DNA from: a virus
Reading direction: 5' to 3' (one strand)
Virus record (IMG/VR): IMGVR_UViG_3300045988_111952
DNA length: 41,835 nt
Part shown: one piece after another, positions 1 to 41,835 of the stretch
Position numbering within the stretch: the first letter of the stretch is position 1
Layout of the letters: each line of letters starts with the position of its first letter
The notes under the pieces: generated by a model
The model's input: the letters and a program-made list of their open reading frames with translations, nothing else
What the model was told of the DNA's origin: nothing
Database searches by the model: none
Program-made: the position numbers and the translations under genes

Positions 1-99
1 CTTTTTTTGTTTTGGCGTAAAGATGGCGCAAATGCGGCGCGGAGGTGTCCTACGGCGCGGGATGGATTGTGGTACAATAAAACCAGAAAGACGAGGTGA
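1..99. repeat. Terminal direct repeat, left copy (circular-assembly overlap or physical DTR)
   Basis: Identical to 41737..41835 by direct comparison. Confidence 0.95.
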
Positions 100-104
100 G
101 CGGG

Positions 105-461
105 ATGTACTGGAACAACTACGGTATGCAGACCCCCTACAGCAACCCCTATGGGCAGACGATGCAGCAGGCGTTACAGCCGTGCAGCATCACGAAGGTG
201 AGCGGCGAAAACGGCGCAAAGGCGTTTGGAATGGCACCAAATTCCAGCGCACTGCTGCTGGACGAGACCGCGCCGCTGGTGTGGCTGAAGACAACGGACG
301 GTGCAGGCTACCCGACACTGACCCCCTACACGATCACGCCGTACAAGGCCGCGCCGCCGGTGGATGTGGCGAGCCTTGAACAGCGCATTACAGCATTGGA
401 GGCGAAATTCCATGACGAACCCGATCTTACAAGCGATGGGAAAAAGCACAATACCCAATAA
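105..461 (+). CDS. Hypothetical protein (118 aa, Tyr/Pro/Gln-rich N-terminus)
   Basis: ATG at 105 follows GAGGTG at 93..98. The track ORF 96..461 begins at an upstream GTG. No family recognised. Confidence 0.7.
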   Translation: MYWNNYGMQTPYSNPYGQTMQQALQPCSITKVSGENGAKAFGMAPNSSALLLDETAPLVWLKTTDGAGYPTLTPYTITPYKAAPPVDVASLEQRITALEAKFHDEPDLTSDGKKHNTQ

Positions 462-624
462 CCCTGCGGCGCTGATACAGCAGTTTACGCAATTCAAGCA
501 GCAGATGCAGGGGAAAGACCCACAGAAAATTGTGGAGCAGATGCTTGCTGATGGGCGGATGAGCCAGCAGCAGTTTGAACAGCTGAAAGCGATAGCGGAA
601 AATTTTAAGGGTGTGTTGTACTGA
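412..624 (+). CDS. Hypothetical small protein (70 aa, Gln-rich helical)
   Basis: ATG at 412 follows GGAGG at 398..402. Overlaps the end of the preceding gene. Confidence 0.6.
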   Translation: MTNPILQAMGKSTIPNNPAALIQQFTQFKQQMQGKDPQKIVEQMLADGRMSQQQFEQLKAIAENFKGVLY

Positions 625-680
625 TATAGGCCGGGTCGACACGGCTTATAAATACAAATCTTACGAAAGGATTGGATACT

Positions 681-1307
681 ATGGACAATGGGTACTCTTT
701 GAGCGACCTGCGCGCGGCGACCGGTGACGGCAACGGCTTCGGCGGAAACGGCGCATGGTGGATGGTGATTTTGTTCCTGATCTGCTTCATGGGCGGCGGC
801 TTCTGGGGCAACCGGCAGGGCGAGTTTGGCCAGTATGCCACCGCTGCCAGCCAGCAGGAGATCTTGTTTGGCCAGCACTTTGGGCAGCTGAACGACCGTT
901 TGACCAATCTGGGCAACGGCGTCTGCAATCTCGGCTTCGAGATGCAGGGCGGCATTGGTCAGCTTGGCAAGGAAGTGGCGCTGGCGCAGGCCGGCACGAA
1001 CACGACCATTATGCAGACGGGCAACAACATCCAGAGCCAGTTGGCGCAGTGCTGCTGCGAGAACCGCCTTGCGACGGCCAACCTGTCCGCGCAGATGGAC
1101 CGCCAGACCTGCGACATCACGAATGCAATCCGCGCCGAAGGCGAGCAGACCCGTGCGCTGATGCAGGCTAACGAGATCCAGCAGCTGCGCGACAAGGTAA
1201 ACGCCTTGCAGATGGACAACCGCATGTACGGCGTGGTGCGTTACCCCAACGGCTACACCTACACGGCAGGCCCTAGCCCGTTCTGTGGCTACGGAAGCTG
1301 CGCATAA
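681..1307 (+). CDS. Membrane-anchored coiled-coil protein (one TM helix, WWMVILFLICFMGGGFW; Cys-rich C-terminus)
   Basis: ATG at 681 follows AAAGGA. Hydrophobic helix, then Gln/Asn-rich heptad-like region. An intrinsic terminator follows. Confidence 0.75.
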   Translation: MDNGYSLSDLRAATGDGNGFGGNGAWWMVILFLICFMGGGFWGNRQGEFGQYATAASQQEILFGQHFGQLNDRLTNLGNGVCNLGFEMQGGIGQLGKEVALAQAGTNTTIMQTGNNIQSQLAQCCCENRLATANLSAQMDRQTCDITNAIRAEGEQTRALMQANEIQQLRDKVNALQMDNRMYGVVRYPNGYTYTAGPSPFCGYGSCA

Positions 1308-1323
1308 TCGCTGTAACAGCGTC

Positions 1324-1356
1324 AGCCCGCACGGCAAGCGCTGTGCGGGCTTTTTT
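1324..1356 (+). terminator. Intrinsic terminator
   Basis: agcccgcac / gtgcgggct 9-bp stem followed by T6. The next RBS follows immediately. Confidence 0.75.
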
Positions 1357-1376
1357 GAGGAAAGGAGTATAGTTTT

Positions 1377-1817
1377 ATGGCTTGCAATGAAAGGCTGAAA
1401 AACCCCCATTTCAAGAGCGCACAGAACGCCTACAACAACACGGCGCAGACGATGGCCGCGACCGCAACGCCCGTCAATGTACTGGGCATCCTGAACACAG
1501 ATACCGGGTGCAGCATCGACACGAACGCGGGCGGATTTATCATACGACACAGTGGGTTATACCGCATAAGCTATGACGTGACTTTTACGGCAGGCGCTGC
1601 CGGCACGGAAGTGCTGCAAGGTATGAAAGATACCGCTGCGCTGCCCTGCATGACGGCACAGGCCACTGTGGCGGCTGACGGCAGTGTGACGCTGCACGCG
1701 GAAACGACCGTGTACATCCCGGTATGCTGCGGCAATATGCCGACCATCAGCGCGGTTATGAGCGGCGTTGCGGGTACGGTGAACCATGTGTGCGCCAGCG
1801 TTGTGAAGCTGGCATGA
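1377..1817 (+). CDS. Hypothetical protein, possibly a C1q/TNF-like (BclA C-terminal-domain-like) jelly-roll
   Basis: Strong RBS GGAAAGGAG. The motif GLYRISYDVTF and all-beta character resemble C1q/BclA-CTD proteins. The fold call is tentative. Confidence 0.75.
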   Translation: MACNERLKNPHFKSAQNAYNNTAQTMAATATPVNVLGILNTDTGCSIDTNAGGFIIRHSGLYRISYDVTFTAGAAGTEVLQGMKDTAALPCMTAQATVAADGSVTLHAETTVYIPVCCGNMPTISAVMSGVAGTVNHVCASVVKLA

Positions 1818-1827
1818 GGTGCGCGAG

Positions 1828-2298
1828 ATGGAGAAGATCAAAGACTACAAGGTAAAGCTGGAACACGAGATTGACGAGTTTATTGAGCATTACCCTGTGA
1901 ATGAGCGCAGCGTGGCGGTGTTGACCTCGATGCTGGAATGCTGGGAGCATGTTAAAGAGTGCGCTAAGTGCAGCGGCAGCGGGGACGAAGAACTTACCAA
2001 AGAAGATGCCATGAGCTGGATGTACAACATGAAGAACGAGGACGGCAGCTATGGTGCACACTGGGATTTGGAACAGACGCGGCCCTATATGGAGCCGCGC
2101 GGTGTGACCTGCGAGCTTTGGAAGTGGGCCGCTGTGATGAACATGATGTACAGCGACTACTGCAAGGCGGCACGCAAGAACAGCGTGGACAGGCCGGAGT
2201 TTTACGCAGACCTTGCGGCGGCGTTTTTGGATGACAAGGACGCGCCGGAGGATAAGGCCGGGCGGTATTACCACAATATTGCGGCAGTGCAGGAATAA
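1828..2298 (+). CDS. Hypothetical protein (156 aa)
   Basis: ATG at 1828 follows AGGTG. It is the last plus-strand gene before the convergent terminator. Confidence 0.75.
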   Translation: MEKIKDYKVKLEHEIDEFIEHYPVNERSVAVLTSMLECWEHVKECAKCSGSGDEELTKEDAMSWMYNMKNEDGSYGAHWDLEQTRPYMEPRGVTCELWKWAAVMNMMYSDYCKAARKNSVDRPEFYADLAAAFLDDKDAPEDKAGRYYHNIAAVQE

Positions 2299-2304
2299 AA
2301 AATC

Positions 2305-2343
2305 AGCCCGCAGCTGACGAGGCTTCCTCGACAGCTGCGGGCT
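2305..2343. terminator. Bidirectional terminator hairpin between convergent operons
   Basis: Perfect long palindrome: agcccgcagctg-a-cgagg-ctt-cctcg-a-cagctgcgggct. A-run upstream, T-rich downstream. Confidence 0.8.
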
Positions 2344-2351
2344 TTGCTGTG

Positions 2352-2798
2352 TCATGGGAGAATATCAAGTTCCCAGCCGGAGGGAAGTTCCAGAAGAAAC
2401 AGGCCGGTGCGTTCCTGCGCGCGTACCCAGAAATCGGAACGGTTCAGTTCTTTTGCTGTATCGCGGCGTGATTTGCCCTCAAAGTAAATGGCGATCAGGA
2501 CAGATTGCTGGTCGGAGTTGAGGGGTTTCATAGCTTCGTGCCGCTTGGAATAGGCTGTGTTCATCTCGGCGCGGGCACGACAGTACCGGGCATAGGCTTT
2601 ATCGTACCGTTCTGCCAGGCGGGCTACCGGGTCAGAGCGGGTGTTGCCTTTTGGCATACCATCGGCAGGGTGGGCCGACATGGCGGCGTTGGATTCATAG
2701 AATTTATCGCGGGCCTTGATGAAGGCTTTCTGATAGGCGGCATATTTTTCCATCCATTTTTGACGCTGGGTGTTGCCGCAGGGGACATTATTTTCCAT
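2352..2798 (-). CDS. Putative phage transcriptional regulator with a sigma-70 region-4-like C-terminal HTH (ArpU/DUF1492-like)
   Basis: Internal ATG (MENNVPCG) chosen because it abuts the upstream gene. The C-terminal stretch SDQQSVLIAIYFEGKSRRDTAKELNRSDFWV resembles a region-4 HTH. It is the last gene of the early operon. Confidence 0.6.
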   Translation of the reverse strand: MENNVPCGNTQRQKWMEKYAAYQKAFIKARDKFYESNAAMSAHPADGMPKGNTRSDPVARLAERYDKAYARYCRARAEMNTAYSKRHEAMKPLNSDQQSVLIAIYFEGKSRRDTAKELNRSDFWVRAQERTGLFLLELPSGWELDILP

Positions 2799-3147
2799 TG
2801 CTGATTCCCTCCAACCAGTAATCTTTTTTGCACTGTTCACAGGGCTTACCATCCCTTACACATTTGGTTTTATATGATTTATCAATCTTTTTAGGGCATA
2901 TATTTATAATGCCGTTTTTCATTGGTGCATCTGAAAAATACCTTTCCAAAACATCTTGCCTTGTACGCGGCCACTTTTCCGCCCACTCAATCAGCTTTTG
3001 CGTTCGCTCTATAACTTTTATCGTGTCATAGTTGCATAAAGCACAGCCCAGACTTTTACCATCACTGTTTAGTGGACATGCTTCGCAAATACCATTGTAC
3101 ATATTGCAAAGCTGAGCTCGATACATTTCGTATTGAAAAGCGTCCAT
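2788..3147 (-). CDS. Cys-rich hypothetical protein, paralogue A
   Basis: AAGGAG RBS before the ATG at 3147. Shares the pattern MDA..Y...C..CPL...IEWA.K.P.TRQ..L..F.DA...C..C..DYW.E with 3824..4183. Visibly lower GC than the flanks. Confidence 0.75.
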   Translation of the reverse strand: MDAFQYEMYRAQLCNMYNGICEACPLNSDGKSLGCALCNYDTIKVIERTQKLIEWAEKWPRTRQDVLERYFSDAPMKNGIINICPKKIDKSYKTKCVRDGKPCEQCKKDYWLEGISNGK

Positions 3148-3192
3148 AAGGTTTCTCCTTTTTCCGTTGCAAAACAAATAGAATAGTGTATG

Positions 3193-3393
3193 TCATTTTG
3201 TGAGTCTCCTAAAGATGCGATAAAGCGCAATGCCGATGCGGGTTACGATTAGCAGCGGCCAGAAAATAAGGACAATAACGTTGTCTGCGCCGTCTACGGT
3301 GTCCATTCGGTCTGTGTGGTTGATGTACAGGACGGCGAGCAGGCCGCACAGGTCGTAAACACAGACGGCGGCGATAACAAGGATAATGGTCAT
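3193..3393 (-). CDS. Small membrane protein (66 aa, two TM helices)
   Basis: ATGA start/stop overlap with the upstream gene at 3390..3393. Two hydrophobic helices. Confidence 0.6.
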   Translation of the reverse strand: MTIILVIAAVCVYDLCGLLAVLYINHTDRMDTVDGADNVIVLIFWPLLIVTRIGIALYRIFRRLTK

Positions 3394-3827
3394 GGGGTCA
3401 CCTCCGGGGGTTCGGGGAGCGGCATCCAGTGGGTGACATAAACAAAGTCTGGTAAATATTCCTCGCTGAACCATACGTCCAAATCATCGTCTCTCCATGC
3501 CATATAAATGTTGTGACAAACAGAATCGTAGATAAGTACGCATTCGTGTTTGGCTGGCAGTCTGTCTTTAACGCTTATCCAATGTGCCGTAGGCCGCAGA
3601 GATTCAGGGTCGATGGTAGGTGCTTTCTTGGCTTCGTCCACGATGAACTTCATCCCAGCATCGTAACCACGCGCATAGGCCGCTTTCTGTTCAGCAAGGC
3701 AATTCTTGCCGCCAGACCATATGAAATGTGCACCGTCATATTGTAAGATTTCTTTAATGTCGATCAACCGCGCCGGTTCTTTCGGCTGGCTTGCGCCCGG
3801 AATCGGGCAGCCTGTTGTTGTGCTCAT
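3390..3827 (-). CDS. DUF551-like phage protein
   Basis: C-terminal stretch WISVKDRLP...VLIY....VTHWMPLPEPP is the typical DUF551 signature. Confidence 0.75.
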   Translation of the reverse strand: MSTTTGCPIPGASQPKEPARLIDIKEILQYDGAHFIWSGGKNCLAEQKAAYARGYDAGMKFIVDEAKKAPTIDPESLRPTAHWISVKDRLPAKHECVLIYDSVCHNIYMAWRDDDLDVWFSEEYLPDFVYVTHWMPLPEPPEVTP

Positions 3828-4183
3828 TCTGATACCTCCTCGTTCCAGTAGTCGTCACGGCACCTATCACAACGGCAAGTGATACTCAAATAACCGTACT
3901 TGGCGCATCGTAATGGCTTCAAGGTTTTGTCTAATGAGCAAGGCAACAAACGAGTGATGGCGCTTAAATACGCATCCGGGAACTTCTTCAAGAACTCGCT
4001 CTGGCGAGTCTTGACTGGGTGGTCTTTTGCCCATTCCTCGACTATCTGCACAGCCTTTTCCACGTATTCGATTGTATCCGTGATACAGCAGCAATTTTCT
4101 TTGTCTTGCAATGGGCATTCAGAACAACTGTCTTTGCTTCTGCACAATCTGAATTGGGTTTTTACATATTTAACTGCGTCCAT
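3824..4183 (-). CDS. Cys-rich hypothetical protein, paralogue B
   Basis: AAGGAG RBS. Aligns with 2788..3147 (VEEWAKDHPVKTRQSEFLKKFPDA / CDRCRDDYWNEE). Confidence 0.75.
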   Translation of the reverse strand: MDAVKYVKTQFRLCRSKDSCSECPLQDKENCCCITDTIEYVEKAVQIVEEWAKDHPVKTRQSEFLKKFPDAYLSAITRLLPCSLDKTLKPLRCAKYGYLSITCRCDRCRDDYWNEEVSE

Positions 4184-4187
4184 AGTC

Positions 4188-4469
4188 TCACTCCTTATCC
4201 AGTCCGCGGGCTACATACTGCCCATAGGTCATGCCAAGGGCGGCAGCTTCGCGGGTGCATTGCTCAATGGGTTTTATGGTTTTCTTCAGGCAGGGATGCG
4301 TGGCGGGTTTCTTGCTTTTTTTCAAAACGCCGGCATCCCTGCGGCGCTGGTAAGATGCCTGCGCGCTTTTGATATTGCGCTTGCGGATGCAGGAATCGCA
4401 ATAGCGCTTTGTGGGCTGTACGTCCCACATGATTTTCCCGCAGGTCTTGCAGAATTTTGTTGTGGTCAT
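4188..4469 (-). CDS. Zinc-ribbon protein
   Basis: CKTC...CDSC motif. ATGA overlap with the upstream gene. Confidence 0.7.
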   Translation of the reverse strand: MTTTKFCKTCGKIMWDVQPTKRYCDSCIRKRNIKSAQASYQRRRDAGVLKKSKKPATHPCLKKTIKPIEQCTREAAALGMTYGQYVARGLDKE

Positions 4470-4795
4470 AGCGGCTCCTTTGTTTTGGGTGCTTCAATGC
4501 CGATGCCCTGTAGTGTTACCTGCGCCCAGAGGTCGGCAAGCTGGTCATTGCGGTACTCGTTGTATTTATCAGCAACGGGGCCGACCATTGCATCCTGAAT
4601 CCGTTTCAGGGTGCGGGGAGAAAGACCGACCTGATAGCACGCCAGCAGGCACAGATAGGTAGCGCGGGTAGCAATATCGTTTCGCTCCTGCATGACAGCT
4701 TCCTGCGCACGGCTCTGGATGCCCTGAATTTTAGCTTCTGCATAGGCGTCTATGGCTTTTTGCATGGCCGGGGTGGGATGAAGTCTGGCTTTCAT
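4466..4795 (-). CDS. Hypothetical protein (109 aa)
   Basis: ORF coupled by ATGA overlaps on both sides. Confidence 0.65.
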   Translation of the reverse strand: MKARLHPTPAMQKAIDAYAEAKIQGIQSRAQEAVMQERNDIATRATYLCLLACYQVGLSPRTLKRIQDAMVGPVADKYNEYRNDQLADLWAQVTLQGIGIEAPKTKEPL

Positions 4796-5517
4796 AGGTT
4801 CACTTCCAATTCTTCAATAAAAATTTCGGTGCGGGGGTTTTCTTTGTTGGGCCTCTTTTCTTTTAATGCAGCTTTAATCAGTTCGCTATGGCTTCGGCTC
4901 ATGTCAACCGGATCTAAAATTTTTTCTGGCCGGATTCCTGCATAATATCGCTGTGCTATAGTTGCATAATTTATCCCGGAGATTTCAGCCCATTCTTTCA
5001 TGCAATGCGACACGCCGTTAATCACTATATTTACATTTGTTCTTTTGTTCCGTTGCTGTTCTTTCGGGGTTTTGAACTCACAGTTTTCAGGAGAATAGCC
5101 CTTATTGTTATCAACTCGGTCAATCCACATACCGGGTTTGTAACCATTTTCAAGCGCCCATGTCTTAAATGCGTGATAGTCGTGCTCCCACTCTTTGCAA
5201 ACGGTAATCCCTCTTTTGCCATAATTGTGATACGCATTATCTGTTTCGCAGTTGCAACGGCTTTTTATGCTTGCCCAAACAGAATGCAATTTTTCTTTGT
5301 AAACAGCTCCGCCAAATTTTGTTATGACATCATGGTTGTAACATCCGCATGAAGTGGAGCAGCCTTTTCGTAAAGAATTACCGCTCACCGCTTTCTCTCT
5401 ACCGCAATCACATTTACAGTTCCACATGATATTTCCGTTGCAGTCTCTTAAATCGCTTTCTGAAACCACCGTCCAACGGCCAAACCGTTTTCCAGTCAAG
5501 TCAATCCTTTTCCCCAT
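4792..5517 (-). CDS. HNH/AP2-type homing-endonuclease-like DNA-binding protein
   Basis: N-terminal LTGKRFGRWTVV...C.C.CG...SCGC and IDRVDNNKGYSPENC motifs are typical of free-standing phage HNH_3/AP2-like genes. Low-GC island. The C-terminus repeats the RusA C-terminus. Confidence 0.7.
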   Translation of the reverse strand: MGKRIDLTGKRFGRWTVVSESDLRDCNGNIMWNCKCDCGREKAVSGNSLRKGCSTSCGCYNHDVITKFGGAVYKEKLHSVWASIKSRCNCETDNAYHNYGKRGITVCKEWEHDYHAFKTWALENGYKPGMWIDRVDNNKGYSPENCEFKTPKEQQRNKRTNVNIVINGVSHCMKEWAEISGINYATIAQRYYAGIRPEKILDPVDMSRSHSELIKAALKEKRPNKENPRTEIFIEELEVNL

Positions 5518-5909
5518 GTATCGTAATCCTCCGTAAAATCTTCTATGTAGATTTCTGTTCTCGGGTTTTCTTTGTCGTAGTACACCCTTGTTCCATCTGT
5601 GGCCGCAACAATATTTCGGTTGTCATCTGCAAGTATTTTGGCATCTACTAAAACATCCATAATGGCGCTTTCTAAATTCGTTTTGTCCACTTTCCTACGG
5701 GTAGGCATGTAAAACAGCAGCCTGATGTTATAACGACCTGACAGCGGGGTTTTCGGCTTTGGGGTGAGATACCACATAGCGGCCTGTTCGTACTTTTTGT
5801 ACTGCCTGCTTGGGGCGATGAACGGCTTGCCTGTGCGATGATTGTTAAGTATCTGCTGGGAGTTCTTTTTGGTGATAGGGGGCAGGGAGATAATGTATTT
5901 TTGGATCAT
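5496..5909 (-). CDS. rusA: RusA-family Holliday-junction resolvase
   Basis: ITKKNS...VDKTNLESAIMDVLVDAKILADDNRNIV matches the RusA catalytic Asp-rich core. ATGA overlap with the upstream gene fixes the start at 5909. Confidence 0.75.
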   Translation of the reverse strand: MIQKYIISLPPITKKNSQQILNNHRTGKPFIAPSRQYKKYEQAAMWYLTPKPKTPLSGRYNIRLLFYMPTRRKVDKTNLESAIMDVLVDAKILADDNRNIVAATDGTRVYYDKENPRTEIYIEDFTEDYDTWGKGLT

Positions 5910-6826
5910 GTAAAGTCCTCCATGCTCATCTGTCCCGGCAGTACATCTTCTTCCATCCACCAGCGAAATACATCTTGCCCTGTACCGCCCATCATCCAGT
6001 TTCCGTTCAGCTTTCCGCGCACTCTGCGCTCATCAAGCATCCTGTCAAAGGATTGGATGTATAGTTTCTCGTAAGCAGGCCAGCGTCGAAACTCCGCATA
6101 TCGTTTACTTTTCTTTGCAAGCGGACATCCGATACACCCCACACGATCCAGCCCACATTTATACAACGGATTGACAGGCACCTTTGCATCCTGCAAAAAG
6201 CTCCATACTTGATTGTCCGTCCAGTCCACAATGGGGTTTACTACGCGTTTTGCGGCCACCTTACACCCTTCAAAAATTTCTCCCGGCTCCTGTTTTTCGC
6301 CTTTCAGAACGATTTTGTTCGCTTTGTTCCGGGTGTACGCTTCAAAAACGCCGCTGTCGCGCTTTCTTCGGCTACTTTCCGCCCACCGCACGCCAGTCGT
6401 GATGAACCTACCGTTTCCGCCCTGCTCTTTCAGCACAGCGCAGCAATACCGCATGATTCGTGTCGGCGGCATCAGCTTTTGCGGGATCAAACTCCACATG
6501 CTTGTGCGCTTGCCTTTGTAGGTGGGGTAATTGACGGTGCATTTTATACCCAAATTTTCGAGCCGCGCGAACTCCTGCCGTACAAAGCGCACCGTTTCCG
6601 GGGCGTCAGCCGTAGTGTGGTTATGCTGCACTTCAAACGGGATGCCCCCCCTCAGTGCAAGCTCTACGCACACGCTGCTGTCCTTACCGCCGCTGGTTGT
6701 AACGACCAGCGGCGTGCCGTAATACTTCAGCGCCATGTCGCTTGCAGCCTTCAGCCTCCCGATGGCGATCTTCTCCGGGTCGCCGCTTGTCGGCAGTGTC
6801 ACGAGGCCCCAATCTTCTTTGCTCAC
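5906..6826 (-). CDS. PAPS-reductase / PP-loop ATP-pyrophosphatase family protein (IbrA/DUF3440-like)
   Basis: PP-loop TTSGGKDSS. C-terminal Cys cluster CGLDRVGCIGCPLA. GTG start at 6826 with AAGGAG 8 nt upstream and a GTGA overlap. An upstream ATG at 6871 lacks an RBS. Confidence 0.8.
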   Translation of the reverse strand: MSKEDWGLVTLPTSGDPEKIAIGRLKAASDMALKYYGTPLVVTTSGGKDSSVCVELALRGGIPFEVQHNHTTADAPETVRFVRQEFARLENLGIKCTVNYPTYKGKRTSMWSLIPQKLMPPTRIMRYCCAVLKEQGGNGRFITTGVRWAESSRRKRDSGVFEAYTRNKANKIVLKGEKQEPGEIFEGCKVAAKRVVNPIVDWTDNQVWSFLQDAKVPVNPLYKCGLDRVGCIGCPLAKKSKRYAEFRRWPAYEKLYIQSFDRMLDERRVRGKLNGNWMMGGTGQDVFRWWMEEDVLPGQMSMEDFT

Positions 6827-7011
6827 GATGCTATCTCCTTTACTTTCGCGTAATACTTCTCGCTGTACCATATGTCCGGCAGGTTTGGATTTTGGGTGTA
6901 ACCTGCGGTGCGCAGGGCGGCTTCGGCGTTCCAATGCGTGGAATACAGGCGCTTGGAGTGGGTGATGTCACCGGTAGAGCGTGAGTAGGTGATGATTTCA
7001 TACTTTGCCAT
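6823..7011 (-). CDS. Hypothetical small protein (62 aa)
   Basis: ORF translationally coupled on both sides. Confidence 0.55.
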   Translation of the reverse strand: MAKYEIITYSRSTGDITHSKRLYSTHWNAEAALRTAGYTQNPNLPDIWYSEKYYAKVKEIAS

Positions 7012-7357
7012 TCAGCGTCAGCGCCTCTTTCTGGTTGATTTCTCCGCGCTGCATTTTCTGAAAAAGCGGCGTGTCAAAGTGCAGGCATTCATGGCAGGTG
7101 CGGGAGAACAGGACGTCAAAGGATTCGATTTTGTGCGGGAGAAATTCCTCTGCCGCCGTGCGCAGTTCGGCAACGGTAGGCGGGAATTTCAGCGTGGCGG
7201 CAAGGCTGGCCGCACCGCTTCTGGCTGCCTGCAAGGGTATGTCTTTCAGTGCAACGGCCCATGCTTTTGTCATTTCGTCTGGGTCTTTGCCGCGCATGAG
7301 ATTTGCCCAGTAGTTGGTACAGGACAGAAGAAAAACAGCGGTTTCCGGTTCAGTCAT
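6998..7357 (-). CDS. Putative helicase-loader-like protein (G39P-like N-terminal pattern)
   Basis: The pattern W...L.D.......A.......FPPTVAEL resembles the SPP1 G39P loader family. It lies directly downstream of the DnaD-like gene. The function call is tentative. Confidence 0.6.
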   Translation of the reverse strand: MTEPETAVFLLSCTNYWANLMRGKDPDEMTKAWAVALKDIPLQAARSGAASLAATLKFPPTVAELRTAAEEFLPHKIESFDVLFSRTCHECLHFDTPLFQKMQRGEINQKEALTLNGKV

Positions 7358-8045
7358 CGGCGGTCACTCCTTTTGCAAGCTGCTTTAATCGCTCCATCGC
7401 GGCTGTGGTATCAGTCTGACGGGCGGCGGTGCGCGAGGATTTTGCGCTTTCCTTCTCGGCAAGGTAGGCTTCAACGGTGCAGATTCCCTGCTGCTCACAG
7501 CGGTCAAGTATCTTGGAGATATAGCTCCACCGGCGTGCATTGTTGGCGGCGGCTTCGTCGATGGCCTGACAGATAAGCGATGCCGGAAATTTCAGCAGTG
7601 CGGTACTTATCGCGTCAGCAACCGCGCGTGGAACAGAGCCACAGTTCTGCTCATAGCGCTGGATGCAGTCTGCAAAATCTGCGTTATATTGCTCGCCTTG
7701 CGCGCACGCAGCAGCAGTAGTAGGAATATCTTTATCCTTGTTCTTGTCTTTATCTTTAGGGGGATTGGAGCGGGTTGTGGTGGGTTGTGCGGGGTTGCTT
7801 GGGGTTGATTGGGATTGCCGTTCTTTTAGCGTCTGCGATTTTTTCTCGTTTTTCTGCGTATCGCGGTCTATCTGGTCTAAAAGCATAGGAAGGATGAACC
7901 GTTCGTTGCCACTGGAGTGTCCGTCAATCGCCAAACCGTTGCTGTATTCCAGCAAGGCAGTCCATATCCGGCCTCTCTCAGCATCTCCGAAGGGTTCAAG
8001 TGCTTTTAGCCAGCTGTTGTAGCAGAAAAAGCCTTTCCTTTCCAT
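7350..8045 (-). CDS. Replisome organiser / DnaD-domain replication initiation protein
   Basis: GGAGG RBS. C-terminal stretch RRWSYISKILDRCEQQGICTVEAY is the DnaB_2/DnaD signature. Low-complexity linker in the middle. Confidence 0.8.
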   Translation of the reverse strand: MERKGFFCYNSWLKALEPFGDAERGRIWTALLEYSNGLAIDGHSSGNERFILPMLLDQIDRDTQKNEKKSQTLKERQSQSTPSNPAQPTTTRSNPPKDKDKNKDKDIPTTAAACAQGEQYNADFADCIQRYEQNCGSVPRAVADAISTALLKFPASLICQAIDEAAANNARRWSYISKILDRCEQQGICTVEAYLAEKESAKSSRTAARQTDTTAAMERLKQLAKGVTADD

Positions 8046-8048
8046 CCG

Positions 8049-8288
8049 CTACACCTCCATGTAATACTCTGCGACACGGCAAAGCCGACCATAGCGGTTG
8101 CGGCGGGTGACCATGCGGGATGCTACCGGGTAGCCTTTCCGTTTGAGGTCGGTGATGCGGGAGGCAAGGCGGGAACAGCCGTAGCCCTCGAGCGCATCCA
8201 GCGCGGTAAGGGAATCGCCGTTTTCAAGCGCGGCGAGAATCTGGTCAAGCTGGCTCGGATGCTTTCTTTCGTTCTTTCTTTCATTCAT
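8049..8288 (-). CDS. Winged-helix DNA-binding protein (HTH_39-like)
   Basis: GDSLTALDALEGYGCSRLASRITDLKRKGYPV matches the HTH_39 pattern. The internal ATG avoids overlap with ssb. Confidence 0.65.
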   Translation of the reverse strand: MNERKNERKHPSQLDQILAALENGDSLTALDALEGYGCSRLASRITDLKRKGYPVASRMVTRRNRYGRLCRVAEYYMEV

Positions 8289-8301
8289 GGCGCGCACCTC
8301 A

Positions 8302-8742
8302 CTAGAACGGCAAATCGCCGTCATCCTCAATAAGGGCATAGTCTGCATCTGGTTCACCCTGCGTACGCTGTGAGAGGGCTGCGGGGCGCTGTGCGGCGTT
8401 CTGCGGGGCATGGCTGGTACTTTCCTTACTGCCGCAGAAACTCACGTTCTGGGCCACGATTTCAACGGCGGTGCGGTTGTTGCCGTTCTTGTCCTGATAC
8501 TGGCGGGTCTGCAAGCGGCCATCAATGGCAATGAGGGCACCTTTGGGGAAGTATTTGCAGACAAATTCTGCGGTCTTGCCCCATGCGGTGACATACAGCC
8601 AGTTTGTCTGGCTCTGGCCGCTGGCATCCTTATAGCCGGAATCGTTTGCGATGCGGAAAGAGCAGACGGACTTTCCGCTGTTCGTGGTTTTGAGTTCCGG
8701 CGATGCAGCGAGTCTTCCGATAATAGCAACAACATTAAGCAT
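8302..8742 (-). CDS. ssb: Single-stranded DNA-binding protein
   Basis: OB-fold N-terminus (MLNVVAIIGRLA..PELK), Gln/Pro-rich linker, acidic tail DDGDLPF. Confidence 0.95.
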   Translation of the reverse strand: MLNVVAIIGRLAASPELKTTNSGKSVCSFRIANDSGYKDASGQSQTNWLYVTAWGKTAEFVCKYFPKGALIAIDGRLQTRQYQDKNGNNRTAVEIVAQNVSFCGSKESTSHAPQNAAQRPAALSQRTQGEPDADYALIEDDGDLPF

Positions 8743-9385
8743 AACTTTCTACCTTCTTTTTGTGATAATATGTGGTTTTATCGATGCCGGCCATTTTGCA
8801 GGCCTCAGTTACGGTAACTCCAGATTTTATAAGATTGTCAATCTCTGATAAATCAACGCTTTTGTAACGCGGGTGATTTAAACTTGTTTTCAAACGCTCT
8901 TTAGCAGCCTTTGAAATCTTACTTTTTCTTTCGTCAGAGAATTTTTTACCGGAGTTGTGAAGAATTGTGTGCGCAGACGTAGACAGCATACACAAATTCT
9001 CGATTCGGTTATCGTCCTTTTTGCCATTAATGTGATGAATGCAATAGCCTTTTGGAATTTCAACCCCGGTTTCCTTTTCAAAGATATAAATGTGTTCGAG
9101 TACCATCCCATTTTTGTCAGCGCGGTGAAAATCCGGGGCATAAATAATCTTGTAACCTTTTGCTGTATATCTCGGGGCGTGGTTAAAATCCCTTTTACGT
9201 TGACCAGCAGAACGATTGGCGCTAATGGAATGTGCAGAACGTTTTAACCCTATTTTTCTGGCTTTTTTGCAAATACCAAGGAGAGTGCGGTTCGGGAACA
9301 TCTTGACAAGTTCTTCATTTGTGTACGAGCTATAATACTTCTTTAAGTTTGTAAGCTCAGCCTCTTCCCAAGATGGGTCTTTCAT
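8735..9385 (-). CDS. HNH homing endonuclease
   Basis: HHINGKKDDNRIENL....H..H HNH motif. C-terminal HTH. GGAGG RBS. Markedly AT-richer than the flanks. Wedged between ssb and the recombination genes. Confidence 0.85.
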   Translation of the reverse strand: MKDPSWEEAELTNLKKYYSSYTNEELVKMFPNRTLLGICKKARKIGLKRSAHSISANRSAGQRKRDFNHAPRYTAKGYKIIYAPDFHRADKNGMVLEHIYIFEKETGVEIPKGYCIHHINGKKDDNRIENLCMLSTSAHTILHNSGKKFSDERKSKISKAAKERLKTSLNHPRYKSVDLSEIDNLIKSGVTVTEACKMAGIDKTTYYHKKKVESYA

Positions 9386-9388
9386 AGG

Positions 9389-9715
9389 TTAGTCCTCCAA
9401 GTAGTTAATATAGAAGCGGCGGCGAAAGTCGTCGTGATCCCAATGGTAGTAGGCTTCTGCAAGCAGTTGGCCTTGTTTGTGGTAGTGGTCTTGCAGGTCG
9501 CCGCTTGAATGAATGGCGGCGTGGCAGGCGGGGCAGACGTTAATCCAGATGCCCAGCGCCTTGCTGGCCTTGCGGCGGCTTCCGCCGTAGATTTCATGCC
9601 GGGCGGTATCACCAAAGCGGTAGCAGCGGAAACAACAAAAGGGTTCATGCTCAAACAGGGACGGCGCATAACCGTTCTTGTCCAGTTTTACACCAAATTC
9701 ATTGCGGGTCTGCAT
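9389..9715 (-). CDS. Zn-binding His-Me-finger-like protein (DUF1364/NinG-like), putative nuclease
   Basis: CFRC...HEIYGGSRRKAS....VCPACHAAIH motif. The family call is tentative. Confidence 0.65.
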   Translation of the reverse strand: MQTRNEFGVKLDKNGYAPSLFEHEPFCCFRCYRFGDTARHEIYGGSRRKASKALGIWINVCPACHAAIHSSGDLQDHYHKQGQLLAEAYYHWDHDDFRRRFYINYLED

Positions 9716-10244
9716 CGTCTGTCAGTCCTTTCAGTTTTGCGATTTCTTCCGGGGTCATGGTGGGGATGCCCTGCTGCCGGCATTCCTGCACGATCAGTTC
9801 AATGAGGCGGTGCATCTGGGTGCTATCGAACACGGACGAGCCGTACCAGCATTGCAGGTTGCAGAAGGTCCCCTGCGGGGTGGGCATGTCATCGATCTTG
9901 CGAACCTGCCAGCCCTCGCCCTTGCTCTCCCAACCGTTTTTGAATGCCTTTGCAGCATCGGCACGGATGGTGACAAGGGCGGAGCTGCCGCCGATGTCGC
10001 GGATAAAGTCGCGGTAGATGTCCATCACAGGGCGGTTGATTTTGGCGGCAAGCTGGTTCATGAGCGTCCATGCGTAAGCGTTGGCCGAGAGGCTGCGCTT
10101 TGGTGAGGCCGTGCCGATGACGGCAGCAAGGGGCTTGTTTTCGTCAATGACGGCGCGGGCTTTATCGCAGTCGGCGGGGGAACATTCCAGCGTAATTGTG
10201 TTGCCGATAACAACCGCGGTCTTGATGGCAATTTGCTGCTTCAT
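9699..10244 (-). CDS. NinB/Orf-like recombination mediator (tentative)
   Basis: RSLSANAYAWTLMNQLA and the C-terminal STQMHRLIELIVQECRQQGIP parallel lambda NinB RSLDQNRKLWACLGDVS / EFAELLELIQAFGTERGV. ATGA overlap with erf. Confidence 0.6.
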   Translation of the reverse strand: MKQQIAIKTAVVIGNTITLECSPADCDKARAVIDENKPLAAVIGTASPKRSLSANAYAWTLMNQLAAKINRPVMDIYRDFIRDIGGSSALVTIRADAAKAFKNGWESKGEGWQVRKIDDMPTPQGTFCNLQCWYGSSVFDSTQMHRLIELIVQECRQQGIPTMTPEEIAKLKGLTDDADPQ

Positions 10245-10867
10245 TTCCACGCCTCTGCAATCTGCTGGCCCTGCTTCCAATCTTCTGCGGTAAAGTCCTT
10301 AGAGGGCTTGCCGATGGTTTCTGCGATAAGTTTCCACGCATCATTTTCATCGGCGCTGTTCTTCTGGCAGTAGGCTCTGACAGCGCGCTGGCACTCTGCG
10401 CGGGCGGCAAGGCGGGCTGCGGCGGTTTCTGTTATGGTCTTATTGTCCTGCGCGTTTGCCGCTGCGGCGGTCTGGTTGTGGTATTCATCGCTGTCGGGGT
10501 CTTTGGTGTCGTCAATGCAGAACAGGCCGTTCAGCGCGTATTTGCGGGCATAGCTGGATGCAGTGCCGGTGATCTGTGCGCCGTCCATGCCTTTCTTGGT
10601 TTCATCTTCGCGGGCAAGGGCGGTGGTGCTGGCGGCGTTGCCGTCTTTATCCTGCACGGTGGCGGTTGCCTTGATGTAGTACCGGCTACCGATGAGAATG
10701 ACTTCATCCGAGACTGTCAGGGTGCAGCCATGCTTGGCGCAAAGAGGCTTTGCGGCCTCGAGAATGCTTTCTGCGTTGCGGTACTTATATTTACCGAACG
10801 AGTTGTAGAGGTTCTTGGGGGCTTTGAGTTCCACTTGAATGTGGGATAGGGTTTCATAGATGCTCAT
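10241..10867 (-). CDS. erf: ERF-family single-strand annealing protein
   Basis: NSFGKYKYRNAESILEAAKPLCAKHG and GTASSYARKYALNGLFCID are ERF hallmarks. The internal ATG at 10867 abuts the upstream stop (TAATG). Confidence 0.8.
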   Translation of the reverse strand: MSIYETLSHIQVELKAPKNLYNSFGKYKYRNAESILEAAKPLCAKHGCTLTVSDEVILIGSRYYIKATATVQDKDGNAASTTALAREDETKKGMDGAQITGTASSYARKYALNGLFCIDDTKDPDSDEYHNQTAAAANAQDNKTITETAAARLAARAECQRAVRAYCQKNSADENDAWKLIAETIGKPSKDFTAEDWKQGQQIAEAWK

Positions 10868-11205
10868 TAGATAGCTTCTCCTTCCGGGTCGGGGGTGGTG
10901 AGGTGGATGCGGTAGCACTCTGCGGGGGCGGGGGCGTCAGAATAGTGCCGCGCCGGCAGATAGGACACCATGGGGATGCCGTTCACAGAAATTTCAATCC
11001 GAAGGTCGCCTGTGACCGCGTACCGTGTCAGCTTGCCGCGCTGGATAAAGATGTAGGATTTATCTTTCAGCAGCTTTACAGCTTTGTTGAAATCGTGCTT
11101 GCTGCTGAAAAATACGCCGTTCTCGTTGACATAACCAAACCAGCGTTCTGTTTCTTTCAGCATGGCGCAAGCGTTTAACATCTTGCAAACATCAGAAAAT
11201 TTCAT
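10867..11205 (-). CDS. Hypothetical protein (112 aa)
   Basis: ORF in operon context. Confidence 0.65.
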   Translation of the reverse strand: MKFSDVCKMLNACAMLKETERWFGYVNENGVFFSSKHDFNKAVKLLKDKSYIFIQRGKLTRYAVTGDLRIEISVNGIPMVSYLPARHYSDAPAPAECYRIHLTTPDPEGEAI

Positions 11206-11380
11206 TATGTTCCTCCTGCCATTCCCATGCGTTGACCTCTACAATGCAGTTGTCGCAGCCGAGAATCTCGTTGCCCCGCTTGTACATTTGTTCGCATTCC
11301 TCGCCGCATACAGGGCAGCGGGGGCGGCGGGGCTCGTCAGGCGGGAAGGGGTTGTCTTGATGGCCCCAAAAGCTGGTCAT
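11192..11380 (-). CDS. Small zinc-ribbon protein (62 aa)
   Basis: CPVCGEEC...CDNC motif. Overlapping start and stop codons. Confidence 0.6.
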   Translation of the reverse strand: MTSFWGHQDNPFPPDEPRRPRCPVCGEECEQMYKRGNEILGCDNCIVEVNAWEWQEEHNEIF

Positions 11381-12039
11381 TCGGAGACCTCCTGATTTTC
11401 TTTTTCATCAGAAAAATGCAGCTCCATCAAGTCGGCGATCGCAAGGTACTCTTTGGCATATTTGCTGTCGCCGTGGGTTTTCTTGACGATTTCGCGGAAC
11501 TGCGCCAAATCACCATAAAAGCAACCGCACTGTACGCGGAGAATTTTATCCTTGCAGCGAAAAAATGTGGTCGCGCGGAAATATCGGCCAAAGCCTTCAA
11601 CGACGGAGTAGTCCGCGTTGCCGGTGACCCACGCGATGCCGGTGACACGCGCGTTGCCGGTGACACACGCGTTGTCGGTGACACACGCGTTGTCGGTGAC
11701 ACACGCGTTGCCGGTGACCCACGCGTTGCCGGTGACACGCGCGTTGTCGGTGACACACGCGTTGCCGGTGACCCACGCGATGCCGGTGACACGCGCGTTG
11801 TCGGTGACACGCGCGTTGTCGGTGACCCACGCGTTGCCGGTGACACGCGCGTTGTCGGTGACACACGCGTTGCCGGTGACCCACGCGTTGCCGTCTTGGG
11901 AGAGGTTATTTTCCTTCTCAACAAATCCACCGAGTTCTCCCTTCTCGACGTTGCCAAAAGCGACGAGAGCCTTAATGCGGAACAGTTTCTTCCCGAAAAC
12001 GTTCGTTACAAATTCTGCGGTCAGTTCAAATTTCTTCAT
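11377..12039 (-). CDS. Hexapeptide-repeat (left-handed beta-helix-like) phage protein of unknown function
   Basis: 15 consecutive G/D-N/I-A-x-V-T hexapeptides, flanked by the conserved-looking N-terminal KLFRIKALVAFGNVEKGELGGFVEKENNLSQ and C-terminal CGCFYGDLAQFREIV modules. Confidence 0.85.
   Translation of the reverse strand: MKKFELTAEFVTNVFGKKLFRIKALVAFGNVEKGELGGFVEKENNLSQDGNAWVTGNACVTDNARVTGNAWVTDNARVTDNARVTGIAWVTGNACVTDNARVTGNAWVTGNACVTDNACVTDNACVTGNARVTGIAWVTGNADYSVVEGFGRYFRATTFFRCKDKILRVQCGCFYGDLAQFREIVKKTHGDSKYAKEYLAIADLMELHFSDEKENQEVSE
11605..11892. repeat. About 16 imperfect 18-bp tandem repeats (gttgccggtgacmcrcgc), coding
   Basis: Read directly from the sequence. They generate open frames in several phases on both strands. 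Confidence 0.9.
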
Positions 12040-12280
12040 GGCTGGATGCCTCCTTAAAATACAGCCCGCACAACAGATTCAGCGCCAGCAGGGCGGCGAT
12101 GGTGGTGGGGATGTTGAGAGAACCGAGCGCGGCCAGCAACAGCACCAAATCTGCGGTGATTGCCAGCTTGACGGACGCGCGGGTAAGTGATAGAATACAG
12201 TTAGAGCTTTTTGCGATGCTCTGTTTTTTTGCCGTTCCGGTGGTGGTGCACCGGGGCGGCGTTTTTGTTTTTGCAATCAT
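12026..12280 (-). CDS. Small membrane protein (84 aa, C-terminal TM helices)
   Basis: ATGA overlap with the upstream gene. Hydrophobic C-terminal half. Confidence 0.55.
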   Translation of the reverse strand: MIAKTKTPPRCTTTGTAKKQSIAKSSNCILSLTRASVKLAITADLVLLLAALGSLNIPTTIAALLALNLLCGLYFKEASSHEEI

Positions 12281-12882
12281 TCTTTGATTTCCTCCCATTC
12301 AAAGCGGCCCTTGCCGCTGTTTCTCCACTGCCCAAGCCCGCGCTTTGCGCCGTAGTCGAGGCATTCACGAACCATATCCTCAAGCTTGGGGTCAAGGCAT
12401 TCGATTTCAAACTCTGCTGTTGCACCTGCGGGAACACTCTCCGACTTTACGATGCTGACGCGTTCGCCCATCGGGGTTTGCGCCCGCAGGGGGCGCTCGC
12501 AGAAATCAACCTTCATGCCGTGCAGGTCGTAGGGAATCTCGCGCGGGGTAACGAAAATCAAGCCATCGATAGCCTGTTTGTACGCCTTGATAGCTGCGCA
12601 AGCCTTGCCGCCTGCATAGCCAGCCTTGCCCGCTTTGGCAAGCATTTTGCAGCTGTCCTTGAACATACCCTTTACCTGATAGTCATACAGGAACGGCGTG
12701 CCGTCGGCAGTTTTGGGAAAGACGGTGACGCGGTCTTCTGCGTTCTGCGCCTTGATATTGTCCACTTCTTCGGCGGTGAGGTCGCCGGTGGGGGCCTTGC
12801 TGGCAATATAGGTTGCGAGAAGTTCTTCATTGCTGGGTGAAGAACCGAGAACTTCTTCCAATAGGGTGATTTTTACTTTCAT
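12277..12882 (-). CDS. Hypothetical protein (201 aa), first gene after the periodic non-coding region
   Basis: Strong RBS AAAAAGGAGA. No family recognised with confidence. See the finding on the RAMP-like features. Confidence 0.85.
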   Translation of the reverse strand: MKVKITLLEEVLGSSPSNEELLATYIASKAPTGDLTAEEVDNIKAQNAEDRVTVFPKTADGTPFLYDYQVKGMFKDSCKMLAKAGKAGYAGGKACAAIKAYKQAIDGLIFVTPREIPYDLHGMKVDFCERPLRAQTPMGERVSIVKSESVPAGATAEFEIECLDPKLEDMVRECLDYGAKRGLGQWRNSGKGRFEWEEIKE

Positions 12883-12904
12883 TGTGGTTGTCTCCTTTTT
12901 AAAT

Positions 12905-13425
12905 AAAATCGGTTGCTTTTCTGCGCCTATGCCGATCTATGCAATGCCTACGCGATGCGGTGCTCCGCCACGCCGTTGCGGTGTCATTCGTTGCGTGGCC
13001 TCGCCATTCCATTGCCAATCAGAGCAAGGCTTTTCCACTGCTAATCAAATCGGTGCCTCCGCAAAACCTTGCCGGGCTATTCCGTTGCGTTGCATCTCTA
13101 TTCACTGCATCGCCTTGCCTTCGCGTCGAATCTCAATGCTATGCCTCTGCCAAGAAATGCCAAGCCACAGCCTCGCCATGCTCCGCCTTCGCTCTGAATT
13201 GCGTTGCTATGCCTCTGCCTTGAGACGCTGTCCTGAGCTATGCCTTTGCTGTGCTGCGCTTCGCTTTGCCTTTGCCATGCAATTCAATGCCGATGCTCCG
13301 CCAAGCCTTGCCTCTGCCTTGCGCAGCTATTCCGAGCTATGCTGATGCGGGGATAGGCTGCGCTTCACACTGCAATGCCGTTGCCACGCGCTGCGGGGCA
13401 AAGCCGTTGCTGGCAGTCAGCTGAT
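12905..13425. repeat. ORF-free region of about 90 phased 5/6-nt units (plus strand GCNNY, minus strand RNNGC)
   Basis: Hand-tabulated GC-to-GC spacings are almost exclusively 5, 6, 10, 11 or 15 nt. No minus-strand ORF. The plus strand is A-poor. Confidence 0.85.
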
Positions 13426-13614
13426 AAGGCTTGCAATTTGTTCGCAGGTCATGTTGCGGATGCTGCCATAGTGCATCCATACCCAGTTGCGGGAGCGGCC
13501 GAGAATTTTTGCGACCTTGGTGGGGCCGAAAAGCATCTCACCGGGGTAAAGCTCGGCAGCGCGGGCACGGACGGTGACAAGGGTGTCACGGTAGAGGGGC
13601 TTTTCACGGGGCAT
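13417..13614 (-). CDS. Small HTH DNA-binding protein (65 aa; excisionase/CII-like position)
   Basis: AGGAG RBS before the internal ATG at 13614. PTKVAKILGRSRNWVWMHY is an HTH-like segment. Confidence 0.65.
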   Translation of the reverse strand: MPREKPLYRDTLVTVRARAAELYPGEMLFGPTKVAKILGRSRNWVWMHYGSIRNMTCEQIASLIS

Positions 13615-13619
13615 GGGGG

Positions 13620-13805
13620 TTACTCCTTTCTTAAAAGTTCGTCTACGGTGCAGCCGTAGAGCTTGGCCATAAGGACGAGCGATGCGGCGCGGGGCATGTT
13701 CTCGCCGGTTTCCCAGCGGCATACAGCCGACTGATCAACACCGAGTTCCTTTGCTACCTGCGCTTGGGAAAGACCTGCTTTCTGGCGGGCCTGTGCAAAT
13801 GCCAT
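13620..13805 (-). CDS. Cro-like XRE-family HTH regulator
   Basis: GLSQAQVAKELGVDQSAVCRWETGENMP is a classic XRE HTH. GGGAGG RBS before the ATG at 13805. First gene of the leftward operon. Confidence 0.85.
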   Translation of the reverse strand: MAFAQARQKAGLSQAQVAKELGVDQSAVCRWETGENMPRAASLVLMAKLYGCTVDELLRKE

Positions 13806-13830
13806 AAATCTCACCTCCCGATATGAAATA

Positions 13831-13845
13831 ATGAGATAATCTCAT
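13831..13845. promoter_or_regulatory. Perfect 15-bp palindrome ATGAGAT-A-ATCTCAT, putative operator
   Basis: Abuts the -35 of the rightward promoter. Further ATGAGRT half-sites lie at 13953..13959, 13984..13990 and 14019..14025. Confidence 0.5.
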
Positions 13846-13873
13846 TGACAAACAAGAGAGCCAAAGTTATAAT
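13845..13873 (+). promoter_or_regulatory. Consensus sigma-70 promoter, rightward (TTGACA-17-TATAAT)
   Basis: TTGACA at 13845..13850, 17-nt spacer, TATAAT at 13868..13873. Confidence 0.7.
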
Positions 13874-13947
13874 GAAGTTGTCAGAAATCATTGGTAAGCC
13901 GCTGAAACATGGGGCTTGGCTTTTGCTTTGCTTGTTTGTATACTATG

Positions 13948-13976
13948 ATTATATCTCATCTTCTTCATGTTTGCAA
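13948..13976 (-). promoter_or_regulatory. Near-consensus sigma-70 promoter, leftward (TTGCAA-17-TATAAT)
   Basis: On the minus strand: TTGCAA at 13976..13971, 17-nt spacer, TATAAT at 13953..13948. Faces the rightward promoter. Confidence 0.65.
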
Positions 13977-14037
13977 TAGCTAAACCTCATGTTTTTCATG
14001 TTCGGCACTATAACTAAAATGAGGTTGTGTTATCTGT

Positions 14038-14361
14038 ATGTTTTGGACGAATTTTTCTACGCTTTGCGCCGATAAGAATTTATCCCCCAATGCAGTAGCG
14101 ATGGAACTAAAAATTCCTTCTGGGTCGATAACAGCGTGGCGCAATGGAGCTACACCCCGAACCAAGTCACTCACGAAAATAGCTAATTATTTTGGTGTAA
14201 CCGTTGACTACCTTTTAAACGCAGAAAAAGAAAACCCCACCAGCGTTACCGCTGATGGGGTGGACGAACTTGATAAAGAGGCGCTGGACATCATGCACCA
14301 GCTGCCGCCGGAGAAACGGGCGGCGGGTCTGGCGATGCTGCGAGGGCTTTTAAATAATTAA
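14038..14361 (+). CDS. CI-like XRE-family repressor (107 aa, no S24 peptidase domain)
   Basis: LSPNAVAMELKIPSGSITAWRNGATPRTKSLTKIANYFGVTVDYLL is an XRE HTH. Divergent from the Cro-like gene and upstream of the integrase. Confidence 0.85.
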   Translation: MFWTNFSTLCADKNLSPNAVAMELKIPSGSITAWRNGATPRTKSLTKIANYFGVTVDYLLNAEKENPTSVTADGVDELDKEALDIMHQLPPEKRAAGLAMLRGLLNN

Positions 14362-14428
14362 TATACGCTGCCTTATCCGGCAGTTGGTGAAGCATGGCAA
14401 TAAATTCCTGATCGCTGATTTCCTGCAT
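14291..14428 (-). CDS. Small ORF (45 aa) resembling the repressor C-terminal helix pair
   Basis: Strong RBS AAAAAGGAGAACGACC-ATG. EFIAMLHQLPDKAAYINYLKAL compares with repressor EALDIMHQLPPEKRAAGLAMLRGL. Its 3' end overlaps the repressor 3' end antisense. Confidence 0.45.
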   Translation of the reverse strand: MQEISDQEFIAMLHQLPDKAAYINYLKALAASPDPPPVSPAAAGA

Positions 14429-14714
14429 GGTCGTTCTCCTTTTTATGTAGCTGCTGTTTTCAATACCACTATAACACAACCATCGGTTGTATTCTAGTGG
14501 TAAAATGCACAAAAAATGGTTGTCAATGCTTTACAATCCGATTTTTGGGACGTTTACGGCGACCATGCTTAGGCGGCAGCTGCGGGCGAACGATTACAGA
14601 CATTGTTGAAACCTCCCTTATATTGTAGTTGATGTATACAGTATAGGGGAGAGCCAGCACGAAAAAGCGCGAAGCGGCGCGGGGATTTAGCAGATTGAAC
14701 AAAGGCGGTGCAGA

Positions 14715-15464
14715 ATGCCAAAACCATTGGTATACTGGCAACTGGATGTACAGAATGACTACGTGCATACAAGTCCGTCATGCCATGATATTGTAAATGC
14801 AAAAAATGTTAGGTGCGGGACGGTTGAGGACGCACATAAAACGGGACACAATAGAGCCTGTCCATGTTGTGGTGTAGTCGAAAAGTCAAAAAAAGATATG
14901 GTTGAAAAATCAACCGCCTATATATGGGTTTTCTTAACCGTTATTATAATGGGAAATTTACTCTGGATAGTTGGCACTTCCAGCAATCAAGATAATTACA
15001 ACAAAGGATATGATGCCGGTTATGATGCAGGATATAAAGATGGGCAAAAAACTTTAGGTAAACCAGAAGATACGAGCAAGCCAGTTCCAACTATAAAACC
15101 GACGCCGATTGCTACTCCAAACGGCGCGAAAACTCAAGGGAGTTTCAAAGTAACAGCAACAGCCAATATGATTTATAATAATCACGTTGGCAACGATTGG
15201 CAGTATTATTTTGAAGCGGGAAACGAACAATTACCAGCAACGATAAATTGCCGCGTCGGGGATGAGGTATCACTGTATGCAGAAATAACAGAAGATGACA
15301 ACGTGCCGGACGTCGGAAGCTGGGACGGATATGTTACAATCGAAGATGGAGATTTTGAGACCGGATTTACCGTAACAGAAGATGTTTATGTGTATGAAAC
15401 AAGCGGAAGGTATTCCGGAAATGAAGCAAAGTTTGAAGTAACATGGGATTTTGAGCCACAATAA
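14715..15464 (+). CDS. Moron-like membrane protein (N-terminal Cys/His metal-binding-like motif, one TM helix, beta-rich C-terminal domain)
   Basis: 249-aa ORF in a clearly AT-richer island between repressor and integrase. YVHTSPSCH...CPCC motif, TM AYIWVFLTVIIMGNLLWIVG, YDAGYDAGY repeat. Confidence 0.75.
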   Translation: MPKPLVYWQLDVQNDYVHTSPSCHDIVNAKNVRCGTVEDAHKTGHNRACPCCGVVEKSKKDMVEKSTAYIWVFLTVIIMGNLLWIVGTSSNQDNYNKGYDAGYDAGYKDGQKTLGKPEDTSKPVPTIKPTPIATPNGAKTQGSFKVTATANMIYNNHVGNDWQYYFEAGNEQLPATINCRVGDEVSLYAEITEDDNVPDVGSWDGYVTIEDGDFETGFTVTEDVYVYETSGRYSGNEAKFEVTWDFEPQ

Positions 15465-15562
15465 AAAAGCCCCTGCCGGTGGGTCGAGCACCGACAAGGG
15501 CAAAGGGTGTCAGCTTTTGGCTGGCATCTTTTAGTATATAGCGATTTTAGGAGGGTGTCAAC

Positions 15563-16678
15563 ATGGCTAGAGCAAAAGCGCGGGCCGATGGGCTGATTGA
15601 ACGAACAAAAACCTATGACGGTAAGCGGGTACACTTTTACGGCAAGACCGCGAAAGAGGTCGCCGCGAAAATTGACGAGTACGAACGCCAGCGGGAAGCG
15701 GTAAAAGAGAATGGCCCGCTATTTGAGGATGTGGCCGGCGAATGGTGGGAGACCCATTTAAAAAATATCAAGGCCGGCGCAGAAAGAGCCTACAAGGGAA
15801 GCTACAAGGCAGCGCTGGAAGAGTTTAGCGGGTACCGCATGAAAGAGATAACCCCTGCTGTGGTGTCGCTGTGGGGCGAGAAATACAAGGCCGCAGGCTA
15901 TGCAGGGAAGACGGCAAGCAACGCCCGGAGCGTGTTGTCTTGTGTGTTCAAGTTTTGGTGCGTCCGGGATGGCGAAACATACAACCCGGTGGCAGTTACG
16001 GATTTGCCGCGAGGAATGAAAAAGGAGCGCCGGGAGCCGCCCACGGTGGAACAGCTGGAAACGGTCAAGGCACACCCGGAGGGGTTCGGGCTGTGTGCTT
16101 GGCTATTCATGTACACCGGCTGCAGGTTGGGCGAGGTGCTGGCGCTGCAATGGGGGGATGTGGATTTTGAGAAAAACAGAATCAGCATTTCCAAAGAAGT
16201 GGCGTGGATAAACAATCAGCCGGTTGTGCAAGCGCCGAAAACCGCAAACGGAGTGCGCGTTGTGCCGCTGTTGACGCCGCTGCGGGCCGTGCTAGAGCCG
16301 TTACGCGGGGCAGATAGTGAATATATACTCGGAGGGGAAAGACCGCTGACAGGAACGGCGTATCAGCACAGATGGGCCTACTATTGCAGAGATGTGGGCA
16401 TGGCACACTGCACCGTGCAGACGAGGAAGAACAAACATAGGGGCAAGGTGTACGATACGGCGGTAAAGGTGTGGAAAGCAGATGTCACGGCGCATCAGTT
16501 CCGGCACGAATACGCCAGCATGTTATATGCGGCGGGCATTGGCGAGCTGGAAGCGCAGCGCCTTATGGGGCACGCTGACATCACGACAACACGGCGAGTA
16601 TATACACATATCCGAGAACGCCAGCTCGATACAGCAGGAGCAGCACTGGAAAAATTTATAAACGATAAAACGATATAA
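15563..16678 (+). CDS. int: Tyrosine recombinase / phage integrase
   Basis: AGGAGG RBS. C-terminal catalytic stretch HQFRHEYASMLYAAGI...LMGHADITTTRRVYTHI (R..H-x-x-R..H..Y). Confidence 0.95.
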   Translation: MARAKARADGLIERTKTYDGKRVHFYGKTAKEVAAKIDEYERQREAVKENGPLFEDVAGEWWETHLKNIKAGAERAYKGSYKAALEEFSGYRMKEITPAVVSLWGEKYKAAGYAGKTASNARSVLSCVFKFWCVRDGETYNPVAVTDLPRGMKKERREPPTVEQLETVKAHPEGFGLCAWLFMYTGCRLGEVLALQWGDVDFEKNRISISKEVAWINNQPVVQAPKTANGVRVVPLLTPLRAVLEPLRGADSEYILGGERPLTGTAYQHRWAYYCRDVGMAHCTVQTRKNKHRGKVYDTAVKVWKADVTAHQFRHEYASMLYAAGIGELEAQRLMGHADITTTRRVYTHIRERQLDTAGAALEKFINDKTI

Positions 16679-16682
16679 TTGA

Positions 16683-16716
16683 AGCCCGGTTGCATGGTGC
16701 AATCGGGCTATTTTTT
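16683..16716 (+). terminator. Intrinsic terminator after int
   Basis: agcccggttgca-tgg-tgcaatcgggct hairpin followed by T6. Confidence 0.75.
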
Positions 16717-16771
16717 ACGACACTTTTACGACATCTTGAAAAAATAAAAGCGTTTACGACACTTTTACGAC
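16714..16771 (+). promoter_or_regulatory. Putative integrase arm-type sites: 19-bp perfect direct repeat TTTACGACACTTTTACGAC x2
   Basis: Copies at 16714..16732 and 16753..16771. A third related pair, TACGACACAAATACGACA, lies at 16931..16948 on the other side of the core. Confidence 0.55.
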
Positions 16772-16817
16772 GCGAAAAATAACATGCTTGAACATATAGA
16801 GACATTGAAAAACATAG

Positions 16818-16866
16818 AAAAAGAGCGCATCTACGTTTACAATTCGTAGATACGCTCTTTTTAAAA
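16818..16866. terminator. Long hairpin / terminator immediately downstream of the tRNA 3' fragment (minus-strand sense)
   Basis: aaaagagcgcatctacg-tttacaatt-cgtagatacgctctttt, with T-runs on both strands. Confidence 0.65.
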
Positions 16867-16894
16867 TGGTGCAGCCAACAGGACTTGAACCTGT
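16867..16894 (-). other. attP core candidate: 3'-terminal 28 nt of a tRNA (T-arm + acceptor + CCA)
   Basis: The minus strand reads ACAGG-TTCAAGT-CCTGT-TGGCTGC-A-CCA. There is no D or anticodon arm upstream, so it is a fragment and not a gene. Confidence 0.7.
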
Positions 16895-16930
16895 ATATAT
16901 ATTCGATGTATCGTAGATAATGCGGTTTTA

Positions 16931-16948
16931 TACGACACAAATACGACA
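16931..16948 (+). promoter_or_regulatory. Third TACGAC pair (putative arm-type site)
   Basis: TACGACACAAATACGACA. Confidence 0.45.
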
Positions 16949-16984
16949 TTTCAAACGAATAAATCAAAGATGGCTTGCAGCTAT

Positions 16985-17167
16985 TCAATCGTAGATTTCA
17001 TTAAACCAGAGCGGGCCGAAGCGGTAGGAGATCACGTAGGACGGATGCAGGCGGGCGCTGTCAGAGGCGGAGACAAGGCGGGCGCTCAACATGGTGGCGC
17101 GGCATCCGGTGGCGAAGGACGCCGCCAGCGCGGCGGCGATGATTATGACGGCAAGTGCTTTTTTCAT
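16985..17167 (-). CDS. Small lipoprotein (60 aa), possible superinfection-exclusion/moron product
   Basis: AAGGAGG RBS. Signal peptide MKKALAVIIIAAALAASFATG-C with a lipobox-like ATGC. Confidence 0.7.
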   Translation of the reverse strand: MKKALAVIIIAAALAASFATGCRATMLSARLVSASDSARLHPSYVISYRFGPLWFNEIYD

Positions 17168-17170
17168 GGG

Positions 17171-17542
17171 TTAGGCCTCCTTGTTTGCGCGGCGGATGAT
17201 CTCGGCCAGAATCTTGTGACGGTTGGCAGGCGTGGCGGGCAGAACCCAGTCGAAGTCAAGAACCATTCGCGGCTCGGTGGGGTGGCGCTTCTCGGTGGGG
17301 TTGTAGTGCCCCCAGCATCCGGCGGTGTCTGTGGCGCACACATCAACGGCCCAATAAGAGGGCAGCACTTCAGCGGTATATCCTGCCTTGTGCCAGATGA
17401 CCGGCAGGCTGTGCTTGCTGCCATCGTTGGTGCATGCGGTAAACTCTACGGCGATGCGTTCGCCGCGCGGCGTGGTACCTTCCAGCTCGTACAGGGTGCG
17501 GGTGGCGGCGCGGTGGTCGATGCTTTTAATTCCGGTAATCAT
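17171..17542 (-). CDS. Hypothetical protein (123 aa)
   Basis: AAAGGAG RBS. Operon context. Confidence 0.75.
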   Translation of the reverse strand: MITGIKSIDHRAATRTLYELEGTTPRGERIAVEFTACTNDGSKHSLPVIWHKAGYTAEVLPSYWAVDVCATDTAGCWGHYNPTEKRHPTEPRMVLDFDWVLPATPANRHKILAEIIRRANKEA

Positions 17543-17613
17543 GTGTATTGACTCCTTTCAGATTTTGGGTTATGGGGCGGGGCTGCTTTACGCTGTGCAG
17601 CCCTGCGAGAGTT

Positions 17614-18081
17614 TCAGAGACGGACAAGTCCGTAATAGTAGTGGCGCAGGCCATCAGCGACAAAGGCCATATACAAGAGGTTGCCGGCCTCGTCTTGGCT
17701 ATAAGGCTCCGTCATCACATAGCCACGTTTCCAGTCGCTGCGCAGGTCGCGGGGCAGCTTGCAAGTCGGGGCGCGGTTTAACATCTCGTTGTAAACTTCC
17801 GCCGTGATTGCTTGGCCCTTGTGCGGGCGCAGCGTTCCGTCTCGGTGCCAGTCGGCGCGGGTGTAGGTGTCGGCAGTGGGCCGGCCGGCGGCCAGGTCGC
17901 AGTAGTGGTTGAACATCAGGCGGGCGTCCTCCGGGTCGTGGGTGTGGTAGCACTCAATTTCCCGACCGTCGGGGTACATGGCCATTACTTCGATATAGCC
18001 ATATTCGGCGGTGAGGTCTGCCGCGTCGATGATGATCTTGCGGCCCTGCCAAGTGGTTTCGGTGTGGTGTAGGGTTTTCAT
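17614..18081 (-). CDS. Hypothetical protein (155 aa)
   Basis: AAAGGAG RBS. Operon context. Confidence 0.75.
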   Translation of the reverse strand: MKTLHHTETTWQGRKIIIDAADLTAEYGYIEVMAMYPDGREIECYHTHDPEDARLMFNHYCDLAAGRPTADTYTRADWHRDGTLRPHKGQAITAEVYNEMLNRAPTCKLPRDLRSDWKRGYVMTEPYSQDEAGNLLYMAFVADGLRHYYYGLVRL

Positions 18082-18147
18082 GGTGGTTGCTCCTTTTCTT
18101 TTTTAGTAGTGGGATGCCGTCGCTTTACTGTGCGGCGGCTCAAGGTG

Positions 18148-18681
18148 TCAGGCGGGGATTGTTTCGCGGTCGCGGGTCTGGTAGGACTGGCCGCTGTACT
18201 TGTTATAAATGTCTTGGTAGCTGGCCTTACGGTTCCGGCGGCTGGTGTCGCCGGTTGGGTGCCAGTAGTATTTGCAGCGGTTAGCCGACCAGCGGAAACC
18301 AAGCTTCTCGAGGGTGCGCAACCACTTGTGATTGGTGTCGGCCCAGATCCAAGAGCCGACAACGTCGAACTTCAGGCCCGGGCACTTGGCCAGCTCTTCA
18401 GCCATCTTGACGGCCTCAGCATCCTGTGCGGCCTTGGCGGCGTCCTCTGCCGCTCTGGTCTGCTCGTACTGCTGGCGGCCTTGCTTGGCCTGCTCACTGC
18501 AGAAGCGGGGAAGCGTAAGCTTCAGCTCGGCCCACTCGGCGTTGATCTCCTGCATGTCGGTGACGCTGCCGCCGTGGTCGGGGTGGTGCTTGCTGGCAAG
18601 GTCTCTATACATTGCGGTGCCTTCGGTGATGGTGCAGGGGCGGGGGTTGAACCATTTATAGGTTTTATAGGTGGTAGTCAT
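18148..18681 (-). CDS. J-domain (DnaJ-like, HPD motif) protein with an unrelated C-terminal domain
   Basis: MYRDLASKHHPDHGGSVTDMQEINAEWAEL corresponds to J-domain helix II, the HPD loop and helix III. AGGAGG RBS. Confidence 0.8.
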   Translation of the reverse strand: MTTTYKTYKWFNPRPCTITEGTAMYRDLASKHHPDHGGSVTDMQEINAEWAELKLTLPRFCSEQAKQGRQQYEQTRAAEDAAKAAQDAEAVKMAEELAKCPGLKFDVVGSWIWADTNHKWLRTLEKLGFRWSANRCKYYWHPTGDTSRRNRKASYQDIYNKYSGQSYQTRDRETIPA

Positions 18682-18735
18682 GTTGTTTCCTCCTGTGGGG
18701 GCCGCTGGGCGGTTGATCTTTGTTTCGATGGCTTA

Positions 18736-18764
18736 ATTATACATGCTTGCATGTACTATGTCAA
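18736..18764 (-). promoter_or_regulatory. Consensus sigma-70 promoter for the accessory operon (TTGACA-17-TATAAT)
   Basis: On the minus strand: TTGACA at 18764..18759, 17-nt spacer, TATAAT at 18741..18736. Confidence 0.7.
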
Positions 18765-18838
18765 CATGCTAGCATGAAGTTTGGAACATTGCACAGTTCT
18801 GCTAGCATGAATTTGTGCATTTTGTACATGCTTGCATG
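18742..18838. promoter_or_regulatory. Four CATGC-NN-GCATG palindromes (putative operators)
   Basis: catgcttgcatg at 18742..18753 and 18827..18838. catgctagcatg at 18765..18776. Imperfect ctgctagcatg at 18799..18809. The first lies in the spacer of the minus promoter and the last overlaps the -35 of the plus promoter. Confidence 0.6.
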
Positions 18839-18860
18839 ATTCGGCGCGTTGTGATATAAT
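18832..18860 (+). promoter_or_regulatory. Near-consensus promoter for the RHH gene (TTGCAT-17-TATAAT)
   Basis: TTGCAT at 18832..18837, 17-nt spacer, TATAAT at 18855..18860, preceded by TGA. Confidence 0.65.
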
Positions 18861-18890
18861 GTGGGTACTATACAAAAGGAGGTGCGCAGA

Positions 18891-19091
18891 ATGTCCAGCG
18901 ATGCAAAGCGGGCCGGGAATGCGCGGTATTTGGCAAAGCTCAAAACCATTACAGTTAGGATGCAGCCGGAAGCGGCGGAAACTATCCAGCAGGCAGCAGC
19001 AGCAGCCGGGGAGAGCGTGAACGGCTATATTTTGGCGGCAGTAGATGCGAGGCTGCAACGAGAAAATCACGATAAACCGAAAAACACTTGA
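18891..19091 (+). CDS. Ribbon-helix-helix (Arc/CopG-like) DNA-binding protein
   Basis: AAAGGAGG RBS before the ATG at 18891. YLAKLKTITVRMQPEAAETIQQAAAAAGESVNGYILAAV fits a beta-strand plus two-helix RHH layout. Confidence 0.7.
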   Translation: MSSDAKRAGNARYLAKLKTITVRMQPEAAETIQQAAAAAGESVNGYILAAVDARLQRENHDKPKNT

Positions 19092-19116
19092 CAAAATCGC
19101 ACTTGCGTAGTAAAAT
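19088..19116 (+). promoter_or_regulatory. Promoter upstream of terS (TTGACA-17-TAAAAT), candidate late promoter
   Basis: TTGACA at 19088..19093, 17-nt spacer, TAAAAT at 19111..19116. Overlaps the stop codon of the RHH gene. Confidence 0.65.
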
Positions 19117-19120
19117 GTGT

Positions 19121-19244
19121 ATAATGAGCGAACCACGCGAGGAAGCGAGCTTCCGCGGCGGGGCTCACTCATTATACAGTTTTAACGTGTCAACGCGAAA
19201 AATCAGGTTTCGGGCGTCCAGCTTTACCGCTGGGCGCTTTTTTT
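19121..19244 (+). ncRNA. Structured leader / short terminated transcript (about 120 nt) preceding terS
   Basis: ataatgag (19121..19128) pairs with ctcattat (19168..19175), enclosing the hairpin cgc-ggaagc-ga-gcttcc-gcg. An intrinsic terminator follows at 19214..19244. Confidence 0.5.
19214..19244 (+). terminator. Intrinsic terminator between the late promoter and terS
   Basis: gcgtccagc-tttacc-gctgggcgc (one G-U pair) followed by T7, 26 nt before the terS ATG. Confidence 0.75.
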
Positions 19245-19269
19245 GTTGCTATAAAAGGAGGGCGGCAAC

Positions 19270-19836
19270 ATGGCAGAAAAGAAGGCGGCGCAGGCCGTCC
19301 AGCTTGGAGAAGTGACCCGCAAGGCAATTGCAGGAGTCGAAAAGGCCAGGCAAGCAGCAGAACGCGGTGAACTCGTAGATAAGCGCGGCAACAGGATGAA
19401 CCCGGCCAGCATTGCGAATCTGCGACCAGGTACAGCAATAAAGGATATGGAACCCGAGCGGAAGCGGGAAATTCAGCAGGCAGGGCAGAAGGCCAGCGTT
19501 GAAGCCCAGAAGAAGCGCCGAACGATTAAGGAAATATATAGCGACCTGCTACAGCAACCGGACAGTGTGGGAGGGCTGGAAGATGAGGAGCTAGCACAGA
19601 CTGTCCAAGAGATGGCACAGCAGAGGGGAAAGCCGATAACTTTATATGAATCAATCGCGATTGCGATGGCGGCGAAAGCGAAGGCCGGAGACGTCAAAGC
19701 GGCGGTGTTTGTGCGGGATTCTGCCGGCGATAAACCGGCTGACCAGATGGAAATTACAGCCGAAGCGGTGACAGATGCGGATAGAGAATTGATGCAGAAT
19801 ATCCAGAAGCGGTTGCAAAAGAACGGTAACGCGTGA
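19270..19836 (+). CDS. terS: Terminase small subunit (putative)
   Basis: AAAGGAGG RBS. Basic helical N-terminus, NLRPG motif, ...AAVFVRDSAGDKP... The size and position upstream of terL are typical of Firmicute-phage TerS. Confidence 0.65.
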   Translation: MAEKKAAQAVQLGEVTRKAIAGVEKARQAAERGELVDKRGNRMNPASIANLRPGTAIKDMEPERKREIQQAGQKASVEAQKKRRTIKEIYSDLLQQPDSVGGLEDEELAQTVQEMAQQRGKPITLYESIAIAMAAKAKAGDVKAAVFVRDSAGDKPADQMEITAEAVTDADRELMQNIQKRLQKNGNA

Positions 19837-20374
19837 ATTTGCGGTTCGCTAAATAGGTATTTAGCGAAATAGTGGCCAGCAGCAGCGCGGCAGCAGGCGG
19901 AAACCGGGGCGGGAACGGTGTAGAGCAGGTGGAGCCGGACGGAGCCTGCAGAAACCGGAAACCGGGGACGGGCTGTAGATGAAGAAGGCCCGGGCGGGGG
20001 TATTTTTTTGCGGCTGTCTGCCGGGAGAGGGAAGGCGGCAGCAGGGCAGGGGGGGGACCCCCCTATAAAGGGGAGGGCGGGGCTCATAGGTAGCGCGGCC
20101 CGGTACGAATATGTCCATTCCCCCAGCGAACATAAAAATAAATTCTCTCCCATGCCACAAATATCCATGCAAAATGAAAGAAAACACGGGATTGTATCAC
20201 AAGCAAGAAGCAAGAGTACATATCCCCCCTATGAGGGAACTATACCCTGAATAGCAAAGGTTCCCTAAAAAAATAAAATTTTGAAATTTTGAGTTTCACG
20301 GTGCGGAGACAGTACCTCCTACTGCTTATGGGACTAGGGCCGTCCGCTTCAAGACCCAGCGGCCACAATACAAA

Positions 20375-20402
20375 GCGTTCTGCTACGGCAGGGCGCTTTT
20401 TT
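20375..20402 (+). terminator. Intrinsic terminator inside the non-coding region
   Basis: gcgttctgc-tacg-gcagggcgc followed by T6. Shares the 14-mer ctgctacggcaggg with the terminator at 25231. Confidence 0.65.
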
Positions 20403-20496
20403 ATTTGCAGAATAAACCCGCGAGGTGCGGGAACGGTTTGCTAAACCGATTGGCCGCCGGTGGCGGCTGGGGTTCGCGTCCTCTGTTCTGCGCCAT

Positions 20497-20578
20497 ACAC
20501 AACATGGGAGCCGGTTCGTCTAATAGGAAGGACGCGCGATACAAGGGTTCGAGTCCCTTACGGGTTGCCATGTTGTGT
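20497..20578 (+). ncRNA. tRNA-like module 1: long closing stem + D-arm + 8-nt linker + T-arm, no anticodon arm
   Basis: acacaacatgg pairs with ccatgttgtgt. D-arm cgtc-taataggaag-gacg. Linker cgcgatac. T-arm aaggg-ttcgagt-ccctt. Confidence 0.5.
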
Positions 20579-20774
20579 GTTTTATATGCTGCATAGCCAG
20601 CCGCAAACTTGGCCTGACAAGTCAATACGGCAAGGGCGCTGCGTTCCGCAAGCTACGGCGTGGCAAAGGTGCAAGACCTATGTGCAGTACCAGACGGCAG
20701 GGTCGCAACCTGTCTGTGTGAGAGTGCGCGGTATACCTCACAAATGATGACAATGGTCGTGCAAACGGCAAGCC

Positions 20775-20843
20775 GCACATGCCCTTGTAGCTCAATGGCA
20801 AGAGCCTTGGAGTGCCGGTTCAAGTCCGGCTGAGGGCATGTGC
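20775..20843 (+). ncRNA. tRNA-like module 2: long closing stem + D-arm + 8-nt linker + T-arm, no anticodon arm
   Basis: gcacatgccc pairs with gggcatgtgc. ta; D-arm gctc-aatggcaa-gagc. Linker cttggagt. T-arm gccgg-ttcaagt-ccggc. Confidence 0.55.
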
Positions 20844-21204
20844 TGGGTCGCTCCCACCGGTGAAAGCCCGGCGCAGGCAAAACGCGATAGCTAACCTAAA
20901 CGCTGTAAGCAAAGCGGCAAAGCCGATCAGGAGCGCGGCGCGATGGCAAGACGCAACGGGACTGCGAGAGCCTGAAAACTTTTGCCCGCACAGTGAAGTG
21001 CGAAAAAAACTTCAACCGCGGATAGGGGCGCGGGTATAAATACCGCCGAACACCGCAGGACTGTGCGGTATACAAATGACGCCCGCCAGCCCTGTGCGGA
21101 CAATACAGGGAATCAAAAAAAGCGTTGCGGACTTGCTCCCCGCAACGGGTGAGACCGGCATAGCAGAGACCGGTAGGGCGGGTATGGGGAATTTGGGAGT
21201 TTCT

Positions 21205-21330
21205 ATGTTGGTACTTTGTGTAATTGTGGCATACCTGTTGAAAATGCCGTTTTTGTGGGCCGCGCTTTTGCTATGTTGCGGCTTTTTGGACGACAATATT
21301 ATTTTTGCGTTTGCAAACAAGAAAAAGTAG
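21205..21330 (+). CDS. Possible small hydrophobic peptide (41 aa)
   Basis: GGGAG 5 nt before the ATG. MLVLCVIVAYLLKMPFLWAALLLCCGF is TM-like. Weak support. Confidence 0.25.
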   Translation: MLVLCVIVAYLLKMPFLWAALLLCCGFLDDNIIFAFANKKK

Positions 21331-21341
21331 GGCGGGGTGAT

Positions 21342-22835
21342 GTGTTGACGCTGGAAGAGATGCGGGAGCTTGAGCGCGAGGCGTGCAGGAAAGACCCGGT
21401 GTATTTTTGCGAAACATATTGCCACATTGAGGACAAGGACGCAGACGAGCTGATACAACCGTTTAGGCTGTGGGATGGGCAAAAGAAAGCACTGGTCGTG
21501 TTTGCCGAGAACCGGCTTGTTTGCGTGCTGAAAGCGCGCCAGTTGGGATTTACATGGCTGGCGCTGGCAGAGGTGGCGCGGCTTGTGGCGCTGAACACAG
21601 GCCGTACTGCGATTGGCTTGAGCCGGTCAGAGGACGAGGCTAAAGAGCTTGTGCGCCGCCTTGCGGTGATACTGCGGTACATGCCGGGGCTTATCCGAGA
21701 GGTGGACACGCCGGCCGGCAACGTTGCAGGCTGGACAGGGCCGGTATTCTACAAAAGCACAATGCAGGTGGTTGTGATGTGGCCGGACGGCCCGGAGAGC
21801 GTGTTTAAGGCGTTTCCGTCAAGCCCTGCTGCAGGCCGTTCGTTTACCGCTGACTTGATCGTGATAGACGAATGGGCGTTCCAGCAGTACGCGGAGGAAA
21901 TCTGGCAGGCTGCATACCCGGTTATCAACCGACCGTTCGGCGGGCGGGTCATCGGGTTGTCAACCATCAAGCTTGGCACGCTGTTTGAGGAAATCTACAC
22001 AAACCCCGGCAACGGTTTTGCAAAGCTGTTTTTGCCGTGGAGCACAGACCCGCGCCGCAGTGAGAAGTGGTACGCACAGACTGTCGCCGCGCTGGGCGAG
22101 GATAAAACGATGCAGGAGTACCCTGCAACAGAAGAAGAAGCGCTCTCCGCCCCCGGAGGGCGCTTCTTTAGTGAGCTTGACAAAGATACCCACTTGGTCG
22201 ATGCGCCGCCCACAGGGCCGCTAAGGCGCTATGTGACGATTGACTATGGCCTTGATATGCTGGCGGCGCTTTGGATTGCTGTTGACACGCAGGGCCATGC
22301 AACGGTGTACCGGGTGGACGGCGGACCGAACAAGACGATAGGTGAAGCGGCAGACTTGATTTTACGAGACTCTGCCGAGGAAGAAATAGACATGTATCTT
22401 GCACCGCCTGACCTGTGGAACCGAAGTCAGGAGAGCGGCAAGAGCCGCGCACAGCTGTTCAGCGAGGCGGGATTGCCGTTGGTGCAGAGTTCCCGAGACT
22501 TCCCGGCAGGATGCGCGGCTATGAAACAATGGCTGCGCAAGGACGAGAAAACCGGGAAAGGGTATCTGACCTTTTACAAGCCGGGCGAGCTGTGGACGTG
22601 CCTGACGAAGATACAGAAGGATGATAAAAACCCTGATGTGTATGCGAAGAACCCGCACGGCCTGACGCATTACCCGGACGCATTACGCTATTTTTGCGTT
22701 TGGTGGACAAGCCCGGCGAAAAAACCTGTGAATATACGAAAGCGGCCGTGGACGGCTGACATGTACGAGGATTACAAAAACGCAAGCCCGAAAGACCGCA
22801 AAATGCTGATTGAGAAATGGGGGAGCCCTGCATGA
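21342..22835 (+). CDS. terL: Terminase large subunit
   Basis: Walker-B-like DLIVIDEWAF. C-terminal nuclease-like half. The start is uncertain (GTG 21342, TTG 21345 or ATG 21360). The track ORF from 21216 is probably too long. Confidence 0.85.
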   Translation: MLTLEEMRELEREACRKDPVYFCETYCHIEDKDADELIQPFRLWDGQKKALVVFAENRLVCVLKARQLGFTWLALAEVARLVALNTGRTAIGLSRSEDEAKELVRRLAVILRYMPGLIREVDTPAGNVAGWTGPVFYKSTMQVVVMWPDGPESVFKAFPSSPAAGRSFTADLIVIDEWAFQQYAEEIWQAAYPVINRPFGGRVIGLSTIKLGTLFEEIYTNPGNGFAKLFLPWSTDPRRSEKWYAQTVAALGEDKTMQEYPATEEEALSAPGGRFFSELDKDTHLVDAPPTGPLRRYVTIDYGLDMLAALWIAVDTQGHATVYRVDGGPNKTIGEAADLILRDSAEEEIDMYLAPPDLWNRSQESGKSRAQLFSEAGLPLVQSSRDFPAGCAAMKQWLRKDEKTGKGYLTFYKPGELWTCLTKIQKDDKNPDVYAKNPHGLTHYPDALRYFCVWWTSPAKKPVNIRKRPWTADMYEDYKNASPKDRKMLIEKWGSPA

Positions 22836-23008
22836 GATGCCCGACTTGCGGCGTGGAGTGCCGCGTGGATTCCAGCACAGAAGTGCTGAAATTTATCTGC
22901 CGAAGCAAGCAATGCCCGCGATTTGGACAGGTTGTGGGGGAGCTGGCACCGGGAAAAGCGGTGCAGAGGGTGAGTTACCCGGTGAATTACGAGGAAAATG
23001 GTGAATAA
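22832..23008 (+). CDS. Small zinc-ribbon protein (58 aa)
   Basis: ATGA overlap with the terL stop. CPTCGVEC...CRSKQCPRF motif. Confidence 0.55.
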   Translation: MRCPTCGVECRVDSSTEVLKFICRSKQCPRFGQVVGELAPGKAVQRVSYPVNYEENGE

Positions 23009-23018
23009 GATTCACTTT

Positions 23019-23070
23019 GCCCCTCATCCGCCGCTGCGGCGGCACCTTCCCCCACGGGGGAAGGCTTGGA
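23019..23070 (+). repeat. Double-hairpin intergenic repeat, copy A
   Basis: ccctcatccgccgctgcggcggcaccttccccc-acg-ggggaaggcttgg. Two near-identical copies elsewhere. Confidence 0.9.
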
Positions 23071-23086
23071 AATTACGATAGAAGAA

Positions 23087-23117
23087 GCGTCTACCCGAAA
23101 GGGTAGGCGCTTTTTTT
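23087..23117 (+). terminator. Intrinsic terminator (GAAA loop)
   Basis: gcgtctaccc-gaaa-gggtaggcgc followed by T7. Confidence 0.8.
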
Positions 23118-23159
23118 ATACAAATTTTTAGCCGGCGGGCGTTGTACGCGGAGGAACCT

Positions 23160-23978
23160 ATGGACGAGTTTGAAAACGGCGTGACCGCTGGCGTAGCCGA
23201 CCAGAATGACGACAACCCGACAGAAAATGTGGAAACTGTGGAAAGTGAAGTGGAAAGTGCCGCCCAAAACGCGGAAACTGCCACAGAGCCGGAAATCCCC
23301 AACAATGTCTGGGCCATTGCCCGCCAGCGCAGCGAGCGAGAAGCACAGCAGCGTGTGGACAGACAGTTTGCACAGAGATTTGCCGGGTACAAAAACCCCG
23401 AGACCGGCGCGGACATCCATACGATGCAGGATTACTTTGATGCGATGGACGCGCAGAACCGCATTGCCCGACAGAAAGCGATCGAGCAGGCCACGGCGAA
23501 CCAGACAGCGGAACAGAGAGCCGCGCTGCAGCGCCTTATTGACAGCGACCCGGAAAAAGCCCGGCTGAAAGCCGAGATGGAGGAGCTGAAAGCCGCAAGG
23601 GTGAACGATGAGGCGCAGGCGGCATTTGCGGCAGACTTTGCCGTGCTGCAGAAGCTGGAGCCCAGTTTGAAGACCCCCGATGACCTTGCGAAGCTGGACG
23701 GCTTTGACAAGATGGTTGAGCTGGTGCAGAGAAACGGGCTGGACATGGTGACCGCTTATAAGGCGCTGAACTATGGCAAGGCCGTGCAGAGCGGCACGGA
23801 GGCCGGTAAGCAGGCAGCTATCAACGCGGCACGCGGCAAGGGGCATCTGGCAGCGCACGGCGGTGCCAATATGCCGGGCAAGGAAAAGACCATGAGCAGC
23901 GGGATGCTTGCGAAAGCACATGAGTATTTCCCGGACAAGAGCGATGAGGAGCTGCAGAAGCTCTACAACTCGATTTGA
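23160..23978 (+). CDS. Scaffolding protein (putative)
   Basis: GGAGGAACCT-ATG. Acidic N-terminus, long Ala/Gln/Glu-rich coiled coil. Lies immediately upstream of the capsid gene. Confidence 0.65.
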   Translation: MDEFENGVTAGVADQNDDNPTENVETVESEVESAAQNAETATEPEIPNNVWAIARQRSEREAQQRVDRQFAQRFAGYKNPETGADIHTMQDYFDAMDAQNRIARQKAIEQATANQTAEQRAALQRLIDSDPEKARLKAEMEELKAARVNDEAQAAFAADFAVLQKLEPSLKTPDDLAKLDGFDKMVELVQRNGLDMVTAYKALNYGKAVQSGTEAGKQAAINAARGKGHLAAHGGANMPGKEKTMSSGMLAKAHEYFPDKSDEELQKLYNSI

Positions 23979-24002
23979 TTTTTTGTGTAAAGGAGACTGA
24001 CT

Positions 24003-25004
24003 ATGGCAGTTATTTTTAGCAAGGCAAGCGGCCTTGCCAATGATTTTTGGAATGAGTGGGCTGACCTGCTCACCATGAAAATGAAGGACACCGACAACGA
24101 GAAGAACAACGATGACGAGCTTGTCAATGCGCTGTTCAATGTCAAGAAGTCCAAGCGTTTCGGCGAGAAGATCGCGGGCATGTCCACCTTCTCCAACTTT
24201 GAGCTTGTGGATGAGGGCGCAAGCTCCCCGCTGGACGATTTCGGCGAGAGTGAGCCGAAGCTGATTGAGCACAATGAGTTCAAGAAGGCGTTCCGCATCA
24301 CCAAGACGATGATCGAGGACAACCAGTTCGATATGGCTGCTGCCCGCTCTGCCGCTAATGTGCGTGCCTACAAGCGCAGCCGTGCAGAGTTTGGCAGCAA
24401 GGCACTGACCAGCGCCGCTGCAACATTTACCTACGGCAAGAAAACCGGGCTGGATTCCACCACCGCTGACGGCAAAGCGCTGTTTGCAAAAGACCACACC
24501 GGCAAGACCGGCGTTGCCGCACAGTCGAATGTGTTCACCAACGCTTTCGGCGATGACGATGCCATGTTGAACCGCCTTGCCAACATCGGTTTCAACTTCA
24601 AAAACGCATCCGGCAACGGCATGGGCTATGTGTTCGACACGCTGATTGTGCCCTCCAACTGCTACCGCTTGATCACGCTGGGCAAGAAGATCATCAACTC
24701 TGACCAGCAGGTGGGCAGCAACTACAACGATGTGAACGTCAACAAGGGCATGTGGAAGCTGGTGGTTGACCACCATTGGCAGGCCACTGACGGAACAGAA
24801 CCCTATATCCTGATGTCCAGTCAAGCCAACAAGGATCTGCTGGGCAATGTGTTCTATGACCGCACCGCGCTGGAGACCTTCCAGAATGTGGACACCCTGA
24901 CGCAGGATCTGATCACGTCCTGCCGAGCCCGTTTCAGCTGCGGCTTTGGTGATTGGCGGCACGTTATTTTGGGCGGCGCTGCTGCTGGTACTACCCTGAC
25001 CTAA
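24003..25004 (+). CDS. Major capsid protein (putative HK97-fold)
   Basis: AAAGGAG RBS. 333 aa. Follows the scaffold gene, with composition typical of an MCP. Call based on position and size. Confidence 0.7.
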   Translation: MAVIFSKASGLANDFWNEWADLLTMKMKDTDNEKNNDDELVNALFNVKKSKRFGEKIAGMSTFSNFELVDEGASSPLDDFGESEPKLIEHNEFKKAFRITKTMIEDNQFDMAAARSAANVRAYKRSRAEFGSKALTSAAATFTYGKKTGLDSTTADGKALFAKDHTGKTGVAAQSNVFTNAFGDDDAMLNRLANIGFNFKNASGNGMGYVFDTLIVPSNCYRLITLGKKIINSDQQVGSNYNDVNVNKGMWKLVVDHHWQATDGTEPYILMSSQANKDLLGNVFYDRTALETFQNVDTLTQDLITSCRARFSCGFGDWRHVILGGAAAGTTLT

Positions 25005-25015
25005 GGCGGTGCAGC

Positions 25016-25225
25016 ATGGTTCCTAAAGGATTGAAAATCGGGGACACCTTTGAGGACGGCAAGCGGCTGTATGTTGTGGAGGCCGTGAACGGGGACGGGA
25101 CGTATTATTCCCGGGCAGTGGAGAACAGCGAGGCTGCCCCTCATCAGTCAGCGGTCGGAGCCGCTGACGGCTTCGCCCTTGGGGGAAGCCAAGTCACTCG
25201 GAAACGGCGAACCAAGAAGCAGTAA
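25016..25225 (+). CDS. Small hypothetical protein (69 aa; head-associated by position)
   Basis: ATG at 25016. A strong terminator follows. Confidence 0.55.
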   Translation: MVPKGLKIGDTFEDGKRLYVVEAVNGDGTYYSRAVENSEAAPHQSAVGAADGFALGGSQVTRKRRTKKQ

Positions 25226-25230
25226 TTTTA

Positions 25231-25259
25231 GCGGCCCTGCTACGGCAGGGCCGCTTTTT
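25231..25259 (+). terminator. Intrinsic terminator
   Basis: gcggccctgc-tacg-gcagggccgc followed by T5. Confidence 0.85.
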
Positions 25260-25298
25260 ATCACATTTGCGGGGGCATGACCCCACAGGAGTGACGAT

Positions 25299-27182
25299 AT
25301 GAAGAAAGACGATAAGCAGACAAAAGACCTTGAAAAATGGCAGGGCAAGCTATCCAACGCGAAAGCTGCATACAGTGACACGCTGGAAAAGATGCGCAAG
25401 CGTGAGGCCATGTACTACGGCAGCCACGAGATACAGGGTGCCAAAAAGAACGCCACGAATGTGCGCAATATCATCTATGAGCTGATTGAAAGTCAGGTGG
25501 ATTCCAGCTACCCGATGCCGAAGGTCACAGCCATCCATGCGGAAGACCGGGACTTAGCGCGAAAGACCGAAAACATGCTGCGCAATCAGGCACGGCGGAT
25601 GCGGTTTATTGAACTGAATGACCGAAGCGAACGAACAGTGCCGGTGCAGGGCGCGGACTTTTTCCATGTGGAGTGGAACCCGGTTGCGGGGTATCACTGC
25701 ACGCTGGGCGATGTTGAAGTAGAGATGCGCCACCCACGGCAGGTCATTCCGCAGCCGGGTGTGTACCGCATTGAGGATATGGATTATATCTTTGTGCAGG
25801 TCTCAAAGAGCAAGGATTCGCTGGAAGCGCGGTACGGCATTACTATTGAGACCGACACAGAGGACGCGCCGGACGCGCGCGGGGGCGATGACAGCACCCA
25901 CACAGGCGTTGTGACGCAGAACATTGTCTATTACAAGCACGACAAGGGCACAGTAGGCATGTTTAGCTGGGTAGGGTGTCAGGTACTTGAAGATTTCCCC
26001 GATTATTATGCGCGCACGGCAGAGGTTTGCACGAAATGCGGACGGCGGCGCGTGGGGGATGTATGTGTTTGCGGGAACAAGAAGTTCAAAGAACAGCCGG
26101 TGCAGACCCTTACGCTGACACAGGATGTAGTGCTTAGCAGCGGTGAGGTGCTGCCTGCACAGATGATGGGCGAGGATGTGCCCATTGTGAACCCGGACGG
26201 CAGTGTACAGCTTGACAACGAGAGCGGCGAGGTCATTATGATGCCGGGCGAGATGCAGGCCAACGAGATACCGGCCTACAAACCGCATGGTTTCCCGATT
26301 GTGGAGCGGATAAACATTGCGGCATCGGACAAGTTTTTGGGCGTGTCGGATGTAGATATCATCGCTGACCAGCAGCAGGCTATCAACAAATACGGCACAA
26401 AGATTCAGGAAAAGCTGCTGAAAGGCGGCAGTTGGGTAGTGCTGCCGGAGGGCGTAAACGCGGAGCTGAACGATAACGAGCTGAAAATTTTGCGCGTGGA
26501 CAACCCGAGCCAGAAAGCCATGATCGATGTTATCAATGTGCAGCCCAATGTGCAGAACGACCAGAACATGCTGGAAATGAATTACACTTGGGCGAAATCC
26601 ACTTTGGGCATTACGGACGCATTCCAAGGCAAGTACGATTCTTCCGCTACATCGGGCAGTGCGAAGCAGTTCAGCGCGAACCAGAGCGCAGGCCGTTTGC
26701 AGAGCAAGCGCGAAATGAAGAACAACGCCTATGCGAAGCTGTACCGCATGATGTTTGAGTTTTTGCTGGCGTATGCCGATGAGCCGTACCCGATGACCGA
26801 GACAGACACGGACGGTGAACAGCAGTTCGGGCATTTTGACAGGATGGAGTTTTTGAAGCGGGACGCAGCCGGGGAATTGTACTGGAACGATGAATTTATC
26901 ATTGAGGTAGACCCGGCAAGTAACCTTGCAAGCAACCGCGAGCGGCTGTGGGACATGGTCGATTTGAAGTATCAGGCGGGCGGTTTTGGCAACATTACCG
27001 AGCCTATAAGCCAGTACCGGCTGTGGACTTACCTGAAAGAGACCGGATTCCCGTATGCAGCCACAATGCAGAAATCCATCAAAGAGGAGATGGACAGACA
27101 GGAAGCTATGCAGCAGGGGGTGATTGCAAATGACATGGCAAGAAATCAAGTTGGCAACCTTGCAGAAAATGTTCAGCTCTGA
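25299..27182 (+). CDS. Portal protein (putative), with an internal CxxC...CxC insertion
   Basis: 627 aa, GGAG RBS. Lies next to the adaptor and capsid genes. N-terminal region ...YYGSHEI...NVRNIIYELIESQVD... is portal-like. Function from context. Confidence 0.6.
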   Translation: MKKDDKQTKDLEKWQGKLSNAKAAYSDTLEKMRKREAMYYGSHEIQGAKKNATNVRNIIYELIESQVDSSYPMPKVTAIHAEDRDLARKTENMLRNQARRMRFIELNDRSERTVPVQGADFFHVEWNPVAGYHCTLGDVEVEMRHPRQVIPQPGVYRIEDMDYIFVQVSKSKDSLEARYGITIETDTEDAPDARGGDDSTHTGVVTQNIVYYKHDKGTVGMFSWVGCQVLEDFPDYYARTAEVCTKCGRRRVGDVCVCGNKKFKEQPVQTLTLTQDVVLSSGEVLPAQMMGEDVPIVNPDGSVQLDNESGEVIMMPGEMQANEIPAYKPHGFPIVERINIAASDKFLGVSDVDIIADQQQAINKYGTKIQEKLLKGGSWVVLPEGVNAELNDNELKILRVDNPSQKAMIDVINVQPNVQNDQNMLEMNYTWAKSTLGITDAFQGKYDSSATSGSAKQFSANQSAGRLQSKREMKNNAYAKLYRMMFEFLLAYADEPYPMTETDTDGEQQFGHFDRMEFLKRDAAGELYWNDEFIIEVDPASNLASNRERLWDMVDLKYQAGGFGNITEPISQYRLWTYLKETGFPYAATMQKSIKEEMDRQEAMQQGVIANDMARNQVGNLAENVQL

Positions 27183-27735
27183 CGGAACCACGATTGATGC
27201 GAACGATGATGCCATAAGCGAGTATTTGAACGCGATGCCGCAGGCAGCCAACGAAGCGCTGCAGATGCTTGCGACCGCAGGGCGGTATATCCGCAAAAGC
27301 ACGACCATTGAAAAGAGCAAGGGCGAAACCTTTGCGCTGGATATGACCAGCGAGCTAAAAGACTTTTACCGGATTGGCACGTTGGAGGTTTACAGCCTTG
27401 ACGATAACGGCGTGCCGACAGAGTACAACGGCGCCGCGTTTATGGCCGGGAAGTACATGAAATTCCCCGAAGATGCCGAGGGCATTTTTGAGATTTTTTA
27501 TGATGCAAAGCCGACAGCAATCACGCTAAACACGCCGGACGATACAAAAATCAACCTGCCGGACGATGCCGTTGTGTTGCTGCCCCTGTATATGGCAAGC
27601 CAGCTGTACAAGGATGATGATATTGCGGTGAGCACCTATTACCGCAACGAGTTTGAAGTCGCCTTTGAGCGGCTGAAAAACCCGGACAGAATGCCGACAC
27701 AGGAGAGCTGGGGCAACAATACAGGGTGGTGGTAA
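27130..27735 (+). CDS. Head-tail adaptor/connector protein (putative)
   Basis: Overlaps the portal 3' end. LLPLYMASQLYKDDD..YRNEFE resembles gp6/gp15-type adaptors. Confidence 0.55.
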   Translation: MTWQEIKLATLQKMFSSDGTTIDANDDAISEYLNAMPQAANEALQMLATAGRYIRKSTTIEKSKGETFALDMTSELKDFYRIGTLEVYSLDDNGVPTEYNGAAFMAGKYMKFPEDAEGIFEIFYDAKPTAITLNTPDDTKINLPDDAVVLLPLYMASQLYKDDDIAVSTYYRNEFEVAFERLKNPDRMPTQESWGNNTGWW

Positions 27736-27738
27736 GAG

Positions 27739-29589
27739 ATGGCTTTTGCGATACCTGAAATCCCGAGCCGGAGTGTTATTAAGCTGACGCAGTTTTACGG
27801 CGTGGATTTTACATCAAACCCGTTCAATGTAAGCGTAACGCAAAGCCCCTATGCGGAGAACATGATACGCAGTGAACCCGGCAAGGTGCGCAAGCGCATG
27901 GGCTATGAGACCATGTACAAATTTACCGGGAGAATCAACGGGCACTATGCGAGAAAGAAAGACAAATATGACCTGATCCACGCCGGGACCGGGCTGTATG
28001 TCATGAAGGACACGCCACAGCTTTTGTACAGCGGAATGAACGATGCGAAAAGCTATGCATGGCAGTTTGGCGACAACCTTTACATTGTGGACGGAAAAAA
28101 GTTCCTTGTCTATGACGGCACTACCGCGAAGCCGGTGGAAGATGCCGCTTATATCCCGACAGTGACGATTGCGAAAGCCCCGAACGGCGGCGGTAAGCAG
28201 TATGATGCACTGAACCTATTGCAGCCGAAATTCAAAGAAAAGTTCCTTGCGGACGGAACGAGCAAAGAATATCATTTAAGTTTTTCCGGGCTGGACGATG
28301 CCAATGTGACGGTGCGCCAGCTGCAGAAGGACGGCACATGGAAAGAAATCAGCGGTTTTACCTGCAACGCAGAAAAAGGCATTGTGAGCTTTACGACCGC
28401 GCCGGAAAAAAGCCCTGTTACCGGTGAGGATAACATTGAAATCGAAGCACGGCGCACGGTTAAGGGGTACGGGGACAGGATCAACAAGTGCTGCATCGGC
28501 GCGCGGTTTGGTGTAAACGGCGATGTAGACCGTTTGTTTTTGAGCGGGAACCCGGATTATATCAACTACGACTGGTACAGCCAGAAGGACGACCCGACTT
28601 ACTTCCCCGATACGGGGTACAGCGTTCTTGGCACAAACAAGAGCGCGGTAGTGGGGTATACCATCATCGAAAACCGATTGGCTGCCCACAAGGACGACTA
28701 CGAGCCTGACAGAAATATTATCCTGCGCAGCGGAAACTTAGTGGACAGTGAAGCGGCTTTCCCGATTTACAATACGATGAAAGGCCCCGGCGCGATTGCG
28801 AGAGACAGTTTTGCCTACCTGCAAAATGAACCGGTGTTTTTGACAAGCGCCGGTATCTATGCCATTGCGGCCAGCGACATCAACGCAGAGCGGTACAGTC
28901 AGGACAGAAGCTACTATCTGAACGGCAGGCTTTTGGACGAAAGCAATTTGAGCGACGCTTGCGCCTGCGTGTACAACGATATGTATTGGCTGTGCGTGAA
29001 CGGACATGCCTATGTGCTGGACGGACTGCAGAACCTTGGCTTGACAAAGAGTGAGCCGTATTCAAACCGGCAGTATGTTGGATTTTACTGCACAAACATT
29101 CCGGCGCGGCTGCTGTTTGTAAAAGATGGGGCGCTGTGGTTTGGCACGAATGACGGCAGAGTGTGCCGGTTTTTTACAGACGAGACACACTACCTTAGCT
29201 ACAGTGACGATGGAAAGGCCATTGCGGCAAGCTGGCAGACGCCGTATGTAAGCGGCAGTAACTTTTACAAGACCAAGACATTCAAGCATCTGGCGGTGCA
29301 GTTGGTAAACTCTGCATCGGCTGGCGTGCGGATCTCTGCCATTGTAAAGGGCGAGTGGAAGGCCATCAAGGAATTTCTGAACGGCGTGAGCTACTTTAGC
29401 TATTCACGCCTTTCGTACTCACATTTGTGCTATTCCAACGATACAAGCCCAAAGACATTCCACACAAAGCTGCGCATCAAGCGAGTGGACAAATGCAGTT
29501 TCCGGTTTGAGAATGACATGCTGCATGAATCCTTTGGCATTGTGCAGGCCAGTATCGAGTATGTAGAGGGCGGCAACTATAAGGGGTGA
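27739..29589 (+). CDS. Tail structural protein (nozzle/tubular-B-like, beta-rich)
   Basis: 616 aa, directly after the adaptor. Function from position only. Confidence 0.5.
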   Translation: MAFAIPEIPSRSVIKLTQFYGVDFTSNPFNVSVTQSPYAENMIRSEPGKVRKRMGYETMYKFTGRINGHYARKKDKYDLIHAGTGLYVMKDTPQLLYSGMNDAKSYAWQFGDNLYIVDGKKFLVYDGTTAKPVEDAAYIPTVTIAKAPNGGGKQYDALNLLQPKFKEKFLADGTSKEYHLSFSGLDDANVTVRQLQKDGTWKEISGFTCNAEKGIVSFTTAPEKSPVTGEDNIEIEARRTVKGYGDRINKCCIGARFGVNGDVDRLFLSGNPDYINYDWYSQKDDPTYFPDTGYSVLGTNKSAVVGYTIIENRLAAHKDDYEPDRNIILRSGNLVDSEAAFPIYNTMKGPGAIARDSFAYLQNEPVFLTSAGIYAIAASDINAERYSQDRSYYLNGRLLDESNLSDACACVYNDMYWLCVNGHAYVLDGLQNLGLTKSEPYSNRQYVGFYCTNIPARLLFVKDGALWFGTNDGRVCRFFTDETHYLSYSDDGKAIAASWQTPYVSGSNFYKTKTFKHLAVQLVNSASAGVRISAIVKGEWKAIKEFLNGVSYFSYSRLSYSHLCYSNDTSPKTFHTKLRIKRVDKCSFRFENDMLHESFGIVQASIEYVEGGNYKG

Positions 29590-29593
29590 TACC

Positions 29594-30616
29594 ATGAGAA
29601 AAATCACAGAGACCGACCTTGCCGGAAAAGGGAACCTTGGCAGGCCGGATATACCGGGCGTATCGACAGCAGAGATGCAGCGCATTTTAGACGAGCTTTC
29701 CCGTGAGGTCATTGTGCCTGCCTTTAACGAGCTTTCCGGGCAGGTGGAGACCGCTGTAAACGACCGATACACCAAAGAGGAAGCCGACAGAAAGCTGAAC
29801 GAAAAGGTGTTTGAAATCGGTGCCGGTGACATGGCAAAGTCGGTGTACGACCCGGGCAACAATGGGGTAAGCGTTACCGTGCAGCCGTGGAGCTGTACAA
29901 AGGCGGACACGGTTTATACCATGACCGGCGTTGGCTCTGTTGGCAGATGCAAAATACCTGCGGACTGGGTGAGCGGAGACACCTTCTCCGTAAATGGGAA
30001 TGTGGTGCCTGCCTACTGCGGCGCTGATACTGTGGACGGGGATACGATCGTTGCCGGGCGATGGGTTCTGTTTACCTATGACGGGAACCGGCTGGATTTT
30101 AACGGCGGCGGTGGTTTAAGCGCGTCCAAGCTGGCACAGGCCACCGCAACGCCGGGTGATGTGCTGGCAGGCAAAAGCTTTTACGCAACGGGCAAGACAC
30201 TTAAAGATGGGAGCATGCCGAATCGCGGCAACTGGGGAGCATCGATTGCCCCCGGTGGTGAGGTAACCATTCCCAACGGCTATCATGACGGAAGCGGGCG
30301 TGTGACAGCCAAGACCGCAACGCTGCGGAGAAAAGTTCTCGGGGACTTCAATACCAATCGTTATGAAGGCCCCTTTAGCGCAACTTTCAGCGTTACGGAT
30401 TTGCCCGGGTACAGGAACTTTACTACGGACAACTTTGCGTTTAGTTATGCATCTGTTACAGCAAACAGTCAGGATCAAAACACTGGCTTTTCGTATTCGC
30501 TGTCTTACAACCCTAATACCGGTATCGTGACCGTTACGAATAATTACAGCTATACGGGTACCCCGTACTTTCAGACATATGGAAAAGTCACTTGCGTTTG
30601 CTATTATGTCGAATAA
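29594..30616 (+). CDS. Tail fibre / receptor-binding protein
   Basis: ATPGDVLAGKSFYATGKTLKDGSMPNRGNWG...IPNGYHDGSGRV is a motif common in gut-phage tail fibres. Confidence 0.65.
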   Translation: MRKITETDLAGKGNLGRPDIPGVSTAEMQRILDELSREVIVPAFNELSGQVETAVNDRYTKEEADRKLNEKVFEIGAGDMAKSVYDPGNNGVSVTVQPWSCTKADTVYTMTGVGSVGRCKIPADWVSGDTFSVNGNVVPAYCGADTVDGDTIVAGRWVLFTYDGNRLDFNGGGGLSASKLAQATATPGDVLAGKSFYATGKTLKDGSMPNRGNWGASIAPGGEVTIPNGYHDGSGRVTAKTATLRRKVLGDFNTNRYEGPFSATFSVTDLPGYRNFTTDNFAFSYASVTANSQDQNTGFSYSLSYNPNTGIVTVTNNYSYTGTPYFQTYGKVTCVCYYVE

Positions 30617-30630
30617 AGGAGTTAGAGCTT

Positions 30631-32253
30631 ATGTTAGAAACTCTTATTCATGAAATAAGCCTTGCCGGGTACAAAGTCACTTCCGCCGGCGGCATGCTGG
30701 ATTTAGGCACATGGGGCAGCTACGGCATTGAAAAGCTGCACCTTACGCTGGACGCGGCATGGCAGGATTTGACCATTACGGCGTTTTTCAATGTGAAGGG
30801 CGAAGTTGTGGCAAAGAAGGTCGTGGGGAAGGACGGCTATGCAGATGTGCCGTGGGAAGCCACAAAGGAGAATACCTTTGCCGGGCGCATTGTGTTTGAG
30901 GGTAGCATAAACGGCCAGAGGCGTATTTCCGCAAACCTAAACTACAAGGTCACGAACCACAGCGAGATCACGGACAGCGACCCTGTGCCGACAGATGACC
31001 GCTGGAACCAGTTTGTAACCGAGAATAAGGAATACCGGGACGGTGCGTTTGAGGCCGCTGAAAGAGCCAACGCGCGCGCAGAGGACGCAGAAGCGGCCAG
31101 CGATGATGCGCAGGCTGCGGCAAGGGCTGCAAAGGCCAGTGAGAACGCCGCAAAGGCCAGTGAGAACGCCGCAAAGGCCAGTGAGAATGCAGCTGCGTCC
31201 AGTGAAGACAATGCAAGAATCAGTGCGGGCGCGGCAGCGGCAAGCAAGGGCAACGCGGCGGCGAGTGCAGACAAGGCAAAGGCCAGCAAAACCGCAGCCG
31301 CAGAGAGTGAAAAGGCCGCTGCAAAGAGCGCGGCAGATGCCGACAGCACTGCCAACAGCATCAAGGATTCCATGGCACAAATTTCCGAGAACAAGGAGGC
31401 GGTTAGTCAGCTAAAGGAAGATACTGCTGCGCTGAAGAAGCGCCAGAATGTGCTTGTTGGCAGTGAGACAGGCAACCCGGTAAGCTGCAATGACGCATAT
31501 TCCGCCCCACTGTGCGGCCTGACCGTGTACGGAAAGAGTACACAGGATGGCACGCCGACTCCGGATGCGCCTGTTCCGATTGTGAGCGCGGGAGATGGTG
31601 GCAGTGTGGTTGTCAAGGTGAGTGATGGAAACGGCAAGGAGCAAACTCTCACCCTGCAAACGCCTACCGGTCTGCCTGGCATCCCTGTCACGTCTGGCGG
31701 CAACTACACTGACCAAAACGGCCAGCAATGGATTTGCGACGAGGTGGACTTGGAGAGAGGGGTGAGGGTGCAGATGGTAACAACAATGGTTTTTTCTGAC
31801 AGCTCAGGTTTTGACGCAAGCTCGACCACTAACGGCATACGTTTTCTACGTGCAGTTAAAAATTTAAAAATAACTGATACAGATACTGCTGATGCAAATG
31901 CGTTTTGCTCCGCTTTAGCACTTGGAGCCAATGGTGGTACATGGCTTACACCTGATGTTTTTACGATCACCAAAACGGCCTTATACGTTAGATTTAAAAA
32001 CATCACATCTCTGGGCGAGTTACAGCAATATCTGCAACAAACGCCTATGTCACTAACCGCAATTCTCGCCACCCCCATAGAAACTCCGCTATTCCCTGCC
32101 GAAATTGCCGCCTACAAAGCCCTCACAGCTTACGCGCCCGACACCGTGGTGCAAGCGAGCGACGGCGCTGGCATCAAGCTGGACTACCAGCGGGACGTGA
32201 ATCTTGTCGTAAAAAATCTTGAGGACGCCATTGCGTCCATGACTACCACTTAA
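30631..32253 (+). CDS. Tail fibre/spike protein with an Ala-rich coiled-coil stalk
   Basis: AAGGAG RBS before the ATG at 30631. (AAKASEN)x3 and a long Ala/Ser/Lys stalk, then a beta-rich C-terminal domain. Confidence 0.65.
   Translation: MLETLIHEISLAGYKVTSAGGMLDLGTWGSYGIEKLHLTLDAAWQDLTITAFFNVKGEVVAKKVVGKDGYADVPWEATKENTFAGRIVFEGSINGQRRISANLNYKVTNHSEITDSDPVPTDDRWNQFVTENKEYRDGAFEAAERANARAEDAEAASDDAQAAARAAKASENAAKASENAAKASENAAASSEDNARISAGAAAASKGNAAASADKAKASKTAAAESEKAAAKSAADADSTANSIKDSMAQISENKEAVSQLKEDTAALKKRQNVLVGSETGNPVSCNDAYSAPLCGLTVYGKSTQDGTPTPDAPVPIVSAGDGGSVVVKVSDGNGKEQTLTLQTPTGLPGIPVTSGGNYTDQNGQQWICDEVDLERGVRVQMVTTMVFSDSSGFDASSTTNGIRFLRAVKNLKITDTDTADANAFCSALALGANGGTWLTPDVFTITKTALYVRFKNITSLGELQQYLQQTPMSLTAILATPIETPLFPAEIAAYKALTAYAPDTVVQASDGAGIKLDYQRDVNLVVKNLEDAIASMTTT
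31129..31191 (+). repeat. 3 x 21-bp tandem repeat (gcaaaggccagtgagaacgcc) encoding AKASENA
   Basis: Read directly from the sequence. Confidence 0.9.
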
Positions 32254-32267
32254 AGGAGATATACATT

Positions 32268-32507
32268 ATGGCTATCAAAAGTAAAGCACGGCACGACCTG
32301 ACCTTGCGCAGCATCAAGCGGGAAATTACTGCAGGCAGAGATGTGGCCTATTGGCTTGACAAGGCTTACAGTCATCTGGACAGCGGCCTGCTGACGGAGG
32401 ACGACATCACAGAAGTGGAGACTTTGGCACAGGCGTACTACGACGCTTTGGACGCTGAAGACAGCAAAACAGACGAGCCTACCGAGGATGCCGAAACAGT
32501 TAGTTAA
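32268..32507 (+). CDS. Small acidic hypothetical protein (79 aa)
   Basis: AAAGGAG RBS. Confidence 0.65.
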   Translation: MAIKSKARHDLTLRSIKREITAGRDVAYWLDKAYSHLDSGLLTEDDITEVETLAQAYYDALDAEDSKTDEPTEDAETVS

Positions 32508-32549
32508 AGAGGGCTTTAGCTGACTAACAAACAGAAAGGACTACAAACC

Positions 32550-33215
32550 ATGAGACTTTCAAACGGTGAGGTGCTGCTGCGCTGGCCTCTGGCCCAGCAC
32601 ATTATCACGCAGGGGTGGTACTACAACGATGGCAGCTTGCATCAGGCCATCGACCTGCGCACCCAGATTGACAACATGTATATCCGCCCGGTCTATGCCG
32701 CCGAGGACGGCACCGTGGATCAGGTGCAGGACTGGGACGGCCACACCCGGACGGGCATGCAGAGCTATGGAAACATGGTGCGCATCAGGCACGCGCCCTA
32801 CAAGGGTGGTGTGCTGCAGACGCGGTACGGGCACCTGAGCGGCTATTGCGTCAAGTACGGCCAGCAGGTGAAGGAGGGCGAGCTCATCGGCTTCAGCGGC
32901 ACTACCGGCAATGTGTTTGGCGCGCATCTGCATTTTGAAGTTATTCTGAACGGCAAGCGCACCAACCCGCTTGTGTGGCTGGACGGCGACTTTACCACGG
33001 CAAGCGGGCGGGTGTTTACATACCGCCCCGGCGAGCACGCTGTACAGCTGCCCGAGCAGGCCGCCAGCGGCGCACAGACGGCCCAGAACGGCACCGGCAA
33101 GCTGCAGGTCATTACGGTAGGGCCGGTCTCGCAGGGCGATGCAGACGCCGTCTTTGCCGTGTGCCAGAGCCGCGGCCTGACCGATGCCGGGCTGTATAAA
33201 AGCGAATGGGTCTGA
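32550..33215 (+). CDS. M23-family metallopeptidase (endolysin / tail-associated lysin)
   Basis: HQAIDL...YGNMVRIRH...GHLSGY...GTTGNVFGAHLHFEV is the LytM/M23 HxxxD + HxH signature. Confidence 0.9.
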   Translation: MRLSNGEVLLRWPLAQHIITQGWYYNDGSLHQAIDLRTQIDNMYIRPVYAAEDGTVDQVQDWDGHTRTGMQSYGNMVRIRHAPYKGGVLQTRYGHLSGYCVKYGQQVKEGELIGFSGTTGNVFGAHLHFEVILNGKRTNPLVWLDGDFTTASGRVFTYRPGEHAVQLPEQAASGAQTAQNGTGKLQVITVGPVSQGDADAVFAVCQSRGLTDAGLYKSEWV

Positions 33216-33225
33216 GGTGGTGCCA

Positions 33226-33573
33226 ATGGAGCATGTATTCTCGTTTACACTTGCGGAAGCTTGGGCGTTTTTGATTTACGCGGCGGGTGCTGCTGCCGGA
33301 CTGTATGCCGGGGGCGTGGCCATCAGCAAAGTCATCACCGCAGTAAAAAAGCCGAAGACCGACCAAGACAAACGCATTACCAAGCTTGAAGAGCGGGTGA
33401 ACGCTATGGAGGGATTCTTGAGAAACGACAAACAGCGGCTTGACCGCATGGACGAGGGGCAGCGCGTGACCATGCAGGCGCTGCTTGCCCTGCTTGACCA
33501 CAATCTGGATGGAAACAACATTGACCAGATGCAGAAAGCAAAGAAAGACTTGCAAAAGCATCTTATTGGGTGA
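33226..33573 (+). CDS. N-terminally anchored coiled-coil membrane protein (lysis accessory/holin-like)
   Basis: GAGGTG RBS. TM WAFLIYAAGAAAGLYAGGVAI followed by a coiled coil. Position in the lysis cassette. Confidence 0.55.
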   Translation: MEHVFSFTLAEAWAFLIYAAGAAAGLYAGGVAISKVITAVKKPKTDQDKRITKLEERVNAMEGFLRNDKQRLDRMDEGQRVTMQALLALLDHNLDGNNIDQMQKAKKDLQKHLIG

Positions 33574-33583
33574 GGTACTGCAG

Positions 33584-33766
33584 ATGAAAGACTTTTTGAA
33601 AAACATTGCTGCGCTTATCAAAGTCAAAACCATTGTGACGCTGGTTGTCGTTGCAGTGTTTGCGGCATTGGCGCTGCGGGAGAAATTACAGCCTGACACG
33701 GTCATGACCATTGTGACGATGGTTGTGGCCTTTTATTTTGGCACACAGAGCGAGAGGAAGGGGTGA
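33584..33766 (+). CDS. Putative holin (60 aa, two TM helices)
   Basis: GAGGT RBS. Two hydrophobic helices and a charged C-terminus, adjacent to the endolysin. Confidence 0.6.
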   Translation: MKDFLKNIAALIKVKTIVTLVVVAVFAALALREKLQPDTVMTIVTMVVAFYFGTQSERKG

Positions 33767-33772
33767 TTTAGT

Positions 33773-34615
33773 ATGCCGAGACCGATTATTGGTTCAACCA
33801 AAGATTACTATGTGAAGCCCGGCACGACCACAGCCACTAAGTTTGGCAACACGAACAAGGTATACACGACCACGAAACCGGCTGCAACGGCACCGACAAG
33901 CAACGCAGGCAGCCGCGGTAGCTACACTGTCGGCGGCTCCGGTGGCGGTTCTGGCGGCGGGAGCGCGGCGGCAAGCTACAGCGCACCGGCACAGAGCAGC
34001 GATTACACGAACAGCTATATCAGCCAGATGCAGAGCGCGATGCAGGCCGCGCAGCAGGCGGCGGCAGATGCACAGCGCAGGGCAGAAGAGCAGATGCGCG
34101 CGGCGCAGGAAGCACAGCGCAGAGCGCGTGAGGAAGCCTACCAGCGCAGTGCGGCACAGCAGAAAACCAACTACGAGTACGGGCGGGGCGAGCTGAACCG
34201 CGCCACAGACAACGCCTTGCAGCAGGCGTACATCAACAAGATGATGAGCGAGCGCAACCTTGCCCAACAGCTTGCGGCGCAGGGCCTGAACGGCGGTGCA
34301 AGCGAGACCACGACCGCCGGTATGCTTAACAACTACAACAACAGCCGCAACGCGCTGGAAACCGAGCGGCAGAACCAGCTGGCAAGCCTTGCGAACACCT
34401 TCCAGAACAACATGGCACAGCTGGAAAACCAGCGCGCCAGCGGCGATGCAGCGGATTTGAGCCAGTACCAGACGAACCTTGCGAGCCTGACAGCCAACAA
34501 CGCGAACAATCTTATCAGCCTGATGCAGGGTTACGCAAACATGGCAGCCAGCATGCCGCAGCTGCGCCAGAGATTCAACACGACCACCGGGCAGTGGGAG
34601 TACAGTTACGAGTGA
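33773..34615 (+). CDS. Gln/Ala/Asn-rich coiled-coil protein (possible internal virion/ejection protein)
   Basis: 280-aa ORF, low-complexity. Precedes the giant virion protein. Confidence 0.65.
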   Translation: MPRPIIGSTKDYYVKPGTTTATKFGNTNKVYTTTKPAATAPTSNAGSRGSYTVGGSGGGSGGGSAAASYSAPAQSSDYTNSYISQMQSAMQAAQQAAADAQRRAEEQMRAAQEAQRRAREEAYQRSAAQQKTNYEYGRGELNRATDNALQQAYINKMMSERNLAQQLAAQGLNGGASETTTAGMLNNYNNSRNALETERQNQLASLANTFQNNMAQLENQRASGDAADLSQYQTNLASLTANNANNLISLMQGYANMAASMPQLRQRFNTTTGQWEYSYE

Positions 34616-34644
34616 TATATTAAGAGGGCGGCTTCGTTGGCTTT

Positions 34645-34696
34645 GCCCTCATCCGCCGCTGCGGCGGCACCTTCCCCCGATGGGGAAGGCTTGGGG
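34645..34696 (+). repeat. Double-hairpin intergenic repeat, copy B
   Basis: gccctcatccgccgctgcggcggcaccttccccc-gat-ggggaaggcttgggg. Confidence 0.9.
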
Positions 34697-34714
34697 ATTT
34701 GGAGGTCTTGAGCT

Positions 34715-37700
34715 ATGGCGAAAGTGAACGGTCGTGAAGATGCGCTGCTGAATGCGTATTTGAACCGATACCAGACGGCGCAGGCCAGCAATGTCAGCAC
34801 TGGTCGCAGCACAACGAGGAAAGCACAGCAGCATGGCAGTGCCATCATGAACGCCACTGACAAGACGCTGCCTGTGCTGCATAACAGCTACACCGAGACG
34901 CTGAGCAACATTGTGCAGGGTGCAAACCTTGAAAACAGCCTGAACAACGATGTTTTGAACCGGCAAATGAAACTGGCGCAGGCAAAGTTTGACGCGGCAA
35001 ACGATTTGTACCAGCAGCAGCAAAAGGCGCAGCAGTATGCGGCGAAGAAAGCGGCGAAGGCTGCAAAATCCAGCGGTGGATCATCCGGCAATGGCGGCAG
35101 CACCACCGGCACGGGCAGCGACACGGAAAGTGCGGCATCGCTGGATGCGCTGTTCGGCGGCGGTGCAAGCACCAGCGGCACGACAGGCAGTACGGCCGGC
35201 AGCAAGCCGAAAGCAGAGGACACGGAAAAACCTAAGACAGAGAACGAAAAAGCAAAGGAAAAGAGCGCGCAGGAGAAGTATCTGGAAGCGAAGAAAGCAG
35301 GCGCGCGCACGACCGCTGCAAAGAGTTATGCCGAGCGAAGCGGAACAGGCCTTGTGAGCGCTGCACAGCCCGCCCAGAGCCGCGCTGTGACGCGAGGTGG
35401 GAAAGTTATCGGCAGCAGTTACGCCGCCGCAGGGAGTGTCCCCAGCGCGGCAGAGACGCAGGCTGCAAAGGACAAGCGCAACGACTACAAGAGCCGGCAG
35501 GAAGATATTGCCGCTGCACTTAAAAAGCTGCAGAGCGATGCTGATTACCGCGCCGAACTGGCCACTCCGGGACGCAAGCTGACGAGCGCCGAAGTGGCGG
35601 CGGTGGACCAGTACGAAAAAAGCACGAAGAATACCGGCTTTAGCGGCTTGAAGCGGGTATTTGAGACTGCCGCAAACAAAGAAAACCTGAGCCAAGAGGA
35701 CTACGCAGAAAAGACGGCTGCCATGAATGCCGAGCTGAACCAGAACAGCGCTTTGCGCGGAAAAGCGCAGATGAACGGTGCCGGGCAGACTGCGCAGGCC
35801 TTTACAGCCGGGCTGTATGACAGTGTGCCGTTTTTGACAAAGAGTGTGGACAAGCTGACGGGCATTGCAAATGCGACCGGTGCCGAGCTGCCGCAGCTTA
35901 GCAATGCGATCGAGGGCGCAAAGAGCTATGACCCTCTGGCGGCGGTTGCAGGCACTCTTGTCGGCAAGGGGATGCAGTACAAGCTGTTCAACACTGCTAT
36001 GGCGGGCACACCGCTTGCACAGGCGATGGGCAAGGCGGGCAATGCCGTTGTGGGGCAGGCACAAAAAATCCCTGTGTTGGGGGATGCACTGGGCGCGGGT
36101 GCCGGTGATGCACTGGGACGCATTTTGACCGACACGACCGCAGACCTTGCGCTGGACACCTTACCAACGCTGGCGGATGATTTGAGCACCTATTCTGCCC
36201 AGCAGGAGGCAATCGCCAATGGGCAGACGGTAGACGACGCCCTGACCCCCGGTAAAATTGCTGGGAACACAGCTAAAAACATTGCCTGGAACGTTGCCAT
36301 GAATGCACTGCCGGAGTTCGGCGGGGCGTTGTTCAACAGGCTGAAAGGCACGGCAGGGGATGCCGCGCAGGACGCTTTGAAGCAGGCGGACGATGCCGCG
36401 CAGGATGCTTTGAAACAAGCTGACAATGCCGTACATGACGCGCAGAACGCTGCACCGGGCACGAGCGCACTGCCAGTTGGCACGGCTAGCGCTGTCCAGA
36501 ACGTCGCAGAAGCCGCGCAGAACGTGCCGATTGCAGACACGACACCGAGTATGTCTGCCGCGCAGCAAGCCGCCAAGAGCGCCGCTGCGCCGCGCAGCAC
36601 GGGCACTGCGTATATGCCGGACAACACACCTGTAAATTACCGTTGGGCGGCTGTGGATGCCAATGACCTTGTGGCGAGCAATGACGCGCTTGGCAGTGCA
36701 AACCCGGCTTACCCGAGAGAGTACCAGAACCGAAACCGCGACAGTGCCGCCAGTATGCAGCAGATCACCCGCATGGCAAATGACTTGAACCCGGAACGGT
36801 TGACGGACAGTGCAAACATTGGTGACGGCAGCCCGGTTATCCGGGGCGACAACGTGGTATTAAGCGGCAACGGGCGGACAGCGGCTATTCAGACGGCGTA
36901 CCGTGACGGCAAGGCTGACAACTACCGCAATTATGTGCTGAACCATGCAGCGGAATACGGCATTGACCCGAGCACCTTGCCGGAGAATCCTGTTCTTGTG
37001 CGCGTGGCGGACGATAACACCGACATGCTGAAACTGGCACGCGGGGCGAACGAATCCACGACAGCCAGCTTTGGCGCGGCTGAAAACGCCGTGAATTACG
37101 GGCAGAAGGTGACAGCCAGCAGTGCCATGAGCCGTTATAACCCGGAAAAGTCTATTACAGACCCGGCGAACAACAGCGCCGTTGCAGGACTTTTGCGAGA
37201 TATTGTTCCCGAGAGCGAATATAACCGCATGGTCACGAAGGACGGCAAAGTTTCTTTGGACGGTTACAAGACGGCCAAAGACGCTATGTTTTCCGCCGCT
37301 TATGGCAACAGTGACCGCCTGCAGATTTTGGCGGAAGGCGGCGACGATTCCAGTCGGAATATCACCGCGGCGATGCGGGACAGTGCCGCCAACGCCATTA
37401 CGCTGAAACAGATGGTGCAGCGCGGGGAACTGCCGCAGGAATTTGATGTCGCAAACGATGTTTCCGGCGCAGCGGACTTGTATGCCTATGTGAAAAGTGG
37501 TAATATGGGGAAAAGCAAGACCGTTGCGGATTACATTGCCGGGCTGACCCATGGCGAGGATGGCAAGTTCTACGATGGTTTTGAGGAAGTACCCTATACT
37601 CCCATGAGTATGTACATTGCGGAGATCATGGAAGATAACCGCCGCAGCGGAAAACAGACGACGGAATTTCTGGACAATCTGTACGCAAGTGCCAAAGAGG

Positions 37701-40700
37701 GTGAGGGCGGAGAACTTACACTGGAGGGAATGACCGATGCAAGAACAAGACAAAGTATCATCGACGATGCCGTCAGAGGATTCTATGAAACTCCCGAGCG
37801 AAGCAACAATGGAAAAACTGCACCAAATGTGCCTTTCTCAGGGGAAGGCTGGGCAAATCCAGTGGGAAATCATCCAGCGAACGCAGCAAAAGTTGCAGAA
37901 CAGGTAAGTAACACAGCGCCTTCGTCTGATGCCGGGGGCGCTGCATTTTTGCAGCCGACTGACACCGCGAGTGAGCCTGTGCCGGGCATGAACATTGTGG
38001 AGAATGCGCAGAGCGTGGCAAAGCTGAACGGCAGTGAGAGCGTGCCTGCAAATGCTGTTGGCGCGGAAAGTACACAGTATAACCGCAATGAAGTGCTGAA
38101 TCAGGACTACGCGAACCAGCGTGCGATGGGCGGCAAAATTGATGCGGACGAAGCGGCGGCCGCTGGTATCGGCCAGCAGACCCATACCGTATACAGCCGG
38201 GCAGAAGGTAAGGATACCGCCAAACAGGATTTTGATTTGCTGGTGCAGCAGAACGGCGATATTTTGAGCGCCGGGCGCACGGTTGCGGATGAATTGGCCC
38301 GAAAATCAGCTGACGGAAATTTTGACGCCAGCGATGTATATCGCGGTTATTATGCTGCCGACCAGCTGCAAAACATGATGAACAGCTACGAAAAAGGCAG
38401 CGCAGATGCACAGTTGGTGCAGGCGCAAATCGAAAACCTGAACCGCGCTGTCAGCGCTGGGCAGAGTAAAAATGCCCAAGCATTGAGCGCAGGGCGCTGG
38501 GCGCAAATTGACGAGTACACTCCCATCCGCAAGTTTGAACAAATCACGCAAAGAAAAGTAAATGATTTTGCGGAAACGCGAGACGGCAAGCAACTGGAAT
38601 CTTTGGCATCAGATGTTGTAGAAATGGCAAAGTCCGGGCCACAAGACGAAGAATTTACCGCTTTTTTGAAGGCGCAGGGCGTTGATGTAGGCGATAATCC
38701 ACTAAACGCACAGATGGATGACCTTGCCATGCGCATCAAAAGAATGGCAGATACAAAAGGTATCAAGGCCACCGATGAGCAGGCAAAATCTGCGGCTGCC
38801 AGCATCCTCGCCGGAGGTAATGCAGACGATGTGTTTAATGCAATGGCGCGTAAAACTCTCGGCATTGAGAATTTAAGTCAGGAAGATTACGACTATGTAA
38901 AAAACGCATTTGCCGAAATTGCCGATATGCCGGACAGTAAAGCCCGCTATGAAAAGGAACTGGACGCATATAAGCGGCTTACCAAATATTTGCCTGCCAA
39001 AACATTTGGCGACAAGATGGAAAGTATCCGCTATCTGTCTATGCTGGGAAATACCAGAACCCACGCAAGAAACGTGCTTGGCAACGTATCGATGGGCGTT
39101 GTAACCCGTGCAAAAGACAATGTTTCCGGCGTGATGCAGCTTGTTTTGCCGAAAGACCAACGAACAAAAGCCGTTGGAACAACCCTTACAGCCGATGGCC
39201 GCAAGATGGTAGACCTTGCCAAAGAGTACGGGCAGAACAAAATGTATTCTGTTTTGTACAATGACGGTAAGTTCAATGCGGAAAGCGGGCTGCGTGCCGC
39301 GCAGGATACGTTTACAAGTAAGCCCGGTAAAGTAATCCAGAAGGCGGCTGACATCAACAGTGCATTGCTGGAAAAAGAAGATAATATTTTTCTTACTTCT
39401 GCATTTGGTAATGCAATGGCTAGCCAGCTGAAAGCGCGTGGCTATGACAGCAGTGTTTTTACTGCAACCGATGCCAAGAGCAAGCAGGCACTTGTGGATG
39501 CTGCTGCAACAGCTTTACGCGATGCAAAGGAAGCCACGTTCCACGAAGATAACTTTCTTTCCACTGCACTGAAAAATTATCAGAATGATATTAAAGGGCA
39601 CGGAGTCGGTGGAAAAATACTATGGGCGGTTGGCGAAGGCGTTTTACCGTTCAAGAAAACCCCGCTGAACATTGCCAAAAATGCAATGGAATACAATATT
39701 GTAGGTGGCACAGTAGAAGCTGCTTATCGCTATGCCACAGGTGCAAGCAGCGCAGATGTAATTGACGCTGCTGCCAAAGGACTGACCGGCACGGCATTGA
39801 TGGGCATTGGCGGTATCCTTGCATATAATGGGCTGTTGAACGGCAGCAAGAGTGGAGATGATCGCGCCGATGCGTTTAATGAGATGACCGGCAAGCAGGA
39901 ATATTCCATCAATATTCCCGGTAAAGGAACGTACACCATTGATTGGGCAAGCCCCGCAAGCGTACCGCTTTTGATGGGTGCCGAGATTGCCAATGAATGG
40001 CAGAACGGCGGTCTAAGTGTTACAAAGTTCCTTGACGCTGCGCGAAAAATCGGGAACCCGATTTTGGAAACCACGATGCTGCAAGGACTGAATGACACGC
40101 TGGACAGTGTAAGCTATGCAGATTCCAACGATAAATTGGCAACGCTTCTCGGTGGGACGCTGGGCAGTTATGCACAGCAGTATGTTCCAACTGCGCTTGG
40201 TCAAATTGCTAGAACCATTGACCCGCTGCGCCGTTCCACCTATGGCGGCGGGGATAGCAAGACCGAAAGGGATACCAACTACGCAATCCGAAAAGCGGAG
40301 AATAAAATCCCCGGTTTAAGCATGAACAACGAACCGTACATTGACCAGTGGGGGCGCGAGGAAGCGAACCTTGACGGGACGGACGATTCAGCGGGAGGCA
40401 TGTTCCTGCGCGGCGCGTACAACATGCTTAGCCCCGGTTATGTGAGCGCCGAAAACATTACACCGGTTGACGAGTATCTGCAGGGGCTTTACGGCAGTAC
40501 GAACGACAGCCATGTTTACCCGGAGAAGGCCAGCAGTAAAATCACCGTTGACAGCGATGACTACTACATGACCCCGGAGGAAAAGACCGAGTACGCCAAG
40601 ACAAGCGGGCAGACAGCCTATGACCTGATTGACGAGCTGCGGCAGAACAGCATGTTTTTGCAGCTGCCGGAAGACCAGCAGAGCGCGCTTGTGCAGGATG

Positions 40701-41431
40701 CCTACACGGTAGCCAAGACCGCTGGCGGTGTGGCCGCTGTGGGTGACGGCGTGAGCGGTGTGAACGCGAAGGAGTACGAGGCATACCGGGACGGCGGCGC
40801 GGAAGGATTCAGCCAGTATGTGCTGATGAAGAACGCCACTGACCTTGTGCGCGATGAGAAGCGGGAGACGAGCGGCAATGACGATGCGACACTGAACACT
40901 GTGGAGAAGTGGAACACACTCTATTCACAGTTCGGTGATGATGCAGTAAGCAACTTTGTGAACAGCACTGACAAGGGCAGTACCGTGCGCAACATCAGCG
41001 ACCTTGCCGGAGACAAGGCGGTCACCGCCTACATGCAGGCTTACAGCGCTGTAGCAAAGACTCTGGACGATGACCAGACGCCGGACAAGTTTACAGTCGG
41101 TTACGGTATGCAGAAATACGGCTTGAGCGGAGACGACTTTGCAAGGGCGTATCTGGCAGCGTACTACAAGAAGGACAAGAACGGAAAGTACCCGGAAAAG
41201 GGCGGCACCTATGCCGACAAGGCCGGTGCGGAAATCTACCAGAGCTACGGCGCAGATGCGCTGCGCGACTGGGTAAATTACCGCGCTACCATCCCCGACA
41301 CGAACGGCAACGGCAAGGTCGATAAAGACGAGGCTGTGGCACGTTTGAAGGAAATGGACCTGACGAACGAGATGCGGCGCGCGTATCTGGCGAAAACCAA
41401 CCAGCAGTGGGGCAAGAAAAACCCGTTTTGA
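34715..41431 (+). CDS. Giant (2238 aa) polyvalent virion protein: low-complexity/hydrophobic N-terminal third, ParB/Srx-like domain, large alpha-helical modules, C-terminal EF-hand-like loop
   Basis: GGAGG RBS. Single uninterrupted ORF. YPREYQNRNR...PVIRGDNVVLSGNGRTAAIQTAY (about 36610..36900) is ParB-like. DTNGNGKVDKDE lies at 41297..41332. Confidence 0.9.
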   Translation: MAKVNGREDALLNAYLNRYQTAQASNVSTGRSTTRKAQQHGSAIMNATDKTLPVLHNSYTETLSNIVQGANLENSLNNDVLNRQMKLAQAKFDAANDLYQQQQKAQQYAAKKAAKAAKSSGGSSGNGGSTTGTGSDTESAASLDALFGGGASTSGTTGSTAGSKPKAEDTEKPKTENEKAKEKSAQEKYLEAKKAGARTTAAKSYAERSGTGLVSAAQPAQSRAVTRGGKVIGSSYAAAGSVPSAAETQAAKDKRNDYKSRQEDIAAALKKLQSDADYRAELATPGRKLTSAEVAAVDQYEKSTKNTGFSGLKRVFETAANKENLSQEDYAEKTAAMNAELNQNSALRGKAQMNGAGQTAQAFTAGLYDSVPFLTKSVDKLTGIANATGAELPQLSNAIEGAKSYDPLAAVAGTLVGKGMQYKLFNTAMAGTPLAQAMGKAGNAVVGQAQKIPVLGDALGAGAGDALGRILTDTTADLALDTLPTLADDLSTYSAQQEAIANGQTVDDALTPGKIAGNTAKNIAWNVAMNALPEFGGALFNRLKGTAGDAAQDALKQADDAAQDALKQADNAVHDAQNAAPGTSALPVGTASAVQNVAEAAQNVPIADTTPSMSAAQQAAKSAAAPRSTGTAYMPDNTPVNYRWAAVDANDLVASNDALGSANPAYPREYQNRNRDSAASMQQITRMANDLNPERLTDSANIGDGSPVIRGDNVVLSGNGRTAAIQTAYRDGKADNYRNYVLNHAAEYGIDPSTLPENPVLVRVADDNTDMLKLARGANESTTASFGAAENAVNYGQKVTASSAMSRYNPEKSITDPANNSAVAGLLRDIVPESEYNRMVTKDGKVSLDGYKTAKDAMFSAAYGNSDRLQILAEGGDDSSRNITAAMRDSAANAITLKQMVQRGELPQEFDVANDVSGAADLYAYVKSGNMGKSKTVADYIAGLTHGEDGKFYDGFEEVPYTPMSMYIAEIMEDNRRSGKQTTEFLDNLYASAKEGEGGELTLEGMTDARTRQSIIDDAVRGFYETPERSNNGKTAPNVPFSGEGWANPVGNHPANAAKVAEQVSNTAPSSDAGGAAFLQPTDTASEPVPGMNIVENAQSVAKLNGSESVPANAVGAESTQYNRNEVLNQDYANQRAMGGKIDADEAAAAGIGQQTHTVYSRAEGKDTAKQDFDLLVQQNGDILSAGRTVADELARKSADGNFDASDVYRGYYAADQLQNMMNSYEKGSADAQLVQAQIENLNRAVSAGQSKNAQALSAGRWAQIDEYTPIRKFEQITQRKVNDFAETRDGKQLESLASDVVEMAKSGPQDEEFTAFLKAQGVDVGDNPLNAQMDDLAMRIKRMADTKGIKATDEQAKSAAASILAGGNADDVFNAMARKTLGIENLSQEDYDYVKNAFAEIADMPDSKARYEKELDAYKRLTKYLPAKTFGDKMESIRYLSMLGNTRTHARNVLGNVSMGVVTRAKDNVSGVMQLVLPKDQRTKAVGTTLTADGRKMVDLAKEYGQNKMYSVLYNDGKFNAESGLRAAQDTFTSKPGKVIQKAADINSALLEKEDNIFLTSAFGNAMASQLKARGYDSSVFTATDAKSKQALVDAAATALRDAKEATFHEDNFLSTALKNYQNDIKGHGVGGKILWAVGEGVLPFKKTPLNIAKNAMEYNIVGGTVEAAYRYATGASSADVIDAAAKGLTGTALMGIGGILAYNGLLNGSKSGDDRADAFNEMTGKQEYSINIPGKGTYTIDWASPASVPLLMGAEIANEWQNGGLSVTKFLDAARKIGNPILETTMLQGLNDTLDSVSYADSNDKLATLLGGTLGSYAQQYVPTALGQIARTIDPLRRSTYGGGDSKTERDTNYAIRKAENKIPGLSMNNEPYIDQWGREEANLDGTDDSAGGMFLRGAYNMLSPGYVSAENITPVDEYLQGLYGSTNDSHVYPEKASSKITVDSDDYYMTPEEKTEYAKTSGQTAYDLIDELRQNSMFLQLPEDQQSALVQDAYTVAKTAGGVAAVGDGVSGVNAKEYEAYRDGGAEGFSQYVLMKNATDLVRDEKRETSGNDDATLNTVEKWNTLYSQFGDDAVSNFVNSTDKGSTVRNISDLAGDKAVTAYMQAYSAVAKTLDDDQTPDKFTVGYGMQKYGLSGDDFARAYLAAYYKKDKNGKYPEKGGTYADKAGAEIYQSYGADALRDWVNYRATIPDTNGNGKVDKDEAVARLKEMDLTNEMRRAYLAKTNQQWGKKNPF

Positions 41432-41439
41432 GGTGCTGT

Positions 41440-41628
41440 ATGAAGTTTGATTTTTGCATGAACCGGGCGGAGTATGACGAGCTTGTATTCAGCCTGACGG
41501 ACGATGAGCGGGAAGTGCTGGACATGCGGCGGCACGGGCGGCGCAATGCCGAGATCGCAGCCGAGTTGAACTGCTGTGAGAGGACGGTAAACCGGCATGT
41601 GAGAAGCATTAAGAATAAGATGCGGTGA
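41440..41628 (+). CDS. Stand-alone LuxR/GerE-type (sigma region-4-like) HTH protein (62 aa)
   Basis: GAGGTG RBS before the ATG at 41440. LTDDEREVLDMRRHGRRNAEIAAELNCCERTVNRHVRSIKNKM is a GerE-type HTH. Confidence 0.7.
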   Translation: MKFDFCMNRAEYDELVFSLTDDEREVLDMRRHGRRNAEIAAELNCCERTVNRHVRSIKNKMR

Positions 41629-41649
41629 GAGGGCGGTAAAGGATAAGCC

Positions 41650-41704
41650 GCCCCTCATCCGCCGCTGCGGCGGCACCTTCCCCCGAGGGGGAAGGCTTAG
41701 GGGA
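41650..41704 (+). repeat. Double-hairpin intergenic repeat, copy C
   Basis: gcccctcatccgccgctgcggcggcaccttccccc-gag-ggggaaggcttagggga. Confidence 0.9.
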
Positions 41705-41706
41705 TA

Positions 41707-41744
41707 GCGGGCAGTCACTTTTTTAGTGGCTGCCCGCTTTTTTT
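41707..41744 (+). terminator. Intrinsic terminator
   Basis: gcgggcagtcact-ttttt-agtggctgcccgc followed by T7. Confidence 0.85.
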
Positions 41745-41835
41745 GTTTTGGCGTAAAGATGGCGCAAATGCGGCGCGGAGGTGTCCTACGGCGCGGGATG
41801 GATTGTGGTACAATAAAACCAGAAAGACGAGGTGA
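41737..41835. repeat. Terminal direct repeat, right copy
   Basis: Identical to 1..99. Confidence 0.95.

What the first reader, a model, noticed from the sequence alone, without database searches (positions are those of the whole stretch)
12905..13425. Half a kilobase of non-coding DNA built from about 90 phased 5/6-nt units (minus strand RNNGC) inside the early operon
The region lies between the start codon of 12277..12882 and the stop codon of 13417..13614. It has no minus-strand ORF, yet it is highly ordered.

Spacing: I tabulated every GC dinucleotide by hand. All of roughly 70 consecutive GC-to-GC spacings between 12925 and 13409 are 5, 6, 10, 11 or 15 nt. The four apparent exceptions are GCGC/GCNGC doublets whose two spacings sum to 5. 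That gives about 93 unit lengths in 484 nt, a mean near 5.2 nt. Two units are therefore about 10.4 bp, close to the B-DNA helical repeat.

Polarity: the units are directional. The plus strand reads GC-N-N-Y, and 6-mers are nearly always GCC-N-N-Y. The transcribed minus strand reads R-N-N-G-C, for example aaggc agaggc aaggc ttggc ggagc atcggc ... atggc aaaggc aaagc gaagc. The plus strand is strikingly A-poor.

Longer motifs recur: gctatgcctctgcc at 13138 and 13206, and atgctccgcc at 13178 and 13293.

What it is not: a 5-nt period cannot be coding. It is not a CRISPR array, because there is no repeat/spacer structure. It is not a simple satellite, because the N positions vary. I cannot match it to any described phage element.

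Two readings seem possible:
- (a) A dsDNA array contacted every half helical turn, such as an origin or iteron field, a centromere-like site, or a nucleoprotein-filament site.
- (b) A purine-rich, weakly structured part of the early transcript (or displaced ssDNA) that acts as a platform for a ring or filament protein reading a triplet every 5-6 nt. This is geometrically like TRAP on (G/U)AG triplets with 2-3-nt spacers, or like 6-nt-periodic Cas7-type backbones.
Basis: seen in the sequence. Interest (0 to 1): 0.88.

Follow-up and report, generated by a model that had tools for sequence, protein, structure and literature searches.

The report
Phage VIPR guide-RNA repeat array
The half-kilobase of 5/6-nt units is real, and it is most likely the guide-RNA array of a phage "VIPR" system, a small Cas7-like protein that coats a pentanucleotide-repeat RNA, which was first described in 2026 preprints; so it is a striking element but no longer an unknown one.

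Summary
Window 12905-13425 carries about 95 phased units (G-C every 5 or 6 nt). The Fourier period is 5.20 nt, it stays in phase over about 500 nt, and it lies far beyond shuffled controls.

The adjacent 201-aa gene (12277-12882, minus strand) encodes a stand-alone Cas7-family RAMP. The gene and the array travel together. All 80 close viral relatives have the array. About 60 of 80 diverse prophage loci show it on the GC signal, and most of the rest have equivalent arrays built on GA, GT or AA. The array lies upstream or downstream of the gene but always reads purine-rich R-N-N-G-C on the gene's sense strand. G and C are conserved. The three positions between them are hypervariable.

This matches the VIPR systems of bioRxiv 10.64898/2026.04.26.720920 and 720927: Vipr protein plus vrRNA pentanucleotide repeats that guide noncontiguous dsDNA recognition. 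Profile comparison with the SUSP1 Vipr family gives E = 3e-5 over the full length.

Differences from the characterised type II system:
- a G-Y-N-N-N consensus instead of GGY-NN
- an uninterrupted, tail-less array of about 95 units
- no conserved accessory gene
- an extra G every 5-6 units, which creates the 5.2-nt period and marks block boundaries

I found no targets.

The parts
12922..13410 (-). vrRNA-like repeat array. It holds about 95 contiguous units. On the minus (sense) strand they read C-R-N-N-G (5-mers) or C-R-N-N-G-G (6-mers, one every 4-6 units). The finding's own limits are 12905-13425.
   Evidence: Periodicity and phase. G and C are conserved (2.6-3.1% mismatch) while the three positions between them vary (12-16%) in homologous blocks of relatives. 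Arrays are present next to the homologous gene in related loci. The RNA folds no better than shuffles (z = 0.36).
12883..12921 (-). Conserved 3' end of the array, which is also the leader of the RAMP gene (GAAAAGCAACCGATTTTATTTAAAAAGGAGACAACCACA). It contains the ribosome-binding site.
   Evidence: This is the only stretch of the upstream region shared by most of the 73 distinct arrays of the close clade. The sequence was read.
12277..12882 (-). vipr-like gene encoding a 201-aa stand-alone Cas7-family RAMP (single RRM, thumb hairpin, C-terminal G-loop GLGQWRNSGKGRF).
   Evidence: - No Pfam or PHROG family.
- Profile hits to type VII Cas7 (E = 5e-6) and to Csm4.
- AlphaFold2 model with pLDDT 92.
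- Foldseek hits to type VII Cas7, Csm3 and Cmr4 (E down to 1.5e-8, TM 0.56-0.59).
- hhalign to the SUSP1 Vipr and to its family (E = 9e-5 and 3e-5).
- The family holds 6379 clusters at 90% identity and 1581 at 50%.
13417..13614 (-). 65-aa HTH protein directly upstream of the array. It is not a conserved partner.
   Evidence: Weak HTH_23 match. A homologue is present in only 7 of 80 close loci and 1 of 84 diverse loci.
13620..13814 (-). Cro-like HTH gene, the first gene of the early operon that contains the array and the RAMP gene.
   Evidence: HTH_3 at E = 6.5e-16, and PHROG families for transcriptional regulators and repressors.
13948..13976 (-). Promoter-like site (TTGCAA-17-TATAAT) that could drive cro, the HTH gene, the array and the RAMP gene.
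   Evidence: Consensus scan only. No terminator-like site lies on the minus strand between this site and the RAMP gene.
14038..14361 (+). Divergent cI-like repressor gene. It places the module at the lysis-lysogeny switch.
   Evidence: HTH_26, HTH_19 and HTH_3 matches. A perfect consensus promoter lies at 13845-13873 on the + strand.

Best explanation
The region is the guide-RNA (vrRNA) array of a VIPR-type system carried by a temperate phage of Gemmiger/Subdoligranulum.

**Shown here**
- A stand-alone Cas7-family RAMP gene and a pentanucleotide-repeat array form a conserved two-part module.
- The array is always sense-oriented with the gene.
- It has two fixed bases (G, then C/Y) and three hypervariable bases per unit.
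- It has no predicted secondary structure.

**Inferred from the SUSP1 and P. fulva experiments in the two preprints**
- The array is transcribed with the early operon, from the cro-side promoter.
- One Vipr protomer binds each repeat. It sequesters the fixed G-Y bases with its G-loop and thumb and exposes the variable bases.
- The resulting helical ribonucleoprotein filament recognises double-stranded DNA through noncontiguous base pairing.
- It thereby silences genes of competing phages or prophages.

**My own inference**
- The extra G that turns every fifth or sixth unit into a 6-mer adds one nucleotide per helical turn of the filament. The published filament has 5-6 protomers per turn.
- Alternatively, or in addition, the extra G punctuates the array into modules of 26-31 nt.
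For: **The protein is a RAMP**
- Profile hits to type VII Cas7 and Csm4 at the G-loop.
- A confident AlphaFold2 model.
- Foldseek top hits are Cas7, Csm3 and Cmr4.
- Sources name close homologues as Csm-complex or RAMP proteins.

**Homology to an experimentally characterised Vipr**
- hhalign of the family profile against SUSP1 Vipr gives E = 9e-5. Against the SUSP1-family profile it gives E = 3e-5 and probability 72%, colinear over 184 columns.
- The G-loop residues W and R that hold G2 and Y3 are conserved.
- The two residues that read G1 (H17, D177) are replaced. This fits the loss of the first G of GGY.

**Linkage of gene and array**
- The array lies next to the gene in 80 of 80 close viral loci.
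- About 60 of 80 diverse genome loci show it on the GC signal. Most of the rest have arrays built on GA, GT or AA with the same period.
- It lies upstream in the window's clade and mostly downstream elsewhere. It is always purine-rich R-N-N-G-C on the sense strand.

**Fixed and variable code**
- Mismatch rates in homologous blocks are 2.6-3.1% at G and C, against 12-16% at the three other positions.
- Arrays are rearranged or unalignable between phages whose proteins are 97-99% identical.

**Other support**
- The RNA is unstructured.
- The module sits in a phage early operon: cro, array, RAMP, Erf, NinB, HNH, SSB, DnaD-like.
- The published description matches: a phage-encoded RAMP of about 20 kDa, YNNGG or YNNNG pentanucleotide vrRNAs in the flanking intergenic regions, and a filament with one protomer per repeat and 5-6 protomers per turn.
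- The SUSP1 repeats were read directly.
Against: - I found no target under the published 1-nt-skip rule or its variants. This covers local searches, five IMG/VR pattern scans and a BLAST of contiguously decoded triplets.
- The array does not show the described vrRNA anatomy of 9-16 (at most about 30) repeats followed by a structured, invariant 3' tail. It runs for about 95 units without interruption.
- No vap-like accessory gene is conserved.
- Sequence homology to Vipr is remote (probability 60-72%).
- Expression, processing and binding of the RNA are untested here.
- I could not see the preprint's supplementary tables, so the VIPR type is unassigned.
Confidence: 0.8

Rival explanations
1. 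The RAMP does coat the repeat RNA, but the complex is not a DNA-targeting guide. The long tail-less RNA would act as a scaffold, sponge or decoy. For example, it could titrate the Vipr proteins or vrRNA-binding factors of competing phages, or regulate translation of the downstream RAMP gene.
For: - No targets were found.
- The first variable position is strongly purine-biased (A 49-57%, G 21-27%), which is odd for a free guide position.
- The array is three to six times longer than any vrRNA described.
- It has no tail and no accessory gene.
Against: - Hypervariability confined to the non-fixed positions, with rapid turnover between near-identical phages, is what a specificity code under arms-race selection predicts.
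- A pure scaffold would not need that variability.
- The homologous SUSP1 and P. fulva systems are shown to be guides.
Confidence: 0.1
2. The region is a double-stranded DNA site array, such as an origin, iteron field or partition site. A protein would contact it every half helical turn (2 x 5.2 = 10.4 bp).
For: - The period of 5.15-5.20 nt is close to half the B-DNA repeat, and it is phase-coherent over 500 bp.
- The region lies in the replication and recombination early operon.
Against: - Strand polarity and purine skew always follow the sense strand of the RAMP gene, on either side of it.
- The partner protein has an RNA-binding RAMP fold.
- The sequence is hypervariable, whereas origins co-evolve with their binding protein.
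- The non-integer period comes from discrete 6-nt units spaced 4-6 units apart. This matches the 5-6 protomers per turn of the published RNA filament.
Confidence: 0.04
3. The region is a decaying pentanucleotide microsatellite, or a remnant of a coding sequence, with no function.
For: - The unit is short and degenerate.
- Tandem Repeats Finder finds no clean repeat.
- The + strand has a spurious 171-aa ORF.
Against: - The phase is kept over 500 nt, and the 6-mers are far more evenly spaced than chance would give.
- The same architecture recurs next to homologues that are only 41-50% identical, in Clostridia, Coriobacteriia and Synergistaceae.
- There is position-specific conservation.
- A period of 5.2 nt cannot be coding.
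Confidence: 0.02

Closest known systems
VIPR (Viral Interference Programmable Repeat) systems, type II of Escherichia phage SUSP1 and a Pseudomonas fulva prophage (bioRxiv 10.64898/2026.04.26.720920 and 10.64898/2026.04.26.720927)
   Same: - A phage- or prophage-encoded stand-alone RAMP of about 20 kDa, with a single RRM, a G-loop and a thumb.
- Flanking intergenic tandem pentanucleotide repeats on the sense strand.
- Fixed bases alternating with hypervariable bases.
- Rapid turnover of the variable bases.
- Remote but full-length protein homology, with the G2/Y3-contacting W-R of the G-loop conserved.
   Different: - The consensus is G-Y-(R)-N-N, which is the authors' alternative 'YNNNG' class, rather than GGY-NN.
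- The G1-reading residues are replaced.
- The array has about 95 uninterrupted units (45-180 in relatives), against 9-16 repeats and at most about 30.
- There is no structured invariant 3' tail or pseudoknot.
- No conserved vap gene is present.
- A 6-nt unit recurs every 4-6 units, whereas the SUSP1 repeats are strict 5-mers.
- No targets have been identified.
Class 1 CRISPR-Cas Cas7 backbones (type III Csm3/Cmr4, type VII Cas7) on crRNA
   Same: The protein fold is the same, and these are the best structural matches. One protomer binds each short RNA segment, and a thumb displaces bases periodically.
   Different: - There is no repeat-spacer array.
- No other cas gene is consistently linked to the gene across 85 loci.
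- The period is 5/6 nt with sequence-specific fixed bases, rather than a sequence-independent 6-nt register.
- A single protein species is involved.
TRAP (trp RNA-binding attenuation protein) on (G/U)AG triplets with 2-3-nt spacers
   Different: - The protein fold is unrelated.
- TRAP is a closed 11-mer ring that reads 11 triplets to control attenuation.
- Here there are about 95 units and an open helical RAMP filament.
- In TRAP sites the spacer bases carry no information.
Multi-site sponge or antitoxin RNAs (CsrB/RsmZ GGA arrays; ToxI 36-nt repeats)
   Same: These are also non-coding RNAs built from many copies of a protein-binding motif, and some are carried or mimicked by phages.
   Different: - Their motifs sit in hairpin loops or pseudoknots at irregular or much longer spacing.
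- They have no 5-nt register and no RAMP partner.
- They have no hypervariable code positions.

Membership tests
VIPR system | Vipr protein: a small (about 20 kDa) RAMP with a single RRM, a glycine-rich loop and a thumb, encoded outside any CRISPR-cas locus | tested here: met
   - 201 aa, AlphaFold2 pLDDT 92.
- Foldseek top hits are Cas7, Csm3 and Cmr4.
- The G-loop aligns to type VII Cas7 and to Csm4.
- No other gene family, cas genes included, is consistently linked to it across 85 loci.
VIPR system | Sequence homology to an experimentally characterised Vipr (SUSP1) | tested here: met
   hhalign of A1 against SUSP1 Vipr gives E = 9e-5 and probability 60%. Profile against profile (A1 vs A2) gives E = 3e-5 and probability 72% over 184 colinear columns, with GlGqWRN aligned to GlGDWRP. 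The homology is remote, so it is supportive rather than conclusive on its own.
VIPR system | Tandem pentanucleotide repeats in the intergenic region flanking vipr, on the gene's strand | tested here: met
   Shown in the window. Also shown in 80 of 80 close loci and in most of the 84 diverse loci, always in sense polarity.
VIPR system | Fixed motif alternating with hypervariable positions | tested here: met
   Mismatch rates are G 2.6% and C 3.1%, against 11.8-15.8% at the three other positions. Arrays diverge far faster than the protein.
VIPR system | Canonical repeat consensus YNNGG (GGY/NN) | tested here: not met
   The units are C-R-N-N-G, so only one G is fixed. The second G appears only in the 6-mers. 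This corresponds to the alternative 'YNNNG' consensus that the authors list for some types, so it argues against type II, not against VIPR as a whole.
VIPR system | vrRNA anatomy: 9-16 (up to about 30) repeats capped by an invariant, structured 3' tail | tested here: not met
   About 95 units run without interruption. There is no recurring internal tail. Only a 39-nt conserved 3' end, which overlaps the ribosome-binding site, is shared. The fold z-score is 0.36. The authors mention 'staggered arrays' without spacers, and I could not inspect these.
VIPR system | Associated vap accessory gene | tested here: not met
   No neighbour family is shared by more than 18 of 85 loci, and those shared are generic Cro-like HTH proteins. 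The adjacent 65-aa HTH occurs in 7 of 80 close loci and 1 of 84 diverse loci.
VIPR system | Natural DNA targets that match the variable bases under the 1-nt-skip rule | tested here: inconclusive
   - There was no excess over shuffled controls in 2.2 Mb of related loci plus the window.
- One 16-base IMG/VR pattern gave 43 hits, and none extended beyond chance.
- Four patterns of 18-20 specified bases gave 0 hits.
- The decoding rule for this consensus and for the 6-mers is unknown, and exact-match scans are insensitive.
VIPR system | vrRNA expressed, processed and co-purifying with Vipr; filament with one protomer per repeat | not testable with these tools
   This needs small-RNA sequencing, a pull-down and cryo-EM. 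The only data here are a promoter-like site upstream of cro and the absence of an intervening terminator-like site.
Class 1 CRISPR-Cas locus | CRISPR repeat-spacer array plus further cas genes (Cas5/Cas6, a large subunit, Cas1/Cas2) | tested here: not met
   There is no repeat-spacer structure. The window neighbours checked are phage early genes, and no other gene family is consistently linked across 85 loci.
dsDNA iteron, origin or centromere array | A conserved duplex binding motif that co-evolves with a DNA-binding initiator or partition protein, independent of transcription strand | tested here: not met
   The sequence is hypervariable next to near-identical proteins. The purine skew is strictly tied to the sense strand. 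The partner protein has an RNA-binding RAMP fold.

The most novel reading that the evidence does not exclude
In this large gut-prophage clade the VIPR array may not be a set of short tailed vrRNAs. It may instead be a giant, tail-less, modular guide. It has 45-180 contiguous repeats, with one extra G every 5-6 units. That is one extra nucleotide per helical turn of the Vipr filament.

The extra G keeps a 5.2-nt register over hundreds of nucleotides, and it marks the points where modules are exchanged between phages. This would mean one of three things:
- filaments of up to about 100 protomers that cover about 300 bp of DNA;
- a new punctuation and processing rule that yields one-turn guides of 26-31 nt;
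- a decoding rule different from the published 1-nt-skip code.
Probability: 0.3. Interest if true: 0.7.

Novelty: new member of a known kind. Interest (0 to 1): 0.55.

Why it matters
VIPR was reported only in 2026, as a possible ancestor of CRISPR RAMP effectors and as a minimal programmable DNA-binding platform.

**Scale of the lineage.** This window shows that a very large Vipr-related lineage sits at the lysis-lysogeny switch of prophages of abundant human-gut Clostridia and Coriobacteriia. The lineage holds more than 6000 protein clusters at 90% identity. The arrays turn over faster than any neighbouring gene, which is what inter-phage conflict predicts.

**Features not in the main text of the preprints.** These are the fixed G-Y dinucleotide, the uninterrupted arrays of 45-180 units, the missing tail and vap gene, and the phased extra G. 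If they hold up, they bear on three questions:
- how filament length and helical geometry are set;
- how guides are delimited;
- how new specificities are acquired.

**Use for annotation.** A 5.15-5.2-nt Fourier signal next to a 200-aa RAMP is a simple, sequence-independent detector for such arrays.

Tried and rejected
1. **Rfam.** Nothing reached the gathering score in the region.
2. **Tandem repeats.** Tandem Repeats Finder found none.
3. **DNA similarity to GenBank phages.** No match.
4. **Pfam and PHROGs for the 201-aa protein.** No family.
5. **RNA structure.** Neither strand folds better than shuffles.
6. **Target search.**
   - Ten decoding rules with exact spaced seeds against 2.2 Mb of related loci plus the window gave no excess over unit-shuffled controls.
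   - Twelve-unit windows with mismatches allowed also gave no excess.
   - Five IMG/VR pattern scans found either random-level hits that do not extend or nothing.
   - BLAST of the contiguous-triplet decoding against phages found no match.
7. **Reading the variable triplets as codons.** Stop triplets are only partly depleted (27 observed against 48 expected, and 47 against 72). The commonest triplets (AAA, AAC, ATA) are not gene-like. This is inconclusive.
8. **The 65-aa HTH as an accessory gene.** Rejected, because it is rarely present. No other neighbour is conserved either.
9. **A "second array" about 500 nt downstream of the gene in some relatives.** Rejected. It is a coding 27-nt repeat in a repeat protein, and its harmonic mimics a 5.4-nt period.
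10. **Half-turn contacts on B-DNA as the cause of the 5.2-nt period.** Rejected in favour of phased 6-nt units.
11. **Preprint supplementary tables.** They are not held as text, so I could not assign a VIPR type.

Full report
**1.

The region lies between the start of 12277..12882 (-) and the stop of 13417..13614 (-). It contains 80 GC dinucleotides. Their spacings are almost only 5, 6, 10, 11 or 15 nt, plus a few 2+3 doublets.

GC autocorrelation peaks at lags 5, 10/11, 15/16, 21, 26 and 31, with z = 4-10 against 1000 dinucleotide-preserving shuffles. The lags in between are depleted. The Fourier spectrum shows a single sharp peak at 5.20 nt. The phase stays within about 60 degrees across the whole 500 nt. 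No other part of the 41.8-kb window approaches this signal.

Segmentation gives about 95-100 units, roughly 80% 5-mers and 20% 6-mers. Rfam has no family there.

**2. The neighbour is a Cas7-family RAMP**

The 201-aa product of 12277..12882 has no Pfam or PHROG family. A profile built from 71 diverse homologues hits the type VII Cas7 chains of the PDB (E = 5e-6) and Csm4, both at the C-terminal GxGxWRNxGxGRF loop. The AlphaFold2 model is confident (pLDDT 92). Its best Foldseek matches are type VII Cas7, then Cmr4 and Csm3 (E down to 1.5e-8, TM 0.56-0.59).

The family is large, with 6379 clusters at 90% identity and 1581 at 50%. The closest genomic relative is in a Gemmiger MAG. Others lie in prophage-like regions of Oscillospirales, Lachnospirales, Coriobacteriia and Synergistaceae.

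**3. The gene and the array are one module**

- All 80 close IMG/VR relatives (79-100% protein identity) carry a periodic region directly upstream of the gene.
- Of 80 diverse genome loci plus 4 GenBank phage contigs (41-66% identity), about 60 have a GC-periodic region of 240-930 nt touching the gene. It is usually immediately downstream and sometimes upstream.
- Most of the remaining loci have an equivalent array whose fixed dinucleotide is GA, GT or AA instead of GC.
- The period is 5.12-5.20 nt everywhere.
- On the strand of the gene, the array is always purine-rich and reads R-N-N-G-C.

The order varies but the orientation relative to transcription does not. This argues for a strand-specific (RNA) function and against a duplex DNA site.

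**4. Fixed and variable positions**

Phages whose RAMP proteins are 97-99% identical have arrays that align only in patches, often at shifted positions. Below about 91% protein identity the arrays no longer align at all, yet the periodicity is kept.

Within alignable blocks, the mismatch rates by position are:

| Position | Mismatch rate |
|---|---|
| G | 2.6% |
| C | 3.1% |
| Extra G of 6-mers | 6.1% |
| The three positions in between | 11.8-15.8% |

The only stretch conserved across the clade is the last 39 nt before the start codon, which includes the ribosome-binding site. The sense RNA folds no better than shuffled sequence (z = 0.36).

**5. Identification**

A literature search found bioRxiv 10.64898/2026.04.26.720920. 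It describes VIPR systems:
- A phage-encoded "Vipr" RAMP of about 20 kDa.
- vrRNAs made of 9-16 YNNGG repeats (GGY fixed, NN hypervariable) plus an invariant 3' tail, encoded in the intergenic regions flanking vipr.
- The NN bases read double-stranded DNA with one skipped base per unit, and they repress competing phages and prophages.
- Seven types exist, with alternative consensus sequences (NNNGG, YNNNG, NNNNG) and with "staggered" arrays.

The companion paper 10.64898/2026.04.26.720927 shows one protomer per repeat in a right-handed helical filament. The filament has six protomers per turn when free, and five protomers and about 25 nt of RNA per turn when bound to target. The G-loop residues W178 and R179 hold G2 and Y3, and H17 and D177 read G1.

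I located the SUSP1 locus in GenBank KT454805 and read its YNNGG repeats directly. The window's family profile aligns with SUSP1 Vipr (E = 9e-5). It also aligns with a 37-member profile of the SUSP1 family (E = 3e-5, probability 72%, 184 colinear columns). W and R of the G-loop are conserved (W186, R187). H17 and D177 correspond to S/T14 and Q185. This fits an array in which only G2 and Y3 (here G-C) are fixed.

**6. How it probably works**

The shown and inferred steps are separated in the Best explanation section. In short, the early promoter upstream of cro would transcribe cro, a 65-aa HTH gene, the array and the RAMP gene. RAMP protomers bind the G-Y of each unit and expose the variable bases. 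The filament then recognises DNA of competitors. Only the module, its polarity, the fixed/variable pattern and the protein fold are shown here. The rest rests on the homologous experimental systems.

**7. What differs from the described type II system**

- The consensus is G-Y-(R)-N-N.
- The array is uninterrupted for about 95 units (45-180 in relatives). The preprints give 9-16 repeats and a maximum of about 30.
- There is no structured tail.
- There is no conserved accessory gene. The adjacent HTH occurs in 7 of 80 close loci and 1 of 84 diverse loci, and no other neighbour is shared.
- 6-nt units (C-R-N-N-G-G) recur with striking regularity. The gap between successive 6-mers is 5 units in 31-34% of cases, 6 units in 21-22% and 4 units in 7-17%. 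Gaps of 1-3 units are nearly absent.
- Shuffling the order of units never reproduces the observed Fourier peak in most loci.

This spacing is the source of the 5.2-nt period. It equals the 5-6 protomers per turn of the published filament, so one reading is one extra nucleotide per helical turn.

The ends of blocks that are at least 92% identical between arrays cluster at the 6-mers. Starts fall within -8..-4 nt of the 6-mer's last G in 38% of cases, against 11% expected. Ends fall within +2..+6 nt in 35% of cases, against 10% expected. The 6-mers therefore also behave as module boundaries or recombination points. Neither preprint's main text mentions this. I could not see their supplementary data.

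**8. Targets**

I could not find any target. Ten decoding rules searched with exact seeds, and searches that tolerate mismatches, gave no excess over shuffled controls in 2.2 Mb of related loci plus the window. One 16-base IMG/VR pattern gave 43 hits, as chance predicts, and none extended. Four longer patterns gave no hit. A contiguous-triplet decoding found nothing in GenBank phages. The decoding rule for this consensus is unknown and the scans need exact matches, so this result is inconclusive rather than negative.

**9. Verdict**

The finding is real and biologically remarkable. The element belongs to a kind described a few months before the date of the literature library, so I file it as a new member of a known kind. 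Some features may amount to a new variant: giant tail-less arrays, the phased extra G and the lack of a vap gene.

Noticed in passing
window 11377-12039 (-): A 220-aa protein made largely of about 18-nt (6-aa) tandem repeats (NAWVTGNACVTDNARVTG...). It gives weak beta-solenoid and bactofilin matches and falls in PHROG 7964/5070, of unknown function. It lies directly downstream of the RAMP gene. In relatives such as L051 the same slot holds a 353-aa protein with 27-nt repeats (GxxGAASAT), and the harmonic of that repeat mimics a 5.4-nt period.
   Followed up: partly
window 17566-17618 (-), 20781-20838 (+), 21123-21186 (+): Rfam hits at gathering score: RAGATH-5 (a ribozyme-class motif, 52 bits), a tRNA, and a D12-methyl RNA motif (86 bits). 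The VIPR preprint mentions arrays interspersed with hammerhead ribozymes in other types. I saw no ribozyme in this array.
   Followed up: no
L155 3560-3990; L087 about 3530; L106 2760-3130; L121 about 4840; L004 about 3800: Subclades of the same RAMP family use a different fixed dinucleotide in their arrays: GA in a Synergistaceae locus and a Subdoligranulum locus, GT in an Oscillospiraceae locus, and an AA-marked signal in others. All keep the 5.15-5.2-nt period and the 6-mers that end in an extra G.
   Followed up: partly
arrays of L005-L084 compared with window 12922-13410: Homology blocks shared between arrays of near-identical phages begin and end at the 6-nt units. The same blocks appear at different offsets in different arrays. 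This suggests exchange of modules, like cassettes.
   Followed up: partly
window 13845-13873 (+) and 13948-13976 (-): Divergent promoter-like sites between the cI-like and cro-like genes. The + strand site is a perfect TTGACA-17-TATAAT.
   Followed up: no
window 5906-11205 (-): Early operon downstream of the module, as named by PHROGs: Erf-like annealing protein (10241-10918), NinB/Orf (9699-10280), HNH endonuclease (8735-9385), SSB (8302-8742), DnaD-like loader (7350-8045) and a PAPS-reductase-like protein (5906-6934).
   Followed up: partly
variable triplets of the arrays (window and 118 distinct arrays): The first variable position after G-C is strongly purine-biased (A 49-57%, G 21-27%). 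The triplets TAG and TGA are 2-4-fold depleted at the variable positions in the close clade, and about 1.5-2-fold in the diverse loci. I have no explanation for either.
   Followed up: partly

What the first reader, a model, noticed from the sequence alone, without database searches (positions are those of the whole stretch)
19837..21341. 1.5 kb without credible ORFs between terS and terL: candidate large structured ncRNA locus
terS and terL are normally adjacent. Here they are separated by about 1.5 kb in which every track ORF looks spurious: no RBS, Pro/Arg/Gly/Cys-rich junk composition, and overlap on both strands.

The DNA itself is rich in structure signals:
- A perfect 10-bp hairpin directly after terS (tcgctaaata/tatttagcga, 19847..19868).
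- G-rich direct repeats (ggaaaccggggcggg at 19899..19913 versus ggaaaccggggacggg at 19957..19972, each followed by a tgtaga motif), and a G8-A-C6 hairpin near 20050.
- A plus-strand intrinsic terminator at 20375..20402.
- Two tRNA-like modules.
- Many GC-rich stems separated by A-runs. Examples: cgcac-agtgaa-gtgcg near 20987, ccctgt/acaggg near 21090, cgttgcgg/ccgcaacg 21122..21147, and accgg/ccggt near 21154..21174.

The large ornate ncRNA classes GOLLD and ROOL are known mainly from Firmicutes and metagenomes. They often sit in prophages and next to, or containing, tRNA sequences. This locus is a plausible member of one of those classes, or of a new class. I cannot confirm that from memory of their consensus. 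The G-rich repeats next to terS could alternatively be a pac/TerS-binding site.
Basis: partly seen in the sequence, partly recalled or inferred. Interest (0 to 1): 0.8.

Follow-up and report, generated by a model that had tools for sequence, protein, structure and literature searches.

The report
Modular RNA leader before phage terminase
The 1.4 kb gap before the large terminase gene of this gut (Gemmiger-type) prophage is not one giant RNA but a string of small structured RNAs (an unusual serine tRNA, anticodon-less tRNA look-alikes, two undescribed conserved RNA domains and the known D12-methyl motif), and the core of this string recurs at the head of the DNA-packaging operon in about 89 distinct variants from gut-phage contigs with unrelated terminases.

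Summary
19837-21206 has no credible ORF and is packed with conserved structure. Only a 41-aa hydrophobic ORF (21207-21330) at the 3' end looks real.

The GOLLD/ROOL interpretation fails: Rfam gives no hit even at E<=10. The region is instead a mosaic of independent modules that come and go among phages with 94-99% identical TerL.
- A sequence-invariant 24-nt palindrome plus G-rich repeats.
- An AT-rich stretch followed by a hairpin RNA with a CCUCC loop, ending in an intrinsic terminator.
- An (8/4) 'allo'-tRNA-Ser(GCU).
- Two tRNA-like elements that keep acceptor, D and T arms but lack the anticodon arm.
- M3, a new 105-nt four-way-junction RNA ending in ACCA, with strong covariation.
- F, a new ~150-nt hairpin-rich domain.
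- The Rfam D12-methyl motif (86 bits) next to the ribosome-binding site.

The order M3 < F < D12-methyl held in all 118 loci compared. In other phages the same cassette sits directly upstream of terS(GP3)-terL(Terminase_3), or of a DNA methyltransferase that precedes them.

Best reading (inferred): it is a co-transcribed, RNase P/Z-processed leader of the packaging operon. This is a new variant of known kinds. Interest is moderate to high.

The parts
19270..19836 (+). The identity is positional only.
   Evidence: No Pfam hit. The only PHROG hit is phrog_2412, of unknown function. Homologues are unannotated. The fold search is inconclusive. The homologue is adjacent to or overlaps terL in L051 and L079.
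19845..19868 (.). 24-nt perfect palindrome TTCGCTAAATA-GG-TATTTAGCGAA. Probably a DNA protein-binding site.
   Evidence: Arms are 100% complementary. The sequence is almost invariant (rare single substitutions) across 26 distinct relatives while the flanks diverge. A 2-nt loop is implausible for an RNA hairpin.
19890..19972 (+). Variable-copy G/A-rich direct repeats (GGAAACCGGGG type).
   Evidence: Repeat family D1, 58-nt spacing. Copy number and sequence vary between relatives.
20049..20142 (+). Conserved 3' part of module A: G8-A-C6 hairpin, a CCCCCC-TATAAA-GGGG box, GTACGAATATG and TTCCCCCAG blocks.
   Evidence: Invariant blocks in the alignment of 26 distinct sequences. This part is more conserved (87%) than the upstream ORF (71%) in L028.
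20143..20295 (+). Module B: AT-rich (38% GC) stretch with a second CCCCCCTATGAGGG box. Candidate promoter region for module C.
   Evidence: Composition. Present in 24 loci. Variant loci carry an extended -10, TGATATAAAG, immediately upstream of C. No clear sigma-70 site is found in the window itself.
20296..20405 (+). Module C: hairpin 20310-20324 with covarying stem and conserved CCUCC loop, hairpin 20338-20364, and intrinsic terminator 20372-20403.
   Evidence: Present in 33 loci. At least four different stem sequences surround the same CCUCC loop. The second hairpin shows C-G to U-A changes. The terminator scan hits here. Fold z = -2.7.
20407..20495 (+). M1: (8/4) allo-type tRNA-Ser(GCU) with encoded CCA (20493-20495).
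   Evidence: ARAGORN call. Scores 41.6 bits on the tRNA-Sec model, below its gathering score of 47. It has an 8-bp acceptor, a 4-bp T stem, a 5-bp D stem and a long variable arm, with compensatory changes across 13 variants. The kind is described in PMC5389517.
20497..20580 (+). M2: tRNA-like element with a T arm AAGGG-UUCGAGU-CCCUU and a D-like arm, closed by a 12-bp stem, with no anticodon arm.
   Evidence: Fold z = -4.1, with 0 of 200 shuffles as stable. Inverted repeat I1. Found in only 5 relatives, always directly after M1 and nearly identical, so there is no covariation test.
20588..20692 (+). M3: new four-way-junction RNA. It has an 8-bp acceptor-like stem, a length-variable arm I, arm II, a 4-bp arm III with loop GCAAG, and an invariant 3' ACCA.
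   Evidence: 57 distinct sequences are 98.5% paired versus 25-46% for slid controls, with 8 pairs changed on both sides. Covariance model R1 scores 122.5 bits here. Conserved G-U pairs fix the strand. There is no Rfam hit at E<=10. The motif occurs in at least 119 viral contigs.
20693..20780 (+). M4: spacer module of three hairpins.
   Evidence: Present in 8 loci of the clade and many others. Compensatory changes occur in all three hairpins.
20781..20838 (+). M5: 58-nt tRNA-like element with a canonical acceptor (7 bp), D arm (A14, G18, G19) and T arm (UUCAAGU). The anticodon arm is replaced by about 7 nt, and no CCA is encoded.
   Evidence: Rfam tRNA, 41.9 bits against a gathering score of 29, with 18 model positions replaced by 3 nt. 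It is the commonest module directly upstream of F. L014 shows a T-stem C-G to U-A change.
20842..20992 (+). F: new conserved ~150-nt domain. It has five short hairpins followed by a 7-bp stem (GGCAxxx/xxxUGCC) that encloses a further hairpin.
   Evidence: Present in 33 of about 35 clade loci and 129 loci overall. Compensatory changes occur in H1, H2, H3, H4 and the 7-bp stem. No credible Rfam hit: only a 20-bit, E=0.07 group II intron fragment (RF02003, gathering score 49) overlaps 20854-20961.
20993..21122 (+). G: variable hairpin mosaic, including a hairpin 21027-21047 whose loop carries CGGGUAUAAAU.
   Evidence: 75 distinct G variants are built from shared hairpins with different stems around GGG(A)UAUAAAU loops. 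The motif occurs 55 times in 37.5 kb of F..D12 versus once in 875 kb outside.
21123..21186 (+). D12-methyl RNA motif (RF02950). Its G-rich 3' tail AGGGCGGG precedes the downstream ribosome-binding site and start codon.
   Evidence: 86.4 bits against a gathering score of 57. Both hairpins are 98% paired, with compensatory A-U/G-C and C-G/U-A changes in 40 variants. It is present upstream of terL in every relative of the >=85% clade that was tested.
21207..21330 (+). Optional 41-aa hydrophobic ORF (MLVLCVIVAYLLKMPFLW...) with ribosome-binding site GGGAG at 21196-21200.
   Evidence: Homologues are 76-98% identical with conservative changes. It is present in only 3 related loci. The insertion is flanked by GTAGGGCGGG at 21173-21182 and 21327-21336.
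21342..22835 (+). terL (start GTG 21342 or TTG 21345).
   Evidence: phrog_2 terminase large subunit, E = 1.4e-24. Terminase_6N is weak. About 25% identity to T4-type TerL of isolated phages.

Best explanation
The spacer is a composite, modular RNA leader at the head of the packaging/late genes of a temperate Gemmiger-type phage. It is not a single large ncRNA.

Shown:
- It consists of independently exchangeable modules on the + strand.
- A fixed core runs M3 ... (one or more tRNA or tRNA-like modules) ... F ... G hairpins ... D12-methyl.
- The same core sits directly upstream of the first gene of the packaging operon in phages with unrelated terminases.

Inferred mechanism:
1. Transcription starts in the AT-rich module B and meets the module C terminator. 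This resembles a lambda PR'-6S-tR' type check-point. Alternatively, C is a separate small RNA with an anti-Shine-Dalgarno CCUCC loop.
2. Read-through RNA carries the tRNA and tRNA-like modules. Each is preceded by a GC hairpin and a U-rich leader with U at -1. Host RNase P and RNase Z, or exonucleases, cut them out.
3. Cutting releases an (8/4) tRNA-Ser, the ACCA-ended M3 RNA and the anticodon-less mimics.
4. Cutting also creates the 5' end of the terminase mRNA at the first hairpin of F. This is a mascRNA/MALAT1-like 'tRNA punctuation' that leaves a stabilising 5' stem-loop.
5. The F-G-D12-methyl stretch then acts as a long cis-regulatory 5' UTR. In the Terminase_3 phages D12-methyl is followed by a CCUCC-loop hairpin and an intrinsic terminator (attenuation). 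In this window it abuts the ribosome-binding site (translational control).
For: Modularity.
- blastn blocks share junctions.
- Core modules A, C, F and D12 occur in 33-34 loci. Variable modules occur in 3-24 loci.
- The tRNA complement varies among relatives: Ser, Asp, Trp, Thr, Gln and an odd 'His'.
- Spacer length grows from -14 nt to 2359 nt across the TerL tree.

RNA structure, + strand.
- M3 covariation and conserved G-U pairs.
- Compensatory changes in F, C and M4.
- D12.

Fixed order and context.
- M3 < F < D12 in 118 of 118 loci, spanning 434-1367 nt and 89 distinct cassettes.
- 80-98% nucleotide identity to the window in contigs with no detectable TerL similarity.
- In L125 and L159 the cassette ends about 55 nt before terS(GP3_package)-terL(Terminase_3)-SPP1 portal.
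- Elsewhere the first gene is a D12-class or a ParB-N6_N4 methyltransferase, followed by terS-terL.

Processing idea.
- F is abutted by a tRNA or tRNA-like 3' end in about 85% of 52 distinct contexts.
- M5 keeps every tRNA tertiary-contact position but has no anticodon arm.
- Leaders end in U(-1).

Attenuator idea.
- D12 is followed by a hairpin and the terminator GCCUACAC-AAAU-GUGUGGGC-U5 in the other phage group.

Host.
- The same prophage type is found in a Gemmiger sp. MAG.
Against: - There are no expression data. Transcript ends, processing and any regulation are all inferred.
- No convincing sigma-70 promoter is found in the window's module B.
- The hairpin plus U tract before each module could equally be a terminator, an RNase P leader or part of a promoter.
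- F and D12 are so conserved in sequence that covariation support is thinner than for M3.
- M2 has no comparative support.
- In this clade the cassette lies after the putative terS rather than before the first packaging gene. So 'head of the operon' is literally true only for the other phages.
- Much of the identity between phages may reflect recent recombination rather than selection.
Confidence: 0.6

Rival explanations
1. M3-...-F-G-D12-methyl is one large (0.45-1.4 kb) modular ncRNA of a new class. It would be functionally comparable to GOLLD/ROOL, with tRNA modules embedded in a variable region, and would act as a single particle.
For: - The order is invariant in 118 of 118 loci.
- In the Terminase_3 phages the cassette is bracketed by terminator-like hairpins.
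- It moves as a unit between unrelated phages.
- GOLLD and ROOL are likewise prophage-borne and tRNA-adjacent (PMC5737381).
- A possible long-range stem joins 20982-20993 to 21092-21103.
Against: - Modules are swapped, deleted or duplicated between near-identical phages.
- The M3-to-F distance varies from 146 to 939 nt.
- All supported pairs are local.
- There is no Rfam similarity to any large RNA.
- D12-methyl abuts a ribosome-binding site or terminator, as a cis element would.
Confidence: 0.2
2. The tRNA and tRNA-like array is an accessory counter-defence or translation-support island. It would supply tRNAs or acceptor-end decoys against host tRNA-targeting toxins, and would merely be lodged in the leader with no role in terminase expression.
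For: - Module content is hypervariable among close relatives.
- Mimics keep the acceptor, T and D arms but lack the anticodon.
- M3 has an invariant ACCA end.
- Irregular tRNA polycistrons linked to toxin-antitoxin loci are described in PMC5389517.
- From my own knowledge: phage tRNAs are known to evade anticodon nucleases.
Against: - F is almost always directly abutted by a tRNA-like 3' end, and M3 always comes first. This suggests a structural role within the leader.
- No defence or toxin gene was identified nearby.
- This reading is not exclusive of the best explanation.
Confidence: 0.3
3. The region, or at least 19845-20142, is a DNA-level packaging signal (pac / TerS recognition) or another protein-binding control region, not RNA.
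For: - The 24-nt palindrome is invariant in sequence.
- The repeats vary in copy number.
- The location is next to the putative terS.
- GC-flanked TATAAA boxes recur.
Against: - For 20296-21190, stems change by compensatory substitutions around conserved loops, and G-U pairs are strand-specific.
- The cassette is shared by phages with unrelated TerS proteins.
- Nothing here tests DNA ends.
Confidence: 0.25
4. The spacer is a member of GOLLD, ROOL or another known large RNA, or it hides a protein-coding gene.
For: Only the context (prophage, tRNA-adjacent) supports this. One real small ORF lies at 21207-21330.
Against: - No such Rfam hit at E<=10.
- ORFs 19473-20213(-), 20008-20250(+) and 21076-21330(+) have no Pfam or PHROG hit.
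- Alignments are full of indels that are not multiples of three.
Confidence: 0.03

Closest known systems
D12-methyl RNA motif (Rfam RF02950; Weinberg et al. 2017, PMC5737381)
   Same: Window 21123-21186 is a full-length, high-scoring member (86.4 bits) with both hairpins supported. In some related contigs it does precede a D12-class methyltransferase.
   Different: - Here it precedes a small ORF and terL. In 48 other loci it precedes terS.
- It is always the last piece of a much larger conserved cassette (M3...F...G).
- In one phage group it is followed by a terminator.
- The association is therefore with the start of the packaging operon, not with methylases. The family description is recalled from memory, because the paper's supplement was not available.
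(8/4) allo-tRNAs and polycistrons of irregular tRNAs (Mukai et al. 2017, PMC5389517)
   Same: M1 has an 8-bp acceptor, a 4-bp T stem, a long D stem, a long variable arm, a Ser anticodon and a near-threshold tRNA-Sec model score. (8/4) tRNA-Ser was reported from phages and Clostridia.
   Different: M2, M3 and M5 have no anticodon loop at all. The array is embedded in a terminase leader rather than in a stand-alone tRNA cluster.
GOLLD and ROOL large ornate RNAs
   Same: They share the prophage context and the proximity to tRNAs.
   Different: There is no sequence or structure-model similarity. The locus is modular and made of local hairpins, with no evidence of one fold.
MALAT1-mascRNA / mitochondrial 'tRNA punctuation' (own knowledge)
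   Same: A tRNA-like element without decoding function sits exactly at the boundary of a longer RNA. RNase P/Z could define that RNA's end there.
   Different: The system is bacterial and phage-borne. Processing has not been shown. The element lies upstream of an mRNA rather than at a 3' end.
Lambda PR'-6S RNA-tR' late leader and nut/put antitermination sites (own knowledge)
   Same: There is a promoter-proximal structured RNA ending in a terminator upstream of late genes (module C). In other phages a terminator lies between D12 and terS. Hairpins with a conserved loop recur.
   Different: No antiterminator protein has been identified, there is no sequence similarity, and the leader is 5-10 times longer and carries tRNA modules.
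HDV-like theta ribozymes next to phage tRNAs (Kienbeck et al. 2024, PMC10879173)
   Same: F starts within a few nucleotides of a tRNA or tRNA-like 3' end in gut phages.
   Different: The candidate P1 pairing of F is contradicted by compensatory changes that support the local hairpins H1 and H2. No HDV-family Rfam hit is found.

Membership tests
GOLLD / ROOL (and raiA, HEARO, OLE, tmRNA, Y-RNA-like, group I/II introns) | Match to the family covariance model | tested here: not met
   cmscan of 19700-21450, both strands, E<=10: none of these families matched. The only related hit is a 20.3-bit group-II-D1D4-4 fragment (gathering score 49, E = 0.07).
GOLLD / ROOL | One large conserved multi-stem architecture | tested here: not met
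   Modules are independently present or absent. The M3-F distance is 146-939 nt. All supported pairs are local.
D12-methyl RNA (RF02950) | Score above the gathering threshold over the full model | tested here: met
   86.4 bits against 57, model positions 1-64 of 64.
D12-methyl RNA (RF02950) | Two hairpins maintained by covariation | tested here: met
   98.4% and 98.5% paired in 40 variants. There are 3 pairs with double changes in hairpin 2 and 1 in hairpin 1.
D12-methyl RNA (RF02950) | Located upstream of a D12-class DNA methyltransferase gene (feature recalled from memory) | tested here: not met
   In the window the downstream genes are a 41-aa ORF and terL. In related loci the downstream gene is terL (55), terS (48), ParB-N6_N4 or D12 methyltransferases, or portal (25).
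Canonical tRNA (RF00005) | Cloverleaf with anticodon arm | tested here: not met
   - M5: 18 model positions, the anticodon arm, are replaced by 3 nt.
- M2 and M3: no tRNA-model hit at E<=10.
- M1 meets this feature. See the allo-tRNA rows.
(8/4) allo-tRNA-Ser (PMC5389517) | 8-bp acceptor + 4-bp T stem, long D stem with short loop, long variable arm, Ser anticodon | tested here: met
   Consensus fold of 13 M1 variants, with compensatory changes in the variable arm and T stem. Anticodon GCU. tRNA-Sec-like score of 41.6 bits.
(8/4) allo-tRNA-Ser | Aminoacylation with serine and use in translation | not testable with these tools
   Needs a biochemical assay.
tRNA-like processing signal (mascRNA-type) | Acceptor/T-arm mimic retained and anticodon function lost | tested here: met
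   M5 keeps the 7-bp acceptor, U8, A14, G18, G19 and the T loop UUCAAGU.
tRNA-like processing signal (mascRNA-type) | Cleavage by RNase P / RNase Z at its ends | not testable with these tools
   Only indirect evidence: U at -1, no encoded CCA in M5, and F starting 1-5 nt after the discriminator.
HDV-like theta ribozyme | Nested double-pseudoknot with P1 formed by the first 7 nt | tested here: not met
   The candidate P1 (F positions 1-7 with 25-31) is broken in L012, L025 and L179. The competing hairpins H1 and H2 are kept there by compensatory changes.
Terminase small subunit (for ORF 19270-19836) | Sequence or fold similarity to a known TerS family | tested here: inconclusive
   No Pfam hit. 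No PDB profile hit. Foldseek gives DUF5681 and TerS entries only at E>0.1, on a model with pLDDT 69.5.

The most novel reading that the evidence does not exclude
The M3-tRNA-like-F-G-D12-methyl cassette is a horizontally exchanged RNA control module of phage late/packaging operons. Either it is a new class of large modular ncRNA, or it is an RNA-based antitermination and processing device whose recurrent GGGAUAUAAAU-loop and CCUCC-loop hairpins recruit a factor. In that reading M3 and the anticodon-less tRNA mimics are functional RNAs, such as decoys or processing handles, rather than decayed tRNA genes.
Probability: 0.25. Interest if true: 0.8.

Novelty: new variant of a known kind. Interest (0 to 1): 0.62.

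Why it matters
The result re-contextualises an orphan Rfam motif. D12-methyl turns out to be the 3' end of a 0.45-1.4 kb conserved RNA cassette. The cassette marks the start of the packaging operon, whatever its first gene is (methyltransferase, terS, terL).

It adds two well-supported but undescribed RNA domains, M3 and F. It also adds a family of anticodon-less tRNA mimics, present in at least 119 gut-phage contigs.

If the processing/leader model is right, it is a bacterial-virus example of tRNA-like punctuation used to shape and control late mRNAs. It would also show a regulatory RNA module shared by recombination among unrelated phages of one host group (Gemmiger and other Oscillospiraceae). 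The hypothesis is directly testable by induction RNA-seq.

Tried and rejected
- GOLLD, ROOL and other large-RNA membership: rejected. There are no Rfam hits at E<=10.
- Protein-coding explanation for 19837-21206: rejected. The ORFs have no family hits and the alignments contain frame-breaking indels.
- F as an HDV-like theta ribozyme abutting tRNAs: rejected on covariation (paper read).
- M3 as a true tRNA: rejected. It has no anticodon loop, a 5-nt 'T' loop, and no tRNA-model hit.
- Proving terS identity: inconclusive. The profile search against PDB found nothing. AF2 plus Foldseek was also inconclusive.
- Similar DNA in isolated phage genomes: none found. The closest isolate TerL is only about 25% identical.
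- Literature searches: no description found. Searches for D12-methyl text, tRNA-like + RNase P + terminase, and GOLLD/ROOL + terminase found nothing that describes this cassette. The Weinberg 2017 supplement was not available.
- Kissing-loop pseudoknot inside D12-methyl (UUGCU with AGCA): left open. It is compatible with the data but rests on a single compensatory event.
- Sigma-70 promoter in module B of the window: none convincing. An extended -10 appears only in variant loci.
- Extended acceptor stem of M5 (20775-20843): rejected as a conserved feature. It is specific to this window.
Full report
**1. What is in the window**

The window looks like a complete temperate phage genome.
- It encodes an integrase (15563-16678), a capsid protein (24003-25004) and a P22-like portal (25299-27182).
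- ORF 21342/21345-22835 is a large terminase: phrog_2, E = 1e-24, with a weak Terminase_6N match.
All its homologues are unannotated, and the predicted fold is inconclusive.
- Its homologue abuts or overlaps terL in the most distant relatives, so TerS is plausible but not shown.
- Between the two genes no ORF has any family support. The exception is a 41-aa hydrophobic ORF at 21207-21330. It has a GGGAG ribosome-binding site and homologues that differ by conservative substitutions.

**2. Check of the listed features**

All are real.
- The palindrome at 19845-19868.
- The 58-nt-spaced G-rich repeats.
- The G8-A-C6 run.
- The terminator at 20372-20399.
- The tRNA-like modules.
- The stems near 21122-21174. 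These are the two hairpins of the Rfam D12-methyl motif, 21123-21186, 86.4 bits against a gathering score of 57.

A permissive Rfam scan of 19700-21450 (E<=10, both strands) found no GOLLD, ROOL, raiA, HEARO, OLE, tmRNA, Y-RNA or credible intron match.

**3. Comparative anatomy within the TerL clade**

Seventy-nine related viral loci were fetched through TerL, spanning 48-99% identity.

The terS-terL distance varies with TerL relatedness:

| Relatives | Distance |
|---|---|
| Most distant | -14 to 19 nt |
| Intermediate clades | 330-1140 nt |
| Clade with >=85% TerL identity | 1076-2359 nt |

Within that last clade the window's spacer aligns as a mosaic of blocks with shared junctions.

A module census separates two groups:

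| Group | Module (window coordinates) | Loci |
|---|---|---|
| Core | A (19837-20142) | 34 |
| Core | C (20296-20405) | 33 |
| Core | F (20841-20992) | 33 |
| Core | D12-methyl | 34 |
| Variable | B | 24 |
| Variable | M1, tRNA-Ser | 14 |
| Variable | M2 | 5 |
| Variable | M3 | 23 |
| Variable | M4 | 8 |
| Variable | M5 | 14 |
| Variable | G | 11 |
| Variable | small ORF | 3 |

Relatives carry other tRNAs in the same slots: Asp, Trp, Thr, Gln and an odd 84-nt 'His'. A single large folded RNA would not tolerate this turnover. An array of small units does.

**4. The modules**

*M1 (20407-20495)*
- It is a tRNA-Ser(GCU) with an 8-bp acceptor stem, a 4-bp T stem, a 5-bp D stem, a long variable arm and an encoded CCA.
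- It scores just under threshold on the tRNA-Sec model.
- This is the (8/4) allo-tRNA-Ser architecture that Mukai et al. found in phages and Clostridia (PMC5389517).

*M5 (20781-20838)*
- It retains a canonical acceptor stem, D arm and T arm, with all the usual tertiary-contact nucleotides.
- The anticodon arm is replaced by a short linker.

*M2 (20497-20580)*
- It has the same three-way layout as M5 and is closed by a 12-bp stem. Its fold z-score is -4.1.
- It has too few variants for covariation.

*M3 (20588-20692)*
- It is not in Rfam.
- It is a four-way junction with an 8-bp acceptor-like stem, an arm I that ranges from a 3-bp stub to about 60 nt, a 9-bp arm II and a 4-bp arm III with loop GCAAG.
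- It has an invariant 3' ACCA.
- Across 57 distinct sequences, 98.5% of cells are paired, against 25-46% for slid controls.
- Eight pairs carry changes on both sides. Conserved G-U pairs fix the + strand.

*F (20842-20992)*
- It is a conserved domain of five short hairpins plus a 7-bp stem that encloses another hairpin.
- Compensatory changes occur in H1-H4 and in the 7-bp stem.

*G*
- It is a mosaic of hairpins with different stems around a common loop, CGGG(A)UAUAAAU.
- The loop motif is about 30-fold or more enriched in F..D12 relative to the rest of the loci. That enrichment is partly due to shared ancestry.

*C*
- It has a 5' hairpin whose stem differs in at least four ways around a constant CCUCC (anti-Shine-Dalgarno-like) loop.
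- A second covarying hairpin and an intrinsic terminator follow.
- Variant loci carry an extended -10 (TGATATAAAG) just upstream.

*A*
- Its 24-nt palindrome is almost invariant in sequence, and its repeats vary in copy number.
- This looks like a DNA-level protein site.

**5. The cassette outside the clade**

About 105 of the fetched loci carry M3.
- About 70 contigs have no detectable similarity to the window's TerL. In these the whole stretch 20580-21182 is nevertheless conserved at 80-98% identity.
- Across all loci the order M3 < F < D12 held in 118 of 118. The span is 434-1367 nt, with 89 distinct cassette sequences.
- F is directly abutted by a tRNA or tRNA-like 3' end in about 85% of 52 distinct contexts.
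- Each module is preceded by a small GC hairpin plus UUUUAU(A/U)U, which places U at -1.

Gene contexts downstream of the cassette:
- In L125 and L159 it ends about 55 nt before terS (GP3_package), followed by terL (Terminase_3) and an SPP1-type portal.
- In others the first downstream gene is a D12-class methyltransferase or a ParB-N6_N4 methyltransferase, followed by terS-terL. This explains the Rfam name.
- In these phages D12-methyl is followed by a CCUCC-loop hairpin, a GGGGGAUAUAAG box and a strong intrinsic terminator just before the ribosome-binding site.
- In the window's clade it is followed directly by the ribosome-binding site of terL or of a small optional ORF.

A Gemmiger sp. MAG carries a prophage of the window's clade, with terS at 77% and terL at 83% identity. 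This points to the host group. No isolated phage has similar DNA.

**6. Interpretation**

Shown:
- a + strand array of structured RNA modules;
- a conserved core cassette, of which D12-methyl is the 3' end;
- a constant position of that cassette at the head of packaging genes of unrelated phages.

Inferred:
- The cassette is co-transcribed with the packaging genes.
- The tRNA and tRNA-like modules are excised by RNase P/Z.
- This excision defines the 5' end of the terminase mRNA at the first hairpin of F.
- F-G-D12 is a cis-regulatory 5' UTR. It would act by attenuation where a terminator follows, and by translational control where the ribosome-binding site follows.
- Module C is a promoter-proximal terminated leader or a small RNA.

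Rivals not excluded:
- a single large modular ncRNA of a new class;
- a counter-defence or translation-support role for the tRNA mimics;
- a DNA-level pac or operator role for the palindrome and repeat part of module A.

**7. Comparison with known systems, and novelty**

- D12-methyl membership is met on score and structure, but not on the methylase context.
- M1 fits the (8/4) allo-tRNA-Ser kind.
- GOLLD/ROOL and theta-ribozyme memberships were tested and not met.
- M3, F and the composite cassette were not found in Rfam 15 or in the searchable literature.

I rate this a new variant of known kinds: a phage tRNA polycistron combined with a cis-regulatory leader. Interest is moderate to high. 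There is a 0.25 chance that it is a new modular RNA control device.

Noticed in passing
window 17566-17618 (-): RAGATH-5 RNA (RF02685) hit just above threshold, 52.1 bits against 50. The same motif occurs in L004. Relatives with 65% TerL identity carry twister-sister (L035, L041) and pistol (L033) ribozymes on the early-gene strand.
   Followed up: no
window 19845-19868: A 24-nt perfect palindrome right after the stop codon of the 188-aa gene. Its sequence is almost invariant in 26 distinct relatives while the flanks diverge. It may be an operator or a TerS site.
   Followed up: partly
window 20058-20073, 20224-20237, 21031-21043: Recurrent GC-flanked TATAAA-type boxes: CCCCCC-TATAAA-GGGG, CCCCCC-TATGAG-GG, and CGGG-TATAAAT in a hairpin loop. 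The loop form is strongly enriched between F and D12 in all cassettes.
   Followed up: partly
window 21133-21137 with 21162-21165 (D12-methyl loops): Loop 1 UUGCU and loop 2 AGCA are complementary in 37-39 of 40 variants. One compensatory U-A to C-G change occurs in L125. This may be a kissing-loop pseudoknot that is absent from the Rfam structure shown. In L181 the top of hairpin 1 is inverted.
   Followed up: partly
window 21173-21182 and 21327-21336: The direct repeat GTAGGGCGGG flanks the 41-aa ORF insertion. Most relatives have a different small ORF (MDCRFDFEIYG...) or none in this slot between D12-methyl and terL.
   Followed up: partly
window 19088-19116 and 19212-19239: A near-consensus sigma-70 promoter-like site (TTGACA-17-TAAAAT) and a terminator-like hairpin lie upstream of the 188-aa gene. 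They follow a small RHH (Arc/TacA-like) ORF at 18861-19091.
   Followed up: no
L179 9158-9271; L007/L009/L013/L016/L019/L021/L032 near window position 20370: L179 carries a second, divergent M3-like copy (36.9 bits). Several relatives carry an insertion of about 290 nt just before the module C terminator.
   Followed up: no
L098, L164, L107 and others; L173, L108: ParB_N-N6_N4 DNA methylase fusions, ParB_N-only proteins, or D12-class methyltransferases form an optional first gene between the cassette and terS-terL. L173 and L108 have long SLQ/RLQ repeat tracts inside the D12 methylase.
   Followed up: partly
L214 (Gemmiger sp. MAG CAKSUQ010000001.1): The only hit in the species-representative genome collection. 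It is a prophage of the same clade with the same spacer modules, which indicates the host genus.
   Followed up: partly

What the first reader, a model, noticed from the sequence alone, without database searches (positions are those of the whole stretch)
20497..20843. Two tRNA-like 'elbow' modules that both lack the anticodon arm and are closed by long stems
Module 2 (20775..20843) reads: gcacatgccc-ttg | ta | D-arm gctc-aatggcaa-gagc | 8-nt linker cttggagt | T-arm gccgg-TTCAAGT-ccggc | tga-gggcatgtgc.

Module 1 (20497..20578) has the same plan: closing stem acacaacatgg/ccatgttgtgt, an imperfect inner stem gagccgg/acgggtt, tt, D-arm cgtc-taataggaag-gacg (with the GG of a D-loop), 8-nt linker cgcgatac, and T-arm aaggg-TTCGAGT-ccctt.

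Both modules keep the D-loop/T-loop elements that form the tRNA elbow. Both replace the roughly 22 nt of anticodon arm plus variable loop with exactly 8 nt. Both extend the acceptor-like helix to well over 7 bp without a free CCA end. Two independent copies with the same unusual architecture argue against random decay of tRNA genes.

Analogues include the tRNA-like domains of bacterial Y-RNA-like (YrlA) RNAs, tmRNA TLDs and mascRNA-type processing signals. Possible roles are RNase P/Z punctuation of a long ncRNA, recruitment of elbow-binding factors, or decoys for tRNA-targeting defence or anticodon nucleases.
Basis: seen in the sequence. Interest (0 to 1): 0.72.

Follow-up and report, generated by a model that had tools for sequence, protein, structure and literature searches.

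The report
Phage tRNA mimics lacking the anticodon arm
Two short tRNA look-alikes in a gut phage keep the parts of a tRNA that processing enzymes recognise but have no anticodon arm, and they belong to a large, mostly phage-borne class that I found described nowhere and whose function is untested.

Summary
Both modules are real.

**Module 2 (core 20781-20838)**
- It matches Rfam's tRNA model at 41.9 bits, with the anticodon arm replaced by 3 nt.
- It recurs in 42 related phage contigs. Its stem substitutions keep pairing, and the spacer just 3' of it is hypervariable.

**Module 1 (core 20509-20567)**
- It is a divergent member of the same architecture (27.4 bits against a model built without it).
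- I found 12 copies, always directly after an 8/4-type tRNA-Ser(GCU).
- Its core is unchanged even where that tRNA differs at 23 of 89 positions.

**The wider class**
- An architecture pattern recovered 111 distinct examples from many phyla and viral contigs.
- All have perfect 7-bp acceptor stems, covarying T-stems and a D-loop GG. The 15-48 tertiary pair covaries (p = 3e-24).
- They lie on the same strand as neighbouring tRNAs, rarely encode CCA, sit among phage genes, and are often 0.5-1 kb upstream of terminase.
- One follows a GOLLD RNA by 4 nt.

**What does not hold**
- The long closing stems are not a class feature.
- Module 2's stem is specific to this window.

**Likely role (inferred, about 0.4)**
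- They cannot decode. Most likely they are RNase P / RNase Z cleavage signals that cut up a long noncoding leader and release a tRNA-shaped RNA of about 58 nt.
- A role as a decoy is not excluded.

The parts
20372..20399 (+). Terminator-like hairpin followed by the T-tract TTTTTTATTT, immediately 5' of the tRNA-Ser cassette
   Evidence: Terminator scan. In relatives without the cassette (L040, L106, L007) this hairpin and T-tract abut GCTGCATAGCC directly.
20407..20495 (+). tRNA-Ser(GCU) with an 8-bp acceptor stem, a 4-bp T-stem and an encoded CCA (20493-20495)
   Evidence: ARAGORN. The fold shows the 8/4 arrangement. The best Rfam model is tRNA-Sec at 41.6 bits, below its gathering score of 47. 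The 8/4 tRNA-Ser type is described in phages and Clostridia in PMC5389517.
20497..20507 (+). Module 1 closing stem, 5' strand (ACACAACATGG)
   Evidence: Pairs with 20568-20578. Kept in all 12 copies. The few changes are transitions that keep a wobble pair, and the outermost pair is not kept.
20509..20567 (+). Module 1 core: acceptor-like stem (6/7), D-arm, 8-9 nt linker and T-arm; no anticodon arm
   Evidence: R1 covariance model 27.4 bits, E about 2e-8, full-length match. The core differs at 0-1 of 59 positions in 8 relatives, including L353, where the adjacent tRNA-Ser differs at 23/89.
20568..20578 (+). Module 1 closing stem, 3' strand (CCATGTTGTGT)
20579..20590 (+). G + TTTTATAT + GC. This is a T-tract directly after the closing stem, and it is the 3' copy of the direct repeat TTTTAT(T/A)TGC that flanks the tRNA-Ser + module 1 cassette (5' copy at 20399-20408).
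   Evidence: Junction comparison with L040, L106 and L007.
20591..20774 (+). Conserved structured spacer between the modules, containing hairpins with compensatory changes (for example N4-TGCAAA-N4' just 5' of module 2)
   Evidence: Local RNAalifold on 25 homologues: 9 of 27 pairs show compensatory change. Hairpin variants GTCG/CGGC, ACTG/CAGT and ACCG/CGGT.
20775..20780 (+). 5' leader GCACAT of the module 2 slot. It is shared with relatives that carry a full tRNA-Thr in this slot. In this window it pairs with 20838-20843.
20781..20838 (+). Module 2 core: 7-bp acceptor stem, U8 A9, D-arm, 8-nt linker (3 nt + a 5-nt variable-loop equivalent), T-arm, discriminator A; no anticodon arm and no CCA
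   Evidence: Rfam tRNA 41.9 bits with the anticodon arm deleted. R1 58.4 bits, though this sequence was in the model's seed alignment. Found in 42 related contigs with pair-preserving changes. The core is the least variable segment.
20839..20843 (+). Variable 3' spacer (TGTGC here). With A20838 it completes a 6-bp extension of the acceptor helix in this window only.
   Evidence: All 6 columns (+1 to +6) vary among 30 same-context copies. Variants include ACATGC, AAAGGC, AAAGTC, ACGTGC and GCATGC.
20844..21122 (+). Conserved structured noncoding segment beginning TGGGTCGCTCCCA. It always follows the tRNA or tRNA-like slot.
   Evidence: BLAST mosaic. RNAalifold on 19 homologues: 6 compensatory pairs. 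Weak similarity to group-II-D1D4-4, E 0.07, below threshold.
21123..21186 (+). D12-methyl RNA motif (RF02950)
   Evidence: 86.4 bits against a gathering score of 57.
21357..22835 (+). Terminase large subunit gene, the first large late gene downstream of the noncoding region
   Evidence: Weak Pfam Terminase_6N match, 20.3 bits against a cut-off of 22. Capsid and portal genes follow.

Best explanation
Both modules are RNA-level tRNA mimics of one architecture. It consists of a 7-bp acceptor stem, U8, a D-arm with G18G19, a linker of 8-9 nt (3-4 nt replacing nucleotides 26-43, plus a 5-nt variable-loop equivalent) and a canonical T-arm. They keep the acceptor/T coaxial helix, the D-loop/T-loop elbow and, in module 2, the 15-48 tertiary pair. 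They have no anticodon arm, so they cannot decode.

They belong to a widespread, mainly phage-borne class. Its members lie on the same strand as phage tRNA genes and usually lack an encoded CCA.

Most likely mechanism (inferred, not shown):
- The elements are transcribed as part of the long noncoding leader and tRNA-cassette region upstream of the terminase operon.
- They are recognised by the enzymes that measure from elbow to acceptor end. RNase P cuts at the 5' side. RNase Z cuts after the discriminator, which is the route used for CCA-less precursors.
- They therefore act as punctuation. They free the 3' end of whatever lies upstream (tRNA-Ser for module 1, a structured RNA for module 2).
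- They also free the 5' end of what lies downstream (the structured segment, the D12-methyl RNA and the late mRNA).
- The by-product is a tRNA-shaped RNA of about 58 nt.

Module 1 is an atypical derivative. Its conserved 10-11 bp stalk, followed by GUUUUAUAU, may in addition act as the terminator-like 3' end of the inserted tRNA-Ser cassette.
For: Shown:
- Architecture and significance in the window.
- 111 distinct examples, all with 7/7 acceptor pairing at the exact register (chance about 0.1% each).
- The three T-stem pairs not fixed by the search pattern covary; T-stem cells are 96.6% paired.
- The 15-48 pair is G-C in 72, A-U in 32 and other in 7 (Fisher p = 3e-24). GG is in the D-loop in 111/111. 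G46 is present in 80/111. The linker is 8-9 nt in 84/111.
- G-U pairs make the structure strand-specific, so it acts as RNA.
- Neighbouring tRNAs are on the same strand in 136/137 cases, often 2-65 nt away.
- CCA is encoded in 18/110 armless elements against 79/132 tRNAs in the same loci. In this window tRNA-Ser encodes CCA and both modules do not.
- Module 2's core is the least variable stretch, and the 5-6 nt after its discriminator is the most variable, as for a tRNA trailer.
- Module 1's core is unchanged while the adjacent tRNA diverges by 26%.
- Context is phage: 9 of 10 flanking proteins match phage families, and four of the seven flanking ORFs lying downstream of the element are terminases. 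Cultured L. brevis phages Lb, LBR48 and 3-SAC12 carry them.
- One element starts 4 nt after the 3' end of a GOLLD RNA in a Streptococcus porci prophage, a MALAT1/mascRNA-like arrangement.

Established knowledge:
- RNase P, RNase Z (for CCA-less precursors) and the CCA-adding enzyme recognise the elbow and the acceptor/T helix (PMC4810234).
- RNase P cleaves phage and mRNA substrates that are not tRNAs (PMC11143913).
Against: - There are no expression or cleavage data of any kind.
- No sigma-70-type promoter was found in 19400-21500.
- A terminator-like hairpin sits just upstream of the tRNA-Ser cassette.
- In this window both modules have their acceptor helix extended (6 extra bp for module 2, 10-11 bp beyond an internal G-G mismatch for module 1). 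This buries the -1/+1 junction and the 3' trailer and should hinder RNase P and RNase Z.
- For module 1 the extension is kept in all 12 copies. That fits an uncleaved 'elbow on a stalk' or a terminator better than punctuation.
- Conservation of the D-loop, position 46 and the 15-48 pair exceeds what a mere cleavage signal would seem to need. This hints that the released RNA, or binding of some factor, matters.
- Module 1 has A15 and C48, which is not a standard 15-48 pair, and a 6/7 acceptor stem.
Confidence: 0.4

Rival explanations
1. The product, not the cut, is the point. The matured tRNA-shaped RNA of about 58 nt acts in trans as a decoy or sponge for a host or defence protein that recognises the tRNA body (elbow, acceptor/T helix, 3' end). 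It cannot be consumed by translation.
For: The tertiary core is preserved far beyond a minimal RNase P/Z substrate: 15-48 covariation, GG in 111/111, G46 in 80/111. The class is concentrated in phages. Several copies can occur per phage: two here, and two to three 57-58 nt matches to the Rfam tRNA model in phages Lb and 3-SAC12. Immune effectors that target tRNA away from the anticodon exist, for example a type V CRISPR effector with collateral activity on tRNA; I saw only that paper's title and abstract (PMC13594972).
Against: No conserved partner gene was seen next to the elements. Acceptor stems and discriminators are highly diverse, so there is no single sequence-specific target. Nothing shows that the RNA accumulates.
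Confidence: 0.22
2. Uncleaved structural elements. The tRNA-like fold sits on a stalk within a longer RNA. For module 1 the stalk plus GUUUUAUAU works as an intrinsic-terminator-like 3' end, or as a protective 3' structure, for the tRNA-Ser cassette. The elbow may dock to another RNA or protein.
For: The module 1 stalk is kept in all 12 copies and is followed directly by G + TTTTATAT. The same tract follows the canonical terminator hairpin at 20372-20399. The cassette is an insertion between direct repeats of that tract. Flanking segments are themselves structured.
Against: The stalk is not G+C-rich, and the 'loop' is a 59-nt three-way junction, unlike known intrinsic terminators. Long stalks are at chance level in the class. 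Module 2's stalk is specific to this window. Divergence among module 1 copies is too low to give compensatory changes.
Confidence: 0.15
3. They are aminoacylated, non-decoding carriers. After CCA addition they would be charged by a synthetase that does not need the anticodon and used outside the ribosome, or used to titrate a synthetase or EF-Tu.
For: The acceptor stem, discriminator and T-arm are intact. A minority encode CCA (18/110). Module 2 has the G1-C72 and C2-G71 pairs typical of tRNA-Thr acceptors (my own knowledge of ThrRS identity elements).
Against: No shared identity element exists. G3-U70 occurs in only 2 of 47 aligned members, and acceptor stems are very diverse. CCA is depleted relative to neighbouring tRNAs. 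ThrRS also needs the anticodon (my own knowledge).
Confidence: 0.07
4. They are non-functional tRNA pseudogenes that lost the anticodon arm by deletion and persist because the phages are closely related.
For: The same slot holds an intact tRNA-Thr in some relatives. GenBank annotates one class member as a pseudo 'tRNA-OTHER'. Module 1 occurs only in a narrow lineage.
Against: 111 distinct sequences across phyla all keep a perfect 7-bp acceptor stem, a paired T-stem and the covarying 15-48 tertiary pair. Substitutions within the module 2 lineage keep pairing: GCCGG/CCGGC to GCTGG/CCAGT, and U-G to U-A. The whole acceptor is replaced yet still paired in L177. The core is more conserved than its flanks, and more than the adjacent functional tRNA.
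Confidence: 0.04

Closest known systems
Canonical tRNA (Rfam RF00005)
   Same: 7-bp acceptor stem, U8, D-arm with G18G19, variable-loop equivalent with the 15-48 pair, T-arm with a TTCRANT loop, and a discriminator. Located in phage tRNA clusters on the same strand. Module 2 passes Rfam's gathering score.
   Different: The whole anticodon arm and nucleotide 26 are replaced by 3-4 nt, so decoding is impossible. ARAGORN does not call either module. CCA is usually not encoded, even where neighbouring tRNAs encode it.
mascRNA / MEN-beta tRNA-like elements at the 3' end of MALAT1 and NEAT1 (Rfam RF01684), plant mitochondrial t-elements, and MHV68 TMER tRNA-like units (the last two from my own knowledge)
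   Same: tRNA-like folds embedded in longer transcripts. Their known role is to be cut by RNase P and RNase Z, defining the ends of the flanking RNAs and releasing a small tRNA-like RNA that is not used in translation. The GOLLD + armless element pair in S. porci and the layout of this window are arranged the same way.
   Different: Those elements are eukaryotic or organellar and unrelated in sequence. The RF01684 match to module 1 is only 16.9 bits (gathering score 42.5), and there is none for module 2. mascRNA keeps a reduced anticodon-type arm. Processing is demonstrated for them and not for this class.
Anticodon-arm-deleted pre-tRNA model substrates and 3/4-type external guide sequences used in RNase P, PRORP and RNase Z biochemistry
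   Same: The same truncation. Removing the anticodon arm leaves the determinants used by the end-processing enzymes (partly from my own knowledge). The library papers found use substrates lacking the anticodon domain.
   Different: Those are laboratory constructs. Here the truncation is natural, conserved and widespread.
YrlA-type bacterial Y RNA tRNA-like domain
   Same: A natural bacterial tRNA mimic that has an elbow and does not decode.
   Different: YrlA is permuted (my own knowledge of the published structure; the bioRxiv record 10.1101/312249 was listed). Its acceptor-like stem is closed by a loop, and its ends lie in the Ro-binding stem where the anticodon stem would be. Here the ends are at the acceptor stem. 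No Y-RNA model matched.
tmRNA tRNA-like domain
   Same: It lacks an anticodon and is processed by RNase P.
   Different: tmRNA has no true D-stem, carries the G3-U70 alanine identity and encloses an mRNA-like domain (my own knowledge). Module 2 has C3-G70 and a 4-bp D-stem. ARAGORN found no tmRNA.
'tRNA-OTHER' / pseudo-tRNA annotations in phage GenBank records (for example Lactobacillus phage 3-SAC12, A3SAC12_tRNA01)
   Same: The same kind of element, of 57-58 nt, picked up by an annotation pipeline.
   Different: It is only a label. It is flagged as a pseudogene and not recognised as a class. In phages Lb and LBR48 the same element is not annotated at all.

Membership tests
Canonical tRNA (RF00005) | 7-bp acceptor stem closing the molecule | tested here: met
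   Module 2: 7/7 pairs, two of them G-U. Module 1: 6/7 with one G-G mismatch.
Canonical tRNA (RF00005) | D-arm with G18G19, and a T-arm with a TTCRANY-type loop that together form the elbow | tested here: met
   Module 2: GCTC-AATGGCAA-GAGC and GCCGG-TTCAAGT-CCGGC. Module 1: GTCT-AATAGGAA-GGAC and AAGGG-TTCGAGT-CCCTT.
Canonical tRNA (RF00005) | Anticodon arm (5-bp stem and 7-nt loop carrying the anticodon) | tested here: not met
   The Rfam alignment shows 18 model positions replaced by 3 nt in module 2. Only 8-9 nt lie between the D-stem and T-stem in both modules. ARAGORN calls neither.
Canonical tRNA (RF00005) | Score at or above Rfam's gathering threshold (29 bits) | tested here: inconclusive
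   Module 2 scores 41.9 bits and passes. Module 1 gives no RF00005 match up to E = 5.
Canonical tRNA (RF00005) | 3' CCA end and aminoacylation | not testable with these tools
   CCA is not encoded after either module. Post-transcriptional addition and charging cannot be assessed from sequence.
Anticodon-arm-less phage tRNA-like class (defined here, model R1) | Acceptor 7 bp + U8 N9 + 4-bp D-stem with a GG loop + linker of 6-10 nt (mode 8-9) + 5-bp T-stem with a T-loop, matched end to end | tested here: met
   R1 scores module 2 at 58.4 bits (this sequence was one of the 47 in the seed alignment) and module 1 at 27.4 bits. Both are full-length matches without a large insertion.
Anticodon-arm-less phage tRNA-like class (defined here, model R1) | Covarying 15-48 tertiary pair (G15-C48 or A15-U48) | tested here: inconclusive
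   Module 2 has A15 and U48, which fits. In the model's register module 1 has A15 and C48, which does not fit. The class overall has 104 of 111 standard pairs.
Anticodon-arm-less phage tRNA-like class (defined here, model R1) | Phage or prophage context, on the same strand as tRNA genes, usually without an encoded CCA | tested here: met
   The window carries integrase, terminase, capsid and portal genes. tRNA-Ser is on the same strand, 1 nt upstream of module 1's closing stem and 13 nt upstream of its core. Neither module encodes CCA.
mascRNA / menRNA (RF01684) | Match to the family model at or above 42.5 bits | tested here: not met
   Module 1 scores 16.9 bits, E 3.9. Module 2 gives no match.
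mascRNA / menRNA (RF01684) | Cleavage by RNase P and RNase Z that forms the 3' end of an upstream long noncoding RNA | not testable with these tools
   Only the arrangement can be seen: structured noncoding RNA on both sides of module 2, and a GOLLD RNA ending 4 nt before an armless element in L146.
YrlA / bacterial Y RNA | Permuted tRNA-like domain (acceptor closed by a loop, ends in a Ro-binding stem) and a match to Y-RNA models | tested here: not met
   The order here is acceptor 5' strand, D-arm, T-arm, acceptor 3' strand. No Y-RNA family matched up to E = 5 in 19600-21400.
tmRNA | tRNA-like domain with G3-U70 and no D-stem, enclosing a tag-peptide reading frame | tested here: not met
   ARAGORN's tmRNA search found none. 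Module 2 has C3-G70 and a 4-bp D-stem.
Intrinsic terminator (considered for the module 1 stalk) | Stable hairpin directly followed by a U-tract | tested here: inconclusive
   The 11-bp stalk ends 1 nt before TTTTATAT. However, the stem is not G+C-rich and encloses a 59-nt junction. The scan, which allows loops of 3-8 nt, does not list it.

The most novel reading that the evidence does not exclude
Phages of many bacterial phyla encode a dedicated family of anticodon-less 'elbow' tRNAs. Host RNase P, RNase Z and the CCA-adding enzyme would mature them into stable RNAs of about 60 nt. These would then act in trans, for example as decoys that protect the real tRNA pool from defence nucleases or transferases that recognise the tRNA body or 3' end, or as hijackers of tRNA-binding host factors. 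That would make them a new class of phage counter-defence or host-takeover RNA, not mere processing signals.
Probability: 0.2. Interest if true: 0.85.

Novelty: new variant of a known kind. Interest (0 to 1): 0.62.

Why it matters
- If the class is functional, phage 'tRNA genes' include a sizeable hidden fraction that cannot take part in decoding. That changes how phage tRNA content should be counted and interpreted.
- It would be a bacterial and phage counterpart of MALAT1/mascRNA-type tRNA punctuation.
- It offers a concrete hypothesis for how large phage noncoding RNAs, such as GOLLD and the D12-methyl-containing leader here, get their ends.
- It gives annotators a simple model (R1) for elements now missed or labelled as pseudogenes.
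- The class is directly testable, because cultured Lactobacillus brevis phages (Lb, LBR48, 3-SAC12) carry typical members.

Tried and rejected
- **BLAST of the whole 1.5-kb noncoding region against cultured phage genomes:** no match.
- **BLAST of a Microbacterium armless element against cultured phages:** it hit only the T-arm region of ordinary mycobacteriophage tRNA-Trp genes and was uninformative.
- **GOLLD or ROOL as the identity of the surrounding RNA:** rejected. No match even at E up to 5.
- **Group II intron fragment at 20854-20961:** only 20.3 bits against a gathering score of 49. Not pursued.
- **Module 2 as a simple deletion fusion of two neighbouring tRNAs** (5' part of tRNA-Thr, 3' part of the 83-86 nt tRNA-like seen in L012): this was suggested by BLAST breakpoints at 20798-20805 and 20813. 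I rejected it because the two acceptor strands of module 2 pair perfectly with each other, differ from both putative parents, and are conserved across 42 contigs.
- **DNA-level readings (att or pac site):** rejected for the modules. G-U pairs make the structure specific to one strand, and covariation follows RNA pairing rules. A separate T-arm fragment next to the integrase is the better attP candidate.
- **Literature:** eight full-text searches and the papers read found no description of an anticodon-arm-less tRNA-like class in phages. The library holds open-access papers only, so this is not proof of absence.
- **Looking for diverged module 1 copies:** viral and metagenome collections gave only near-identical copies and one chance match, L350. 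The stalk therefore could not be tested by covariation.
Full report
**1. What is in the window**

The window is a temperate phage.
- It carries a tyrosine-type integrase (15563-16678), a terminase large subunit (21357-22835, weak Pfam match), a capsid protein (24003-25004) and a portal protein (25299-27182, weak match).
- Between the ORF that ends at 19836 and the small ORF and terminase lies about 1.35 kb without convincing coding sequence.
- ARAGORN finds one gene there, tRNA-Ser(GCT) at 20407-20495, with an encoded CCA.
- At gathering thresholds Rfam finds a D12-methyl RNA (21123-21186, 86.4 bits) and a 'tRNA' of only 58 nt at 20781-20838 (41.9 bits). It also finds a RAGATH-5 motif elsewhere in the window.
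- The Rfam alignment shows that the 58-nt match spans the full tRNA model, but 18 positions of the anticodon arm are replaced by 3 nt.

**2.

| Feature | Module 2 | Module 1 |
|---|---|---|
| Acceptor stem | GCCCTTG/TGAGGGC (7/7) | AGCCGGT/ACGGGTT (6/7) |
| Nucleotides 8-9 | UA | UC |
| D-arm | GCTC-AATGGCAA-GAGC | GTCT-AATAGGAA-GGAC, or CGTC/GACG one register over |
| Linker | CTTGGAGT (8 nt) | 8-9 nt |
| T-arm | GCCGG-TTCAAGT-CCGGC | AAGGG-TTCGAGT-CCCTT |
| After the acceptor | discriminator A | G |
| Closing stem | GCACAT/ATGTGC extends the helix by 6 bp | 11-bp stem, 20497-20507 / 20568-20578 |

- Both modules fold far better than shuffled sequences (z = -4.4 and -4.9; 0 of 200 shuffles fold as well).
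- Module 1 is not found by Rfam's tRNA model. Its only match is an insignificant one to mascRNA (16.9 bits, E 3.9).
- I built covariance model R1 from 46 armless elements of other organisms plus the window's own module 2, without module 1. It matches module 1 end to end at 27.4 bits (E about 2e-8). It matches module 2 at 58.4 bits, a score that is partly by construction.

**3. Relatives of this phage**

Using the D12-methyl motif as an anchor, I fetched 119 related viral loci. BLAST shows that the noncoding region is a mosaic of exchangeable blocks. Breakpoints lie at the edges of the tRNA and tRNA-like units.

*Module 2*
- It occurs in 42 of the 120 sequences (119 loci plus the window), in at least three different 5' contexts.
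- Its substitutions keep pairing:
  - T-stem GCCGG/CCGGC becomes GCTGG/CCAGT in L013.
  - U6-G67 and G7-U66 become U-A and G-C in L059, L066, L022 and L013.
- In two MAG homologues with the same D-loop and linker type (L177, L120), much or all of the acceptor stem is different but still fully paired.
- Among 30 copies in the same context, the 57-nt core has 6 weakly variable columns. All 6 columns of the spacer after the acceptor stem vary. That is the pattern expected at the boundary of a processed tRNA-like unit.
The 3' flank reads ACATGC in most copies, and AAAGGC, AAAGTC, ACGTGC or GCATGC in others. Only this window has ATGTGC.
- In other relatives the same slot, with the same GCACAT leader, holds one of the following:
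  - a normal tRNA-Thr(UGU);
  - a 69-nt tRNA-like with a 3-4 bp anticodon-type stem;
  - a 65-nt form with a vestigial arm;
  - odd 73-nt and 83-86-nt tRNA-likes.

*Module 1*
- It is rare. I found 12 real copies across the window and the viral and metagenome collections. All are in human-gut phage contigs, and all follow tRNA-Ser-CCA directly.
- tRNA-Ser plus module 1 form a cassette inserted between direct repeats TTTTAT(T/A)TGC. Relatives such as L040, L106 and L007 have the empty site. Other relatives have tRNA-Ser without module 1.
- The module 1 core differs at 0-1 of 59 positions in eight relatives. This includes L353, where the adjacent tRNA-Ser differs at 23/89 and the flanks at 56/107 and 20/114.
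- That pattern means either strong constraint or recent transfer of the module as a unit.
- The stalk is kept in all copies. The only changes are transitions to wobble pairs, so covariation cannot prove it.

**4. A much larger class**

I searched with a pattern that a normal tRNA cannot satisfy: TAGCTCA, 5-8 nt, GAGC, 9-13 nt, GGTTCRANTCC. This specifies a D-arm, a short linker and a T-arm.
- 61 of 105 genomic matches, and 76 of 106 matches in the newly fetched viral loci, have a perfect 7/7 acceptor pairing at exactly the tRNA register. Chance is about 0.1% each.
- This gives 111 distinct sequences, from Firmicutes, Actinobacteria, Proteobacteria, Bacteroidetes, Planctomycetes and others.

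On a 47-sequence alignment:
- All 7 acceptor pairs show changes on both sides. Pairing there was required for selection, but the diversity of pair types was not.
- The three T-stem pairs not fixed by the pattern do so too.
- T-stem cells are 96.6% paired.

Tertiary features:
- The 15-48 tertiary pair is G-C in 72, A-U in 32 and other in 7 (Fisher p = 3e-24).
- GG is in the D-loop in 111/111, and G is at the position equivalent to 46 in 80/111.
- The linker is 8-9 nt in 84/111.
- These RNAs therefore keep the tertiary core of tRNA, not only its stems.

The D-stem itself was fixed by the pattern. Independent support for it is limited to module 1 (GUCU/GGAC) and a 65-nt relative (GCAC/GUGC).

Extension of the helix beyond 7 bp follows the chance distribution. 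The observed counts for 0 to 5 extra pairs are 56, 38, 10, 2, 2 and 2; the expected counts are 69, 26, 10, 4, 1 and 0.5. U is the commonest nucleotide at -1.

**5. Context of the class**

- Neighbouring ARAGORN-called tRNAs are on the same strand in 136/137 cases, often only 2-65 nt away.
- CCA is encoded in 18/110 armless elements, against 79/132 tRNAs in the same loci. In 19 of the 23 loci whose tRNAs mostly encode CCA, the armless element lacks it.
- Nine of ten flanking proteins from unrelated loci match phage families. Seven of the ten are ORFs downstream of the element, and four of those seven are terminase subunits, 0.6-1 kb away on the same strand, as in this window.
- In Microbacterium prophages the element sits between a structural gene followed by a hairpin and the next gene.
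- In a Streptococcus porci prophage a GOLLD RNA (3426-3814) is followed 4 nt later by an armless element (3818-3876), and a terminase gene follows.
- Cultured Lactobacillus brevis phages Lb, LBR48 and 3-SAC12 carry typical members upstream of their packaging genes or next to tRNAs.
  - In Lb and LBR48 the element is not annotated.
  - In 3-SAC12 it is labelled 'tRNA-OTHER' and flagged as a pseudogene.
  - Lb has two and 3-SAC12 three matches of 57-58 nt to the Rfam tRNA model.
- A Gemmiger MAG carries the same module 2 with the D12-methyl motif, which suggests an Oscillospiraceae host.

**6. How it most likely works**

*Shown*
- The elements are under RNA-level structural selection.
- They retain everything that the end-processing machinery reads.
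- They cannot decode.
- They sit in co-oriented tRNA clusters or noncoding leaders of phages.
- They tend to lack CCA.

*Established knowledge*
- RNase P, RNase Z (for CCA-less precursors) and the CCA-adding enzyme recognise the elbow and measure to the acceptor end (PMC4810234).
- RNase P cleaves non-tRNA phage RNAs and mRNAs (PMC11143913).

*Inference*
- The elements serve as cleavage signals that separate the RNAs on either side and release a small tRNA-shaped RNA.
- For module 1 this would create the trailer end of tRNA-Ser.
- For module 2 it would separate two structured noncoding segments and define the 5' end of the D12-methyl RNA and late leader.

*Weaknesses*
- There are no expression data.
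- No promoter was found.
- In this window both acceptor helices are closed by extra pairs, which should hinder cleavage.
- For module 1 the conserved stalk followed by GUUUUAUAU suggests an additional or alternative terminator-like or protective role.
- The degree of tertiary-core conservation leaves room for a trans-acting function of the released RNA, such as a decoy for proteins that bind the tRNA body. I rank that second.
- A pseudogene explanation is strongly disfavoured by sections 3 and 4.

**7. Comparison with known families**

- The elements are tRNA derivatives that fail the defining anticodon-arm test for tRNA.
- They work most like mascRNA-type elements and mitochondrial t-elements. 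They are not members of those families (RF01684 scores 16.9 bits against a gathering score of 42.5).
- The YrlA and tmRNA analogies fail on topology, and no model matches.
- Rfam 15 has no family of its own for them. Only RF00005 matches.
- Eight full-text searches found no description of such a class. This includes a review of non-canonical natural tRNAs (PMC7609411) and the paper on 8/4 tRNAs (PMC5389517).
- The search covers open-access papers only.

**8. Verdict**

The architecture is real and selected. The long stems are local peculiarities. The function is untested.
- I rate it a new variant of a known kind: natural tRNA-like processing or mimic elements.
- Interest is moderate to high, because the class is widespread, phage-linked, unannotated and experimentally tractable.

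Noticed in passing
window 20407-20495 (+): The tRNA-Ser(GCU) has an 8-bp acceptor stem, a 4-bp T-stem, a long D-stem and an encoded CCA. Its best Rfam model is tRNA-Sec (41.6 bits, below the gathering score of 47). This matches the (8/4) tRNA-Ser type reported from phages and Clostridia (PMC5389517).
   Followed up: partly
window 20399-20408 and 20581-20590: tRNA-Ser plus module 1 form a cassette of about 180 nt flanked by direct repeats TTTTAT(T/A)TGC. Relatives L040, L106 and L007 show the empty site. The same TTTTATAT|GC junction precedes module 2 in other relatives (L007, L109, L068, L093, L022, L013). This suggests a preferred insertion or recombination point for tRNA-type cargo.
   Followed up: partly
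window 21123-21186 (+): A strong D12-methyl RNA motif (86.4 bits) sits directly upstream of a small hydrophobic ORF (about 21207-21330) and the terminase gene, not upstream of a D12-class methyltransferase. The motif anchored more than 119 related viral contigs.
   Followed up: partly
window 17566-17618 (-): A RAGATH-5 RNA match (52.1 bits, gathering score 50). The Oscillibacter prophage locus L121, which carries an armless tRNA-like, also has two RAGATH-5 and two twister-sister matches.
   Followed up: no
window 16871-16900 (-): An isolated T-arm plus acceptor 3' strand (ACAGGTTCAAGTCCTGT TGGCTGC) lies just downstream of the integrase gene (15563-16678). It is a likely attP core derived from the 3' end of a host tRNA.
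   Followed up: no
window 20591-20774 and 20844-21122 (+): Both segments flanking module 2 are conserved and contain hairpins with compensatory changes. 20854-20961 has a sub-threshold resemblance to a group II intron D1-D4 model (20.3 bits, E 0.07). The hairpin GGG-TCGCT-CCC always follows the tRNA slot and is duplicated in L115.
   Followed up: partly
window 20049-20063: A G8-A-C6 near-palindrome (GGGGGGGGACCCCCC) lies in the G-rich first part of the noncoding region (19880-20100). It may be a packaging or cos-related feature.
   Followed up: no
L013 11646-11714, L046 5136-5204, L102; L023 8188-8252; L065 7115-7188; L012 5592-5675: The module 2 slot in related phages holds a graded series of non-canonical tRNA-likes. 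There are 69-nt forms with a covarying 3-4 bp anticodon-type stem, a 65-nt form with a vestigial arm and D-stem GCAC/GTGC, and a 73-nt form with a non-standard anticodon loop. There is also an 83-86 nt form that ARAGORN calls 'tRNA-His(atg)'.
   Followed up: partly
L146 3426-3876 (Streptococcus porci): A GOLLD RNA (263 bits) is followed 4 nt later by an armless tRNA-like. A terminase large subunit gene lies about 0.6 kb downstream. This is a possible 3'-end processing signal for GOLLD.
   Followed up: partly
L165, L189, L196, L238 and about 12 other Bacteroidetes loci (Cytophagales, Flammeovirgaceae, Chitinophagaceae): The D-arm / AACAGNAAAC linker / T-arm unit occurs here without flanking acceptor pairing. 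Instead a T-arm, a covarying hairpin and the next D-arm follow one another in a chain. This may be a permuted or tandem tRNA-like arrangement, or tandem tRNAs that share acceptor sequences. It is unexplained.
   Followed up: no
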